Sequence record: SRR31156797_4649
DNA: 64,000 bases
Direction: 5' to 3' (one strand)
The notes beneath the pieces are model-generated. The model had not been told where the DNA came from. It searched no databases and was given only the letters and a program-made list of their open reading frames with translations. A program made the position numbers and the translations under genes. Below are positions 1-64,000 of the stretch, one piece after another. How positions within the stretch are numbered: position 1 is the first letter of the stretch; every line of letters begins with the position of its first letter.

Positions 1-414
1 TGCCCAATTTTGAAAAACAGCTCCATTTCCACCATAGGTAATTAACTCGTGAGGATGTTGTGCCACAGCAGGATCCAGATTATTCTGAATCATCAGCATA
101 ATTGCAGCAGCTTGCTCACATTGAGCTGGATACCATTCGATTGGCCTGGCTGTCATTTCATAATCCGGACGGAAACGATACATATAAATACGTCCATATT
201 TTTCCAATTCCTCAGCAAACTCAGGAGCCAATTCAGCATGGAAAGACTCATCAAAATAACGAAGTGCATTTCTTAGAGCTAATTTCTTCTCCTCTTTGGT
301 AAGAATTTCTTTACGCTTAGGCGCATGGTTTACTTTAGGATCATATTCTTTTTTTGAAGGCAACTTAGACGGGATACCCTCTTTCAATAATTGTTGAAAA
401 TCTTCTTTTAACAT
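1..414 (-). CDS. hutU: Urocanate hydratase, long Bacteroidota type; 5' part only, runs off the window edge
   Basis: Not in the ORF track. Manual translation from ATG at 414: MLKEDFQQLLKEGIP...HAPKRK...LALRNALRYF...YGRIYMYRFRP...AAAIMLMIQNNLDPAVAQHPHELITYGGNGAVFQNWA, the urocanase N-terminal signature. Confidence 0.93.
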   Translation of the reverse strand, partial: MLKEDFQQLLKEGIPSKLPSKKEYDPKVNHAPKRKEILTKEEKKLALRNALRYFDESFHAELAPEFAEELEKYGRIYMYRFRPDYEMTARPIEWYPAQCEQAAAIMLMIQNNLDPAVAQHPHELITYGGNGAVFQNWA

Positions 415-433
415 AGCGATAATTTTTCTAGCG

Positions 434-441
434 CAAAAGTA
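434..441 (-). promoter_or_regulatory. Putative Bacteroidota sigma70 -7 element for hutU
   Basis: Minus strand TACTTTTG matches TAnnTTTG about 20 nt upstream of the ATG. Confidence 0.5.
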
Positions 442-550
442 TCAAAAATCCAGTTATTTAAAAGTGTCAAATGTCAGTTAAATACATTTGAAAATTATTT
501 TGGCAATAAAATAACATACGGTATCTTTCGAACCCCAAAACAAACAAAAA

Positions 551-2764
551 ATGAGCGAAAACAAATTAATTGAGCTGGCTTCAAAGTATATAAACAGCAC
601 TAACAGAAATATTTTCTTAACAGGAAAAGCAGGAACAGGTAAAACAACTTTTCTTAGAGAAATAACACAAAAAACACATAAAAATACAATTGTGGCAGCC
701 CCTACGGGAATTGCAGCAATTAATGCCGGAGGAGTAACACTACACTCTCTTTTTCAACTACCATTTGGAACATTCATCCCAGACAATAAAATCATACATT
801 CAGCCTCAGATTTTGAGTTAAACAGTAAGGCTACAATCATTAAAAACCTTAAACTAAATAAAGCCAAAAGACAATTAATTTACAGTATCGAATTACTCAT
901 TATTGACGAAGTCAGTATGCTAAGGGCTGATATTCTGGATGCTATTGACACTGTATTAAAATATATCAAAAGAAACAAGTTACCTTTTGGTGGCATACAG
1001 ATTCTTTTTATTGGCGACCTACTTCAATTACCACCAGTTGTAAAAGATAATGAATGGAATATTTTACAACACTACTATAAAAATCTTTATTTTTTTAATG
1101 CCCAGGCACTTAAAGAAGAAAAACCCATACATATTGAACTGGAAAAAGTGTACAGACAAGAGGACCAAAGCTTTCTTGATATTCTTAACAACCTGAGAAA
1201 CAACAAACTTACAAATAAAGATATAGAAACATTAAACGAGCATTATAGTCCAGAAATCAATCTTAATAAAGAGGCAATTTTTATCACAACCCATAACAGA
1301 AAAGCTGATGCTATAAACCATAAAGAACTTAAAAAACTTGAAGGTAAAACGCACACATACAACGCCATTATACATAAAGAATTTAATGAATCCCAATATC
1401 CTATAGAACCTTTTCTTGAGCTCAAAAAAGGAGCTAAGGTTATGTTCATTAAAAATGATTATTCAGGGGAGAATAGATATTTTAATGGCAAAATTGGAAC
1501 TGTTATAGAATTGGACGAAGATGGCCCTGTTGTTGAATTTAAAGATGGAACAGATCCTTTTATTGTTGAGCCTTATACCTGGGAGAATAAGCGATTTAAA
1601 CTCAATAAAGAAACCAATGAAATAGAAACCACTATTAAAGGAACTTTTAAGCATTTACCTCTCAAATTAGCCTGGGCTGTTACGGTACATAAAAGCCAGG
1701 GGCTAACTTTTGAAAATGCCATAATAGACGTTTCAGAAGCATTTGCTCCGGGACAGATATATGTGGCCCTATCCAGGTTGCGGTCTCTAGAGGGTCTAAT
1801 ACTAAACGCTCCAATTACTGGTAAAACGCATAATTTTGAAGATGCCATAATAGATTTCAGCAATCAAAAGTTAAATTCCGAAAAACTTGAAAGCAAATTT
1901 AAGCCAGATGCATGGAATTACATAGTATCCTATTCCAAAGAAGCTTTCAATCTTGAAAACCTGTTTTTTCAGTTTAAAAATCATGTGGATAGTTATAATA
2001 AATCTACTGTACACTCAAAAAAACAACAGTTTAAAAACTGGGCAATAAATATTAAGAAAAGCATCCTACCCTACAAAGATACTGGTGACAAGTTTATTCA
2101 AAAAATCAATAAGCTCGAAAACAATTATAGTGAACAAAACATCAAATGGCTTATTGAGAAAATTGATGGTGGAACAAACTATTTTAATGAAAATTTAAAA
2201 TTAATCCGTAAGTCAATTCAAAACCATGCTGCTGAAATAAACAGTTTAACAGGAGTAAAAGCATATTTAAAAGAATTAGAAATATTAGATAGCGCAGTAA
2301 GTGGGCAAATGGAAAAATTCAATAAAGCTAAAATTTTGGCTAAATCTTTTATAGAGAATACGATTCCGGACAAGCAAAGCTTTAAAAAACAAATCTTAGA
2401 CAAAAAAAACAAAAACATATACGCTCCTGAAAAGAAACAAAAAACACCTTCTCACCAAATAACCTTCAACATGTTTAAGGATAATATGACGATTGAAGAA
2501 ATAGCCTTAGAAAGGAACCTCTCAAACATCACTATTGAGGGGCATCTGAGCCAATATGTTGAAACCGGTGAAATAGATTACAAGCATCTGATTGATGAAG
2601 AAACCTTTCAACTAATTAAAAAGGCCACAGAATCACTTAAGACATACCGATTAACTCCTATCAAAAAAGCTATTAGCAACGATTATTCATTCAGTGATAT
2701 AAAAATTGCAATTGCTGCTTTAAAAGCGAAAAAACAAATAAAACCGGAATACTATAATGAATAA
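551..2764 (+). CDS. Pif1/RecD-like SF1B DNA helicase with C-terminal helix-turn-helix domain
   Basis: Walker A GKAGTGKT, motif Ia AAPTGIAA, IIDEVSM, GDLLQLPPV, HKSQGLT and YVALSR. C-terminal SHQIT...IEEIALERNL...TIEGHL resembles a RecQ/YpbB-type HTH. Confidence 0.9.
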   Translation: MSENKLIELASKYINSTNRNIFLTGKAGTGKTTFLREITQKTHKNTIVAAPTGIAAINAGGVTLHSLFQLPFGTFIPDNKIIHSASDFELNSKATIIKNLKLNKAKRQLIYSIELLIIDEVSMLRADILDAIDTVLKYIKRNKLPFGGIQILFIGDLLQLPPVVKDNEWNILQHYYKNLYFFNAQALKEEKPIHIELEKVYRQEDQSFLDILNNLRNNKLTNKDIETLNEHYSPEINLNKEAIFITTHNRKADAINHKELKKLEGKTHTYNAIIHKEFNESQYPIEPFLELKKGAKVMFIKNDYSGENRYFNGKIGTVIELDEDGPVVEFKDGTDPFIVEPYTWENKRFKLNKETNEIETTIKGTFKHLPLKLAWAVTVHKSQGLTFENAIIDVSEAFAPGQIYVALSRLRSLEGLILNAPITGKTHNFEDAIIDFSNQKLNSEKLESKFKPDAWNYIVSYSKEAFNLENLFFQFKNHVDSYNKSTVHSKKQQFKNWAINIKKSILPYKDTGDKFIQKINKLENNYSEQNIKWLIEKIDGGTNYFNENLKLIRKSIQNHAAEINSLTGVKAYLKELEILDSAVSGQMEKFNKAKILAKSFIENTIPDKQSFKKQILDKKNKNIYAPEKKQKTPSHQITFNMFKDNMTIEEIALERNLSNITIEGHLSQYVETGEIDYKHLIDEETFQLIKKATESLKTYRLTPIKKAISNDYSFSDIKIAIAALKAKKQIKPEYYNE

Positions 2765-2936
2765 AAATATAGGTCTGGGATAAATCAGTTTTTCATATCA
2801 ATATCTAATCTTAAATAAAGTTTAAATATTTCTTGCATGATGCTTTATTTTGCTTTTACGCCTAAATATGCTTTATTTTGTAAACCGTATGGCAATTTGT
2901 AATACTTTGTTTAAAAATGTACAGATATTTGTGGTA

Positions 2937-2954
2937 GAATACATCCATGTATTC
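2937..2954. promoter_or_regulatory. Perfect inverted repeat GAATACAT-cc-ATGTATTC upstream of the porin/proVWX operon; candidate operator
   Basis: 8-bp arms with a 2-nt spacer, about 105 nt before the porin ATG. Confidence 0.4.
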
Positions 2955-3059
2955 CTATTCAAAGTTGCACGCCATCTATGACTCTAGTCGTGAACCCCAG
3001 CTTCAGTCAGGATTTCCATAAAATATTTTCCTTTTATTCATTTATAAATCAATTTAATT

Positions 3060-4316
3060 ATGAGAAAAATGAACTTTGTTCTATTCCTTAGTATTTTTTT
3101 GATTCTATCAACCGGATTTTCGTCAAACATTCTTGCACAAGAGGAAGAGAAAAAAGACGGATTCAAATTTGGTGGTGCAGTAAGGTATAATATACTAAGC
3201 ACCAATTACGAAAGCGATCCAACAGCATTAAGCACAAGTGCAACATGGGATACTTGGCGTTTGAATGTGGATGGTACTATGAAAGGACTTGATTTGAGTT
3301 TTGAATACCGCTTCTATCCTACTTTTGGAACGCATTTTATTCACCATGGATGGATTGGTTACGATTTTAACGACGTAGCTTACATGAAGTTAGGTGTAAG
3401 CCAGGTTCCATTCGGTATAACTAAGTTTGCATCACACTCATGGTGGTTCCAGGGACCTTACTATGTAGGTTTAGAGGACGACTACGACATGGGAATCAAG
3501 TTTGATTTAAACTTAATTGAGAACCTTGATCTTGCGGTTGCTTATTATCGTCAATCAGAACCTGAAGGTCCAGTTTATGGCGGTGATGTAACTTTTGGTA
3601 ATTCAGGTGCAGGTAGATACTCCTATGATATTACACCTGATCCTGCAAATGGAATGTCAGTTCGTGAACTTAATCAATTTAACGTCAGGGCAGCTTATCA
3701 CCTTACTGATGATATTGAAGCAGGCCTTTCTTTTCAAGCAGGGCAAAATTATAATTCAGTAATTGATGATTCGGAATTTTCTACTGCTTTTGGTGCTCAC
3801 ATAAATGCAAATTTTGGCAATTTCAATTTCAAAGGTGAATTCATAAATTATAATTATGCCGCTAAAGGAGATGATTCAACTTCTCTTGATGTAATCCCTA
3901 TGGGCGCTTATGGTTTTTCGTATGGTGTAGCAACGGAAGCTAACATGTATGTAGCCGGGCTTGCTTACACAATTGAAGTTGATTGGGGTCCAATAAGTAG
4001 TATTCAACCTTATATCGATTTCACTTTAATCGATAAAGTAAATAAAGACTTTGAAAATACATACCATTTAATCCCCGGGTTCCTTGTATCAGCCGGACCA
4101 ATTTATGCCTATTTCGATTTTGCAATGGGTAAAAACCAACCATGGTTAACAGATGATTTTGGTGTAGGCCTTGGTGCAGGTAGACTATATGATATGGGTG
4201 CTGACCCTGAAATGGATTACTATACTGATGACCCTGCAAAAGACGGAACCCCGGTTCCTGTTGGAGACCTAAGTTGGAACACACGTTTTAACATTAATAT
4301 TGGATATTATTTCTAG
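3060..4316 (+). CDS. Outer-membrane beta-barrel protein; putative porin linked to osmoprotectant uptake
   Basis: Signal peptide ending ILA|QEE, alternating aromatic/Gly beta-strand pattern and C-terminal RFNINIGYYF (BAM-type terminal Phe). First gene before proVWX. Confidence 0.75.
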   Translation: MRKMNFVLFLSIFLILSTGFSSNILAQEEEKKDGFKFGGAVRYNILSTNYESDPTALSTSATWDTWRLNVDGTMKGLDLSFEYRFYPTFGTHFIHHGWIGYDFNDVAYMKLGVSQVPFGITKFASHSWWFQGPYYVGLEDDYDMGIKFDLNLIENLDLAVAYYRQSEPEGPVYGGDVTFGNSGAGRYSYDITPDPANGMSVRELNQFNVRAAYHLTDDIEAGLSFQAGQNYNSVIDDSEFSTAFGAHINANFGNFNFKGEFINYNYAAKGDDSTSLDVIPMGAYGFSYGVATEANMYVAGLAYTIEVDWGPISSIQPYIDFTLIDKVNKDFENTYHLIPGFLVSAGPIYAYFDFAMGKNQPWLTDDFGVGLGAGRLYDMGADPEMDYYTDDPAKDGTPVPVGDLSWNTRFNINIGYYF

Positions 4317-4329
4317 AATATAAACAAAT

Positions 4330-4357
4330 AGCCACCAGCCACATACGGCTGATGGCT
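4330..4357 (+). terminator. Intercistronic hairpin; weak terminator or mRNA stabiliser
   Basis: AGCCACCAGCC-acatac-GGCTGATGGCT with one mismatch, followed only by a weak T tract. Confidence 0.5.
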
Positions 4358-4387
4358 TTCTATTAACTAATAGAGAGGGAAAAATTC

Positions 4388-5623
4388 ATGAGTGACATAC
4401 AAGTAAAAAACCTGAATGTCATTTTCGGAAAAAGAAAAAAAGAAGCATTAAAACTACTTAATCAGGGAGTTAGCAAGGCTGATATTCTTGAAAAAACTGG
4501 ATGCACCGTAGGTGTAAACGATGCAAACTTTGAAATCAAACAGGGTGAGTTTTTTGTGGTAATGGGACTATCCGGAAGTGGCAAATCAACATTATTGAGA
4601 TGTTTTAATCGATTAATTGAGCCAACATCTGGTGAAATTATCATTCGAAATAATGATGTATTAAAAACCAATGATAATGAACTGCGCCAAATTCGTAGAA
4701 AAACCATGACAATGGTTTTTCAGCATTTCGGATTATTGCCGCATAGAACCGTTAGTTCCAACGTTGCCTTTGGTCTTGAAATACAAGGCATAGATGAAAA
4801 AACACGAATTGAGAAGGCCTATAAAACTATCGAAACTGTAGGTCTTAAAGGTTATGAAGAACAAATGACAGGACAGCTCAGCGGTGGAATGCAGCAGCGA
4901 GTTGGTTTGGCCAGAGCACTGGCAACTGACCCGGAAGTGCTGTTAATGGATGAAGCATTTAGTGCATTAGATCCACTCATTCGAACCAATATGCAGGATG
5001 AATTACTTGAATTACAAAGTAAAGTCAAAAAGACCATCCTTTTTATTACACACGATCTGGATGAAGCCCTAAAATTAGGAGATAGAATTGCCATAATGAA
5101 AGATGGTAAAATTGTGCAAATTGGTACACCAGAAGAAATCCTCACCAACCCATCTGATGATTATGTACGTGCATTTGTAGAAAATGTAGATAGAGGAGAA
5201 ATTGTAACTGCTCGTTCTATCATGTTCGAGAAACCTGCCAGCATTCGCATAGACCATGATGGGCCAAAAGTAGCTTTAAGAAAAATGCGCCAGCATGGTG
5301 TAACATCCTTACCTGTAGTTGATACTTATAACAAATTCCTTGGGTTTGTAAAAGATGATGAAATGGCACTACTGGAAGAAAAGAAGCAGGAAAAAATCAG
5401 CGAATACATGCATAAAAAAGAGGAGGTTACAGCAGTTGGACCAGACACACCGGTTTCAGAAATGCTCCCTCTTTTCCTAGACAATATTTACAATATTGCA
5501 GTAATAGATGAAAACAAAAAGCTCATGGGGGTTGTGGTTCACTCATCTGTAATTAGTGAAATGATTGGAAAAGAACGCGAAGAAGTTGTTCAACTTAAAG
5601 CAGAAGGAGGAATTACATTATGA
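4388..5623 (+). CDS. proV: Glycine betaine/proline ABC transporter ATP-binding subunit with CBS pair
   Basis: GLSGSGKST, LSGGMQQRVGLARALA, MDEAFSALDPLIR, FITHDLDEAL and C-terminal CBS domains. Confidence 0.95.
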   Translation: MSDIQVKNLNVIFGKRKKEALKLLNQGVSKADILEKTGCTVGVNDANFEIKQGEFFVVMGLSGSGKSTLLRCFNRLIEPTSGEIIIRNNDVLKTNDNELRQIRRKTMTMVFQHFGLLPHRTVSSNVAFGLEIQGIDEKTRIEKAYKTIETVGLKGYEEQMTGQLSGGMQQRVGLARALATDPEVLLMDEAFSALDPLIRTNMQDELLELQSKVKKTILFITHDLDEALKLGDRIAIMKDGKIVQIGTPEEILTNPSDDYVRAFVENVDRGEIVTARSIMFEKPASIRIDHDGPKVALRKMRQHGVTSLPVVDTYNKFLGFVKDDEMALLEEKKQEKISEYMHKKEEVTAVGPDTPVSEMLPLFLDNIYNIAVIDENKKLMGVVVHSSVISEMIGKEREEVVQLKAEGGITL

Positions 5624-6492
5624 AAATAGATTTAGGAAAATATATTGAAAATGGTGTAGAATGGCTATCTGAAAATGCCGGAGGCTTTTTTGATGCTATA
5701 ACAGTAGGAATAGATGCCATGGTAACCGGAATTCAGGCTGTTTTTCTATTCCTGCCTTTTTGGGTAACCATTATTCTTTTAGCTGCACTATCTTATTATT
5801 TGCCAGCAAGGGGAAAACTCTTTAGCAAAGCAGGTTGGAAAGCTGGTGGAGGAATGGCAATTTTTACTGTATTAGGTTTATTATTACTCTTTTTCATGGG
5901 TTATTGGGAAGAAACAATGCAGACAATTGCTCTGATATTAGCTTCTGCATTAATTGCCCTTTTTATTGGCATCCCACTAGGAATATATACTGCACGTCAC
6001 GATAGAGCCGAAAAAATTATAAGGCCAATATTGGATTTTATGCAAACAATGCCAGCCTTTGTTTACTTAATTCCTGCTATTATTTTGTTTAGTGTAGGAA
6101 ATGTGCCAGGAGTTGTGGCAACAATTGTTTTTGCATTACCCCCTGCAGTAAGATTAACAAACCTTGGTATTCGAAATGTACCTGAAGATGTTGTTGAGGC
6201 ATCGCGAGCATTTGGAGCCACAAAGCGACAACTACTCTATAAAGTACAATTACCTTTGGCTATGCCGACTATACTTGCTGGAGTGAACCAGGTAATTATG
6301 CTATCACTTTCAATGGTAGTAATTGCTTCTATGGTAGGTGCCGGAGGCCTCGGACAATCTGTTTATAAAGGAATTCTTACAGCAGATATTGGCCTAGGAT
6401 TCGAAGCAGGTTTAGGAATTGTAGTATTGGCCATAATACTTGACCGCATTACCCAAAATCTTGGATTTAAAACTAAAAGTATTGAACAATAA
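5620..6492 (+). CDS. proW: Glycine betaine/proline ABC transporter permease
   Basis: RPILDFMQTMPAFVYLIP, EAA-type loop VVEASRAFGAT and LSLSMVVIASMVGAGGLG. ATGA overlap with proV. Confidence 0.95.
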   Translation: MKIDLGKYIENGVEWLSENAGGFFDAITVGIDAMVTGIQAVFLFLPFWVTIILLAALSYYLPARGKLFSKAGWKAGGGMAIFTVLGLLLLFFMGYWEETMQTIALILASALIALFIGIPLGIYTARHDRAEKIIRPILDFMQTMPAFVYLIPAIILFSVGNVPGVVATIVFALPPAVRLTNLGIRNVPEDVVEASRAFGATKRQLLYKVQLPLAMPTILAGVNQVIMLSLSMVVIASMVGAGGLGQSVYKGILTADIGLGFEAGLGIVVLAIILDRITQNLGFKTKSIEQ

Positions 6493-6507
6493 TCTAAATA
6501 CATAATT

Positions 6508-7422
6508 ATGAAAAAATTAAAATCTAGTTTAAAATTAACTTTAGCTGTTTTAACCGGAGTTGCTTTTTTGACATTTGCTGGATGTCAATCAGGTGCTAAA
6601 AAAGATGTTAAAACAGATGATACCAAAAATACTAAAACTGATGAGCTCTCAATTCTTTACCCTAACTGGGCAGAAGGTATTGCATTTACACATCTAGCAC
6701 AGGCTGCCTTGCAAGACAAAGGTTATGATGTAAAAATTACTCCGCTTGAGCCTGGATTAATATATGCTGCATTAGATAAAGGTGATCATGATATTATGAT
6801 GGATGCATGGCTACCCCATACTCATAAAAACTACTGGGAAAAACATGGTGAAAATCTTGAGAAAATTGGAGAATCATTTAGTGGCGGAACAACAGGATTA
6901 GTAGTACCAGCTTATGTTGAGATTAATTCAATAGAAGAACTTAATGATAATGTAGATATGTTTGATGGTAAGATAATGGGGATTGGTAGCGGTGCCGGAA
7001 TTCATGGCAACACTGAAAAAGCTATTGAAGAATATGAACTTGATTTCAAACAAATTACTTCAAGCGGACCTGCTATGATGGCTTCTTTAAAAAGAGCATA
7101 TGATAAAAAAGAACCTGTAATAATTACAGGATGGAAGCCTCATCACATGTGGGCTGATTATGATCTTAAATACCTTGAAGATCCAAAAAATGTTTATCCT
7201 GCGGATGTGTGCGCCATTGTAACCAGAAAAGGATTTAAAGAAGAAAGACCTGTAGTGGCAAAATTCTTCATGAATTTCAATCTGGAGGAAATGAAACTTT
7301 ACAATCTTATGTCTGTAATAAATGAATCCGATGATACTGAAGTAGCTGCAAAAAAATGGTACAACGATCACAAAACACTTGTTGAAAGTTGGATGCCTGA
7401 TGAAATGAAAAACGCCAAATAA
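6508..7422 (+). CDS. proX: Glycine betaine ABC transporter substrate-binding lipoprotein (OpuAC type)
   Basis: Lipobox FAG|C; YPNWAEG, DAWLPHTH and WKPHHMW Trp motifs of OpuAC. Confidence 0.92.
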   Translation: MKKLKSSLKLTLAVLTGVAFLTFAGCQSGAKKDVKTDDTKNTKTDELSILYPNWAEGIAFTHLAQAALQDKGYDVKITPLEPGLIYAALDKGDHDIMMDAWLPHTHKNYWEKHGENLEKIGESFSGGTTGLVVPAYVEINSIEELNDNVDMFDGKIMGIGSGAGIHGNTEKAIEEYELDFKQITSSGPAMMASLKRAYDKKEPVIITGWKPHHMWADYDLKYLEDPKNVYPADVCAIVTRKGFKEERPVVAKFFMNFNLEEMKLYNLMSVINESDDTEVAAKKWYNDHKTLVESWMPDEMKNAK

Positions 7423-7446
7423 AATTAACAATATTAAGAATTTATT

Positions 7447-7478
7447 AACACCGGCATCTTTTGTCGGTGTTTTTTTTA
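7447..7478 (+). terminator. Rho-independent terminator after proX
   Basis: AACACCGGCA-tcttt-TGTCGGTGTT followed by a long T run. Confidence 0.85.
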
Positions 7479-7579
7479 TGGGTTTTCGCTTTAATTCATT
7501 AATTTTAAAGCTGAATCAATCAGGGACATAATAAATAACCTTGCTTTATTTTATACTAAAGCAGTTAATATTGAGAAAA

Positions 7580-8491
7580 ATGAGAAAACTTATTGGATTA
7601 GCTTTAATAATGATTTTCGCACTAGCTTGCGATCAAAAAATTGATATCAAAGAAGAAGCATTTATCGGCAATGAATGGACTATTGGTGGTGAAGTTATTT
7701 TCAGAAATGATTCAAGCGTATCATACGAAAAGTTTGACCCTGAAAAAAAAGAAATGGTTGGCGAAAAGCTATTTCCAATAACATTAACTGATTCAACAAT
7801 TACCTATACCTTGATTAAAGGAAAAGGTCATTACAATGATCAAAGACAATATGTTTTAACCGGAGATACAACCATTGTTTATAAGTCTGGTTACGATTTT
7901 AAAATGGTTAATGAAGAGCCAAAACTAATCATCTATAATGAAAGTTACCCAAAAATATGCAGTTCAAAAAAGAACAAATTGAATATAAAACCAACAAATA
8001 ACTACGATCAGGTAAAGTTTGAAATTGCCAAATATTCAATTGGAAGTAGAATTGATAGAGACCTTCTCAAAACCAGAGGAATATACAACTACGAAACTTA
8101 TACAATTGAAGATTGTGAACTTAAAACCAACCATGATATCAAAATCAAAATTATTGGTTACAACCAGATTTATGCCATTGAAAGACATAATATCCCCAAC
8201 TACAGAGTAGAAGAAATAAAAAAAGTAGTGACTTCTAAAATGGGCATTGATCCAGTATATGTGCCTATGAGCCAATTAAGCGAAAAATCTGATTATGCTT
8301 ACGAATTTTACCAGTGGAGTCTAAATGGTGTAAGAATTAAACTTGAAAGAAGTCGCTATGTGGGTGATTATGCTTATATGAACCTTTTAGATAGTGACGC
8401 CTGGATACTTTACTATGATGATGACGTGCAAAAGGCTTTACTTATTGAACAACACAAAAAAAGCAAGCCACATAGTACAATAATTAATTAA
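7580..8491 (+). CDS. Hypothetical lipoprotein
   Basis: Start moved to ATG 7580 (MRKLIGLALIMIFALA|CDQ lipobox). No recognisable domain. Confidence 0.7.
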   Translation: MRKLIGLALIMIFALACDQKIDIKEEAFIGNEWTIGGEVIFRNDSSVSYEKFDPEKKEMVGEKLFPITLTDSTITYTLIKGKGHYNDQRQYVLTGDTTIVYKSGYDFKMVNEEPKLIIYNESYPKICSSKKNKLNIKPTNNYDQVKFEIAKYSIGSRIDRDLLKTRGIYNYETYTIEDCELKTNHDIKIKIIGYNQIYAIERHNIPNYRVEEIKKVVTSKMGIDPVYVPMSQLSEKSDYAYEFYQWSLNGVRIKLERSRYVGDYAYMNLLDSDAWILYYDDDVQKALLIEQHKKSKPHSTIIN

Positions 8492-8495
8492 ATCT

Positions 8496-10526
8496 ATGGG
8501 CTCGGGCCAACAATATATTATATGGATTTTATTCACAATATTGATTATCCCACAAAGCCTTAAAGGACAATCAACGATTTGTCATGAGCCCTCGCAAAAA
8601 GCATTAAAACTATTTGAAAAAGGAACCAGCCACTGGAACAACGATATTAATAAGGCTAAATCCTATATCTTCAAAGCAATAGAAGCTGATCCTCAATGGG
8701 TTGAGCCATATTACTTCCTTGCTAAAACTTATTATAGAAAAGCACAACTCATTCAGTATGATACAAGAATGGTTTCTGGTTTAAATCGTTTATTAAACCG
8801 TGCTACAGATAATTTTGAAAAGGTTGTTGAATTGTGTCCGTCATTTGAAAAATATGAATCTCTCTATTATTTAGGTAAAATATATTTTGAAGGAGGAGAC
8901 CTTGGTGGCACCTTTAAATTCCTTACAAAGTACATAGAAGGAGTTGATAAAGATAGTTGGTTACCCAAAACCGAAATGATGTATGAAAAGTGTATTGCTT
9001 TTCAAAGATTGATTAACAATCCCGTTGATTTCAACCCAATTGCAGTAAAGGGAATTTGTACCGAGAATGATGAATTCATGCCACTTATCTCTGCTGATGG
9101 AACATATATGTTGTTTACACGAAAAGTTTTTAAACGAAACCCTGGACAATTATCCAAACAATTGCGCGAAGAATTCCACTCTAGTAACTTTCTGGAATGG
9201 GATTCATTAGGCAACCCTGTATTTGATGAATCAAGACCAATGCCCCATCCTTTCAATGGCGATAAAAATGAAGGAGCAGCAAGTATTACCATTGACAACA
9301 AAACAATGTATATTACTGTATGCCAACAAATTGAAATGCCTGATGGACGTCCTTATAAAAATTGTGATATTTATGAAACCTACTACCAATATGGCAAATG
9401 GGCAGATTTTCAAAAGTTGGGTAATGGTATAAATGGTTTAACAACCTGGGAAGGACATCCTACAATTTCATCTGATGGAAAGACATTATATTTTGCCTCA
9501 TACAGACCCAAAGGTATGGGTGGAATTGATATTTATTATACCAAAAAAGATTCTACCGGAACCTGGTCAGCCCCGATTAATATGGGAAGCCCTATCAATA
9601 CAGAATTAAATGAAAAGTCCCCATTTATTCACCCTGACAATGAATCACTCTACTTTGCTTCAGATGGCCATCCGGGTGTTGGGGGTTATGACATTTTTCT
9701 ATCTAAAAAGATCAAGGATAATTGGGACGAGCCTTTCAATATTGGGTATCCTATAAACTCAACTAATGACGAATCAGGGTTTGTTGTATCAACCGATGGG
9801 CAATTTGCATATTTTTCCAGTAATACATTGGAAGGTGTTGGAGGTCAAGATATTTTTGGATTTGCATTGCCTGATAACGTTAAGCCACACAAAGTATTAT
9901 TCATTAAAGGGAAACTCATAGATGGTAAAGGCTCTATGATAAAAAAAGCTGATATAAAAGTCAAAAATATATCCACGAATGAGATTTCAACAGGACTTCT
10001 GGATGAAAATACAGGTAAATATACAATAGCACTTTCAGCTAAAAAAGATGACAATTACATCATTACCGTAAAAAAGCAAAACTATTCGTTTACTTCCAAA
10101 ATCATTTCTCCTGAAAGTGACACCACAAAGGGCAAGTTTGATATGGAGTTAAATTTTGCCATGAAAGAACTAAATGTTGGGGCAAAAACACGCTTAAACA
10201 ATATCCTATTCAATACAAATAGTGCTGATTTGACTGAGTTATCAACGGCCATGCTTGATAATTTTGCAGAGTATCTAATGGACAATCCAACCATTGAGAT
10301 TAGAATTGAAGGACATACGGATAATATTGCCGATGCGAGTTTTAATATGAAACTATCCAAAAAAAGAGCTCAAAGAGTTTATCGGTATCTGATTAAAAAG
10401 GGAATAAAAAGAACTCGTATGAATTATGAAGGGTATGGCGAAACTAAACCTATTGGCGATAATAATACCGAAAAAGGACGTGCAAAAAACAGAAGAACAG
10501 AATTTGTAATTACAGCTTTAGATTAA
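8496..10526 (+). CDS. PorE-like OmpA-family protein (TPR + PD40 beta-propeller + carboxypeptidase-regulatory-like + OmpA_C)
   Basis: TPR-like N-terminus; PD40 repeats (PTISSDGKTLYFAS, PFIHPDNESLYFAS, GGYDIF); OmpA_C motifs IEGHTD...LSKKRA...GYGE...NRRTEF. Confidence 0.88.
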   Translation: MGSGQQYIIWILFTILIIPQSLKGQSTICHEPSQKALKLFEKGTSHWNNDINKAKSYIFKAIEADPQWVEPYYFLAKTYYRKAQLIQYDTRMVSGLNRLLNRATDNFEKVVELCPSFEKYESLYYLGKIYFEGGDLGGTFKFLTKYIEGVDKDSWLPKTEMMYEKCIAFQRLINNPVDFNPIAVKGICTENDEFMPLISADGTYMLFTRKVFKRNPGQLSKQLREEFHSSNFLEWDSLGNPVFDESRPMPHPFNGDKNEGAASITIDNKTMYITVCQQIEMPDGRPYKNCDIYETYYQYGKWADFQKLGNGINGLTTWEGHPTISSDGKTLYFASYRPKGMGGIDIYYTKKDSTGTWSAPINMGSPINTELNEKSPFIHPDNESLYFASDGHPGVGGYDIFLSKKIKDNWDEPFNIGYPINSTNDESGFVVSTDGQFAYFSSNTLEGVGGQDIFGFALPDNVKPHKVLFIKGKLIDGKGSMIKKADIKVKNISTNEISTGLLDENTGKYTIALSAKKDDNYIITVKKQNYSFTSKIISPESDTTKGKFDMELNFAMKELNVGAKTRLNNILFNTNSADLTELSTAMLDNFAEYLMDNPTIEIRIEGHTDNIADASFNMKLSKKRAQRVYRYLIKKGIKRTRMNYEGYGETKPIGDNNTEKGRAKNRRTEFVITALD

Positions 10527-10529
10527 ACA

Positions 10530-11726
10530 CTAAACGGTTCCTTTCTTAGCTAATTTTCTTATTAAACGATATGCATTAAATCCGGTTAAAAGAATAAATG
10601 CAGCCATCACTAATCCAGAAATTCGTATAGCAAAACCTGAGCTAAATGCTTTTAAATCGATATATCTTTCTGCTAAAAATTCAATTACTCCTGATGTTAC
10701 GATATTTAATGTAAATATGGCAGCAATGAATACAATTACAGCCACAACTAGTTGAACTGTAAAATAATATCTGAATAATAATGAAGGTTTATAGCCGAGA
10801 AGAATCAGCTGATAAATCTCGTCTTTGTTACGCTGAACTGTCAACTGAAGGGTTAAGGCATACACAATTAAAGCTAAAATAATGATTAACCCTGCGATAA
10901 AAAGTAAAATTGTTCCACTTGTATGAACAAAAAGCGCAACTCTCCCACCCTGAAATGCATCGTGAGTTGTTTCATAACCATTATTCTCCAGGTAAGTATA
11001 GAGGTCCTTCTCCATATTAGGCTTTAACTTGAGGACTATCCTTTCTGGTTTTTGTTTTCCATTTCTGGTAAATCTTTTATTTGCTTCAACCAAAAACTCA
11101 TGCGGAACTAAAAGTGACTGAATTCGATTAGAGAACCCAACTATAGAACCAGTATATCTCTCCAAATTATAGGAATTATATAACTCCATCTCGAAATTAA
11201 ACTGCCCAATTAAGCTTTCTGAAACATTAGGCAAACCCTGCGCCTTAGCAAATCCGAAATTATATAGATTCAAATACTCTTTTGGAATAATTACCGGTAT
11301 ATGTTCTTGTCCTTTTTCCCAACCCCATTTTTCGGGAATTTTATCAAGAAACCTGTCAGGTACTGCCTCAAAAAACATTTCAGTACGCATATAAGGCATA
11401 TTTGCAGTTCCTCTCCTTTTGGCTTCAACTCCAAAATTAGATCTAACAAAAGGAGCCATATCATCTACAAATGGAGCGTCCTTTAAGCTATCCATTTCTG
11501 ATTCAGAAAATGAGCTTAATGCAGAACTTACTGTGTTTAGCAGGTTTATCTTTTTATTGATAGTCACATATTGATCACTATCACCTTCCGGAGTATCGGT
11601 AAAAGTGTTGTATAAATTCCAGGCATTTAGGGTGATCATTAAAATCAAGAAACCAACCAAAGCTCCTAAAACAGCTCCAAAAAAATATCCAATTGGTATG
11701 TTGCTAAATAGTATCTTCCTGATCAT
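10530..11726 (-). CDS. FtsX/MacB-like ABC transporter permease
   Basis: One N-terminal TM helix, a large periplasmic loop and three C-terminal TM helices; directly follows an ABC ATPase. Confidence 0.7.
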   Translation of the reverse strand: MIRKILFSNIPIGYFFGAVLGALVGFLILMITLNAWNLYNTFTDTPEGDSDQYVTINKKINLLNTVSSALSSFSESEMDSLKDAPFVDDMAPFVRSNFGVEAKRRGTANMPYMRTEMFFEAVPDRFLDKIPEKWGWEKGQEHIPVIIPKEYLNLYNFGFAKAQGLPNVSESLIGQFNFEMELYNSYNLERYTGSIVGFSNRIQSLLVPHEFLVEANKRFTRNGKQKPERIVLKLKPNMEKDLYTYLENNGYETTHDAFQGGRVALFVHTSGTILLFIAGLIIILALIVYALTLQLTVQRNKDEIYQLILLGYKPSLLFRYYFTVQLVVAVIVFIAAIFTLNIVTSGVIEFLAERYIDLKAFSSGFAIRISGLVMAAFILLTGFNAYRLIRKLAKKGTV

Positions 11727-11727
11727 T

Positions 11728-12372
11728 TTACAGTATTATTTTTGTACTCCCTTCTATGAAAGCCTCCTCATTCAACTTGGTTACAATAAGTCCGGCATTT
11801 CGCTTATGGCATACCTCCTGAATGAGTTTTGCTGCATTTAAAGAAGTCTCTGTATCTAAGTGACTAAATGGCTCATCTAACAATAACCAATCAAATGGTT
11901 GAGCAAAAGCACGAATAATTGCCAAACGTTGCTGCTGACCATATGACATTAAACCGGCTTTTTTATGCAACTGATCTGCAATATTCAACTGTTCAGCAAA
12001 TTGCTGAATAGATGCTTTATCAATTGTTCGTGCAATTCGGTTTTTTATTTCAATGTTTTGCCAACCGGTTAAATGTTTAAATAATCTCAAACCTTGAAAT
12101 ACGTAGCTAATATTATTTGTACGTAACCTTGACCATTTATTTAAAGAAAAGTTTTTAACGTCTTCATCATTAATCAAGATCTCTCCGTTATAATCCTTTC
12201 GGCGACCAAAAATCATATCGAGCACAGTGGTTTTACCTTTTCCTGAAGATGCTATGATCTCATAGGTTTTACCATGCTCAAATACTAACTCTTTGCCATG
12301 CCAAAGACTATCCTGCACATATTGCATGCCTTCAATTGGGTGTGGCAAAACATGTGAGAACTTAATTTGCAT
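11728..12372 (-). CDS. ABC transporter ATP-binding protein
   Basis: Walker A SSGKGKT, variant signature MSYGQQQR and Walker B LLLDEPFSHLD. Confidence 0.88.
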   Translation of the reverse strand: MQIKFSHVLPHPIEGMQYVQDSLWHGKELVFEHGKTYEIIASSGKGKTTVLDMIFGRRKDYNGEILINDEDVKNFSLNKWSRLRTNNISYVFQGLRLFKHLTGWQNIEIKNRIARTIDKASIQQFAEQLNIADQLHKKAGLMSYGQQQRLAIIRAFAQPFDWLLLDEPFSHLDTETSLNAAKLIQEVCHKRNAGLIVTKLNEEAFIEGSTKIIL

Positions 12373-12377
12373 TAATA

Positions 12378-13064
12378 CTAGTTATAAAGTGGTTTGCGAA
12401 TAAAGAAGTAAATTATTATTTCGAATAATTCAGCAAAAATATATGTCCCAAATAAGATTCCTATCGACATAAAACTACCCATTATGAGGCCAATAAATCC
12501 GTCACCTAATAATTTAAAATAATCAGATGCAGTTTCAATGAATACGGCAGCAAATGTATTACCAACAAACTCATTAACCATTGAGGAACCAACGCCACCA
12601 ATCATATTACCTAATGATTCTATAGGAGCATATGGAATAGCAGCCAAAATAATTGCAAAGAATGAAATCAAAGCAGCAAAAATTGGAAGAACTGCAACAG
12701 CTTCTCCTAAGGTTTTCACAAACCGTGGAAATAGGAAAATAGCTCCACCAAAGTCTTTCTCTTTGAAATCATTAGCCCTTTTCCAGAATATTGCAGCAAT
12801 ACTAAGAAATAAACCCGCAGAGATTAAAAAAGTAATCACAAAACAAATAATGGAACGTACCAACTCAAAGTCATCAAGTGATCTTAGCATTGTTAAATAA
12901 CCTGTTTTACCAAGTAAACCAGTTACTAATAAATATATTCCGTAAATTGTAATTCCAACAGCAGCCAATTTAAAAACGAAGTAAAAAATATTCTTAAAAA
13001 CTTTACCTGCTTGTTGATCTAAATTATCAAGAGGTTGTCCAATTACTTTTGAATAGAATCCCAT
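12378..13064 (-). CDS. Hypothetical membrane protein (about 4 TM helices)
   Basis: Several hydrophobic segments; 5 nt from the ABC ATPase and probably co-transcribed. Confidence 0.65.
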   Translation of the reverse strand: MGFYSKVIGQPLDNLDQQAGKVFKNIFYFVFKLAAVGITIYGIYLLVTGLLGKTGYLTMLRSLDDFELVRSIICFVITFLISAGLFLSIAAIFWKRANDFKEKDFGGAIFLFPRFVKTLGEAVAVLPIFAALISFFAIILAAIPYAPIESLGNMIGGVGSSMVNEFVGNTFAAVFIETASDYFKLLGDGFIGLIMGSFMSIGILFGTYIFAELFEIIIYFFIRKPLYN

Positions 13065-13190
13065 TTTTTCGGGTTTTATAAGGTTTCTGTACGCAATAAT
13101 TTTTAAATATAATACGAATTTCTCTATTCAGAAAAAAAAATAGTTTTCTAGTCCCAATTTTAATGAATCATAACATTTCATTAGCATTCA

Positions 13191-14321
13191 CTACAAAAAT
13201 TGGCGGCTAAATTTAATGATACGTTCTATACCTTCATTGATTTCCTTTTCTGGTCTTGCTATATTAAATCTCAGAAAATGCTGCCCGTGATCGCTAAAGT
13301 GAATACCAGGTATAGCAGCCACTGATTCCTGATCATAAAGATTCATTGCATATTGAAAACCATCTATTTGCCCGGGTAGTTTTGCCCAAACATAGTAACC
13401 TCCCTTAGCATCAGGAACTTCAAATCCTAATTTTTGCAACTCAGCAGAAATTTGAGCATATGACTTTTTCAAATGTTGTCTAGCATTATTTATATAGGAT
13501 TTCCCATAATTTTCACTTGTAAGGAACCTTGCAAGTGCTTCCTGTAATGGGGCATTTACGCATAATCCAATATAATCATGAATATCTCTTAATGTTTCTG
13601 TGTGCTTCTGATGACAAAAGAAATAACCTATGCGCCAACCTGTTATTGATAGCATTTTACTATAGCTATTTACGTAAAAAATATTTGGGCTTAAGTTTTC
13701 TTCCGGGAAATAAATCGGCTTATCATACCACAACTCCCTGTAAACAGCATCAATTATCAAATAAGCACCATTATTTTCACAAATAGTACGTAAATTATTC
13801 ATTTGGCTCTCAGAAAAAACATAACCATAAGGATTACCGGGAGAATTTACAAAAATAGCTTTGACATTGTTCTTTTTTACAAACTCTTCCAAATGCAAGT
13901 ATTCAAAATCTAAATGCGCATATGCTTTAAATGGAATATTCATTATTCGGGGCAAGTGCTTATAACTTTCATAAACCGGATCAAATGCCATAGCTGAAAA
14001 ACCCGGATCTAATTTATATTTTAAATACTGCATAATCAATGAAAGCGCCTCAGTAGCACCTTGCGTTATAAGCAATTGATCTTCTTCATATTTCAAATGA
14101 CTATAATGATTCAATATCTCATTTCGAAGCTTCAAATTCCCAATGCCGGGTGCATACTGATGCACATTTTCATCGGCAACTTCTTTCAAGTACTTTGGCA
14201 ATTCAGCAGGTGGATCAATCCCGGGAATTCCCTGAGCAAAGTTGATACCTCCATGTTGCTTCACTTTATTACTCATGAAACTGATCAAAGAGCCTTTCGG
14301 AACATCATATTGTTTAGTCAT
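13191..14321 (-). CDS. PLP-dependent aminotransferase, class I/II
   Basis: INFAQGIP, NSPGNPYG, IDAVY, SYSKMLSITGWRIG (PLP lysine) and LRFN. Start set at MTKQY (14321), just past the upstream stop. Confidence 0.88.
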   Translation of the reverse strand: MTKQYDVPKGSLISFMSNKVKQHGGINFAQGIPGIDPPAELPKYLKEVADENVHQYAPGIGNLKLRNEILNHYSHLKYEEDQLLITQGATEALSLIMQYLKYKLDPGFSAMAFDPVYESYKHLPRIMNIPFKAYAHLDFEYLHLEEFVKKNNVKAIFVNSPGNPYGYVFSESQMNNLRTICENNGAYLIIDAVYRELWYDKPIYFPEENLSPNIFYVNSYSKMLSITGWRIGYFFCHQKHTETLRDIHDYIGLCVNAPLQEALARFLTSENYGKSYINNARQHLKKSYAQISAELQKLGFEVPDAKGGYYVWAKLPGQIDGFQYAMNLYDQESVAAIPGIHFSDHGQHFLRFNIARPEKEINEGIERIIKFSRQFL

Positions 14322-14322
14322 G

Positions 14323-15066
14323 TTATTTGCTATTTTGTATAATTGCTTCTGCTTTTTGAATTCTTTCAACGGTGCCTAAATCAAACCATTTTTGCGGATC
14401 ATGCTCCCAGCCTGCAATTTTAACATTTTCACATAAATTGATATACCATGGAATCAAAGGAAAAACTTCTTCTTTTGGGGCAAATTCTTGAATAATTTTT
14501 GAATCTACAAGATGCATCCCACTAAATGCTTTATACAATGTAGGATCATTATCATGGACGCCAATAAACTCTCCTGTTTTAAAATTCATCCAACCCTTTA
14601 ATAATTCATCTTTAAATAAAAGTTTCCTACCAGTATCACGATTGCTTAATGCCAATGTAATTTCTCGGCCTTTGACTTTATGACTGTTAAATAAAGACTT
14701 ATAATCAACATCAGCATAAACATCCACATTATGTACAAAGATTGTTTCATATGTTCCATTTAATAGCTTAGCAGCTTTAACTAAACCTCCACCGGTATCT
14801 AATAATTGATCTGACTCATCAGAAATATCAATATCATATCTATTTGTCAACCTTAATATTTCGCTCCGCATTAATTCAGGAAAATGGTGAATATTTACCA
14901 CAAACTTCCTAATTCCAAGGTTAAATAACTTCTCAATTACGTTTTCGAGCATAGTTCTACCTAAAAAGCGAACCAGTGCTTTAGGTTTATTGTCTGTCAA
15001 TGGTTTAAGCCTAGTGCCCAATCCAGCTGCTGGAATAAAAGCTGCAATATGTTCAAAACCAGCCAT
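14323..15066 (-). CDS. Nucleotidyltransferase, MurU-like (MurNAc-1-P uridylyltransferase)
   Basis: AAGLGTRLKPLTDNKPKALV, LLDTGGGL, HNVDV and WFDLGT; coupled to an AmgK-like kinase. Confidence 0.8.
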   Translation of the reverse strand: MAGFEHIAAFIPAAGLGTRLKPLTDNKPKALVRFLGRTMLENVIEKLFNLGIRKFVVNIHHFPELMRSEILRLTNRYDIDISDESDQLLDTGGGLVKAAKLLNGTYETIFVHNVDVYADVDYKSLFNSHKVKGREITLALSNRDTGRKLLFKDELLKGWMNFKTGEFIGVHDNDPTLYKAFSGMHLVDSKIIQEFAPKEEVFPLIPWYINLCENVKIAGWEHDPQKWFDLGTVERIQKAEAIIQNSK

Positions 15067-16496
15067 TATAGCGTATAGGATTTATTTTGTATAAGATGAT
15101 TTACTTTGATTTGAATAGCAGGAAATACTTCTTTGAGCATTTTAGCCATATTCTCAGCACAATACACACTACGATGTTGCCCCCCGGTACATCCAAAATT
15201 GACAGATAAATATTTAAACCCACGCTTTTGGTAAGCCTCTACGTGAGTTTTCAATATTTTCATTGTATCGTCAAGATATTCTGATACTTCATCATGTTGC
15301 TCTAACCAATCTATTACTTCGGCATCCATACCGGTAAGCTTTTTATAAGCGTCGAGTCTGCCAGGATTGGGTAGTAACCTGCAATCAAATGCATAACCAC
15401 CTCCATGGCCACTAAAATCAGGTGGTACTCCACCATTGATATACGAGAAACTATTAATTACCAATTGAAAAGTATCTTTTTCTTCGATTTTATATAGATA
15501 CTGCTTACTTACCAACTCCTCAAGACATCTTTTAAGCTCAGGAACAAAATCTAATGCTACCAGGTTAGGCATTAACGATTTTAAATTCTCCAGCGCATAA
15601 CTTATTGATTGCAAGAAATGAGACTTTTTCTGATATATACCTCTGTAACCATACGCTCCTAAAGTTTGTAAAACTCTTATTAATGCTACCGGATAGTAGT
15701 AATTTAGAAATCTATCTTCATCTATATCTGTTTTCTTTTTGAGAGACTCCATATAATGCTTCAACAAAATATTTCGATCACTATCTGATAATCTTGCTTT
15801 TGCCTGATATAATAAAGATGCAACATCATAACCTAAAGGTCCTCGCCTTCCTCCCTGATAATCAATGAACCATGGCTCTCCATCTTTCAACATGATATTG
15901 CGAGATTGAAAATCACGATACATAAAATAACTAGTCTTATCATTCAGTACATGATCCATCAAAGTGTCAAAATCATGATGTAAATCTCTATCATTAAAAT
16001 CAATATCATGTAGCTTTAAAAAGTAATATTTAAAATATTCCAGGTCCCAACCTATGCTCTTCTTATTGAAAACTTTTACGGGGTAAAACTTAGATTGATC
16101 AAATAACTCAGATTCAATTGTTTGAAAACCAACTAGAGCAGTAACTGCTTTTTTATAGGTTGCCAATAGTTCCTCATTTAAGTAATCACCTTCACGACTT
16201 ATAACCTTGTCATATAATAATTCATCCCCTAAGTCACTCTGCAGGTAATACATTCGGCTTTTATCGATTTCTAAAACTTCAGGTACATTCAACTGATTTT
16301 TATTAAAAACATCGGTTAAATGAAAGAATGCTTCATTTTCCTCAATATTACTATTATAGCATCCAATTATTGAGGTATCTCCATCACTTAATCTAAAATA
16401 CTTGCGCTTTGAACCACTTTGCTTTAACTCTGTGATATATTTAGCATTAAAACCCGTAGTTTTCAGAAATAAATTTTTAAGTATATCTAAATTCAT
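15066..16496 (-). CDS. AmgK-like anomeric sugar kinase (APH fold) fused to a RapZ C-terminal domain
   Basis: Kinase motifs GSKRKYFRL, RDFQSRNIM, IDYQG and YDVASLL. RapZ-CTD motifs SFSY...FDCRLLPNPG...GCTGGQHRSV. Confidence 0.85.
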   Translation of the reverse strand: MNLDILKNLFLKTTGFNAKYITELKQSGSKRKYFRLSDGDTSIIGCYNSNIEENEAFFHLTDVFNKNQLNVPEVLEIDKSRMYYLQSDLGDELLYDKVISREGDYLNEELLATYKKAVTALVGFQTIESELFDQSKFYPVKVFNKKSIGWDLEYFKYYFLKLHDIDFNDRDLHHDFDTLMDHVLNDKTSYFMYRDFQSRNIMLKDGEPWFIDYQGGRRGPLGYDVASLLYQAKARLSDSDRNILLKHYMESLKKKTDIDEDRFLNYYYPVALIRVLQTLGAYGYRGIYQKKSHFLQSISYALENLKSLMPNLVALDFVPELKRCLEELVSKQYLYKIEEKDTFQLVINSFSYINGGVPPDFSGHGGGYAFDCRLLPNPGRLDAYKKLTGMDAEVIDWLEQHDEVSEYLDDTMKILKTHVEAYQKRGFKYLSVNFGCTGGQHRSVYCAENMAKMLKEVFPAIQIKVNHLIQNKSYTL

Positions 16497-16515
16497 TTTT
16501 GTTGGATTAAAAACT

Positions 16516-16523
16516 CAAAAATA
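16516..16523 (-). promoter_or_regulatory. Putative -7 element for the amgK-like operon
   Basis: Minus strand TATTTTTG about 20 nt upstream of the ATG. Confidence 0.45.
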
Positions 16524-16596
16524 CGCATTCAAGTATCAATACCCAACCAAATAGTTTCTTAAAACTAAAAATTATAGGTCATTTAAATGAAGCGCT

Positions 16597-16604
16597 TATT
16601 TTTG
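16597..16604 (+). promoter_or_regulatory. Putative -7 element for the ProXp-ala gene
   Basis: TATTTTTG 13 nt before ATG 16618. Confidence 0.45.
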
Positions 16605-16617
16605 TAAGAAAAAAAAT

Positions 16618-17112
16618 ATGATTGGGCAAAAGAAATTATATCAAACACTAGAAAAACTAAATATTAAATTCGAATATCACGAACACCCTCCACTTAATAC
16701 CATAGAAGAAGCCATTAAGCATAAATCATGGATGGATGCTACTTTTTGCAAAAACTTGTTTTTCAGAAACCATAAAGGAAAAAAGCATTATTTGGTGATA
16801 TTGCATCATGCTTACCAGATGGACATTCATGATCTTGAAAAACGGCTAAAACAAGGTAAACTATCGTTCGCTTCAGAGTGGCGCATGGAGAAATATCTTG
16901 GCTTAAAACCTGGTTCGGTTTCTCCATTTGGACTTATCAATGATGAAACCAATCACACACACATTTTCTTTGATGAGAACCTTAAAAAATCATCGAAATT
17001 AAGCTTTCATCCTAATGATAACAGGGCAACTTTAAATATTGGATTTGATGATTTTATGAAATTTATGGAAGATACTGGTAATAGTTTTGAGTTTCTAAAA
17101 CTCTATGATTAG
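16618..17112 (+). CDS. YbaK/ProXp-ala (PrdX) family aminoacyl-tRNA deacylase
   Basis: EHPPL, CKNLFFRN, LSFAS, PGSVSPFGLIND and FHPNDN. Confidence 0.88.
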   Translation: MIGQKKLYQTLEKLNIKFEYHEHPPLNTIEEAIKHKSWMDATFCKNLFFRNHKGKKHYLVILHHAYQMDIHDLEKRLKQGKLSFASEWRMEKYLGLKPGSVSPFGLINDETNHTHIFFDENLKKSSKLSFHPNDNRATLNIGFDDFMKFMEDTGNSFEFLKLYD

Positions 17113-17129
17113 GCCAGGCACTTTATTCT

Positions 17130-17582
17130 TTAGCTTTTATTCTTTAATTTTTTAGTTATTTCCAATAATTGTGTTTCTGTGAGTCTTGGTCTTTGATTGC
17201 TATCAAGATATGTATTATTATAATCTTGAAGCAAAGGATACCAATCTCCAGGATCAGGCAAATCTCCATCCTTCCGAGGTATCACGTGCACATGAAGATG
17301 AGGAATGGTTTGCCCTGCTGATTTCCCATCTTGAATTGTCCAATTAAAACCTGTATTTGGGAAAAACACATTGAGTAAATCATTCACTTTTTTTGTAAAT
17401 GGCAATAATCCAGATAATTCCTCTGTAGACAATTCATCAAATCTTTCAACATGTCGATGAGGAATAATTAATGAATGTCCAGGCAAAATTGGCGATCGAT
17501 TATAAATAGCTTTAAAAAACTCATTTTTAAGGAAGTACAATTCGCTTTCATCACTAATACAAAAGGGACATTTCACATTCAT
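17130..17582 (-). CDS. HIT family hydrolase, Fhit-like
   Basis: CPFC, PILPGHSLIIP and QDGKSAGQTIPHLHVHVIPR (histidine triad). Confidence 0.92.
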   Translation of the reverse strand: MNVKCPFCISDESELYFLKNEFFKAIYNRSPILPGHSLIIPHRHVERFDELSTEELSGLLPFTKKVNDLLNVFFPNTGFNWTIQDGKSAGQTIPHLHVHVIPRKDGDLPDPGDWYPLLQDYNNTYLDSNQRPRLTETQLLEITKKLKNKS

Positions 17583-17588
17583 AAATCT

Positions 17589-18104
17589 TTATCCTAAAAT
17601 TGAAACTGGTGAAATATTTAAATTGATATCACGATGTTGATACTTGTCCGGATAACCAATGCCATATAAAGCCAGAACTTCAAGTTGATCGTCCATATTC
17701 AATAAATTCTTAACATATTCAGAAGAGCTCAATTCTTCAGAATAATTTCGATTTCTAATCTGAACCCAACAACCTCCCAATCCAAGATTGACTGTTTCCA
17801 ACATCACAAAAGATGCAGCAATTGAAGCATCTTCAATCCACACATCGGAAATATTAGGATCTGCTGCCAGCACAACCACGAGAGGAGCTTCTTTTAAAAA
17901 GGCAGAACCATGAGGTTTGCTTTCTGCAAGTTTTTCATTAATTAATGAATCTTTTACCATAAAAAATTGACATGGAAAACTTGCCTTGGAAGAAGGAGCT
18001 TGCAATAGCGTTTCAATAAGTTTATCGATTTTGGCTGGTTCAATTGGTTGATTTGTAAATTTTCGTATACTTCTTCTTTCTTGAATTAATTGATTAAATT
18101 CCAT
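17589..18104 (-). CDS. Nitroreductase family protein
   Basis: RRSIRKF, APSSK, WIEDASIA, LGLGGCWVQIR and IGYP. Confidence 0.92.
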   Translation of the reverse strand: MEFNQLIQERRSIRKFTNQPIEPAKIDKLIETLLQAPSSKASFPCQFFMVKDSLINEKLAESKPHGSAFLKEAPLVVVLAADPNISDVWIEDASIAASFVMLETVNLGLGGCWVQIRNRNYSEELSSSEYVKNLLNMDDQLEVLALYGIGYPDKYQHRDINLNISPVSILG

Positions 18105-18111
18105 TTATGGT

Positions 18112-20772
18112 TTAGTTTTCTGTTGAATCATGAAGGTACTTATCAATAAGTGCCATCAACTTCTTCATTTTAATAGGCTTAGCAATAAAATCATTACAAC
18201 CTGCATCTAGCGATTTCACAACATCATTATAGTTTGCATAGGCAGTTTGGGCAATGATAGGCAAATCAGGAAAATCTTGTTTTATAAGACTTGTGGCTTC
18301 GTATCCATCCATTTTAGGTAATTGTATATCCATTAGTACAAGATCCAAATGCTCGTCTTTGGATATTTCAACGGCTTCAACACCATCATAAGCTCTAAAA
18401 ATGCGGTAATTGCGCTTCCGCAGCATTTCTTTCAACAACTGATAATTAGCATCTTCATCTTCAACAATCATAACATTTTTAACTTCCTCCACTTTTTCTT
18501 CCGAGATATTTTCAAACATTGGTCCTTGCCACTTGTGAGGAAGGGTAAAGTAAAAAGTTGTTCCTTCGTCTGGTTTTGAGTCAACCCAAATCTCGCCACC
18601 CATTAGTTCTACTAATTGTTTTGAAATTGCTAAGCCCAAGCCTGATCCCTGAAATTTTCGACTTGTATGTTCTTCTACCTGTCTAAATCTGTCAAAAATA
18701 TATTCCAACTTTTCATGGCTCATTCCCATTCCAGTATCTTTCACATAAAATTTTATAAAATCCTGCTCATGAGCTGTAACTCCAAATTCGATTTTTCCTT
18801 TCTCAGTGAACTTCACACTGTTACTAACCAAATTAGTTAGAATTTGCTGTAATCTCATTGGATCTGCAATAACAGACAAACTTTTATCCGGTAAATTGCT
18901 TGATATCTTTATTTCATGCTTCCCTTTTTTCTTAAGTGATTCAGTATGTACCTTTTCCAATTCACTAAAAAGAGGTTCTAATTCCACATTAACTTTTGCT
19001 ACACTTAGCTCCCCTGCTTCTATCTTACTTATATCTATAATATCATCTATTAACTTCAATAGATGTGTTGAGTTAGAGTTAATCAATTCAACATATTCAT
19101 CTTTGGTAGCAGGTTCAAGATCTTCAAGATTTAATAAGTCAGTGAACCCAATAATAGCATTCATTGGAGTTCGGATTTCATGACTCATATTGGCTAAAAA
19201 GGCACTTTTTAATCGGTCCGCTTCAATAGCTTTTTCTTTAGCTTCAACTAACTCATATTCTGCCTGCTTTCGTTTACTGATATCACGTGTCACTCCATTC
19301 ATTCCAATAAATGAATTATCGCTTTCAAATACTGGTCTTGTAATTATTTCAACCCAAACATAACTACCATCTTTCTTTCTCTGCTGAGCTTCAAATGTAT
19401 AGGAATGTTGCAATTTTTCAATCTGGTCTAATTTCAATCCCTGCTTTATGCTTTTTACAATTTCACTTAATTTTTGGGCTCCTTTTTTATCAAAAACATC
19501 TTCAAGTGTATATTTAATATACTCAACTGCAGTATACCCGGTTAGCTTTTCTATTCCAGGAGAGATATATTCTAAATGGAAATTACTATCTGTTACCCAG
19601 ATTACATCAATCAAATTATTTATAATAAGTCTGTATCTGTTCTTGAGCTTATCTATTTTAACTTGCATTTGTTTCTTTTCGGTAATATCTTCACATATTA
19701 CCAATGCAGTATCCATTGCCCCATTCACATAAGTTTCCGGGACCACTATACAATGCAGGCTTTTTAATCCAACTGGTGTAGGTAAATCAATTTCAAATTC
19801 TTCCTTTTCATGATTTGAAAAGTTATTAATCAATACTTTCCTAAACCTTTCAAAAAGATTATTAGGCAAACCAAAATCCTTCAATCCTTTCCCAATTAAC
19901 TCATGAACTTCTTTATTCAGCAACTTTGCTCCACCAGGATTTAGATATTGACAGTTTAATTCCCTGTTAAATAGCGCAATAATTGCAGGCGAATTTTCTG
20001 CTAATGCTTCAAATTCTTTTTCCTTTTGTTCAATCAGTATTTCAACTTCTTTTCTTTGTGTAATATCCTGAGTTACTACATATTGTATTATGGTATTATC
20101 GACTATATGCATGGAGTAACTATTGTGAATAAACTTTCGCTCACCACTATGGGTTACAATCCAAAAATCTAATTCATGATTTTGCTCCGGCTCCTGCTGC
20201 AGTTTTTTTAGCAACCCCTTCACTTTAGTTTTTTCTTCAGGTGCGGCTAACCTTTCTACACTTTCTACTATGGTTTGAACATCACCGGCACCCAATCCTG
20301 TAATGTCTTTCATTGCCTTATTGGTGAATACCATCCTACGATTTTCCAAAATTGCTAATCCTTCATGTAATTGTGATGCCATTTTATAAAATCGATCAGA
20401 TTTTATTTGATCATCTTCGCTCACACGAGAAGAAGTCAAGCAAAAAATCTCAACACTTAAAGTATCTTGCTCATCAATTAAATTAATTATTGTAGGAAAA
20501 TTGACAACACTATTTTGTGCAGTATTAAAAGCCAGTTCAACAATATCCCCTTTTTTATTCGAATCCTCAATTATGGGTAAATTTTCTTTACACCCACGAT
20601 AACAAAGCTCATCAATAGTTTTTTCCTTAAACTCTGCTTCGTTGTACTGAAATATTTTTTGCGCCCTTGAATTGGAATATACTATTTTACGAATACTATT
20701 TTTTTTATCCAGGGAATATACAAGAACAGGTTCATCAAGATAGCTAAGATATGGTTTTGGTGAATAGGGCAT
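18112..20772 (-). CDS. Cytoplasmic multi-PAS hybrid sensor histidine kinase/response regulator
   Basis: Several PAS/PAC motifs, H-box ANMSHEIRTPMN, HATPase (DTGMG, GSGLGLAIS) and C-terminal receiver (VEDE, LMDIQLP, KPI). Confidence 0.92.
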   Translation of the reverse strand: MPYSPKPYLSYLDEPVLVYSLDKKNSIRKIVYSNSRAQKIFQYNEAEFKEKTIDELCYRGCKENLPIIEDSNKKGDIVELAFNTAQNSVVNFPTIINLIDEQDTLSVEIFCLTSSRVSEDDQIKSDRFYKMASQLHEGLAILENRRMVFTNKAMKDITGLGAGDVQTIVESVERLAAPEEKTKVKGLLKKLQQEPEQNHELDFWIVTHSGERKFIHNSYSMHIVDNTIIQYVVTQDITQRKEVEILIEQKEKEFEALAENSPAIIALFNRELNCQYLNPGGAKLLNKEVHELIGKGLKDFGLPNNLFERFRKVLINNFSNHEKEEFEIDLPTPVGLKSLHCIVVPETYVNGAMDTALVICEDITEKKQMQVKIDKLKNRYRLIINNLIDVIWVTDSNFHLEYISPGIEKLTGYTAVEYIKYTLEDVFDKKGAQKLSEIVKSIKQGLKLDQIEKLQHSYTFEAQQRKKDGSYVWVEIITRPVFESDNSFIGMNGVTRDISKRKQAEYELVEAKEKAIEADRLKSAFLANMSHEIRTPMNAIIGFTDLLNLEDLEPATKDEYVELINSNSTHLLKLIDDIIDISKIEAGELSVAKVNVELEPLFSELEKVHTESLKKKGKHEIKISSNLPDKSLSVIADPMRLQQILTNLVSNSVKFTEKGKIEFGVTAHEQDFIKFYVKDTGMGMSHEKLEYIFDRFRQVEEHTSRKFQGSGLGLAISKQLVELMGGEIWVDSKPDEGTTFYFTLPHKWQGPMFENISEEKVEEVKNVMIVEDEDANYQLLKEMLRKRNYRIFRAYDGVEAVEISKDEHLDLVLMDIQLPKMDGYEATSLIKQDFPDLPIIAQTAYANYNDVVKSLDAGCNDFIAKPIKMKKLMALIDKYLHDSTEN

Positions 20773-20826
20773 ATTTCAATATTTGCTCAGTAAGTTAATA
20801 CAATTGTTTAGTAAATCAAAACAATA

Positions 20827-21867
20827 TCATTCATTAAAAATCTTTACCTCCTGAACACCATTAGCCCCATAAGTTGCTCTGAACATTCCACCTGTATTAT
20901 ATGATACTGCAATATTACCATAACTATCAACGCCAATAATTCCACCATATCCACCAAGATCCTCAAGTTGATTTAAGATTACATTATCAGCTGCTGATTG
21001 AATATTTAATTCGCGATAACGCATCAATGCTGATATTTCATGTGCAACACCTAAACGTATAAAATACTCTCCCCATCCTGTACTTGAAATAGCGCAAGTT
21101 CGATTATCAGCCCAGGTTCCTGCGCCAATAATTGGAGAATCACCTATTCGTCCAAATTTTTTGTTGGTCATTCCCCCTGTTGAAGTACCTGCGGCCAAAT
21201 TTCCATATTTATCCAAAACGACACACCCCACAGTTCCATGTTGCTTTTTGGCGGCACTTAAACGCTTCTCCGATCGCTCAGTAATAAAATAAGAATTATC
21301 AACCTGCTCCTCTCCCATAAGTTTGCTAAAAGATTCTGCACCTCTACCTGACAATAAAACATGCTTACTACTATCCATCACCAATTGCGCCGTTTGTATG
21401 GGATTTTTTATGGTTCTCACTCCGGCAACAGCTCCTGCATTTCGATCAACCCCTCTCATAATAGAAGCATCTAATTCAGCCAGTCCATCATTTGTAAGAA
21501 CTGCTCCTTTCCCAGCATTAAAAATTGGATTATTCTCCATGAGTTTTATAACTTCAACAACTACATCAATTGATTTTTCACCTTTATTGAGCATACTCTT
21601 GCCTTTCTCCAGGGCTTCAAATAGTGATTTTTTATAGGCCAGCTTCTGTTCTTCTGATAAATCTTCAGGTGTAAAATTACCGGCACCGCCATGAATAGCA
21701 ATTGCATAAATATTGCTTATTGTATCTTTAATTTCATTTTTCGGAGCATTCAAATGATACTTTCTTTCTCCATTTTCTTTCGCCAATTTTATAACTGGAA
21801 TCAATAAAGTAGGAATGGCAAAAATCATGAGAATAAACAAGTAAGGCTTAATTTTAGTCAAATTCAT
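20827..21867 (-). CDS. iaaA: Isoaspartyl peptidase/L-asparaginase (Ntn hydrolase) with N-terminal hydrophobic anchor
   Basis: IAIHGGAG, FNAGKGAV, ELDASIM, autocleavage HG|TVG and GRIGDSPIIGAG. Start set at MNLTK (21867). Confidence 0.9.
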   Translation of the reverse strand: MNLTKIKPYLFILMIFAIPTLLIPVIKLAKENGERKYHLNAPKNEIKDTISNIYAIAIHGGAGNFTPEDLSEEQKLAYKKSLFEALEKGKSMLNKGEKSIDVVVEVIKLMENNPIFNAGKGAVLTNDGLAELDASIMRGVDRNAGAVAGVRTIKNPIQTAQLVMDSSKHVLLSGRGAESFSKLMGEEQVDNSYFITERSEKRLSAAKKQHGTVGCVVLDKYGNLAAGTSTGGMTNKKFGRIGDSPIIGAGTWADNRTCAISSTGWGEYFIRLGVAHEISALMRYRELNIQSAADNVILNQLEDLGGYGGIIGVDSYGNIAVSYNTGGMFRATYGANGVQEVKIFNE

Positions 21868-21956
21868 AGCAATAAAATTAGTTTGATAAATGTAGATCAA
21901 GAATGACCTATTACAAATATAGCATTCAAAAAACTAAAACAGGTAATGAACTCTTT

Positions 21957-22577
21957 TTAATTAAAGAAATAGGAAATTGAAAGACTTGACGGAGCAATAT
22001 TCAGAGCCAAATTATTGGTTTCTAACCAACTGCCAATAGCATTTTCATTAAGGCCGTATAGCACCAAATCGAATGCAAACAAGAAACTACCTTGCAGAAT
22101 TAAGGAATTTCCATAACCTTTTAGTCTATGTTGATGCTTAGAAATGTTTCTTGCTCTCTCTTTTAAATAAAAACCAGACATTACATAGGCTACATCTAAT
22201 CCGGCATTAAAAAGAAGTATTGTGCCAAAATTTTTCTGTGATTCCAATGTTTCTATTACACTCAAACCAGTAACATCACTTTGAGTAGCACCATAATAGG
22301 CCCCAGCAGCTATACCCAGGTTCACCACATTCCAAAATACATTCATTTCATGGAAGCGGTAATCAACACCCTTGGTTCTGGTCATCATAAAGCCACTTAC
22401 TGCCAAATTACTAACTGCCCATCCACCCAAGACAGTCATTCCACCTTTTTTAAGATCGAGATGTTCCGTATTTATTTGCAAAAGAATAGAATCGGATTGT
22501 CCAAAAACAGGACTATAAAATAAAAGCAGCAACACTGATAATATGATTATCCATTGTATGTTACTGCTTTTTATCAT
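21957..22577 (-). CDS. Conserved hypothetical exported/membrane protein (DUF6992-like)
   Basis: Signal peptide VFG|QSD; GMTVLGGWAVSN, FHEMNVFWNVVN, NAGLDVAY and GYGNSLILQG. Confidence 0.65.
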   Translation of the reverse strand: MIKSSNIQWIIILSVLLLLFYSPVFGQSDSILLQINTEHLDLKKGGMTVLGGWAVSNLAVSGFMMTRTKGVDYRFHEMNVFWNVVNLGIAAGAYYGATQSDVTGLSVIETLESQKNFGTILLFNAGLDVAYVMSGFYLKERARNISKHQHRLKGYGNSLILQGSFLFAFDLVLYGLNENAIGSWLETNNLALNIAPSSLSISYFFN

Positions 22578-22592
22578 TGATTAATGTATCCG

Positions 22593-25019
22593 TTAATATA
22601 GAATTGGAAATTGATTCGGTTTGGCTTCGTGCATTAAATCATAAACTACCTCAAAAACATTTTCAGCATTCGGATTTGAGAAATAATCACCATCAGAGCT
22701 AAAAGCTGGTCTGTGTGCTTTAGCACTTAGTGTTTTGGGCTCTGAATCCAAATGAAAATATGCTTTCTGATCTTCAAGTACTTTCTGCATCATATAGGCA
22801 GTTGCACCTCCCGGTACATCCTCATCAAAAAAGACTACCCTATTTGTTTTCTTAATACTTTCAAGGATTTTATGATCTTTATCGAATGGAATTAATGTTT
22901 GAACATCAATTACTTCCGCTCCAATATTGAAGTCTTTTAATTGACGCGCAGCATCTTCTGCAATACGCACACACGATCCGTAAGTTACAATGGTTACATC
23001 GTCACCTTCATGAACAATATCAGGTTGTCCTACCGGAACAGTATATTCTCCAATATTTTCAGGAACTCGTTCTCTCAATCGATAACCATTTAAAGGTTCA
23101 ATCACCAATGCAGGTTCATCACTCTTTAATAATGTATTGTACATTCCGGCTGCACGTGTTAAATCTCGAGGCACACACACTAGCATTCCACGAATTGAAT
23201 TTATTACCATACTCAGAGGTGAACCTGAATGCCAAATACCTTCAAGACGATGACCACGAGTACGAATAATAGCTGGTGCTTTTTGCCCACCTCTGGTCCT
23301 CCAAAGCAATGTGGCCAAATCATCACTCATAGTTTGCAATGCATACAATAAATAATCAAAGTATTGAATCTCAGCAATTGGCCTAATTCCCCTCAAGGCC
23401 AATCCAATCGCCTGGCCAAGAATTGTGGCTTCACGAATTCCTGTATCTGTAACCCTCAATTCACCATATTTATCTTGCATTCCTTCCATACCCTGATTCA
23501 CATCGCCAATTTTCCCGGTATCTTCTCCAAAAGTTACAACCTCAGGATATTTTGCAAATATCTTATTAAAATTATCTCTCAGTATCTCACGACCAGGCTT
23601 GGTCTCTACTTTTTCTGCATACTTAATAGGCACTTCTTCCACCTTAATAGCTGCCTGATCAGTCTCAGAATACAAATGCGAATGATAATCGGGTCCAATT
23701 CTTTCATAATTATCTTTGAGCCATGTACCTAATTGATCTTTTAGTTCCGCTCTTTTCGGACAATCTGTACAAATGTGCCTTAATATTCTCTTAGCAGCAC
23801 TAAAATTATCTTTACGAATCGGATAAGCTATTCTTTTTAAATTTTGAGCAATCTCACCCGCTTTATCATAATGATCTCTCTTACATTTACAGGTGCGTGT
23901 TTCAATGATTTTTACCAATTTGTCACGCTCTTCTTTCAATGGTTTTGTAAATTCACTCCAGGCTTTCTTCTTAGCATCTTTAGCTTCATTTGAAGCTTTA
24001 GTCTCAATTTCATCCAACTCCTTCTCTGTAGCCATTCCTTCACTAAGAATCCATTCTTTCATTTTAAAAATTGGATCGAACTTTTGTTCCCATTCCAAAC
24101 GCTCCTTAGATTTATATCTTTCATGAGAACCACTGGTTGAGTGGCCTTGTGGTTGTGTAACATCATCAATGTGAAATAATACCGGGATATGTTCTTTTCT
24201 AGCTTTTTCAACTCCTTTTTGATATAACTCAACTAAACCAGGATAATCCCAGCCTTTACCTTTCATAATGTAAATGCCTGATTCTCCTTTTTTCTTTATT
24301 TCAAATCCAGCTAAAGCTTCTGAAATAGAACTTTTGGTTGTTTGATACTCTTTAGGAACGCTTATACCATAACCATCATCGTAAACAGACATAACCATAG
24401 GAACTTTTAATACAGCCGCGGCATTCATTGTTTCCCAAAAATGACCTTCTGATGTACTGGCATCACCAATTGTACCAAAGGCAACTTCATTACCTTTATC
24501 GGTAAACTTCTTCATATTATGCAAATCCTCAACGCCTCTGAATATTTTTGAGGCATAAGCCAAACCTAACAAGCGTGGCATTTGTCCTGCGGTAGGAGAA
24601 ATATCGGCAGAAGAGTTCTTCTGGGCCATCAAATTGTTCCATTCTCCTTTTTCATTTATACTACGTGTTCCAAAATGATTATTAAAAGAACGACCACCAT
24701 GACTTGGATTATGCTTTAAGCTTGTATGACCATATAAAGAGGCAAAAAACTCTTCAGGTGAATACATACCTGTAGCAATCATCAAAGTTTGATCACGGTA
24801 ATAACCAGAACGCCAATCACCGTTTTTAAACTGTCTGGCCATGGCCAATTGTATAATTTCTTTTCCATCACCAAAAATTCCAAATTTGGATTTTCCGGTT
24901 AATACTTCTTTTCTTCCAAGAAAGCTTAATTGTCTACTTAAGTGTGCTGTATAGTAATCTTCTAAAACATTATTTCTTGATAATAAACTGTTAGTTTTCG
25001 TGCTTTTTTGCGTTGTCAT
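22593..25019 (-). CDS. Fused alpha/beta E1 component of a 2-oxoacid (branched-chain type) dehydrogenase
   Basis: TPP motif GDASTSEGHFWE...DDGYGIS, GHSTSGSH, DTGIREATI, EIQYFDY and a transketolase C domain. Start set at MTTQK (25019). Confidence 0.92.
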   Translation of the reverse strand: MTTQKSTKTNSLLSRNNVLEDYYTAHLSRQLSFLGRKEVLTGKSKFGIFGDGKEIIQLAMARQFKNGDWRSGYYRDQTLMIATGMYSPEEFFASLYGHTSLKHNPSHGGRSFNNHFGTRSINEKGEWNNLMAQKNSSADISPTAGQMPRLLGLAYASKIFRGVEDLHNMKKFTDKGNEVAFGTIGDASTSEGHFWETMNAAAVLKVPMVMSVYDDGYGISVPKEYQTTKSSISEALAGFEIKKKGESGIYIMKGKGWDYPGLVELYQKGVEKARKEHIPVLFHIDDVTQPQGHSTSGSHERYKSKERLEWEQKFDPIFKMKEWILSEGMATEKELDEIETKASNEAKDAKKKAWSEFTKPLKEERDKLVKIIETRTCKCKRDHYDKAGEIAQNLKRIAYPIRKDNFSAAKRILRHICTDCPKRAELKDQLGTWLKDNYERIGPDYHSHLYSETDQAAIKVEEVPIKYAEKVETKPGREILRDNFNKIFAKYPEVVTFGEDTGKIGDVNQGMEGMQDKYGELRVTDTGIREATILGQAIGLALRGIRPIAEIQYFDYLLYALQTMSDDLATLLWRTRGGQKAPAIIRTRGHRLEGIWHSGSPLSMVINSIRGMLVCVPRDLTRAAGMYNTLLKSDEPALVIEPLNGYRLRERVPENIGEYTVPVGQPDIVHEGDDVTIVTYGSCVRIAEDAARQLKDFNIGAEVIDVQTLIPFDKDHKILESIKKTNRVVFFDEDVPGGATAYMMQKVLEDQKAYFHLDSEPKTLSAKAHRPAFSSDGDYFSNPNAENVFEVVYDLMHEAKPNQFPILY

Positions 25020-25090
25020 GATATCTATTTTTCTCTGAATGACTAAATTTTGGTATTTTTGTACACTTGACAAACAAAATAATTTGACGA

Positions 25091-25348
25091 ATGTTGATGC
25101 TAAAGGTTTTTTTAATTAGTTTAGGTTTTATTGCCATAGCTTTCGCAGCTTTGGGAATAAGAATTCTAATCAAGAAGAAAGGACAATTTCCACATACACA
25201 TATTGGCGGAAATAAGGAAATGATTAAAAGAGGTATTTATTGTGCTCAAACCTTTGATAAGATAGAAAGAAAAAAAGTTCAAAAAATGCGTCAAAAAGAA
25301 GCCTTAAAAAAATTAAGGCCTGATCCGGATTTTATGACGGCTCAATAA
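25091..25348 (+). CDS. Small single-TM membrane protein
   Basis: N-terminal TM then KKKGQFPHTHIGGNKEM..RGIYCA; a TATTTTTG -7 element lies at 25054-25061. Confidence 0.7.
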   Translation: MLMLKVFLISLGFIAIAFAALGIRILIKKKGQFPHTHIGGNKEMIKRGIYCAQTFDKIERKKVQKMRQKEALKKLRPDPDFMTAQ

Positions 25349-25350
25349 TA

Positions 25351-25383
25351 AAAAGAAAAGTGGCAGCCAAGTTTGACTACCAC
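25351..25383 (-). terminator. Rho-independent terminator between convergent small genes
   Basis: Minus strand GTGGTAGTCAA-ac-TTGGCTGCCAC (G-U pairs) followed by TTTTCTTTT. Confidence 0.7.
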
Positions 25384-25418
25384 CTCTCACATCATGAAAA
25401 ATCCCAAAATCAAAAGAA

Positions 25419-25592
25419 TCATCTATCACTATTTACACTACATGCGCATTCTGGCGACTGTGTGCTATCAACACTGCAACAGGACTTCTTCTCAAATCTC
25501 CCACCTTTCTGAAGGAACATTTTAATTCCTATTCCTGAAAACGCCAGTGCTAAAACTACCACAGTTATGCCTATTAATTGTAATATTTCCAT
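25419..25592 (-). CDS. Small single-TM protein with Cys-rich tail
   Basis: Start set at MEILQLIG (25592). TM helix then KGGRFEKKSCCS...ECAC; ends at the terminator. Confidence 0.6.
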   Translation of the reverse strand: MEILQLIGITVVVLALAFSGIGIKMFLQKGGRFEKKSCCSVDSTQSPECACSVNSDR

Positions 25593-25733
25593 ATTGTAAT
25601 TTCGTATCTTTTTATCCGAATAACGATATAAAAGTAAAAATGTTTTCATTTTAGTGTAAAATTTTCAGAAATATTTACAATTTAACTACCATTATTTCGT
25701 ATTTTTAGGTCAAATACAATAAATAGCGCGGAT

Positions 25734-26321
25734 ATGAGGACATTCGATCAGATAAAAAAATTTCTCTCTAATAAAAAAATTGGAATTGCCGGAGCAGGGG
25801 GCTTAGGTTCTAATGTAGCTACCAGCCTTGCTCGCTGTGGAATTGGACATTTGGTTATTGCAGACTACGATTCCGTTACTGAAGATAGTTTAAACAGACA
25901 ATACTTTTTCTACGATCAAATCGGTCGAAAAAAAGTTGATGCTCTAAAACATATATTAGGAAAAATTAATCCTGAAACAACTGTTGAAGCCCATGACATA
26001 AAGCTTACAGAAGAAAAGGTAATTGAAATTTTTAGTGATTGTGAGGTGATTGTTGAGGCCATTGGTGATGCCATTATTAAACAGCAACTTATAGAATCTG
26101 TACTGGTAAAACTCCCAGAAAAAAACCTCGTAATAGCATCTGGATTAGCAGGTTACGGAGACAATAACCGTTTCACCACTGAGCGGTATGACAGACTTTG
26201 GGTTTGTGGAGATCAAAACACTGAAGTACATCAACTTAACCCTCCACTTTCACCTGGAGTAGGTATTGTTGCAAACATGCAAGCAAATGTAGTTTTAGAC
26301 ATTTTACTCTCAGAAGAGTAA
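25734..26321 (+). CDS. thiF: ThiF-family (E1-like) sulfur-carrier adenylyltransferase, short zinc-less type
   Basis: GAGGLGS, LARCGIG, DYD..LNRQ, GRKKV, ASGLAG and ANMQAN; next to a ThiS gene. Confidence 0.8.
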   Translation: MRTFDQIKKFLSNKKIGIAGAGGLGSNVATSLARCGIGHLVIADYDSVTEDSLNRQYFFYDQIGRKKVDALKHILGKINPETTVEAHDIKLTEEKVIEIFSDCEVIVEAIGDAIIKQQLIESVLVKLPEKNLVIASGLAGYGDNNRFTTERYDRLWVCGDQNTEVHQLNPPLSPGVGIVANMQANVVLDILLSEE

Positions 26322-26440
26322 TTGTTTGAATCAACAATATTATTAAATTTGTAAGGGTCAAAAAAACGCAAAAGATACAGATCACAGTTTGGTATAAGTA
26401 TTGATATATCTGTGATAGCCAAAACAAAGAAATGATCAAA

Positions 26441-26644
26441 ATGAAGATATTTATTAATCGTAATGAAGAGGAGTTTGATGGAGATAAGCTGCCGCTTCAT
26501 GTTCTACTAGAGCAAAAAGAATTAACATTTAAACGTTTACTTATTCGAGTAAATGGAGAAGTTATTAATGAAGATAATAAAGGTAATATTGTCTTGAATG
26601 AAGGTGATCAACTCGACATCGTTAGAATTATTAGCGGTGGTTGA
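26441..26644 (+). CDS. thiS: ThiS/MoaD-family ubiquitin-like sulfur carrier
   Basis: About 67 aa with beta-grasp pattern VNGE...LNEGD; ends in ISGG. Confidence 0.85.
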   Translation: MKIFINRNEEEFDGDKLPLHVLLEQKELTFKRLLIRVNGEVINEDNKGNIVLNEGDQLDIVRIISGG

Positions 26645-26654
26645 TTTCTAAACA

Positions 26655-26969
26655 ATGAAAAAAGTAAATAAAACATATCGATTCTATCAAAAATATTTGG
26701 CTAACAAATTTGTGTTAGCCTCTGTTGTTTTTATACTATGGATGCTCTTTCTGGACACAAACAATTTACTCCAACGTGTCAAAACAATTAGTCATATCAG
26801 TAAATTAAAAGAGCAAAAAGCCTATTACGAAGAAAGAATTAAAGAAGATAAAGAAAAACTTATTGAATTGCGTTCCGATCAAGAGAAATTAGAGAAATTT
26901 GCACGCGAGCAATATTTAATGAAAAAAGAAAACGAAGATATTTTTGTCATCCTAATTGACGAAGATTAG
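26655..26969 (+). CDS. ftsB: FtsB/DivIC septum formation initiator family protein
   Basis: TM helix WMLFLD, coiled coil and LEKFAREQYLMKKENEDIF. Confidence 0.88.
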   Translation: MKKVNKTYRFYQKYLANKFVLASVVFILWMLFLDTNNLLQRVKTISHISKLKEQKAYYEERIKEDKEKLIELRSDQEKLEKFAREQYLMKKENEDIFVILIDED

Positions 26970-28200
26970 TATTGCGTTCCATCTCCCTCATCTTTTTCAA
27001 CAATTCCATTTTATTATCAGGTAGTTGATCTCCCAATAGCACTTTGCATGCTAGTTCAATAGGAATTTTTTTATAAAACCCGTTATCATGCGCAAAATTC
27101 AAAAACTTAACTATCTGGAAAGCATCGAAATGACGGAACAATCTTTTTTCAAATTTCAAAGCATTACTACTATTACTTTTTGACTCTAAAACCTTTTCCT
27201 TAAAATTAATTTTAGCTAAAAACTTCATCATAACTTCTGAAAAACCATGAGTCTCAGCAGAAAAATCATTGTAAAAATGAGGGAAAACACCAAAAAGTTG
27301 CTTTAAATCATTAAACGCGATTGGGTTATATACATCAAGGTTTTTTTGTTTTTCAATTATCTCCTTTAAAGCCGGTCCGGTGCCAAACGGCACACGATCA
27401 GATATTCTGGCTGCAGGACTCACCACTGTATTGTAATTTCTTTCAACCACAGAGTTTGGAAATAATTTATGTAAAAAATAAAAATCCTCTCCAGCATGCT
27501 TCCTATTCATACCACCATTTCTCACATACGCATCAACAGTTACAGCAAAACATGAACCTATTGTATGATAAGCATACGGAAAACCAGAAATTCTACAACC
27601 CAACACATAATAATGTAAATACAATTCATATTGAATCATTGCATTGAGTTGTTCATCTGCAAGATTTTCTTTTTGATGCTCAAAATCAAATACCTGCACA
27701 TCAGGAACTTTATCATCATTTTCAAAATGATATATCGCATTAAAATAATCTTCATCCACCTCGCAATCGGCATCTAACGAAACTATCAAACCTTTATCAT
27801 TTCGAGTTCTCACAAAAACCTCTGTAGCAGTATCCATTCCCACTTTTCTTGCGTACCCGGCTCCTGCATGTTTTCTTCTAACGTCCCTAACTAATAAAGC
27901 TTTAAAAGTTATGTAATCAGTAGAGTGATCAACTCCCCACCTATCAATTATATCAAATAAATCTTGATTGAATTGTTTAACATGATCTGGAGCCATTTCA
28001 GAATAATTGACAACTACAATTATTAAAATCTTATTATTTGCCTTAGTGGCAAGTAATGATTCAAAAGTCCTGAAAATATCCGGTTCATTAAAAGCCGGAA
28101 TAATTACAATTAGATCGGGTTGTCCGTTATAATTCAATTCTTTATAACGGCTAAGACTATGCTCCAAATATTTTGAAAATGATAATGTCATTTCATTCAT
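26947..28200 (-). CDS. Family 2 glycosyltransferase
   Basis: VIIPAFNE, GAGYARKVGMD, SLDADC (DxD), AGEDFYFL and SDRVPFGTG. 23-bp convergent overlap with ftsB; the start may be 28191. Confidence 0.82.
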   Translation of the reverse strand: MNEMTLSFSKYLEHSLSRYKELNYNGQPDLIVIIPAFNEPDIFRTFESLLATKANNKILIIVVVNYSEMAPDHVKQFNQDLFDIIDRWGVDHSTDYITFKALLVRDVRRKHAGAGYARKVGMDTATEVFVRTRNDKGLIVSLDADCEVDEDYFNAIYHFENDDKVPDVQVFDFEHQKENLADEQLNAMIQYELYLHYYVLGCRISGFPYAYHTIGSCFAVTVDAYVRNGGMNRKHAGEDFYFLHKLFPNSVVERNYNTVVSPAARISDRVPFGTGPALKEIIEKQKNLDVYNPIAFNDLKQLFGVFPHFYNDFSAETHGFSEVMMKFLAKINFKEKVLESKSNSSNALKFEKRLFRHFDAFQIVKFLNFAHDNGFYKKIPIELACKVLLGDQLPDNKMELLKKMREMERNTNLRQLG

Positions 28201-28236
28201 AAAAAAAGAGATTCACACAAATGTATGAATCTCTCT
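28201..28236 (-). terminator. Rho-independent terminator after ompH
   Basis: Minus strand AGAGATTCATAC-attt-GTGTGAATCTCT followed by a T run. Confidence 0.75.
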
Positions 28237-28254
28237 TCAAATAGCTAATTTATA

Positions 28255-28866
28255 TTATTCTGTAGCTTGTCTTTCTTCAAACCTTGCATTCAACCCTTTC
28301 AAAATTTGATCGGTAATATTGAATTGTTGTTGTCCAAATATAATAGCTCCACCTGCTGTATGACTTAAAATAAAATCATACCTTTTATCCTTATTATAAA
28401 AGTTTACATAACTAGTAATACTATCATAAAGCTCCTGATAAATACTTTGTTCCGTAACCATTAAATTTTGGTTTAGCTGTTGATTTAATTGTTCAAGTTG
28501 TTGCTGTTCAGACAATAACTCTTGTTGCTGCGCTTCAGCTGATGCTTGAGACAAGAAACCTCCTCGTTGCACTTTTTCCTGGAAGGCCTGATAATTCTTT
28601 TGAAACTTAGCCATTCTTTGTTGTAATTCTCTTTCTGATTGACGCTTCTGAGATGCAAATTGATCTTCTAATTTACGCGCTAGCTTGTAATGAAGAACTA
28701 ATGAATCTGTTTTAATGTAAGCTACATTTAATGAACCACTTACTTGTTTTTCCTTTACTTCAGGTTCATCTTGCTTAATCTCCTCTTTTCCGCTAAATTG
28801 ATTGATCAATAAAAAGACAACTACTGCTGCCAGTATTACTTCAATAATTAGATTTTTCTTATTCAT
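28255..28866 (-). CDS. ompH: OmpH/Skp family periplasmic chaperone with N-terminal anchor
   Basis: VAYIKTDSL, Gln-rich coiled coil and YDFILS...NITDQILKGLNARF. Start set at MNKKN (28866). Confidence 0.85.
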   Translation of the reverse strand: MNKKNLIIEVILAAVVVFLLINQFSGKEEIKQDEPEVKEKQVSGSLNVAYIKTDSLVLHYKLARKLEDQFASQKRQSERELQQRMAKFQKNYQAFQEKVQRGGFLSQASAEAQQQELLSEQQQLEQLNQQLNQNLMVTEQSIYQELYDSITSYVNFYNKDKRYDFILSHTAGGAIIFGQQQFNITDQILKGLNARFEERQATE

Positions 28867-28941
28867 AAAAGTAATGTTTACATTAAAATTTAATTTCAAA
28901 TATTAGAGGTCGCTAAAATACAATTTTAACCGGGTAAAACA

Positions 28942-30375
28942 TCAGTTATTACGGTTTTTCCAAATAAAAAATATAAGCAATACAATTGCAACCACTGATC
29001 CTACACTATAGGCTAATTCACTTCCCAGCGCTAAACCACCATTCTTATATGGAGCAATAAATAAATAAGTTACTACAATAAAAGTCATAAAAGTGGCTGG
29101 AATGGATAGCAGCCAATGGTTTCTTTTATTTTGAATGACATATGCTGCGGCCATCCACAATACCACGGCTGACAAAACCTGGTTAGATAACCCAAGGTAT
29201 TTCCATACTGTTGCAAAATCGAGTTGAGAAAGCACAAACCCCACTGCAAACAATGGCACGCTTACAATCAACCTATTGGCAAGACTTTTCTGATTGAATT
29301 TAAAAATATCTGCTACGGTTAACCTGGCACTACGAAATGCTGTATCACCTGTACTAATGGGTAAGGCAATCACACCAATTATTGCAAATATTGCCCCCAC
29401 TTTCCCTAACCATGATTTACTAATTTCATCAACTACTGCGGCTGGATTATTCTCAATGGTTATCATATGCTCGTTTAATCCCTCTGCACCACCGAAATAA
29501 TTCATAGCAGCTGTAGCCCAAATTATGGCCACAATACCTTCAGCTATCATTGCCCCATAAAAAACAGAACGTCCTTGCTTTTCATTTTTTAATGTCCGGG
29601 CCATCATTGGAGCCTGAGTAGCATGAAAACCTGATATGGCACCACATGATATTACAATGAACATCATAGGTAGTAATATATTATCGGATGATGTGTGGTG
29701 CCAGTTTTTTAAATTTTCAGGTAAAAACTCAACCATAGGAAGCTCACCTGTGGCACCTTTCCAAATCATTGCACCAGCAATCCCTACAGCCATGATAAGC
29801 AGAGCAATACCAAAAATTGGGTAAATCTTACCAATAATTTTATTGATAGGAAGAAGCGTAGCAACCAAATAATAGGCAAAAATTCCGTACAACCAATACA
29901 TTTTTCCACCTCCTGTTAGCGTATTAAGCAACCCGGCAGGCCCTGTAACAAATGCCACTCCAACAAATATAAGTAATAAGATTGTAAAAATGCGTAAAAA
30001 CTGCTGCATTCCGGTCCCTAAGTATTTTCCAACTAATTCGGGCAAACTTGCACCATTATTCCGAACAGATAACATACCACTAAAATAATCGTGCACACTA
30101 CCCATAAAAATACAACCAACCACTATCCACAAATATGCCCACGGGCCATACATTGCTCCGAGTATCGCACCAAAAATAGGTCCTAAGCCGGCAATATTCA
30201 AAAACTCTATTGTAAACACCTTCCACCTTGGCATAGGAATATAATCTACACCATCGTTTACGGTATATGCAGGAGTTTTCCTGTTTTGATCTTCACCAAA
30301 AAAACGAGCGATAAACTTACCATAGATAATATAGCCTAGTATCAGAGCAAGTATTGCAACAATAAAACTTATCAT
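28942..30375 (-). CDS. cstA: Carbon starvation CstA family transporter
   Basis: TPAY..DGVDY, FLNIAGLGPIFGA, VHDY, CGAISGFHATQ, GAMIAEG and TGDTAFRSARL. Confidence 0.93.
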   Translation of the reverse strand: MISFIVAILALILGYIIYGKFIARFFGEDQNRKTPAYTVNDGVDYIPMPRWKVFTIEFLNIAGLGPIFGAILGAMYGPWAYLWIVVGCIFMGSVHDYFSGMLSVRNNGASLPELVGKYLGTGMQQFLRIFTILLLIFVGVAFVTGPAGLLNTLTGGGKMYWLYGIFAYYLVATLLPINKIIGKIYPIFGIALLIMAVGIAGAMIWKGATGELPMVEFLPENLKNWHHTSSDNILLPMMFIVISCGAISGFHATQAPMMARTLKNEKQGRSVFYGAMIAEGIVAIIWATAAMNYFGGAEGLNEHMITIENNPAAVVDEISKSWLGKVGAIFAIIGVIALPISTGDTAFRSARLTVADIFKFNQKSLANRLIVSVPLFAVGFVLSQLDFATVWKYLGLSNQVLSAVVLWMAAAYVIQNKRNHWLLSIPATFMTFIVVTYLFIAPYKNGGLALGSELAYSVGSVVAIVLLIFFIWKNRNN

Positions 30376-30393
30376 TCAACTAAAATTTTAGTA

Positions 30394-30401
30394 CAAATTT
30401 A
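30394..30401 (-). promoter_or_regulatory. Putative -7 element for cstA
   Basis: Minus strand TAAATTTG 18 nt before the ATG. Confidence 0.5.
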
Positions 30402-30572
30402 GCAGATTGTTGTACAATGTGAAATACATCAGGATTTAAGATATTTAGAAGACACAAGAAAGAACAAAACATAAATCATTCATATTCAAAACATTTAATT
30501 TTGTTTTTCATCTTCATTTTTCTTAACTTATGGGTTTCCTAATTTCTATTTTACTAACCAAAACCACACATT

Positions 30573-33485
30573 ATGAAAAAGCAGCTCTTAACATTCATCC
30601 TTGTAATTGCTTATTTTGCTTTAAGCTTTGCACAACCCTCAACATTCAATTATCAATCTGTAATTAGAGATGCTGACGGAAATGTGCTACAAAATCAGGA
30701 AATAGATTTAAAATTAATCATTACCGATATTGGTAAAACTGATTATTATATTGAAACACATGTATTAACAACAAATAATCTGGGGCAAATTTCAGCGCAA
30801 GTTGGAGATGGAAATGTCGAAATTGGCGATTTTAGTTCTATACCATGGGGAACAGAACAGTTATATCTTGTGGTTCAGGTTTCATTAGACGAAGGTGCAA
30901 CTTTTATAGATATGGGGCGATCTCCCCTACTCGCCGTGCCTTATGCCTTGTATGCCGCTGATGGAAACGAAGGCCCTCAAGGACCTGAAGGAAACGGCAT
31001 TGAGTCAGTAATTGATAATGGAAATGGAACAATAACCTTTAATTTTACTGATGGTTCTAGTTACACCACACCAAATCTTGCCGGACCAACCATCGAAACT
31101 TCTCCGGGAAATATCATTTACAGAGATACCACAGGTTGGGTGGCCACTGATGCCATCAAAATTGCCAATAAAAAAATTGGTATTGGTGAAGATCCTGCCA
31201 TTTCAAGACTTTCTGTAAAAGAAGACTCTTTGGCTGGAGAAAACGATCCTATTTTTGAAGTGAAAAATAAAGATGGTGAAGTAATTTTTGCTGTATATGA
31301 CGGTGGAGTGGAAATATATGTAGATGACACGGGTACCAAAAAAGGCGTAAAAGGTGGTTTTGCTGTAGGTGGTTTATCTGGTACAAAAGCTAATGGTATA
31401 GAATATCTTAAAGTAACTCCTGACAGCACCAGAATTTATGTAAAAGAACCTGCAAAAGGGGTAAAAGGCGGTTTTGCTGTTGGAGGATTAAGCGGTACTA
31501 AAAATATAACAAGAAATTTTTTACATGTTTCTCCAGACTCAGTTCGAGTTTATATTGATAATAATCCAACAAAAGGAGTAAAAGGTGGTTTCGCTGTCGG
31601 TGGTTTATCCGGTACTAAAGTAGAAGGAACATATTTTCTTAATTTAACACCGAATAATTATTTTATTGGACATGAGAGCGGTAGCAACCTAACTACTGGT
31701 TTGTATAATTCTACTATGGGATATCAGGCAGGATATTCTATTTCCGAAGGAAACAGTAATGCACTTATTGGCTATCAAAGTGGTTTTTCAACTACAACAG
31801 GAAATGCAAATTTATTTTTAGGCTACCAAACAGGTTACAATAATGTTACTGGAAGTTTTAATTCATTTCTGGGATATCAGGCAGGATTCAGTAACACAAC
31901 CGGAAGCGGTAATAGTTTTATAGGAAGTTATAGTGGTTATTCTAATACCACTGGTTTTACGAATACCTTTATTGGCTTTTCTTCAGGTAGAAATAATACT
32001 TCAGGTAACGGAAATACTTTTATAGGAAACAATGTAGGATTAAGTAATACAGAGGGATATTATAATGTTTATATTGGTGAACGAGCAGGATACCAGGGTA
32101 CGGGAGCAGATTTAAATGTTTTTATAGGTTACCGAAGTGGATATTCTGTTTCAACAGGAATTAAAAACATTGCATTGGGATACCTAAGTGGATATGGCTT
32201 GTCTTCAGGTGCAGATAACATTTTTATTGGTAGTCAAAGTGGTTATAATAACTCAACAGGAATTAGCAATGTGTTTATTGGAAATCAAGCCGGAGAATCA
32301 AATACTGGTGGTTCCAATAATGTTTTTTTAGGGTATTATGCAGGAAATGTGAACACAGCAAGTAATAATATCTTTTTGGGGTATCAGTCGGGACAAAACA
32401 ATACATCTGGTTCAGAAAATGCTTTTATGGGTTATCGTGCAGGATATAGTAATAGTACAGGTGACGATAACGTATTTGTTGGAACACAAGCTGGTTATGC
32501 AAATACAACCGGTTATAGCAATGTGTTTATGGGAAATAATGCAGGGTACTCCAATGCTGATGGTAATGCTAATGTTTTTATGGGCACAGGTGCAGGGTAT
32601 TCAAATCAGGGAGGTCGTGAAAATGTTTTTATTGGCACTAATGCCGGACTATCCAATACTGAAGGCGATATGAATGTATTCTTGGGGTATCATGCAGGTT
32701 ATTACAATACCGATTCTTATGGTAATATTTTTATAGGAAGGGAAGCAGGTAGAGAAAATCAAACAGCTAATCATAATATTTTTATGGGATATCGAGCAGG
32801 ATATTTGACTACAACCGGACAACGAAATGTAATGCTTGGAGGAGTTGTTGGAGCAGCCAATACAGCAGGAACAGACAATGTTTATATTGGTTACGGTGCA
32901 GGTGAATCCAATTCTATAGGAAATAATAATGTAATGATTGGCAGACAATCAGGAAGAAATAATGTTGGAACTGGTAACGTATTTTTAGGTATTTATGCAG
33001 GTTATAATGAAACGGGATCCAATTTATTGTATATAGATAATTCAACAACATCTTCACCATTAATACATGGAAATTTTAGTACAAATGTTGTAACTATAAA
33101 TGGAGATTTACATTATACAGGCTCCTTTAGTCAAACTTCAGATTTAAGACTAAAAACAAATTTATTGGAAATAGCTTCAGGTTTGGATATAATACGACAA
33201 ATTAAAGGATATTACTTTAATTGGAATGAGAAAGCTACTAATAAATATAATTATAATACAAATAAACAAATTGGTTTTGTAGCTCAGGAAATTGAAAAAG
33301 TGTTACCTGAGTTAATCTCAGAAGGAGCTAATGGTTATAAATCAGTTGACTACACAAAAATAACTCCAGTACTTGTTGAAGCGGTAAAAGAACAACAAAA
33401 TCAAATTGAAGAGCTAAAAACAGAAAATGAAGAATTGAAAAATAAACTCAATGGAATTATCAAGCTATTAGAAAAACAGAAATAA
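30573..33485 (+). CDS. Sec-exported tail-fibre-like protein 1: N-terminal module, short Gly-X-Y stretch, 3 KGVK repeats, 27 x 16-17-aa repeats, peptidase S74 chaperone and coiled coil
   Basis: Signal peptide SFA|QP; FNYQSVIRD...PYALYA module; GPQGPEG; NxFxGYxAG repeats; SDLRLK...IGFVAQEIEKVLPELI...VDY..ITPVLVEAVKEQ (S74). Confidence 0.85.
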   Translation: MKKQLLTFILVIAYFALSFAQPSTFNYQSVIRDADGNVLQNQEIDLKLIITDIGKTDYYIETHVLTTNNLGQISAQVGDGNVEIGDFSSIPWGTEQLYLVVQVSLDEGATFIDMGRSPLLAVPYALYAADGNEGPQGPEGNGIESVIDNGNGTITFNFTDGSSYTTPNLAGPTIETSPGNIIYRDTTGWVATDAIKIANKKIGIGEDPAISRLSVKEDSLAGENDPIFEVKNKDGEVIFAVYDGGVEIYVDDTGTKKGVKGGFAVGGLSGTKANGIEYLKVTPDSTRIYVKEPAKGVKGGFAVGGLSGTKNITRNFLHVSPDSVRVYIDNNPTKGVKGGFAVGGLSGTKVEGTYFLNLTPNNYFIGHESGSNLTTGLYNSTMGYQAGYSISEGNSNALIGYQSGFSTTTGNANLFLGYQTGYNNVTGSFNSFLGYQAGFSNTTGSGNSFIGSYSGYSNTTGFTNTFIGFSSGRNNTSGNGNTFIGNNVGLSNTEGYYNVYIGERAGYQGTGADLNVFIGYRSGYSVSTGIKNIALGYLSGYGLSSGADNIFIGSQSGYNNSTGISNVFIGNQAGESNTGGSNNVFLGYYAGNVNTASNNIFLGYQSGQNNTSGSENAFMGYRAGYSNSTGDDNVFVGTQAGYANTTGYSNVFMGNNAGYSNADGNANVFMGTGAGYSNQGGRENVFIGTNAGLSNTEGDMNVFLGYHAGYYNTDSYGNIFIGREAGRENQTANHNIFMGYRAGYLTTTGQRNVMLGGVVGAANTAGTDNVYIGYGAGESNSIGNNNVMIGRQSGRNNVGTGNVFLGIYAGYNETGSNLLYIDNSTTSSPLIHGNFSTNVVTINGDLHYTGSFSQTSDLRLKTNLLEIASGLDIIRQIKGYYFNWNEKATNKYNYNTNKQIGFVAQEIEKVLPELISEGANGYKSVDYTKITPVLVEAVKEQQNQIEELKTENEELKNKLNGIIKLLEKQK
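31341..31619 (+). repeat. Three copies of KGVKGGFAVGGLSGTK (period 38-39 aa) in fibre 1
   Basis: Copies at 31341-31388, 31455-31502 and 31572-31619; amino-acid identical with synonymous DNA differences. Confidence 0.97.
31656..33023 (+). repeat. 27 tandem N-x-(F/Y)-(I/L/M)-G-x-x-(A/S)-G repeats (24 of 17 aa, 3 of 16 aa)
   Basis: Counted from NYFIGHESG to NVFLGIYAG; 1368 nt = 456 aa. Confidence 0.95.
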
Positions 33486-33694
33486 TTAGCGATGTCAGAA
33501 TATCCTAACACTGGAATCTCTAATTTTTATTGGTGGATGGGATGGAGCAAATGAATAAGGTTCTGAAATAAAATATATTCAAGACGGTAAAGGATGGAAA
33601 TAAATTGTTTTACAGGCAGAAAATAAAGCAAAAAACATCATTTAAATTCAACAAAGGTGAGTTAACTAATTAAATGTTAATTGTGGCATTATTC

Positions 33695-33725
33695 TTTGAA
33701 CAGTAATTCCTTATGTTTATTTTTG
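33695..33725 (+). promoter_or_regulatory. Consensus Bacteroidota sigma70 promoter for the T9SS-CTD protein and fibre 2
   Basis: TTTG (33695-98), 19 nt, TATTTTTG (33718-25) matches TTTG-N19-21-TAnnTTTG. Confidence 0.65.
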
Positions 33726-33802
33726 ACCTTAAGAAATAATGTCAAAATGGTAACTTTTGTTGCTGAAAATAGTTTAATAAAAAAACATAAAACACACCAA
33801 AT

Positions 33803-34306
33803 ATGAAAGCATTTGTATTAACCGTAATATTAGTCACATTTTTGGAATTTGGATATTCCCAAAGCATCTCCAAAGAGGTTGTTGCTTCTGCTGGAGAGAC
33901 TTTCACACACCCTACTGAAAACTTTACCATGAGTTGGACACTAGGTGAAACAGTAATTGGAACTTTTAGCTCAGGCGATGGATCAATTACTATCTCACAA
34001 GGATTTCATAGTGGTGGACCTTTAAGCGGCATTGGCATTGACGAATACATGCAGAGTGAAGATTATCTTTACCTCTACCCTAACCCGGTTGACAAAACAC
34101 TGTTTATGAATGTAAGTAAAACAGGTAAAACAGAATTTACTTATAAAATTTTCAACTCTCAAGGTCAAATCATTCTCGTTGACAAAGTTTCAGAAAATGA
34201 GGAACTAATTGAAATAGATGTTTCTGAAGCTAAACCTGGGATTTATTTTTTGATTTCAGAATTTAAAAACGGAGAGAGAAATAGTTATAAATTCATAAAA
34301 AACTAA
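33803..34306 (+). CDS. Small T9SS type-A CTD protein with a ~60-aa passenger
   Basis: Signal peptide GYS|Q; VVASAG...SWTLGE...SQGFH mini-domain; CTD LYPNPV...IFNSQGQ...PGIYFL...YKFIKN. Confidence 0.88.
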   Translation: MKAFVLTVILVTFLEFGYSQSISKEVVASAGETFTHPTENFTMSWTLGETVIGTFSSGDGSITISQGFHSGGPLSGIGIDEYMQSEDYLYLYPNPVDKTLFMNVSKTGKTEFTYKIFNSQGQIILVDKVSENEELIEIDVSEAKPGIYFLISEFKNGERNSYKFIKN

Positions 34307-34342
34307 ACAAGCAACCCATTTTCCCAACTAAAATATCTCATC

Positions 34343-36874
34343 ATGAAAAAACAACTTTTAACATTGTTAGTGGTTGTCATGGCTACCATCGCCACAATCG
34401 CACAACCTAACTCATTTAATTATCAAGCAGTTATAAGAGATTCTGAAGGCAACATCTTACAAAATGAGAATACTGATTTAAAGCTTTCAATAATTGATGA
34501 AAGTGAAACTGAATACTATATTGAAACACACTCTACAACTACCAATGAACTAGGTCAAATTCAAATTGCAGTAGGTACAGGAACCGTTATAAGCGGTGAT
34601 CTAGCAACAGCTCCATGGGGAACAGCACAACTTATTTTAAAAATAGAGTTATCTATGGATGGAGGTACCACTTATGAATTAATGGGACAATCACCTCTTT
34701 TAGGGGTGCCCTATGCATTTTACTCTGCTTCAGGTGATCCAGGGCCTACTGGAAATGGAATCGACTCTGTTACAGACAATGGAGATGGAACCCTTACATT
34801 TCATTTTACAGATGGCTCAACTTATACAACACCTAACCTAGCAGGACCTGTTCTTGATGCGGAACCTGGAAACCTAATTTACAGAGACACTGTTGGTTGG
34901 ATAGCTACTGATGCCATTAAAATTGCAGGCAACAAAGTTGCAATTGGTTCAAGCCCCGCTATTTCAAGGCTTTTAGTAAAAGGAGACTCCCTCGCCGGAG
35001 CTGAGGACCCTATATTTGAAGTAAAAAATAAAGATGGAGCTGTAGTGTTTGCAGTATACGATAATGGTGTTCAAATTTATGTGGATGATACTGGTAAAAA
35101 GAAAGGCGTAAAAGGTGGATTTGCTGTTGGAGGATTATCTGGAACTAAAGCAAGCGGATTAGAGTATTTTAGAGTTACACCTGATAGTGTGAGGATTTAC
35201 CTTAGAGAAGATACTACAAAAGGTGTCAAAGGTGGATTTGCAGTTGGTGGTTTATCCGGAACAAAAGCAACGCCATATGATTATCTTAAAATTACCCCCG
35301 ATAGTACCAGAATTTATGTAAAAGAGACTGCCAAAGGTGTGAAAGGTGGATTTGCAGTTGGGGGATTAAGTGGAACTAAAAACATAAGTAAAGATTTCCT
35401 TCATGTATCTCCGGATAGTGTTAGAATATACATTGATGAATCAAATGCAAAAGGAGTAAAAGGAGGTTTTGCAGTTGGTGGATTATCTGGCACAAAAGCT
35501 CAAGGAACACAATTCTTCAATGTTGAATTTGATACTGCTCAAGTTATTGACCCAAGTGAACCTCGCATACTCTGGTATCCAGTTAAAAATGCTTTCCTGG
35601 CTGGTCAGGTATTGATTGAATCACCTGATAGTGTAGGAACAAACTCTTTTAGTTCCGGATATGAAAACAAGGCTGTAGGTTATAGTTCAATGGCAATAGG
35701 TGTTCAATCAGTGAGCCGCGGATTGTTATCAACAGCACTTGGCTATAGATCAGTTGCAGAAGATACACTTTCATTTGCTTTTGGAAATAATTCATACGCA
35801 AAAGGAATAAGCTCATATGCTTTAGGTTCTTATTCAAGAGCAATAGGAACAGGAAGTTTTGCATTAGGTTTTTATGATGCTGAATTTAGCGGATTTGCCG
35901 AAAAACCCACCACTGCATATGGACCTTACTCATTTGCATTAGGTATTGGAGCACTTGCTCATGATACCGCCTCAGTAGCAATAGGTGTCAACGCGACAGC
36001 AAGCGGTATGTTATCAACCGCACTTGGTTATAGTACGAAATCTACTGGCTACAACAGTCTATCATTTGGTGCTTTGAACGAAGCATCTGGTGAGAACTCC
36101 ATGGCAATTGGTTTTGCTTCCAATGCGGAAGGGCTAAATTCTTTCGTTGTTGGTAATAGTTCCTCAGCCCTATCAAATTATGCTTTTGCTATTGGTAATT
36201 TTGCTAACGCTGAAAGCGGTTCTTCATATGCACTTGGAAACTATATCAATAATAAAGGAACCAATTCATTTGCCTTAGGAAATAATATTGACGTCAAATC
36301 TGACGCAAGTTATAGCTTTACCATAGGAAGCAATATAATTGTTGGGCCTGATGCTAATAATAGTTTTACAATGGGTTCCAATATTGATAATAACAGTTCC
36401 GGAAGCTTTGTGTTTGGTGATGCCAGCATGGCAATGACATACAGTGTAACACAAGACAATAGTTTTATCGTAAGGTCAACCGGTGGAGTTGAAATCTTTA
36501 CAACCACCGATTATACCAATGGTATTTCAGTTTCTTCAGGTGGTGGTTCATGGAATACAATCTCAGATAAAAACAAAAAAGAAAATTACACTCAACTTGA
36601 TTCAAAAGAAATTTACAATAAATTACTTCAGCTACCTGTAGAGCGTTGGAACTACAAAAGCCAATCGCCTGACATTATGCACATTGGAACTTACTCTCAA
36701 GACTTCTATCGCTTATTCCAGGTTGGAGAAAGTGAATTAACTATCACATGGATGGATCCTGTTGGAGTGAATACAATTGGTATTCAACACCAGGCTAAAA
36801 TAATTGAACAGCAACAAAAGGAGATCGAAAAGCTTAAAAAAGAAATTGAAGAAATTAAGAGACTTTTAAAATAA
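34343..36874 (+). CDS. Sec-exported tail-fibre-like protein 2: same N-terminal module, 4 KGVK repeats, YadA-head-like 14-aa repeats, S74 chaperone and coiled coil
   Basis: Signal peptide TIA|QP; alignable with fibre 1 over about the first 350-390 aa; RILWYPVKNAFLAG; SxA(L/I/F)G repeats; SDKNKKEN...WNYKSQ...HIG..SQDFY..F. Confidence 0.85.
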   Translation: MKKQLLTLLVVVMATIATIAQPNSFNYQAVIRDSEGNILQNENTDLKLSIIDESETEYYIETHSTTTNELGQIQIAVGTGTVISGDLATAPWGTAQLILKIELSMDGGTTYELMGQSPLLGVPYAFYSASGDPGPTGNGIDSVTDNGDGTLTFHFTDGSTYTTPNLAGPVLDAEPGNLIYRDTVGWIATDAIKIAGNKVAIGSSPAISRLLVKGDSLAGAEDPIFEVKNKDGAVVFAVYDNGVQIYVDDTGKKKGVKGGFAVGGLSGTKASGLEYFRVTPDSVRIYLREDTTKGVKGGFAVGGLSGTKATPYDYLKITPDSTRIYVKETAKGVKGGFAVGGLSGTKNISKDFLHVSPDSVRIYIDESNAKGVKGGFAVGGLSGTKAQGTQFFNVEFDTAQVIDPSEPRILWYPVKNAFLAGQVLIESPDSVGTNSFSSGYENKAVGYSSMAIGVQSVSRGLLSTALGYRSVAEDTLSFAFGNNSYAKGISSYALGSYSRAIGTGSFALGFYDAEFSGFAEKPTTAYGPYSFALGIGALAHDTASVAIGVNATASGMLSTALGYSTKSTGYNSLSFGALNEASGENSMAIGFASNAEGLNSFVVGNSSSALSNYAFAIGNFANAESGSSYALGNYINNKGTNSFALGNNIDVKSDASYSFTIGSNIIVGPDANNSFTMGSNIDNNSSGSFVFGDASMAMTYSVTQDNSFIVRSTGGVEIFTTTDYTNGISVSSGGGSWNTISDKNKKENYTQLDSKEIYNKLLQLPVERWNYKSQSPDIMHIGTYSQDFYRLFQVGESELTITWMDPVGVNTIGIQHQAKIIEQQQKEIEKLKKEIEEIKRLLK
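35102..35497 (+). repeat. Four copies of KGVKGGFAVGGLSGTK (period 38-39 aa) in fibre 2
   Basis: Copies at 35102-35149, 35219-35266, 35333-35380 and 35450-35497. Confidence 0.97.
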
Positions 36875-36892
36875 ACTTAGCTTAAAAATACG

Positions 36893-36929
36893 AAAAGCTG
36901 TTCAATAGTGTTTGAACAGCTTTTTTTTT
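36893..36929 (+). terminator. Rho-independent terminator after fibre 2
   Basis: AAAAGCTGTTCAA-tagtgt-TTGAACAGCTTTT, perfect 13-bp stem followed by a T run. Confidence 0.9.
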
Positions 36930-37070
36930 AGCATAAAAAAACAATTATTCCAAGAACATATTGCTCAACAGGTAGTTTAAGTTATTAGATTTAAAATGTT
37001 ACTTACTGGTTCCACCATATTAAATATTAAGTGACTATATTGAGAAGGGTGCTTTTTAAATAAAGACTAA

Positions 37071-40022
37071 ATGAATAAAAAAATATTTGAGGGAAAAAAC
37101 ACAGTTGAAGATAACGATCAATCCTATCTTGATTTCCCTGTTATTGGTATTGGTGCATCTGCTGGAGGATTAGAAGCACTTCAAGAGTTTTTTAGAAACA
37201 TGCCCAATGATGCAAATGCAGCCTATGTTGTTATCCAGCACCTCTCGCCTGATTATAAAAGCCTTATGGATGAGCTTCTTGCAAGGGTAACAAGCCTTGA
37301 GATCAATCGCGTTGAAGATGGTATGAAAATTCGTAAAAATGCAATTTACCTTATTCCTCCCGGTAAAAACATGACTATTTTCAAAGGCAAGCTTTTACTA
37401 ACAAATCAACAAGAAGGACGATCATTAAATCTTCCAATTGACATTTTTATGCGTTCATTGGCTAAAGATCAGGGGAAAAATGCTATTGGCATTGTGTTAT
37501 CAGGTACCGGTAGCGATGGAACATTAGGCATTAGAGCCATTAAAGAATATGGAGGAATGGTAATGGCGCAAGACGATCAATCTGCTAAATTTGATGGGAT
37601 GCCCCGTAGCTCAATTTCTACAGGTATGGTTGATTATGTTTTACCTGCCAGTAAGATGCCTGAAGAATTAGTCAATTTTATTAAGCACCCTTTAATTCGT
37701 AAAGCTCAGAATATTGAAAAACAAATTGATCAAGATGATAACCAGCTTTCAAAAGTCATTATGATCTTAAGAGATGAAAAAGGGGTAGACTTTTCCAATT
37801 ATAAACCGAATACAATTATCCGTAGATTAGAGAAACGAATCAGCATCAATCGTTATCATACTATTGAAGAATATATTGGTTTTCTTGAAGGAAATAATAA
37901 AGAAATTAATATTCTATTTAAAGAGCTACTAATAGGCGTAACAAAATTCTTTCGTGATGAACCTGCATTTGAACATGTTTCATCAGAAATCTTACCAAAG
38001 CTTTTCGAACAAAAAAACTCAAAAAAACCGCTCCGGATATGGAGCATTGGTTGTTCAACAGGTGAAGAGGTTTATTCGCTTGCTATTCTGGTTAAAGAAT
38101 ACATGGAAAAAGAAAGTATTAATCGCGATATCAAGATTTTTGCTACCGATATTGACTCGGAAAGTATTGAATTTGGTAGTAGTGGTATTTATCCTGAAAG
38201 TATTATATCTGACATATCTGCCAATAGACTATCAAAATACTTCAGCAGAAAAGAAGAAGGTTATCAAATTAAGGATAGTATAAGAAGCATGGTCGTTTTT
38301 GCTCAACATAACATTCTTCGCGATCCCCCATTTTCAAAAATCGATCTTTTGGTTTGTCGAAACATGATGATTTACCTTAACTCAGAAATCCAGCAAAAAA
38401 TATTATCGATGTTTTACATATCACTAAATAAAAATGGTTTCTTATTTTTAGGTAGTAGTGAATCTGTTGGGGATTTATCAGATGGTTTCAAACCTGTAAA
38501 TTCTAAATGGAAAATTTACAAAACTGTTGAAGGGTTTTATCCCAAGTTTACTGATAAGTATTTAATTCCTCATGTTTCAAATTCAAAAAAAGACCTTACA
38601 TCTATAAGTTCTTATTACAATAGAGAAAAGAAAAGGATTCCAAAAATTGACAATATTTTCAATGAGATAATGACTGACATACTCCCACCTTCTGTCATTA
38701 TTGATGAAGAATACAATATTGTACATACCATACACAAACTTGATAAATATATTAAATTACCAATTGGACAAGTTAGTTTCAATATTCTGAAAATGTTGCC
38801 AGAAGAATTGGATGTAATGGTAAGCAGTTTACTAAGAAGAGCTTCGAAAACAAATCATTCAATTATTTATGAAAATATTAAAATCAATGAGCTGGATAAA
38901 CCAGTCAGTATTTCAGCAAAGAAAATAAGATCCTCAAAAACTGATGATTTTTTCTTCATAGTATCTTTCAGTGAAGTTGATAAAAAATCAATAAATAAAA
39001 CAGAAAACAAAAAGGTTGAAAAAGTTGACATCAACAATCAATATCAGGAAAGAATTGAAGAACTTGAAAAAGAAATTCAAAGTAAAAGTGAAAGCTTACA
39101 AGCTACTGTTGAGGAATTAGAAACTTCTAATGAAGAATTGCAATCATCCAATGAAGAATTAATAGCATCAAATGAAGAACTCCAAAGCACTAACGAAGAG
39201 TTGCAATCTGTTAATGAAGAACTCTATACCGTTAATGCAGAACATCAAAAGAAGATTGAAGAGCTAACTCAGCTAAATGCAGATATGGATAATCTTCTTA
39301 AAAACACCCAAATTGGAACACTTTACCTTGATCAAAAGCTTACTATCCGAAAATTCACCGACCTGGCATCCAAGCTTACCAATATTCTTAAAACAGATAT
39401 AGGTAGACCTATTCAACATATCAATACCAAACACATATATGAAGATTTCTTAAGTGATATTGAAAAAGTGATTCAAACCCTACAACCAATAGAGCATGAG
39501 ATACAAACGAAAGAAAACAAATGGTATTTACTCAGAATTATTCCGTTCAGAACAGCTGACAATGCTATTGATGGAATAATAATCACATTTATCGATATAA
39601 CCTCACTTAAAATATCTGAATCAGAGCGATTTAAATTAATAAATCTGCTCACCCTAACTCTTGAAATTAGTCCCGATGCAAGCTCTATAGTTGATATAAA
39701 TGGAGAAATTACCTACGCCAACAAAAAAGCAAGGGAAATATTTGAGATTTCTAAAGAAGAAATACATAAAAGATCCTATGATTCAAGCGCATGGAAAATA
39801 ACTGGCATGGACAATAAACCAATTCCAAGTGCTGAGTTGCCTTTTAGTATAATTAAAAATACATTGAAACCTGTCAACGATTACAAGCATTATATTAAAA
39901 TTGGAGATTCCAAAAAGAAGTTATTATCAATAAGCGGGACTCCTTTATTTAATGAAAATAAACAATTTGATGGTGCATTGTTTAATATTATAGACATAAG
40001 TAAAACAAGCAAACCGAAATAA
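37071..40022 (+). CDS. CheB methylesterase-CheR methyltransferase fusion with NEEL coiled coil and PAS domains
   Basis: CheB triad GASAGG/IQH/GSDG; CheR motifs [28 protein letters not shown] and CRNMMIY; five (S/T/V)NEEL heptads; C-terminal PAS domains. Confidence 0.92.
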
Positions 40023-40135
40023 ACAAATGGATTTTAATTTCATATGATCATTGATATTTAAATAATACTATTGATCTTTTAATGACAATAAATTAGTTTT
40101 TTAGGGTTAACTATATAGCTAAACTATTTTACCAT

Positions 40136-42694
40136 ATGGAGACAAATAAAAGCAAAGCTTTAAGAGAAAAAGCCAAGCAAATATTAATGGAAAGAGGTAA
40201 AGTTACACCTGAATACGCCCACGATCTGGAAATGCTTATTGAAGAACTCAATATTTACCAGATTGAACTTGAACAACAGAATAACAACCTTAGAGAAACT
40301 CAGCTGAAGCTGCAAGATAGCCAGGAGCAATACATCGACCTATTTAACAATGCACCTGTAGGTTATGTAGTTATTAATAAAGAAATGGAAATTCTAAAAA
40401 CCAATAACCTGGGAGCCAAGCTATTAAATTATCCATTAAGTGAAATTATCAATACTAAATTCTCAAAATATATTTCCCCTGATTTTCAGGACACATTTTA
40501 TCTCTATTTTAATCAGGTAATTTCAAATAAACCCACTAGTCACTGTGAAATTGCCCTAAAAAATAATAACCGAGATATTTATATAAGTATTGAAAGTGTG
40601 CTGAATAGCTCAAAATCCGATGAAGCAAAAACGGTTAGAATGGCTTTAACAGACATTAGCAACCAAAGAAAGACGTATAATAAATTAGAAATCAGTGAAA
40701 ATAAATACAGAGCTATTTTTGAAAACTCTGGAGATGGTTTTTTAGTGCTTACTGATAAAATCGAAGATGCCAATTTACAGGCTGCAACCATATATGGTTA
40801 TACCCTCGATGAGCTTATTGGATTGCATCCCGGAAGAGATCTCTCTCCAAAAGAGCAACCAGATGGTAAACAAAGTGAAAGTGAAGCACTAGTAAAAATT
40901 CAAAACGCCATTAAGCATGGATATCAAAAGTTTTATTGGCAGCATATCACAAAAGATGGGACCCTAATTGACACAGAGATTACTCTTGCACTTTATACAA
41001 GTGACCCTTCTCCTAAGATAATTGCTGTAGTTAGAGATATAACAGCTCAAAAGAAATACGAACAACTTTTAAAACAAAAAAACGAAGAAATTGCCGCTCA
41101 AAACCATGAATACAGTGAACTTAACAAGCAGCTAAATGAAGCTGTCACACTTCTACATGTAGCCAACAAGGAAATTACAGAAAGTGAAGGCAAATTTAGA
41201 AATTACCTTGAGTCTTCTCCTACGCCAATCATCATTATTGATCACGAGAACAAAGCCACATTTTGTAACACTGCAGCCGGAAAACTATCTGGTTATCTGA
41301 ACGACAGCAGAACGAATTTCAATAATTTTTTTGTAGACATCAATAAAAATGCTGAATTACTCCAGAAAATTAAAGAAACTGGAAGAATAAACAATTATGA
41401 ATGCCAAATTAAAACTGAGAATGGCGATTTAATCAATGTCATGATTAGTGCCAATAGAATAGAACAAAATCAAGTTATTCTTTTTATCACAGATGTAAGT
41501 ACAATTATAGAAGCAGAAAAAGTAATTAAAGACAACGAAACAAGACTTCAATTAGCATTGGAAGGAGCATACGAAGGTATGTGGGATTGGAATATTAAAA
41601 CCGGACAAGTAGTTTTTAATAATATTTGGGCTGAAATGCTGGGCTATAAACTTGATGAAATTGAACCTAACGTAAAAGCATGGGATGGTATAATTCATCC
41701 TGATGATAAGGATGAAACCTATAATGAATTACAAAAACATCTGGATGGAAAAACTGAACGTTATGAATCAGAACATCGTTTAAAAACCAAATCAGGTGAT
41801 TATAAATGGATTCTGGACAGAGGAAAAGTTGTAGAATGGGATGATGAAGGTAAGCCTTTAAGAGCTATTGGCACACATTTAGACATTTCCAGACAAAAAC
41901 AAACTGAACAAGAACTCAAAAAGGCCAAAGAAAGAGCAGAAACGGCCGATAATTTAAAATCAGCATTCCTTTCTAATATGAGCCATGAAATCCGAACTCC
42001 AATGAATGGTATTATTGGATTTACAGAGATACTTAGCAAAAAGAATTATAGTCCTGAAAAAAGAAACCGAATATTTGGTATAATTCAAACTAGCTCAAAA
42101 CAACTGTTGCAACTGATAAACGATATTGTAGACATATCCAAAATTGAAGCAAATCAACTAAATATTTTCTGGGAAGATTTTCAAATTGATGAAATGTTAG
42201 CAGAAATTGCTGAAATGGCCAAAATGGATTTATTAAAGCAAAATAAAAATCAAAGCGTAAAATTTGAACTGGTATTGCCAAAAGATCAAGTCCCTTTAAA
42301 AATCCACAGTAGCTCAAACCGCTTACGTCAAGCTATTACTAATCTGGTAAATAATGCCATTAAATTTACACATGAAGGTTACATTAAAATTGGATATAAG
42401 ATTATAAACAAAACACATGTCCAAATATTTGTTGAAGATACTGGTATTGGAATCTCTGAAAAAGGGAAAAATATAATTTTCGAAAGGTTCTCACAAGCCA
42501 CACCCGAAACCACAAAAAAATATGGAGGAACTGGACTAGGACTATTCATTACCAGACAATTAATCGAAAAACTACACGGCGAAATTACAGTAGAGTCTGA
42601 GCAAAACAAAGGTTCAATATTTAAAATTAAGATACCTATCTCAAAAGCTGCTGATACTGAAAAACAAAATGAATTTAAAGAAACTTCAAATTAA
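40136..42694 (+). CDS. Multi-PAS sensor histidine kinase, partner of the CheB-CheR fusion
   Basis: N-terminal ELNIYQIELEQQN coil, PAS/PAC domains, H-box SNMSHEIRTPMN and HATPase (DTGIG, GGTGLGL). No receiver domain. Confidence 0.9.
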   Translation: METNKSKALREKAKQILMERGKVTPEYAHDLEMLIEELNIYQIELEQQNNNLRETQLKLQDSQEQYIDLFNNAPVGYVVINKEMEILKTNNLGAKLLNYPLSEIINTKFSKYISPDFQDTFYLYFNQVISNKPTSHCEIALKNNNRDIYISIESVLNSSKSDEAKTVRMALTDISNQRKTYNKLEISENKYRAIFENSGDGFLVLTDKIEDANLQAATIYGYTLDELIGLHPGRDLSPKEQPDGKQSESEALVKIQNAIKHGYQKFYWQHITKDGTLIDTEITLALYTSDPSPKIIAVVRDITAQKKYEQLLKQKNEEIAAQNHEYSELNKQLNEAVTLLHVANKEITESEGKFRNYLESSPTPIIIIDHENKATFCNTAAGKLSGYLNDSRTNFNNFFVDINKNAELLQKIKETGRINNYECQIKTENGDLINVMISANRIEQNQVILFITDVSTIIEAEKVIKDNETRLQLALEGAYEGMWDWNIKTGQVVFNNIWAEMLGYKLDEIEPNVKAWDGIIHPDDKDETYNELQKHLDGKTERYESEHRLKTKSGDYKWILDRGKVVEWDDEGKPLRAIGTHLDISRQKQTEQELKKAKERAETADNLKSAFLSNMSHEIRTPMNGIIGFTEILSKKNYSPEKRNRIFGIIQTSSKQLLQLINDIVDISKIEANQLNIFWEDFQIDEMLAEIAEMAKMDLLKQNKNQSVKFELVLPKDQVPLKIHSSSNRLRQAITNLVNNAIKFTHEGYIKIGYKIINKTHVQIFVEDTGIGISEKGKNIIFERFSQATPETTKKYGGTGLGLFITRQLIEKLHGEITVESEQNKGSIFKIKIPISKAADTEKQNEFKETSN

Positions 42695-42749
42695 AATATT
42701 GAATATTGTAATAATTTCAATTTTTTGATACAAACAAGTAAACCCAGAT

Positions 42750-42779
42750 GAAATTCAACCAATCATGAGGTGGAATTTC
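42750..42779. other. Imperfect inverted repeat (terminator or operator) between the kinase and the ABC operon
   Basis: GAAATTCAACC-aatcatga-GGTGGAATTTC, one mismatch. Confidence 0.35.
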
Positions 42780-42826
42780 GTATTTTGGGGGCTTTTACCT
42801 AAATTCGCGATCAAACTTTTAAAAGC

Positions 42827-43753
42827 ATGACCACAATATTAAAAGCAGAAAATGTAAACAAAACCTTCATCAATCATCGTGCATTAAATGATGTAACGAT
42901 TGAAATACCTGAAGGTAGCGTATTCGGATTACTTGGGCCTAACGGGGCAGGTAAAACAACGCTTATCCGAATTATTAACCAAATTACGAAACCAGACAGT
43001 GGAAATATCCTGTTCAACGGCAGTAAATTAACTCGTAAAGATGTTGAACAAATTGGATATTTACCTGAAGAACGTGGCCTCTACAAAAAGATGAAAGTTG
43101 GAGAGCAAGCATTGTATTTGGCTCAGTTAAAAGGCATTTCAAAACAAGAAGCACTCAAGCGACTTAAGTACTGGTTTGAGAAATTCGAAATTGAAGCCTG
43201 GTGGGGCAAAAAAGTTGAAGAACTTTCGAAAGGTATGGCACAAAAGGTTCAATTTATTGTGACTATTATCCATAATCCAAAGCTGCTTATCTTCGATGAA
43301 CCATTCAGTGGGTTTGACCCCATTAATGCCAACCTCCTTAAAAATGAGATTCTTGAATTAAGAAAAAATGGCGCTACAGTTATATTCTCTACGCACAATA
43401 TGGGCAGTGTAGAGGAGATTTGTGACGATATTGCTCTCATCAACCAATCAGAATTAATTCTGGAAGGTAAGGTTGATGAAGTAAAGAAACGCTTTAGAAC
43501 TTATGAATACGAATTTCATTATCATGGCGAAGCCTCTTTATCCGGAAAACTCCCAGATAACTATAAAGTCATAAATGACGAAAACAAAGAAGGAGAGCAA
43601 TTTGCCCGAATAAAAATATTGGATGGCTCCACGCCTAACGAGCTCATTAAAGCAGTTATGCCTCTTGCTACAATTCATGCATTCAAAGAAATAATTCCAT
43701 CTATGGATGATGTATTTATCAAAGTTGTTAACGATTATAAGCAAAAAAACTAG
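42827..43753 (+). CDS. ABC-2 type ATP-binding protein (YhaQ/NatA-like, DUF4162 tail)
   Basis: GPNGAGKT, GYLPEERGLY, LSKGMAQK and FDEPFSGFDP. Confidence 0.92.
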   Translation: MTTILKAENVNKTFINHRALNDVTIEIPEGSVFGLLGPNGAGKTTLIRIINQITKPDSGNILFNGSKLTRKDVEQIGYLPEERGLYKKMKVGEQALYLAQLKGISKQEALKRLKYWFEKFEIEAWWGKKVEELSKGMAQKVQFIVTIIHNPKLLIFDEPFSGFDPINANLLKNEILELRKNGATVIFSTHNMGSVEEICDDIALINQSELILEGKVDEVKKRFRTYEYEFHYHGEASLSGKLPDNYKVINDENKEGEQFARIKILDGSTPNELIKAVMPLATIHAFKEIIPSMDDVFIKVVNDYKQKN

Positions 43754-43756
43754 ACC

Positions 43757-45385
43757 ATGAATAAAACCAAATATATACTCAAACGTGAATACATTACGCG
43801 GGTTAGAAAACGCTCTTTCCTCTTAATGACACTTATTGGACCATTTCTTTTTGCTGCTATGATTGCAGCCCCAGTATGGTTTGCAACAATGGAAGATACT
43901 GAAATGAAGCACATTGCTGTGGTAGATTCATCAGGTATTTTCGACTATACAAAGATTTTAAAGGAAAGTGTAAGTTTGAATACAAAACGCTTCCAGTCTG
44001 AACTGGCAGAAAATAGTCAGAACTTACCAGCAATGGGAAAATCATTCAAAGAAATGAATGATAAACTAACATTGATTGCATCCAGACCAGATTCACTAAT
44101 GAGTGAAAACCTCAAACTGGGTTTTATAAGTGAAGCTAAAAAGCTAAAAGATCAATACGATTTGCCAAATCAACCTTTTGATACATTAGCTACAAAATAT
44201 GCAAATTTACTTCCACTTATCAATAACAGATTGAATGAAACAAGTGGAAAAATAAGAAACACTTCCAGTGCTACATTCCATTTTAAGAGATTCAGTATTT
44301 CAGAATCGAAAAAAGCTATTCAGCACGGGGATTATTATGCTTCAGTTATCATTCCTGAGAATATTTTAAACTCGCTAAAAATTCAAACATATGCAGAAAA
44401 ATCTCTATCAATGGGATTGCGTTCTCATATTGAATCAGCAGTAGAACGGGAAATTGAGAAACAAAAATTACGCAATGCGGGAATTGACCAGGAAACATTG
44501 GAAAATATGAGGACCAGCGTAAGTATGGTAAGTATTAAAATTACTGATGACGGTGAAGAAGCAGAGACCAGACCTGAAATAGCCATGATAATTGGTTATG
44601 TAGCCGGATTTTTGATTTACATTTCTATTTTCATGTTCGGTTCCCAGGTAATGCGCGGTGTAATTGAAGAAAAAACAAGTCGTATTGTTGAAGTGATATT
44701 AAGCTCCGTAAAATCTAAACAACTGTTAATGGGTAAAGTATTAGGTGTTGGACTAGTTGGACTTACCCAATATCTGATTTGGATTATAATGACAGTAGGG
44801 CTTTCCATGCTAGCTTTCACATTCCTAGTTCCTTCTGATATGCAACAATTACAACAGCAAGCAGGAGAATTTATGGGCAATGGGTCAATGCAAAACATGG
44901 CACCTGTAGTTGAAGGTGATATGGGTAAAGTGACAGAAATACTTAATTCTATATCAAGTGTTAACTGGCCGCTCATGCTCGGATCATTCTTATTTTTCTT
45001 TATTGGTGGTTATATGCTTTACGCTGCTTTATTTGCAGCTGTTGGCTCAGCAGTTGACAACGAAGCTGACACACAACAATTTATGGCTCCTATAACTATT
45101 CCATTAATTCTTGGAATCTTTGTAATGGTAAATACCATCAACAATCCGGAAAGCGCCCTAACATTTTGGTTTTCAGTGATACCACTTACCTCACCTATTG
45201 TGATGCTTGTTCGTATTCCGTTTGGAGTGCCAATTGGTGAATTGGCATTATCAGCCGGATTGCTAATTGTAACATTCCTGGCAGTTATATGGATGGCGGC
45301 AAGAATATACAAAACCGGAATTTTAATGTACGGATCAAAAGTATCTTACAAAGAACTTTGGAAATGGATTAAAATAAGAGATTAG
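43757..45385 (+). CDS. ABC-2 type permease (YhaP/NatB-like) with extended periplasmic region
   Basis: REYITRVR, VIEEKTSRIVEVILSS, LMGKVLG, YAALFAAVGS and SPIVMLVRIPFG. Confidence 0.9.
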   Translation: MNKTKYILKREYITRVRKRSFLLMTLIGPFLFAAMIAAPVWFATMEDTEMKHIAVVDSSGIFDYTKILKESVSLNTKRFQSELAENSQNLPAMGKSFKEMNDKLTLIASRPDSLMSENLKLGFISEAKKLKDQYDLPNQPFDTLATKYANLLPLINNRLNETSGKIRNTSSATFHFKRFSISESKKAIQHGDYYASVIIPENILNSLKIQTYAEKSLSMGLRSHIESAVEREIEKQKLRNAGIDQETLENMRTSVSMVSIKITDDGEEAETRPEIAMIIGYVAGFLIYISIFMFGSQVMRGVIEEKTSRIVEVILSSVKSKQLLMGKVLGVGLVGLTQYLIWIIMTVGLSMLAFTFLVPSDMQQLQQQAGEFMGNGSMQNMAPVVEGDMGKVTEILNSISSVNWPLMLGSFLFFFIGGYMLYAALFAAVGSAVDNEADTQQFMAPITIPLILGIFVMVNTINNPESALTFWFSVIPLTSPIVMLVRIPFGVPIGELALSAGLLIVTFLAVIWMAARIYKTGILMYGSKVSYKELWKWIKIRD

Positions 45386-45403
45386 TATAATAAGATATAA
45401 TAC

Positions 45404-45439
45404 AATAACCCAATCATAACTATGGTTGGGTTATTTTTT
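45404..45439 (+). terminator. Rho-independent terminator
   Basis: AATAACCCAATCATA-ac-TATGGTTGGGTTATT followed by TTTT. Confidence 0.85.
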
Positions 45440-45588
45440 ATTAAATAAATGGCATTTATTTATCCAAAAAAAGTAGTGATTGAATTTTATTTTATAAAAC
45501 ATGTAGTTTACTAATATATTGATAGGAATTTACCCTTACATATTATACCTTAGCACTAATTTTTTAATAAAGCAGACCCAATATTTCT

Positions 45589-46527
45589 ATGGAAGAACGT
45601 ATTGCTATATTTGACTTAGGCTCAAATGCTTTCAAATTACTTATTGCAGAGAAATCTGATACTCCTGAAGGTTTCAAAATCATTCATAAAGAGCAATCAG
45701 GTGTTAAATTGGCCAGCAAAGGAATCAATAAAAAGATTATTACCGAAGAAGCAAGAGTAAGAGCATTGGAAGCCATTGCCTCATTCAAAGTTACAGCAGA
45801 AAAATATAAATGCAGAACCATTAAATGCACCGGCACATCAGCATTTAGAGATGCAAAAAATGGAGAAATACTTGTTAATGAAGTTAAAGAAAGATTTCAT
45901 CTTGATGTAGAGATTATAACCGGGGAAAGAGAAGCTGAGCTAATTCACAAAGGTGTTAGTATTGGGTTTGAAATGGACAAGCAGCCGGTATTAATTATGG
46001 ATATTGGAGGGGGCAGTCTTGAAATAATTATAGCTGATAAAGCAAATATCCTTTTCCAAAAAAGCTTTGATCTTGGTATGCGTAGGGTAATGGAGAAATT
46101 AGACCTTCCGGATCCATTAAATGACAAATCTATTAATGAAATCATTGACTTTTTTGACACAGAATTCAAAGAACTGAACAAAACTGTTGAAAAGTATAAA
46201 CCCTACATGCTTATTGGGACAAGCGGAAGTTTTGAAACAATCAGCAAATTAGTAGAAGTTAGAAAGAATAGACCTCTTAGAAAGATAAGTACCGCTTCAT
46301 ATAAACTTTCCAGAACCCGAATTCAGGAATTACATGACTTTATCGTAAAGTTGCCGGAAAAGAAAAGGAAAGAAATAAAAGGCATGGATTTGATTCGAGT
46401 TGATCTAATTGCAATCGCGATGGTTTTTGTGCATCACATTATTAAAAAGTATAACTTTGAGAAAGTTACTTATTGCGAATTTGCACTAAAAGAAGGTTTA
46501 TTAACAGAAGCATTAAATCAATTATAA
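45589..46527 (+). CDS. ppx: Ppx/GppA exopolyphosphatase, short form
   Basis: DLGSN, TSAFRDAKNG, EREA, DIGGGSLE, GTSGS and LKEG. Confidence 0.9.
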   Translation: MEERIAIFDLGSNAFKLLIAEKSDTPEGFKIIHKEQSGVKLASKGINKKIITEEARVRALEAIASFKVTAEKYKCRTIKCTGTSAFRDAKNGEILVNEVKERFHLDVEIITGEREAELIHKGVSIGFEMDKQPVLIMDIGGGSLEIIIADKANILFQKSFDLGMRRVMEKLDLPDPLNDKSINEIIDFFDTEFKELNKTVEKYKPYMLIGTSGSFETISKLVEVRKNRPLRKISTASYKLSRTRIQELHDFIVKLPEKKRKEIKGMDLIRVDLIAIAMVFVHHIIKKYNFEKVTYCEFALKEGLLTEALNQL

Positions 46528-46531
46528 TATC

Positions 46532-47707
46532 ATGACTAAAATATTGGTAATTGATGATGAAGATAGCATCCGGAATACTTTACAGGAAATTCTGGAATAT
46601 GAGAAATATGAAGTTGACTTAGCAGCCGAAGGCAATGCAGGTCTGGAATACATCAAGCAAAATAGTTACGATGTAATTCTTTGCGATATCAAAATGCCTG
46701 GCTTAGATGGAATAGAGGTACTCGAAAGAGTTATTCGTTTGCAACCGGATGCACCTGTTATCATGATTTCAGGTCACGGGAATATAGATACTGCAGTTGA
46801 AGCCATCAAAAAAGGAGCTTATGATTTCATTGAAAAACCATTGGATCTTAATCGCTTGCTAATTACCATAAAAAACGCTCTTGATAAGTCTAACCTTGTA
46901 GAAGAAACCAAAAGGCTTAAACAAAAAGTATCCAAGTCTTACCAAATGGTTGGTGAAAGTCCGGCATTAGTGCAGGTAAAAAATATGATTGAGCGTGTTG
47001 GTCCAACAGATGCAAGAGTGCTTATTACCGGCGAAAACGGAACAGGAAAAGAACTTGTAGCAAGGCAGCTGCACGAATCAAGTGCTCGTCAAGCCAGCCC
47101 ATTTGTGGAAGTGAACTGCGCAGCCATACCATCTGAATTAATTGAAAGTGAGCTATTTGGACACGAAAAAGGCGCATTTACATCTGCTCACAAACAAAGA
47201 AAAGGTAAGTTTGAACAAGCCCAGGGTGGAACCTTGTTCCTTGACGAAATTGGAGATATGAGTCTTTCTGCTCAATCAAAAGTTTTACGTGCTTTGCAAG
47301 AAAATAAAATAAGTCGCGTTGGCAGTGATAAAGATATCACAGTGGATGTGCGCATATTTGCTGCCACTAATAAAAACATGGATATTGAAATCAAAGAAAA
47401 TAGATTTCGTGAAGATTTATATCACCGGATAAGTGTTATTTTAATTCACGTTCCTCCACTAAGAGAGCGACTTGAAGACATTCCTGATTTATCCAGATAT
47501 TTCATACAACAAATTGCTGAAGAATATAACTCAAAACCAATCAAAATTTCTGATGATGCAATAACTGAGCTTCAAAAATTGCCATGGACAGGAAACATCA
47601 GAGAATTCCGAAACGTAATAGAAAGACTTATGATTCTTAGTAATGAAGAAATTACAGGCAAAGATGTTAAATCATTTGCTCATCCATTAAGTACAACTAA
47701 AAACTAA
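46532..47707 (+). CDS. NtrX-like response regulator (receiver + sigma54-type AAA+), no C-terminal HTH
   Basis: Receiver DDE/CDIKMP/EKP; GENGTGKE, ESELFGHEKGAFTSA, LDEIGDM and FREDLYHR; ends soon after the AAA domain. Confidence 0.9.
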   Translation: MTKILVIDDEDSIRNTLQEILEYEKYEVDLAAEGNAGLEYIKQNSYDVILCDIKMPGLDGIEVLERVIRLQPDAPVIMISGHGNIDTAVEAIKKGAYDFIEKPLDLNRLLITIKNALDKSNLVEETKRLKQKVSKSYQMVGESPALVQVKNMIERVGPTDARVLITGENGTGKELVARQLHESSARQASPFVEVNCAAIPSELIESELFGHEKGAFTSAHKQRKGKFEQAQGGTLFLDEIGDMSLSAQSKVLRALQENKISRVGSDKDITVDVRIFAATNKNMDIEIKENRFREDLYHRISVILIHVPPLRERLEDIPDLSRYFIQQIAEEYNSKPIKISDDAITELQKLPWTGNIREFRNVIERLMILSNEEITGKDVKSFAHPLSTTKN

Positions 47708-47711
47708 AAAT

Positions 47712-48098
47712 ATGCCCCATACATTAATTATAAACGAAACATCAACCACACCAGAGATTATACTTGATGCCCAAGAAGGTAAATTTCAAATTTTTGGGAC
47801 TTCTATGGCTGAAGATGCTGTAGGTTTTTACAGTCCTGTAATTGACTGGCTCATATTATATGCTGAAAAACCCAATGAAGAAACGCATGTAGAGTTCAAG
47901 ATGAATTATTTCAATACAGCGTCTTCGAAAATTCTGTGGGAAATAATGTCATTATTCCAAAAAATTAGCAAAAAGGGAAGTAAAGTACAAATCGATTGGA
48001 TTTTCCATGAGGATGACGAAGAAATGGAAGAAGCCGGCGAAATATATGCTGAAAGAATGGATATACCAGTTAATTTAATTATTGACGAGGAAAATTAA
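47712..48098 (+). CDS. SiaC/DUF1987 family phosphoprotein
   Basis: TPEI...G.SMAED...FY.P...YFNTASSK...IDW...DDEEM.EAGE. Confidence 0.82.
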   Translation: MPHTLIINETSTTPEIILDAQEGKFQIFGTSMAEDAVGFYSPVIDWLILYAEKPNEETHVEFKMNYFNTASSKILWEIMSLFQKISKKGSKVQIDWIFHEDDEEMEEAGEIYAERMDIPVNLIIDEEN

Positions 48099-48640
48099 TT
48101 CTGACCCAATATTATTTTAGCTCTTTCTACCTGTTCTCTAAATTTCTTTAATAGACATGGTTCAGGTTTGAAAATATTATCTATTACCCTTTCCGCCCAT
48201 TCCACATATGATAGTTTTCTGTTTACTGACCATGATATTTCATAAGTCAATAAATCTGAAATATTACATGTTTTATCAGCTATCTTTAATTTCGCTGCCT
48301 CTTCGGAAAGCCCTTGTGCAGAAATCACCTGCAATTCTTTTCTTTTAGAAGATGGTAAATTCATATCATCAGTAACCTCTGCAACAATACTGGCCACTTT
48401 TTCGCCAAATTCAGTCCTCATCTCTTCCAATGTATATTCTGTATCTTCAACCACATCATGTAAAATAGCAGCCTGCAATAACTCCAGCTCACTGAAACCA
48501 CAATTGGCAAGATACTCAGCCACTTTTATTGGATGATTTATATAAGGAATTCTTTGACTGCCTTTTCGCCTTTGTGTTCTGTGAAGCCATGCTGCTTTTG
48601 AAACAGCTTTTAGAAGTAAAGTTGTATTATTTTCTGACAT
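48095..48640 (-). CDS. Mesh1-like HD-domain small alarmone ((p)ppGpp) hydrolase
   Basis: HRTQRRK...PYINHP, AAILHDVVEDT, EVTDD and KIADKTCN. Confidence 0.85.
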   Translation of the reverse strand: MSENNTTLLLKAVSKAAWLHRTQRRKGSQRIPYINHPIKVAEYLANCGFSELELLQAAILHDVVEDTEYTLEEMRTEFGEKVASIVAEVTDDMNLPSSKRKELQVISAQGLSEEAAKLKIADKTCNISDLLTYEISWSVNRKLSYVEWAERVIDNIFKPEPCLLKKFREQVERAKIILGQN

Positions 48641-49101
48641 TATGGTGCAAGCTCTATAGTTCCTAATTTATTCCATTCATAAATCATCTCCTTACCAAAA
48701 TCAAGTGTGACCTCAGGTGCAACTACTTTTATACTTTCAATGCCTGATTTATTTTCACTCTCAATCGAAATAGCGAGGGTCATGGCAGTTTCACCCGGTT
48801 TAATCCTCCTGGTTTTAAATTGCTGTGCTTCATATTCTACCGACTCACCATTTTTCAATACATATGTTTGTGCAGCTAGGTCAGCTCCAAAAAGAGGTTT
48901 TGCAGCCTTATTTTCTAGCTTCCATCTCACTTTACCATCATATCCATTAATGTTATATCCATAATATAAAACCATAAAGATTTTTCCACCCTTCGTAAGA
49001 GAAGCATACGGTTGCCATTTCCAATCCCGCTCATGGTATTGGGCATTTAAATTCACACTAAAAAATCCGAATAGAATAAATAAGAGTATAATTCTTTTCA
49101 T
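48640..49101 (-). CDS. Hypothetical exported protein
   Basis: Signal peptide LNA|QY; its stop overlaps the start of the HD gene. Confidence 0.65.
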   Translation of the reverse strand: MKRIILLFILFGFFSVNLNAQYHERDWKWQPYASLTKGGKIFMVLYYGYNINGYDGKVRWKLENKAAKPLFGADLAAQTYVLKNGESVEYEAQQFKTRRIKPGETAMTLAISIESENKSGIESIKVVAPEVTLDFGKEMIYEWNKLGTIELAP

Positions 49102-49171
49102 AATGATTTCTAATTCAAGTTATATGATATGCAAGGTAACAAAAACAAGCCTGCATTCAAAAGAGAAAATG

Positions 49172-50689
49172 TTAAAATTGGAAATAAATAAATGGTTGAA
49201 TATCGGCAACCTGAATCTGGTAAATAATAAATATAACGAATACAATAATTGGGATTTTTAAGTACCATGGAATAGCTATGTAGCCGCGTATATAAATATC
49301 CTTAATAGTTTGGGGCAGCCAATGAAAAACAAAACCAATTAACATTATGAGGAATATCCATTTGTAACCAGCAATATATTCTCCCATTTGAGATAAATGC
49401 CAATCTGAACCAATCTGGCTTAGCATCTGTCCAACTATCTCGGTACTTTGAGCACGGAAGAAAATCCAGGCAAAATTTACAATATGAAATGTAATGAAAA
49501 CCGATAAAAAATGTCCCCAGAACCCTTTGAGCTTGATATTGAAAAATGATTTCATCATTTTATCAATAGCCAAAGCAATTCCATGTATTGCACCCCAAAT
49601 AATAAATCGAATATTTGCACCGTGCCAAAGGCCACCCAGAACCATAGTAATTAATAAATTGGTATAGGTGCGAACTGTACCTCTTCTATTTCCACCCAGC
49701 GGAATATAAAGGTAATCTCTCAACCACGAAGAAAGAGAGATGTGCCATCGTCGCCAAAAATCCGTAATACTTGTTGCTTTATAAGGTGATCTGAAGTTCT
49801 CAGGTAACCTAAAACCCATTAGCAATGCAACTCCAATAGCAATGTCTGTATAACCTGAAAAATCACAGTAAATTTGTATCGCATAACCGTAAACAGCCAT
49901 TAAATTTTCAAAACCTGAATACAACAGTGGGTTTTCAAAAACACGATCTACAAAATTAACCGACACATAATCACTAATTACGATCTTCTTCACTAATCCG
50001 TTCAATATCAGAAACGTAGCAAACCCAAACTCATATGCGCTCAGTTTAAACTTTCGATATATTTGGGGTACAAATTCTGCCGCTCTTACAATTGGACCAG
50101 CCACCAATTGTGGAAAAAACGATACATAGAATCCAAAATCAAGTATATTCTTTACAGGTTTTACTTTATATCGGTAAATATCAACAGAGTAACTAATAGT
50201 TTGAAATGTATAAAATGATATCCCCACAGGCAAAATAATCGTGTATATATCAAATGAAGTATCGGCAATCTCATTAATACCTAAGGCAAGATAGTTGACA
50301 ACTTGTAGATCTAACCCTAAAACAGTATTCACAACATCTACAAATAAATAGGCATACTTAAAATAAGCCAGCACAAATAAATTGACAAATACACTTAAAC
50401 CAACCAAAAACTTGCGTCGACCGGGCAAATTACTATTATATATACCCCAACCTATGAAATAATCAACAATGGTACTGAATACTAACAAAAAGAAATAAAA
50501 GCCCCCGCATTTGTAATAAAAAAACAGGCTGACCATGAAAAGCCAAACATTGCGAATTTGCAAACGTTTTTGCAAAGCAGAAAAAACACCCAAAACCACC
50601 AAAAAGAAGGCCCAAAAGCTCCAATGTGTAAAGATCATTGGGATTCTTTCATTGTATCTAAATATGGCTTCTAATATTGATTCCATCAA
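49172..50689 (-). CDS. MBOAT O-acyltransferase (AlgI/PatA type)
   Basis: LPVGISFYTFQ, FFPQLVAGPIVRA, DFSGYTDIAIG, FWRRWHISLS, GLWHG and C-terminal PFIYFQF. Confidence 0.93.
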   Translation of the reverse strand: MMESILEAIFRYNERIPMIFTHWSFWAFFLVVLGVFSALQKRLQIRNVWLFMVSLFFYYKCGGFYFFLLVFSTIVDYFIGWGIYNSNLPGRRKFLVGLSVFVNLFVLAYFKYAYLFVDVVNTVLGLDLQVVNYLALGINEIADTSFDIYTIILPVGISFYTFQTISYSVDIYRYKVKPVKNILDFGFYVSFFPQLVAGPIVRAAEFVPQIYRKFKLSAYEFGFATFLILNGLVKKIVISDYVSVNFVDRVFENPLLYSGFENLMAVYGYAIQIYCDFSGYTDIAIGVALLMGFRLPENFRSPYKATSITDFWRRWHISLSSWLRDYLYIPLGGNRRGTVRTYTNLLITMVLGGLWHGANIRFIIWGAIHGIALAIDKMMKSFFNIKLKGFWGHFLSVFITFHIVNFAWIFFRAQSTEIVGQMLSQIGSDWHLSQMGEYIAGYKWIFLIMLIGFVFHWLPQTIKDIYIRGYIAIPWYLKIPIIVFVIFIIYQIQVADIQPFIYFQF

Positions 50690-51942
50690 TTCTCTTCTTT
50701 GATGTTTTCTTTAGTATTTCTAAAATAAGCTTTATTCAAATATTTCTTTTCAAAAACTTTCAAGATAGCATTAAAAAATAAATCAGCTTGCAAATGATAT
50801 CCTTTTGTTGATAAATGTATTCTATCTTTTGCACTTAGTCCATTCATATCCCATCCCATCATTGAGCGGAAGCCACCCATTATTTCATAAAAGTCCCATG
50901 TTGCTGCATTAAATCTTTTAGCTAATTGTTTGATTATTTTTCCTGCTTCATTGAGTTTACTATTTGGCAAATAACCATAGATAAAATGGTCTCCTGGAGT
51001 AGTAAGAATCAAAGGTTTTGTTGGAAAAACACGTCTTATCTTTTCTAATAGTTGACCGTAGTGCAACGTAAAGTTTTCCATCCTTACATTTAGATCATAC
51101 ATATCATTGGTTCCCAATGAAAGGATAATTAAATCCGGGTTTGTATAAGCCAAAAATCGCTCAAAATGCTCGCATTTATTAAAATCAACTGTAGTTGCAC
51201 CATTCAATCCCAATGCATGATATGTAATACCTGGTAAATGATTATGCAATCCAATACCATATAATTCAAACTTTGAATCATCAGAGGCACCCGTAATTTT
51301 AATGTCAATTTTCTTTTGAATATCCTTTAACTGAATTATAACCCTTCCATAACCATTCAAAAGATCAACCTTTGCATCAACAGGTTCCTCAATGGCAATA
51401 GTATTTTTGCTGGCATACCATAACTCAAGCTGATCAAACCCTGAATAAAGCATCTTATCCATCTGATTAATTGTCAGACTAATGACGGAATCACTACTCA
51501 CTATTTTAGCTGGAATTATACCTGTTGAGAAGTCATCTTGTTTAACACTATTTATTACTTCCCAGTTGCTTTTGGAATTCACTAAGTAATTACCCGGATT
51601 ATTTGTTTCAGCTAAGTTATATGGAAAAATTAATCCGCGTGCTCCTTCAGAGCCGGGAAAGAATTGCTGCATTCTGGTTCTGATTCTTCCGGTCAAAAAA
51701 TCAGCCTGTACATGGGAATCACCCAGGTGCAATATTTCGAGTTTTCTATCGCCATTTTTTATTAGTGCAGCCCAACTAGCATAGAATTGATCCAGCCCAA
51801 TAGCGCCTTCAGTATTTTCAAGAATGTTTTTTTCTGTTTGGATAAAATCATAATCAACTGCTACATATGGAAAATCCTGGCACTGAAGGTATACAGAACT
51901 CATAAACATGGGTATAAAAATCAGGATTATCCTCAACTTCAT
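50686..51942 (-). CDS. Periplasmic SGNH/GDSL protein; O-acetyltransferase or O-acetylesterase
   Basis: LGDSH (block I), GLNGA, LGTND (block III) and DRIH (DxxH). Confidence 0.82.
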   Translation of the reverse strand: MKLRIILIFIPMFMSSVYLQCQDFPYVAVDYDFIQTEKNILENTEGAIGLDQFYASWAALIKNGDRKLEILHLGDSHVQADFLTGRIRTRMQQFFPGSEGARGLIFPYNLAETNNPGNYLVNSKSNWEVINSVKQDDFSTGIIPAKIVSSDSVISLTINQMDKMLYSGFDQLELWYASKNTIAIEEPVDAKVDLLNGYGRVIIQLKDIQKKIDIKITGASDDSKFELYGIGLHNHLPGITYHALGLNGATTVDFNKCEHFERFLAYTNPDLIILSLGTNDMYDLNVRMENFTLHYGQLLEKIRRVFPTKPLILTTPGDHFIYGYLPNSKLNEAGKIIKQLAKRFNAATWDFYEIMGGFRSMMGWDMNGLSAKDRIHLSTKGYHLQADLFFNAILKVFEKKYLNKAYFRNTKENIKEEN

Positions 51943-53447
51943 AACTTCTGTGCTTGTTGTTCTGAAGGCTCATTTTGCCCCGATTCATAACTATTTAAAT
52001 CAAACATGATGGCATTATACAGCATCTGAGCAATAATTTTTGCTCCTCTGAAATTGAAATGCGTAAAATCTTTCTGAGCAAGTGAAGGCTTCGCAAATAC
52101 CCAAGATGGCATTGAATTCTTACCTCCCATGGCTTCATACATATCCCAAAAGGCGCAATTACTTTTAAATGCTGCATTTCTTTGAGCATTTCTAATTTTC
52201 TCAATATTTGGATATGAGGCATAATATCCATTTTCTTTCATGGCCATATCACTCACACCTACAACCAAAATAGGAATTTCTCCAGCTGCATTTTTCAGAT
52301 GCGTTAATTGTCTGATCAACTGCCTTTCATAAAACCCATAATCATTTTTAATTAATGGAACGATATTGACTCCAAACTGGAACACAATCATTTTCACGTT
52401 CAATTGGCGGAAAAAACGAGAAAGTACTGATGAACGAATCTTATAAAACTCTGCTCCACGACTTCCTCTCCATGCAATATTATCAACTGCAATACCAGTT
52501 GGTTGATCCAATGATAATGCATAAAAGCAAGGTAAACTATCACCTTCAACTTCAAATGTCAGATTCTCGGGTGTATGACCTAATTGTAATCCGAAATAAT
52601 TTAATGGTCCCGATCCATCAACAACGTCCTTAACAAGTAAAGTATCATGTTCATAAATTGACAGATTAAACTTCCCACTTCCTTGCCCAAAAAACAATCT
52701 GGCCCATTTGAAATGCCTCACGGAGAGATAGCTAAATTTTGAAATCTTATAATTGATTTTTCCCTTTTTAATTGAATCTTCTGTCTCCAGACGCGCGCAA
52801 GAACCTAAAATACCATAGTTTTTATAAGGGAAAATGGAATCAGACCGCATCATTACTGTATGTTTTGCCCATGGCCCTTCAGTTGATATTTGCATACTGG
52901 AGTTTTCACTTACAGGTTTAAAGCATGGTAATAAACCAGGGCCACTACCAGAGTATTTTTGTTGAAATCTGTTTCTGAGAAAACGAGTTATTCTATCACC
53001 TTCAATTTGTGAATCACCATAATGAAGTATTCGAATAAGAGATTTCTGAGTATTGCCTGAGGATAGCTGGGCAAAAAATGGGGCAAACATATTTTGTTTA
53101 CCGGAAGGATATTCAATTTTTTGAATTCTGGATTTAAGCTTTGAAGCAACCGCTCTGACTGTATCAATTTTGGGCTTCGATTCCTTTACCTGAAAAGTAT
53201 CTTTTTTCTGTTGAGTCAGAACCTGAGATAAACTATCAGTAATTTCTGCAGCTTTCAAAATACTATCTAAATTGGCATAAACAGGTTCTTCAGCATTGAT
53301 TTGCTCAAAACTAAGGAACTTTAACCTGAGATCATCTGAAATTTTTACTCCGTCTTTCGGAAAAACAAGTGATAGCAAGGCCAGCGACAGCAATACAACT
53401 GCAAAGAATAGTGCAATTTGAATTGGTTTAACCGGCTTAATATCCAT
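51939..53447 (-). CDS. Membrane-anchored SGNH/GDSL protein (PatB-like)
   Basis: N-terminal TM helix, YGDSQ, RGSRG, FGVN and DFTH. Confidence 0.8.
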   Translation of the reverse strand: MDIKPVKPIQIALFFAVVLLSLALLSLVFPKDGVKISDDLRLKFLSFEQINAEEPVYANLDSILKAAEITDSLSQVLTQQKKDTFQVKESKPKIDTVRAVASKLKSRIQKIEYPSGKQNMFAPFFAQLSSGNTQKSLIRILHYGDSQIEGDRITRFLRNRFQQKYSGSGPGLLPCFKPVSENSSMQISTEGPWAKHTVMMRSDSIFPYKNYGILGSCARLETEDSIKKGKINYKISKFSYLSVRHFKWARLFFGQGSGKFNLSIYEHDTLLVKDVVDGSGPLNYFGLQLGHTPENLTFEVEGDSLPCFYALSLDQPTGIAVDNIAWRGSRGAEFYKIRSSVLSRFFRQLNVKMIVFQFGVNIVPLIKNDYGFYERQLIRQLTHLKNAAGEIPILVVGVSDMAMKENGYYASYPNIEKIRNAQRNAAFKSNCAFWDMYEAMGGKNSMPSWVFAKPSLAQKDFTHFNFRGAKIIAQMLYNAIMFDLNSYESGQNEPSEQQAQKL

Positions 53448-53450
53448 ATA

Positions 53451-55004
53451 TTAATCTAATCGTTTAACTCTAATCTTTTGACCAGCTTTAAGATACCGCC
53501 CTGTAGTCAATCCATTCATTTGCAAGATATCTCTATCAGAAACTCCATCGTACCTTTTGGCCACTTCCCAAAGTGTTTCACCTTTTTTGAGCGTATAATA
53601 CTCATAATTACCATCTTCAGGGAAGTTTTTAATTTCCTGCTTCACTCTTGGAGCCACAGTTTTGCCTTCTCGTTTTTGCTTCTCTGCGAATGACAGCAAG
53701 TTTATGTTTTTATAATTGGCGGCTACTTTCTTAGGAACATAAACAATAAGTCTTTGACCTACACGAATCATATTACCCCGTATACCATTCCAATATCTTA
53801 AATCACGTGTGCGTACATCGTACCAATCAGCTATAAATCCTAAATTATCACCAGATTTTACAGTATAAACCAATCGCTCAAAATTTCCAGAAGGAGCTTC
53901 ACCATAATACCGCTCTTGACTTGGTTTTTTAGCAATTGCCTCAGGATTAAAGTAAATTGAATCTTTGTAATTTAAAATAGAGTCTTCAAGCTCAATATAA
54001 TCAACTGCTCTTTGATCTGGCAAACGCAATGGATAAACCTTACCTTTAGGAATAATATCTCTTCTATATTGTGGATTTAAATCACGCAATTGTGCCAAAG
54101 GCAATTGCATAACTTCAGCCACTTGTTTTAAATGCAACTCATCTTTTACCATAACGGTATCGGTAATCATTGGCATTTCAATTTCACGAGGTTTGATGTT
54201 CAAATCCTCATAATGATTGAAAATATAAATAACTGATATAAAGCCAGGCACATAACCACGGGTTTCACGAGGTAAATAGTAATAAAGATCCCAGAAGTTA
54301 GTTTTACCTCCACTACGACGGATGGCTTTATTTACATTACCCGGACCACAATTATAGGCAGCTAGAGCCAGCGTCCAGTCACCAAAAATCTCATATAACG
54401 ATGACAAATACTCTGCAGCGGCATTAGTTGAAGCAGTTACATCACGTCTTTCATCCACAAATGAAGTAATTTCCATATCGAGAAAACGACCCGTTGCATA
54501 CATAAACTGCCATAATCCGGTGGCTCCTACCCTTGAGACAGCTCTTGGATTTAGTGCTGATTCAATTACAGGCAAGTATTTCAACTCGAGCGGCATATTT
54601 TTTCTATCGAGTACCTCTTCGAAATGTGGGAAATAATATTTTGATAAACCCAATACAGTCTCAGTTAGCTCACGTTTATCTTTCAAATAAACTTTCATAT
54701 AGGCTTTTACAACCTTATTGTAGGTAAGATCGAAGAATACAGGCATATTTTCCATCTGCAATTTCACAATACTATCAGCAGGTAAGAAACCTTCCAGCTG
54801 AATATCTTTCATGCCTGATGTCATTGAAGTATCCACATCATCGATAGCATTTTTTACGTACCACGAATGCAAAAGGCTATCATAATCTCTTGATAATTTG
54901 GATAGTGCCTCAGCTTCAGCAAGTCTTGTGGTATCTATAGGATTATTAGCTGCAAATCCAAGTGTGGAAACAAATAGAAATAATAATATGTTAGATATTT
55001 TCAT
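53451..55004 (-). CDS. mltD: Lytic murein transglycosylase with two LysM domains
   Basis: VIESAL (catalytic Glu), GLWQFM, AAYNCG and LPRETRGYV; LysM domains YTVKSGDNL and YTLKKGETL. Confidence 0.92.
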   Translation of the reverse strand: MKISNILLFLFVSTLGFAANNPIDTTRLAEAEALSKLSRDYDSLLHSWYVKNAIDDVDTSMTSGMKDIQLEGFLPADSIVKLQMENMPVFFDLTYNKVVKAYMKVYLKDKRELTETVLGLSKYYFPHFEEVLDRKNMPLELKYLPVIESALNPRAVSRVGATGLWQFMYATGRFLDMEITSFVDERRDVTASTNAAAEYLSSLYEIFGDWTLALAAYNCGPGNVNKAIRRSGGKTNFWDLYYYLPRETRGYVPGFISVIYIFNHYEDLNIKPREIEMPMITDTVMVKDELHLKQVAEVMQLPLAQLRDLNPQYRRDIIPKGKVYPLRLPDQRAVDYIELEDSILNYKDSIYFNPEAIAKKPSQERYYGEAPSGNFERLVYTVKSGDNLGFIADWYDVRTRDLRYWNGIRGNMIRVGQRLIVYVPKKVAANYKNINLLSFAEKQKREGKTVAPRVKQEIKNFPEDGNYEYYTLKKGETLWEVAKRYDGVSDRDILQMNGLTTGRYLKAGQKIRVKRLD

Positions 55005-55049
55005 TTTTTCGGGTTTTGGTCTTTAATATTGGCCTGGCCAGTTACAAAA

Positions 55050-55613
55050 CTAAAAATTTAAAGTCAATCTCACGCCCAACGCACCTCCTATTTTTGATGA
55101 ATAGCCATCAAACATTCCACCAACGTAATCCGGTTGGTATCTGAAAGTTAAATCATCACTTATATCATATTCGAACAAATGAGCATCCACGTTAGCATCA
55201 ATTATTTGCAAAAAATACAAGGCGCCCAAACCAATGTAGTTCAAATCACGGTTTCGCCGCCAATTTTCTCTCTCTTTACGTATACTTTCTGAACTTATCT
55301 GCTCATATCTTGGATCAATCTCATTTTCGTCGGGATCCTGCTCATAAGCAAGTTTTTGAGTATATAAACGTGAATATTTTTTATAATAGCCATTATTTAC
55401 TCCAATAAAATAGATGAAAGTTGCACCACCTCCATAAATCAAAGGTATTTTCCAATATTTTTTATTGTATAATTGTCCTGCACCAGGCATAAAAGTAGAT
55501 AATAGCGTAGCTGTTCTTGGAGAATGATCTTTCAATTTTTCTCCTTCAACACGTCTTTGTCCAAATGCTGTGATTGTAAATACCAGCAATAAAAGAGCTA
55601 CCCAATAGCGCAT
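55050..55613 (-). CDS. DUF5683 family protein
   Basis: PGAGQLYNKKYWKIP, RRNRD and IDANVDAHL; occupies the usual position after parB. Confidence 0.85.
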   Translation of the reverse strand: MRYWVALLLLVFTITAFGQRRVEGEKLKDHSPRTATLLSTFMPGAGQLYNKKYWKIPLIYGGGATFIYFIGVNNGYYKKYSRLYTQKLAYEQDPDENEIDPRYEQISSESIRKERENWRRNRDLNYIGLGALYFLQIIDANVDAHLFEYDISDDLTFRYQPDYVGGMFDGYSSKIGGALGVRLTLNF

Positions 55614-55623
55614 CCAAAAAATA

Positions 55624-56520
55624 TTAAGCGTTTTTCACCTGATCAAGCAATGATATAATTCGTTCCAAATCATCATCATTTTTAAAAGGAATCACAATTT
55701 GGCCTTTACCGTTACTACTTCTTTTAAGCTTCACACCAGTTTGGAAGAAAGTATCTAATTGACTTTGCAATTCTATGAATCCCTCGCCTAATTGTTCTTT
55801 TGCAGGTTTATCATTTGGTCCGGCTTCTTTCACATCGATTCCTTCACCAATGCCTTTAGCAAGTTCTTCAACTTTTCTAACTGACAATCCATCTTTAACA
55901 ATCATCTCAAAAAGATAAAGTTGATCATCCTGGTTTTCAATGGAAATAAGCGCTCTGGCATGTCCCATTGAGATAACTTTATGGCGAATACCTTTCTGTA
56001 TTTCAGCAGGTAGTTTAAGTAAACGAAGGTAGTTAGTTATTGTTGATCTTTGCTTTCCAACCCTTGTACTGAGTTCTTTTTGAGTCAAACTACACTCATC
56101 AATCAAGCGATTATAACTAATTGCAATTTCTATGGCATCTAAATCTTCACGTTGAATGTTTTCAACCAATGCCATCTCCAACATACCCTGATCATCGGCA
56201 GTGCGCACATACGCCGGAATAGTCTCCAGCCCGGCTATTTTGGAAGCACGTGTTCTACGTTCACCAGAAATAATTTGGTATTCGTTATCAGCAACCTTGC
56301 GCACAGTAATAGGTTGAATAATACCCAGCTCCTTAATTGAAGCTGCCAAATCATTCAATGCCTCCTCATCAAATTCTGTACGAGGTTGAAAAGGATTTAC
56401 TTTAACCTGGCTTAATGGGATTTCTTTTATAGATTCATTCTGTTTTGGCTCTTCTGCCCTTGGAGACTCTTCAATTAACGCTCCCAATCCTCTTCCTAAA
56501 GCTTTCTTCTTCGCTACCAT
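55624..56520 (-). CDS. parB: Chromosome partitioning protein ParB
   Basis: ALGRGLGAL, NPFQPR, GIIQPI, GERRTRA, ENIQREDL and HTH RSTITNYLRLL. Confidence 0.96.
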   Translation of the reverse strand: MVAKKKALGRGLGALIEESPRAEEPKQNESIKEIPLSQVKVNPFQPRTEFDEEALNDLAASIKELGIIQPITVRKVADNEYQIISGERRTRASKIAGLETIPAYVRTADDQGMLEMALVENIQREDLDAIEIAISYNRLIDECSLTQKELSTRVGKQRSTITNYLRLLKLPAEIQKGIRHKVISMGHARALISIENQDDQLYLFEMIVKDGLSVRKVEELAKGIGEGIDVKEAGPNDKPAKEQLGEGFIELQSQLDTFFQTGVKLKRSSNGKGQIVIPFKNDDDLERIISLLDQVKNA

Positions 56521-56539
56521 CTTTCAAAAAAATATTTTG

Positions 56540-57340
56540 TTAATCTACTTGTTTTTCAGCAATGTCCATATTGGTGGCATTATTACGTTGCAACAACTCT
56601 TTTGCAAGGTTTAAATAACTAGTAGCCCCAATACTGCTCGCATCATATAAAACAATTGGTTTACCATAACTAGGAGCTTCACCAAGTTTCACATTACGTT
56701 GAATGATGGTATCAAAAGCCATAGACTCAAAATGCGTACGCACTTCTTCCACTACCTGGTTTGATAATCGTGTTCTTCCATCATACATTGTCAATAGAAA
56801 ACCTTCAATTTCAAGCTCTTTATTTAAGTTACTCTGAATTATTTTAATTGTATTCAAAAGCTTGCCCAGACCTTCCAATGCAAAGTATTCACATTGTACA
56901 GGAATCAGAACTGAATCAGCAGCAGAAAGCGCATTTACTGTTATTAATCCTAATGAAGGAGAGCAATCTATTAATACCCAATCGTAATCATCTTTAACTT
57001 TTTCAATAACCCCTTTTAAAACTTTTTCGCGATTTGGCATATTCAACATTTCAATCTCAGCACCAACCAAATCAATATTTGAAGGGATAAGATCTACATT
57101 GTCCATTTCTGTATTTAAGATTGTTTTTGATGGATCGTAATCATCTACAATACAATCATAAACACTCGCTTTTACATTGCGCACATCAAAGCCAAATCCT
57201 GAAGTAGCATTGGCTTGTGGATCAGCATCAACAATCAGAACTTTATTTTCAAGTACACCTAAACTGGCTGCAAGGTTAATGGCTGTTGTGGTTTTACCAA
57301 CTCCACCTTTCTGGTTCGCTAGTGCAATTACTTTTGACAT
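56540..57340 (-). CDS. parA: Chromosome partitioning ATPase ParA/Soj
   Basis: NQKGGVGKTT, DPQAN, IDCSPSLG and QCEYFALEG. Confidence 0.96.
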   Translation of the reverse strand: MSKVIALANQKGGVGKTTTAINLAASLGVLENKVLIVDADPQANATSGFGFDVRNVKASVYDCIVDDYDPSKTILNTEMDNVDLIPSNIDLVGAEIEMLNMPNREKVLKGVIEKVKDDYDWVLIDCSPSLGLITVNALSAADSVLIPVQCEYFALEGLGKLLNTIKIIQSNLNKELEIEGFLLTMYDGRTRLSNQVVEEVRTHFESMAFDTIIQRNVKLGEAPSYGKPIVLYDASSIGATSYLNLAKELLQRNNATNMDIAEKQVD

Positions 57341-57511
57341 ATGTATTCTTTTAAATATTAATCACTTACAACGATCTGAGGCTAAATACCCCTGACCAAA
57401 TTGAAGTTGCAATTTAACTAAAAATTTGTATGTTTTCTAAAATGTTCCACGCAAAGATTTAAGATAAATCATAGCGTGTTGACATTCAAGGAGGATGAAA
57501 AAAAGTTTTTA

Positions 57512-58621
57512 CTAAAAAAGTTCATAATGGCACAATTTACTTTCAATTGGACCATTGTATAAAATTGTACGTGAACTTGTCTTCAATCCTATATTTCTTA
57601 ATGCCATATCATTACCTGATACTATCCAGGCATCATAACCTTTAAATTGTTGCTTCAGGTGATCTCCGAAACGTCGATATAGCATTTTTATTTCATCTAT
57701 TTGTACACGTTTATCATAAGGTGGATTGGTAATAAGCAAGCCTTTTTCTTCTTCACCTTGAATTGATTCAAAATCACCTTTTTGTACTGATATATACTTT
57801 TGAAGAAATGCACTTTGAATATTCGCTTTGGCAAAACCAATTTGTTTTGGTGATATATCTACGCCTAAAATGGGCACTTCAATTTTACGCTGGTCATCCT
57901 CATCTCTTACTTCTTCCATTAGCTTTTTATCGTAATCTAACCAATGTTCAAATGAATAGTTTTCTCGGTATTCACCTGGACGAATATTCGCTGCTATAAG
58001 AGCCGCTTCAGTTAGTAAAGTTCCTGAACCGCAAAAGGGATCAACCAATTCAGTATCGCCTTTCCAACCTGTTTTCAAAATCATACCGGCTGCTAACACT
58101 TCGTTCAACGATGCTTTTCCGTGATGCACGCGATAACCTCTTTTGAATAAAGGCTCCCCACTGGAATTTAATGAAATAATAGCTTCATTGTCACTCAAGT
58201 GCACATCAATTTTAACTTGTGGATCTTCTTTTTCTACGTTGGGTCTGCGACCAGCCTTATCAGTAAAATAATCGGCAATAGCATCTTTTGTACGTAGTGC
58301 TAAGAAATGTGAATGATCGAAGATATCTGAACTTACAGTAGCATTTACAAGAATGGATTTTCGCACTTTGAAAAAAGAATCCCAGGGAATTTCTCTTGCC
58401 TGCTCGTAAAAATCATTCTGATTTTGAATGGTAAACTTTTGAATGGGGCGAAGTATATTCAATGCAGTTCTTAGTGCAATATTTGCCCTGTACATCATTT
58501 TCAGGTCACCTTCAAAAGAAACAGCCCTGTTTAGCTTCTGAATATTTTTTCCTCCAATCTGCTTAATCTCAGCAGCAAGCACATCCTCTAAACCATGAAA
58601 AGTTTTAGCCAAAAGTTCCAT
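57512..58621 (-). CDS. rlmL: THUMP-domain RNA m2G methyltransferase (RlmL/YpsC-like)
   Basis: KTFHGLE, THUMP domain, LFKRGYR, DPFCGSGT and TNPPY. Confidence 0.85.
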   Translation of the reverse strand: MELLAKTFHGLEDVLAAEIKQIGGKNIQKLNRAVSFEGDLKMMYRANIALRTALNILRPIQKFTIQNQNDFYEQAREIPWDSFFKVRKSILVNATVSSDIFDHSHFLALRTKDAIADYFTDKAGRRPNVEKEDPQVKIDVHLSDNEAIISLNSSGEPLFKRGYRVHHGKASLNEVLAAGMILKTGWKGDTELVDPFCGSGTLLTEAALIAANIRPGEYRENYSFEHWLDYDKKLMEEVRDEDDQRKIEVPILGVDISPKQIGFAKANIQSAFLQKYISVQKGDFESIQGEEEKGLLITNPPYDKRVQIDEIKMLYRRFGDHLKQQFKGYDAWIVSGNDMALRNIGLKTSSRTILYNGPIESKLCHYELF

Positions 58622-58645
58622 TATGTAAAATATTTATTTGATTCG

Positions 58646-58653
58646 CAAATGTA
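58646..58653 (-). promoter_or_regulatory. Putative -7 element for rlmL
   Basis: Minus strand TACATTTG(CG) 24 nt before the ATG. Confidence 0.55.
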
Positions 58654-58704
58654 ACAATTATGAATAATATCTAATATTAATGTTAACAAGCAATCAAAAT
58701 TGAA

Positions 58705-60195
58705 TCATTTTATCCTTTTAAATAGCAGAAAATCCTTATTATCAATTATTATTTCAAAATCCTTGCGGTTTCTAAGATTTTTTATTCTCCTAAAATATGA
58801 TTTCTTTTTCATGGGATAATAATTTGTTGAAGATGGCAGCAATGCAATATACTCTGCATCACGCACATACGGAAAAGTATAAATTTTATCCCTGAATGCC
58901 AAATGAGGCACCAAATTTAGATGTGCAACAACGATAGCATCTTCAGGGATAGAATCTAACAAACGATGAACCCTTTCAACATCAAAAGACTGTTCATAAT
59001 GTTTCTTCTTATAGATTTGTGTAGTCACTCCAGAATACCATTTAGACTTTCGTCGTTCCATGACGGTGAAACTAGTCAATAAGCTTATTATTGTAAATAT
59101 TATTATGAAAACTGATTTAAACTTCGAATTTTTATTCCAAGTCCAAATCCAAATAAATAGTGCAATTGTTAAAATAGCAGAAAACTCTATACTGTAATGC
59201 AGATTAATTCCCCATTTAACAAAACTATTGTGATATAACTTTTGAGCATAAATAGGCAGCAACATTATTAAAAACTGAGGTTTATATAACAAAGCAATAC
59301 CTCCTGATAATAAAACTATATAGTGAAGCTCTGTTTTTATTCCATCGAAATATGCCTTACCTGGATTTTCAAATAGCATAGAGAATAAATATTTCGGATG
59401 TTCAAATATATTGCTTAAAACTTCACCTGGGGTTTCACCCAAAACTTCATATTTAAGATGTCCATAACTTTTCCCCGTATTTGATAAAGCTGGCATTACA
59501 ACCCCCATAACAAGAATAAAATATGCAATACTTACAGTTGCCCCCCCTATAGCAAAGCGCCTGGATGGTATATCTTTATATCTGAAAATTAGCAAGCCTA
59601 AAAAAACAAATGCTAACCACATTGCCATATTCTCTTTTGAAATAAGCACCAATAATGAAAATATTATGGTATTGCGCCATTGTTTGCGGTAAAATGAGTA
59701 TAAAATCCATGGAACAAACATTGCTCCCACAACATTATCGTGATAATCAAAACTCAAAGCGGAAAATATTGCGAAGCTGCTAAGAAAATGAATCAAAGCT
59801 ATATTGGCAATCCACTTTTTATTAGTCAAGTAATATACAAATCTGTATGCACCTAATCCCCCAAAAAGTATTGATAAAACCTGTATAATTAAAAGTGTAT
59901 AAGTACCGAACAAATAACGCAAAGGAGCGAAAAACATGAGTAAAAGAGAGAAATGATCACTTAACAAATTGTCAAACTCTCTATGCATTACCGGATTATC
60001 GTTTATTTGAAATTTAGAGTAATCATAAATTGTATTATTGTATATTCCCAGATCAAATGCATTGGTTCTAAAGTTATAATGGTTAACAAATGTAATTAGA
60101 GAATAAATGGTGGCAAATATCAAAAGGATTAAAACTGTCCAACCATAGTTTCTAGCGAAAATTTTCAATGCAGATTTTAAGTCACTTAGCCTCAT
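58705..60195 (-). CDS. DUF2079-type polytopic membrane protein; probable GT-C glycosyltransferase
   Basis: FDLGIY in the first loop, DHFS, FDYH, SKE and HYS; about 10-11 TM helices. Confidence 0.75.
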   Translation of the reverse strand: MRLSDLKSALKIFARNYGWTVLILLIFATIYSLITFVNHYNFRTNAFDLGIYNNTIYDYSKFQINDNPVMHREFDNLLSDHFSLLLMFFAPLRYLFGTYTLLIIQVLSILFGGLGAYRFVYYLTNKKWIANIALIHFLSSFAIFSALSFDYHDNVVGAMFVPWILYSFYRKQWRNTIIFSLLVLISKENMAMWLAFVFLGLLIFRYKDIPSRRFAIGGATVSIAYFILVMGVVMPALSNTGKSYGHLKYEVLGETPGEVLSNIFEHPKYLFSMLFENPGKAYFDGIKTELHYIVLLSGGIALLYKPQFLIMLLPIYAQKLYHNSFVKWGINLHYSIEFSAILTIALFIWIWTWNKNSKFKSVFIIIFTIISLLTSFTVMERRKSKWYSGVTTQIYKKKHYEQSFDVERVHRLLDSIPEDAIVVAHLNLVPHLAFRDKIYTFPYVRDAEYIALLPSSTNYYPMKKKSYFRRIKNLRNRKDFEIIIDNKDFLLFKRIK

Positions 60196-60196
60196 A

Positions 60197-61147
60197 TTAT
60201 TTTTGATTCTTCTTTTTCCTTATAATAAAACCAGGTCTGTCTTTAACTTCTTCATATATTCTCCATATATACTCAGCAATAATTCCTAAAGAGAACAAAA
60301 TTAAACCACTAAAAAAAGAAATAAAAATTACTGTAGTTGCCCAACCAGGAACAGATATTCCAAGTAATGATGAATTTCCAAACAACTTAGCAATTACAGT
60401 AAATATAATTAAGCCAAATGAGAATATGGAGGTTATAATTCCTAGCCAGGTAATTAACCGAATCGGAAAGTTTGAAGAGGTATAAAAAGCGTCAGCAGCT
60501 GCCTTTAATTTCTTCTTGAATGTCCACCTTGACTTACTTTTTACTTTAGGTCTAACATAGGGTATAAAAACCGGATCAAAGCCTAAACGTAATACTTCTA
60601 CTGTTGTGGAAGTATTAATTGGATGAATCTTTGTATTTAAAATGTCAATTATCTCACGATCGGCAAGAAAAACATCAAATCCTCCAGGTGGGAACTTTAC
60701 ATGTGAGAAAGAGTTCATTAACCTATAATACCCCTTAGCAAACCGATCTTTTAACCACCCATCGTTTCTACTAGTACGATAGGGAATTACTAGTTTATTT
60801 CCTTTTTCCCACTGCCTGTACATCATCACATATGTATCTAAAGGTTGCTGCATATCATCAGGAATAGATGTCACACAATCTCCTTTACTTACGGAGAATC
60901 CAGCAAACTTTGCATAATGACTTGTGTAATTTTTACTTAACTGATATGCTTGCACCCTGTCATCTTCAGCTTCAAGCTCCAGAGCCACTTTATAGGAATC
61001 ATCTTTTGAGCCATCATCCATCACTATAAACTCAAAAGGAATATTTTCCTTTTCCATTACAGCCGCAACACGCTCAAAAACTCGCTTAATGCTATTCTGA
61101 CTGTAGTATGAAAGTAAAATGATTGAATATAATTTAGATTGACTCAT
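60197..61147 (-). CDS. GT2 polyprenyl-phosphate glycosyltransferase (GtrB-like)
   Basis: MDDGSKD, LSKNY, PDDMQQP, KSRWT, two C-terminal TM helices and EYIWRIYEEVKDRP. Start set at MSQSK (61147). Confidence 0.85.
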   Translation of the reverse strand: MSQSKLYSIILLSYYSQNSIKRVFERVAAVMEKENIPFEFIVMDDGSKDDSYKVALELEAEDDRVQAYQLSKNYTSHYAKFAGFSVSKGDCVTSIPDDMQQPLDTYVMMYRQWEKGNKLVIPYRTSRNDGWLKDRFAKGYYRLMNSFSHVKFPPGGFDVFLADREIIDILNTKIHPINTSTTVEVLRLGFDPVFIPYVRPKVKSKSRWTFKKKLKAAADAFYTSSNFPIRLITWLGIITSIFSFGLIIFTVIAKLFGNSSLLGISVPGWATTVIFISFFSGLILFSLGIIAEYIWRIYEEVKDRPGFIIRKKKNQK

Positions 61148-62192
61148 GAACTTTAGTGTTTTCCTCTTTTCTATTTTGCGTATCTCTTCCAAAATTTTCG
61201 GCTAAAATAATAAATCCCCCAAGACTATTATTGATTATTAGATAAATAAAAGATGTAACTGCTACAAGTAACGATATCTCTTCACTTACACCAAAAGAAC
61301 CGTAAAGCACAACATAAGCTGTTTCCCGCAAGCCAATACCTCCAAATGAAACAGGAAGCAGGAAAAGCAAATTCATAACAGGCACAAGAAATAGATTAAT
61401 AATAAAAGGCATATTAATGCCAAAAGCTAAAAATGCAAGATTAACGAAAAAAGCTCCTATAATTTGAATAATTACTGAGATTAAAAAAGAAATTGCCACA
61501 ACCCTGAAATTTAGCAACGGAGCAAATATTTCTCCGGACAACACTTTAGCATTATCGTTTTTTGAAACCCGTTTTACAGTTCTCGTTAATGCTTTATCAA
61601 GTATCGTTTTTAACAATTTTAATAGTTTTCTTATTCTAGATTGACGATTAGTAAATACAAAAAGAAGTACAATAAAAATAATTAAGGCTAATGCGATAAG
61701 AAAGCTGAATTCAACCACCTTTGTAACTTCTGTAGGTAAATTTGTTTTAACAAACGGATAGGTTAATATAATTATCAGACTAAATGCTAAAATGCCCATT
61801 ATCTTTTCAATAAACACAAATCCCGTTTGCATTTCATATGAACCATAGACTTTCCCAGTTTTAAAAATGCGATAAATATCTACACCCAGTGCACCAGGTA
61901 CAAAATACCCTAAGAAAAGCCCTTTATAAACAGTTTTATATAAATAAAGAAAATTAATGTTTTTAATTTTTTTGGATGTCAAAATACTAGTCATTACTTG
62001 CCATCGAATAGCAAAAAGAAAATACTTTACAGGGTTATTCAATAAAAAGATAAGCACCAAAAACAGGGAAGCCTCCTTCAATATTCCAGGTAATGTTGAA
62101 TAGTCAATCCTCGAAAAAATATAACCGAGAAGTGCTATGGGCAGCAAATACCGTAAACTAAACCTCAATATTTTACGTATTAATTTGGTCAT
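61134..62192 (-). CDS. Lysylphosphatidylglycerol-synthase TM (UPF0104) flippase-like protein
   Basis: RWQ, PGALGVD, EK and LPVSFGGIGLRE; about 8 TM helices. Confidence 0.82.
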   Translation of the reverse strand: MTKLIRKILRFSLRYLLPIALLGYIFSRIDYSTLPGILKEASLFLVLIFLLNNPVKYFLFAIRWQVMTSILTSKKIKNINFLYLYKTVYKGLFLGYFVPGALGVDIYRIFKTGKVYGSYEMQTGFVFIEKIMGILAFSLIIILTYPFVKTNLPTEVTKVVEFSFLIALALIIFIVLLFVFTNRQSRIRKLLKLLKTILDKALTRTVKRVSKNDNAKVLSGEIFAPLLNFRVVAISFLISVIIQIIGAFFVNLAFLAFGINMPFIINLFLVPVMNLLFLLPVSFGGIGLRETAYVVLYGSFGVSEEISLLVAVTSFIYLIINNSLGGFIILAENFGRDTQNRKEENTKVHESI

Positions 62193-63451
62193 TACTTTTC
62201 AACTTCAATGTTTTTAAATTTACCTGATTTATTATTGATGGGCAACTCATCCAGAAATTCAACCAGTGGAGGTTCAGCATTAAAATGACTTTTCCAAATT
62301 CCAATTATTTTTGATTTAACCTGCTCCTCAACAAAACCTTCTTTGAGTATTGCCTGAAAAAATATTTGCCCGGTTTTCTTTTGCAAAAGTCGGAATTGCC
62401 TACATTCGGTAAAATCTCTATACACACTCCAAACTTGTTGGCGATATAGTTTCTCACCAGATTTTAACTGTATTACATCTTCTACACGCCCAATAATACG
62501 GCCCATTTTATTGTAGTTTTTGTCAAGGATTTTCACATGGTCACCGATCTTGTATCGTATAAAAGGCATGGTTTTGTTTACCAGATTAGTAATAACAAGC
62601 TCGCCAAACAATTCACCATCTATTTCTATTGGGTTTACATATTCCAAAATGATTGAATTCAAAGGATAGTTATATTTTTGCGCTCCGGGATTTGTCCAGG
62701 CCAGAGTTGGATGTTCCATACATCCATAAACATCAATTATTTGAGCTTGCAACCTTGATTCAATGCCATTACGTACGTCCTGAAAAAGTGTTTCCCCAAA
62801 AAGTACTACGTATTTCACATTCAGCTTCATGTTTCGCCTATACAATTCATCTGTCAAAATTTTCAGATAACTTGGAGTAGACGAAAGGATGTAAATTTTA
62901 CGGCCTTGAAGCTTTTCAATTATTTCATCAGTTTGTGTAAATACAGTATAAGCCTCACGGCGGAACAAACCAAGGTATTTTTGCGCATAGTGCATAAATG
63001 ATTTTCTTTCAATTTGTTCTTTTTGATGAAAAACACCTATAAGTAGGAATCTCTTAAACGGGTTGTATTTTTTTAAAGAAAAAAAAGTACGAAAATAACT
63101 TGTAAAATACTCCTTCTTATTCAAATAGGTATCAAACGGCTTTCCTGTGGAACCACTCGTTGATCGCTTAATTAACTTTGTAAAATCCGGGCGTGTAATA
63201 ATTTGCTCAGGTGTATAATTCCGCATATCATCTTTTGAGATAACAGGCAGTTTTTTCAAATCATCAATGGAATGAATATGCAAATCATCTGCCGGGACAT
63301 TTTTGTATATTTCCCTGTAAAAATGGGATTTGGTTAACGCCCTGTTCAATAGCTTATTAAATTTCTTAACCTGAATTTTCTGAACCCGTTTTACAGGCAA
63401 AACCTTTGTAAAATAGTATTCAAGTGTATATCGAAGTAAATAAAATATCAT
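62192..63451 (-). CDS. Phenylacetate-CoA ligase/CapK-like adenylate-forming protein
   Basis: LPVISK, STSGSTGKP, YGCME, PFIRYKIGD, GRVED and SGKFK. Confidence 0.85.
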   Translation of the reverse strand: MIFYLLRYTLEYYFTKVLPVKRVQKIQVKKFNKLLNRALTKSHFYREIYKNVPADDLHIHSIDDLKKLPVISKDDMRNYTPEQIITRPDFTKLIKRSTSGSTGKPFDTYLNKKEYFTSYFRTFFSLKKYNPFKRFLLIGVFHQKEQIERKSFMHYAQKYLGLFRREAYTVFTQTDEIIEKLQGRKIYILSSTPSYLKILTDELYRRNMKLNVKYVVLFGETLFQDVRNGIESRLQAQIIDVYGCMEHPTLAWTNPGAQKYNYPLNSIILEYVNPIEIDGELFGELVITNLVNKTMPFIRYKIGDHVKILDKNYNKMGRIIGRVEDVIQLKSGEKLYRQQVWSVYRDFTECRQFRLLQKKTGQIFFQAILKEGFVEEQVKSKIIGIWKSHFNAEPPLVEFLDELPINNKSGKFKNIEVEK

Positions 63452-63468
63452 TTCTTTTCAAGGGTATA

Positions 63469-64000
63469 TTAAATTTCAGCGCTATTTACAATTTTGATAA
63501 TCTTTGAGGTCTCCTCATTGCTTTGGACCGGGCTCATTGGCAAACTTAGAACCTCATTGTGAATTTTTTCTGTAATTGGAAATTCCATATTACTCCATTC
63601 CTTATAAGCCTCTTGCTTATGAGGTGGAATTGGATAATGGATAAGTGTTTGTACGCCTTTTTGTTTGAGAGACTCAATCAACTTTTCCCTTTTCGCATGG
63701 CGAATAGCAAAAATATGCCATACATGTTCTTTATAATCATAAGTCTCATTCATTTCGGGCAAAAAAATCTCTGGATGATTAATTTCTTGTATATATCTCT
63801 TAGCAATTTCTCTTCTAATGGCATTTTCACGGTCTATATACTTGATTTTCACAGATAAAAAAGCTGCTTGTATCTCATCCATTCGGCTGTTCAATCCTTT
63901 GTACTTGTTCACGTATTTTTTATGTGATCCGTAATTGGAAATAGCCCTAATCGCTTTTTCGTGATCTTTGGATTTGGTTGTTACTGCACCGGCATCTCCT
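63469..64000 (-). CDS. DegT/DnrJ/EryC1/StrS sugar aminotransferase (FdtB-like); 3' part only
   Basis: The frame is open to the window edge: GDAGAVTT...[25 protein letters not shown]...HVWHIF...IHYPIPPH...SLPM. Confidence 0.9.

Follow-up and report, generated by a model that had tools for sequence, protein, structure and literature searches.

Among described systems, the fibres considered here come closest to the MATs of Bdellovibrio bacteriovorus, surface fibres whose N-domain is presumed to bind an unidentified surface element; the S74 domain is described as acting in trimerisation and then cleaving itself (Caulton et al., 2024, PMC10769870; review, PMC13689555). How MAT fibres travel to the cell surface and are retained there is left open in the available text of the describing paper (PMC10769870). 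T9SS cargo is thought to need a C-terminal tag of its own; in P. gingivalis, PorU removes the type A CTD and A-LPS replaces it (PMC9143113). PamT is the putative tip pilin of CPR Pam pili (PMC13278184, preprint).

Here we describe a locus of two fibre genes and one small gene in a 64,000-nucleotide stretch of DNA from sequence record SRR31156797_4649, which was analysed as a whole (the window). Going by the genes alone, its fibres resemble the S74 subgroup of B. bacteriovorus MAT fibres in having a signal peptide, a conserved N-domain predicted to be beta-rich, a mosaic phage-like shaft and a C-terminal S74 domain with an SDxxxK motif (PMC10769870), the last of these being the mark of that subgroup and present in both fibres. 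As among the MATs, there are members with and without S74, multiple paralogues, and a weak match to NF053851. Unlike the MATs, the fibres score under the NF053851 cut-off, belong to a Bacteroidota host, and adjoin a gene for a CTD-tagged partner, whereas the MAT surface partner is unidentified in the available text of PMC10769870. The small protein resembles PorU-anchored T9SS type A cargo (PMC9143113) in its type A CTD, and PorU is encoded, above cut-off, in all five genomes of the close family; it differs in that its passenger is a non-enzymatic head of ~50 aa, the proposed holder of a second, untagged protein. Thus classified, the fibres are MAT-like yet under the MAT family cut-off, and the small protein is formally a type A cargo whose passenger is undescribed.

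Fibre 2 shares YadA-head beta-roll repeats and a predicted trimeric fibre with the YadA-family trimeric autotransporter adhesins, but the fibres here are without a C-terminal barrel and their polarity is reversed, with the base N-terminal and S74 C-terminal. As in phage tail spikes and fibres, the fibre 1 shaft and S74 match phage tail families, whereas a Sec signal and a cellular base domain replace the virion-attachment domain, and the genes are chromosomal. A preliminary description of this DNA had proposed a domesticated tail fibre, a view that fits the shaft and S74 but not the base domain, for which there is no PHROG match. Among 11 planctomycete head proteins, five align weakly with positions ~4–85 of the PamT model NF058579 (E 4e-7 to 6e-5), which serves as a lead only; unlike PamT, these heads score 23–30 bits against a cut-off of 240, and the small protein of the window has no NF058579 match. 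In the literature covered, which includes a minority of subscription papers, we found no description of the head/fibre pair, nor anything on a T9SS-independent head/base pairing.

Organisation of the locus

The three genes lie consecutively on the plus strand, with gaps of 317 nt between fibre 1 and the small gene and 36 nt between the small gene and fibre 2. Fibre 1 (P0001, 970 aa; 30573–33485) consists of a signal peptide, a base domain (aa 21–130; 30633–30962), a short Gly-X-Y linker, three KGGFAVGGL repeats, a shaft of 24 evenly spaced copies of a 17-aa Gly/Asn-rich repeat (31656–33017), which resembles phage tail spike and fibre families (phrog_4636, E 5.6e-48, and others), an S74 intramolecular chaperone/autoprotease (PF13884, aa 856–914, E 1.9e-13; 33138–33314) and a coiled coil. 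Fibre 2 (P0003, 843 aa; 34343–36874) is built alike, with a signal peptide, a base domain (aa 21–130; 34403–34732), four KGGFAVGGL repeats, a YadA-head beta-roll shaft with a 14-aa period and 17 motif matches (PF05658, E 3.9e-24; 35687–36442), an S74 chaperone just above its cut-off (PF13884, aa 741–792, E 1.3e-4, 22.6 bits against 22; 36563–36718) and a coiled coil. The SDxxxK motif occurs once per fibre, at 856 in fibre 1 and at 741 in fibre 2, and both proteins end, beyond S74 and the coiled coil, in Lys. The two proteins are identical at 64 of 109 positions in the base domain and at 249 of 355 in the N-terminal ~360 aa, after which the shafts diverge. Pfam searches and alignment thereby confirm the preliminary description's account of two paralogous fibres with a common N-terminal module, a repeat shaft and a C-terminal S74, each with a signal peptide called by eye. 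From the S74, YadA-head and Gly-X-Y modules, a trimeric fibre located at the surface, which would bind prey or glycans as the MATs do, is predicted.

Between the fibres, as also described earlier, lies the 167-aa small protein (P0002; 33803–34306), composed of a signal peptide, the conserved head (aa 20–72; 33860–34018), which is the proposed fibre dock, and a type A CTD (aa 91–167; 34073–34303). The signal peptides of all three proteins were called by eye from a basic start, a hydrophobic core and a cleavage site preceding Gln. All three lack Cys, so none is a lipoprotein, and anchoring of that kind was ruled out. Neither fibre carries a type A or B CTD that would give it T9SS cargo status; no CTD or autotransporter anchor, including that of YadA, was matched in either by Pfam or NCBIfam, in agreement with the earlier account. 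An autotransporter reading was dropped, as the fibres are without a C-terminal outer-membrane barrel anchor.

A match to a Bacteroidota promoter consensus (weak alone) lies 77 nt 5' of the small gene (33695–33725, plus strand). It falls in the intergenic gap and is one of six matches in the window, where 5.2 are expected by chance; a Sigma-70 scan gave 23 sites against 27 expected. Downstream of fibre 2 is a likely terminator, a 13-bp hairpin flanked on each side by a T run (36893–36924), listed on the minus strand but with a T run visible on the plus strand. The promoter-like match and the hairpin weakly suggest that the head gene and fibre 2 form one transcript.

The locus sits in an ordinary housekeeping chromosome; the closest named relatives are from Salinivirga. 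At E<=1e-15, the 43 other ORFs matched housekeeping families or nothing, and nine neighbouring proteins had no match to a structural or replication family in PHROGs, so that the preliminary observation of no phage genes nearby holds. A prophage tail cluster was considered and rejected, as no virion, integrase or replication genes were found in the neighbourhood. In two close relatives (G135 and G137) a fibre gene diverges from cstA as it does in the window, the contigs ending there; a second G135 contig has four fibres and two heads, and G132 has six tandem fibres and one head, the last fibre being interrupted by a mobile-element-like gene. Shafts and tips vary among these relatives, and some fibres are without S74. 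The locus has the character of an array that can grow, in which the fibres vary while their base stays constant and heads are fewer than fibres. The secretion context includes sprA in one genome (G001) and, in the window, a PorE-like gene that scores under its cut-off.

The base domain and the absence of a sorting domain

The base domain occupies ~110 aa after the signal peptide. That of fibre 2 is modelled (AlphaFold2, pLDDT 90.2) as a seven-strand Ig-like sandwich with an all-beta core and a short helix. Against NF053851, the model of the MAT N-domain, fibre 1 (a row of base alignment A4) scores 21.5 bits (E 1.6e-4) and fibre 2 scores 33.2 bits (E 4e-8), both under the cut-off of 60 and spanning just positions 2–80 of the 162 in the model. 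In a divergent base subfamily (alignment A6), which is homologous to A4 (hhalign 99.4), 11 of 12 members match NF053851, the best at 42 bits. On these profile matches, the base domains of both fibres are probably distant relatives of the Bdellovibrio MAT N-domain. PDB sequence searches with alignments A4, A3, A8 and A6 gave no match below E 0.39, Foldseek gave none at E<=0.001 for the base-domain model, and the ESM Atlas returned unnamed clusters only (best 0.90 and 0.84). VIA-align of the same model found generic Ig-like sandwiches (best Z 7.3), with a T9SS CTD at Z 6.3, a value in the range that unrelated Ig folds also give.

Of 8,000 protein clusters scored, at least 3,940 carry the domain, which was also found in about a quarter of the genomes sampled across Bacteroidota (28 of 121). 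The A6 form also occurs in 18 of 101 Planctomycetota genomes and in three of 201 from Pseudomonadota; in Bacillota it was found in none of 201.

The preliminary description had reasoned that S74 fills the C-terminus of the fibres and leaves no place for a CTD. That explanation is refuted, because S74 and a type A CTD do occur in one protein and because S74 is missing from 63 of the 99 base-domain proteins without a CTD. The S74–CTD order was seen in five of 30 S74 loci (30 fetched of 81 matches in the same genome sample), three of them above the TIGR04183 cut-off, and all five proteins are without the base domain, although two are perhaps N-terminally incomplete. Conversely, none of the 99 complete base-domain proteins has a type A or B CTD or an autotransporter anchor in its last 150 aa, and no CTD was found among the 120 base-domain proteins listed. 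The fibre tips of the 99 belong to known trimer modules, which include S74 (36), C1q (2), Lcl_C (2), collagen (2), BclA_C (1) and Collar (1), and Fib_succ_major was also found at the C-terminus. The absence of a CTD tracks the base domain rather than S74; trimeric S74 proteins have either a CTD of their own or a base domain together with a neighbouring head.

The head of the small protein and its pairing with fibres

The small protein carries both marks of T9SS type A cargo, an N-terminal signal peptide (by eye) and a C-terminal TIGR04183/PF18962 domain (PF18962, E 2.9e-12; in the TIGR04183/PF18962 tests, 42.3 bits against a cut-off of 23 and 47.1 against 27). Its head matched no Pfam or NCBIfam family, but is itself the core of a family with 66 representatives at E<=0.001, of which 57 have a tail matching type A CTD, two have dockerin, two have neither, and five are short sequences without any family. 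Modelled alone, the head gave low confidence (pLDDT 58.8); a prediction of three base domains with three heads reached scores of 0.23 and 0.20, the mark being 0.34, in runs that used neither purpose-built alignments nor folded controls.

Beside fibres, the head is joined to a type B CTD at three loci (L051, L144 and L161), to a 3-coathanger domain at two (L027 and L037), to IPTL-CTERM in a Bacteroidota genome (L179), and to a dockerin-like tail, judged by eye, at another (L047); dockerin tails also occur in head proteins of unspecified gene context. The head swaps its tail and keeps its fibre neighbour: the tails are interchangeable.

A motif scan of species genomes yielded at least 122 head loci, 80 of them with flanks. 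Those 80 contain 76 distinct head genes, and 52 of these have a base-domain gene at most 450 nt away in the same orientation (44 downstream, eight upstream); among heads flanked by 2 kb or more on both sides, the count is 36 of 53. Five genomes in which the head gene stands alone were tested, and all have 4–12 base-domain matches elsewhere, some of them beside other heads. Counting in reverse, with a head profile iterated blind to neighbourhood over the 28 sampled genomes and one found via its head, we recorded an adjacent head for 31 of 52 base-domain genes (23 of 29 genomes) and none by the profiles for the other 21. The co-occurrence of small CTD genes with base-domain genes, offered earlier as a check, is therefore borne out in both directions. 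These counts are not independent, since the gene order is the same in 14 of the 23 positive genomes, which probably belong to a single clade. As a control, CTD proteins of these loci that have no head were adjacent in 11 of 35 cases, or four of 25 after removal of ten that by eye are divergent or cut heads. Head and base distances over 88 pairs correlate weakly (rho 0.28; permutation maximum 0.19; uncorrected for kinship); a comparison of alignments A3 and A7 was left out of the evidence because they have rows in common. Several further fibre neighbours resemble divergent heads by eye.

In Planctomycetota, sprA was matched in none of 101 genomes by a model that matched 96 of the 121 genomes in the Bacteroidota sample, and no CTD was matched in base-domain loci. 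Here, seven of 29 base-domain genes directly adjoin a head-like gene, all seven head matches being adjacent, and shuffled or reversed controls gave no matches; the remaining 22 have no adjacent head by the profiles. To the alignment of planctomycete heads (A8) three more were added by eye. A profile from planctomycete heads alone retrieved 17 of 2,684 ORFs in a Bacteroidota-centred locus set, and all 17 are heads; hhalign gave modest support for homology across the phyla (probability 88.6, E 2.6e-6). One planctomycete head ends in MYXO-CTERM, above cut-off, and two end in a motif that we take to be CFI-box-CTERM, for which NCBIfam gave no confirmation in those two heads. In Pseudomonadota, none of seven base-domain fibres has an adjacent head by the profiles, and one head-like gene lies 2.7 kb away.

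Since it occurs in Planctomycetota genomes without a sprA match, head/base pairing is, as far as these profiles detect it, not T9SS-specific, and the preliminary description of the small protein as a T9SS-bound adaptor was too narrow. A pairing that exists without the T9SS would mean that the wider role is anchoring, the CTD being a local tag. Given this and the varied tails, the head reads best as a putative dock at the cell surface that serves MAT-like fibres in general and that is tagged with the CTD in Bacteroidota.

Docking model, alternatives and significance

We propose that Sec would carry each fibre over the inner membrane, as its signal peptide suggests, and that the C-terminal S74 chaperone would trimerise the fibre and then cut itself at the SDxxxK motif seen here, leaving the variable shaft and tip to face outward and bind a target, by analogy with the MATs. 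The ~50-aa head of the small protein may grip the conserved Ig-like base domain, while the small protein itself would be handled as T9SS type A cargo, with the PorU sortase taking off its CTD and the head becoming tied to surface glycolipid as inferred from P. gingivalis. In Bacteroidota, the fibre would most likely be carried through the outer membrane while attached to the tagged head, which is the least certain step, and several fibres may be served by one head gene. That the head binds the base domain and so forms a surface dock is, on balance, probable; granted such binding, the chances that the fibre crosses the outer membrane piggyback on the tagged head are about evenly balanced. The full reading, in which head and base form a cross-phylum plug-and-socket pair that mounts trimeric MAT-like fibres, with each lineage supplying its own sorting signal and the T9SS of Bacteroidota exporting an untagged fibre piggyback, is put forward tentatively and falls short of being probable. 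A new docking mechanism is plausible.

It is unlikely that head and fibre merely form a co-inherited surface cassette without direct binding, the fibres leaving by a separate barrel or by the base domain as their own secretion signal. Many fibres have no adjacent head, and the generic Ig fold of the base also matches a T9SS CTD, albeit at a level that unrelated Ig folds reach as well. Moreover, two loci have a gene for a small outer-membrane barrel, possibly an alternative exporter, placed between those of head and fibre; an outer-membrane barrel for Bdellovibrio fibres has reportedly featured in a conference report, and we found no mention of one in the literature. However, no barrel gene was found in the neighbourhood scan of the window locus, and co-inheritance leaves unexplained why a conserved 50-aa segment of no other role is kept beside the fibre across phyla and on five or more tail types.

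Export through the dock can be separated from anchoring by it: were the small protein an escort only, it would lend its CTD for passage through SprA, and the fibre would then be released or held in some other way. Such an escort would suit fibres that never carry a CTD, and it would suit the distribution of sprA, which is present in all 28 Bacteroidota genomes with the base domain, the domain being absent from all 25 sprA-negative genomes (hypergeometric 5.7e-4, uncorrected for kinship). We nevertheless regard it as decidedly unlikely: the pairing persists without a sprA match, the head then having membrane-anchoring or dockerin-like tails, and an IPTL-CTERM head adjoins a fibre within a Bacteroidota genome. 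Retention of the fibres in the periplasm or their packing into vesicles would accord with the lack of any export signal beyond Sec, but is very improbable in view of their variable adhesin-type tips, their tandem expansion and the surface location of the MAT relatives (PMC10769870). An origin as prophage or contractile-injection-system remnants is largely excluded, and hardly credible, despite the phage-like shaft and S74 and the presence of the base domain on three viral contigs (head and fibre together on two, the third cut just upstream), given the signal peptides, intact frames and housekeeping neighbours, the same site beside cstA in relatives and the absence of a PHROG match for the base domain.

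If the proposed docking is true, the plug-and-socket pair would offer a candidate partner type for the N-domain of MATs and a new way in which the T9SS recognises its cargo. The spread of the cassette makes both the surface route of such fibres and the need for a tag on each cargo directly testable with small soluble domains in tractable Bacteroidota. Should the dock be general, it would explain many "tail fiber domain-containing" and "T9SS type A sorting domain-containing" proteins, and would constitute a modular surface-display part.

Other genes in the window

Directly 3′ of the cassette, the window encodes a CheB/CheR-PAS fusion and a PAS histidine kinase (37071-42694), which are probably unrelated to the cassette because the genes at this position differ in relatives. 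Elsewhere in the window (7541-10526), a 316-aa gene to which no strong family could be assigned is followed by a gene for a 676-aa PorE-like/OmpA protein (NF052230, 244 bits against a cut-off of 600); the two genes may encode T9SS partners of the PorP/PorE type.

S74 proteins with no base-domain match

The S74 proteins of loci L188, L200, L204, L205, and L206 carry their own type A CTD after a coiled coil, and they show no base domain (the Ig-like N-terminal domain of the fibres). Genome G006 has 19 S74 matches and no base-domain match; this set is a separate S74 expansion.

Variant arrangements and contexts of heads and fibres

At two loci (L173:1761-4957 and L174:2645-5930), the head-CTD gene is followed by a gene for a small outer-membrane β-barrel (PF13505, score below cut-off) and then by the fibre gene. 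The head domain, unlike its usual N-terminal placement, lies immediately N-terminal to the CTD in very large T9SS proteins of 1767 aa (L008:6676-11979) and 1889 aa (L069:6700-12369). Head proteins from planctomycetes (L289, L290, L292, L293, and L300) weakly match the N-terminal part of NF058579, the PamT protein of CPR pili. The head and fibre cassette also occurs on viral contigs (L313:4467-5657 and L314:4434-6374), possibly as phage cargo. In the close relative G132, the final fibre of the array is split by a 388-aa mobile-element-like gene (L237:10292-14305).

A repeat at the base-shaft junction

Both fibres of the window contain a KGGFAVGGL repeat with a unit of ~39 aa (31335-31622 in fibre 1 and 35096-35497 in fibre 2), which matches no Pfam family and is present in 3-5 copies in close relatives. 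Positioned where the constant base meets the variable shaft, the repeat could serve as a recombination point for the swapping of shafts.
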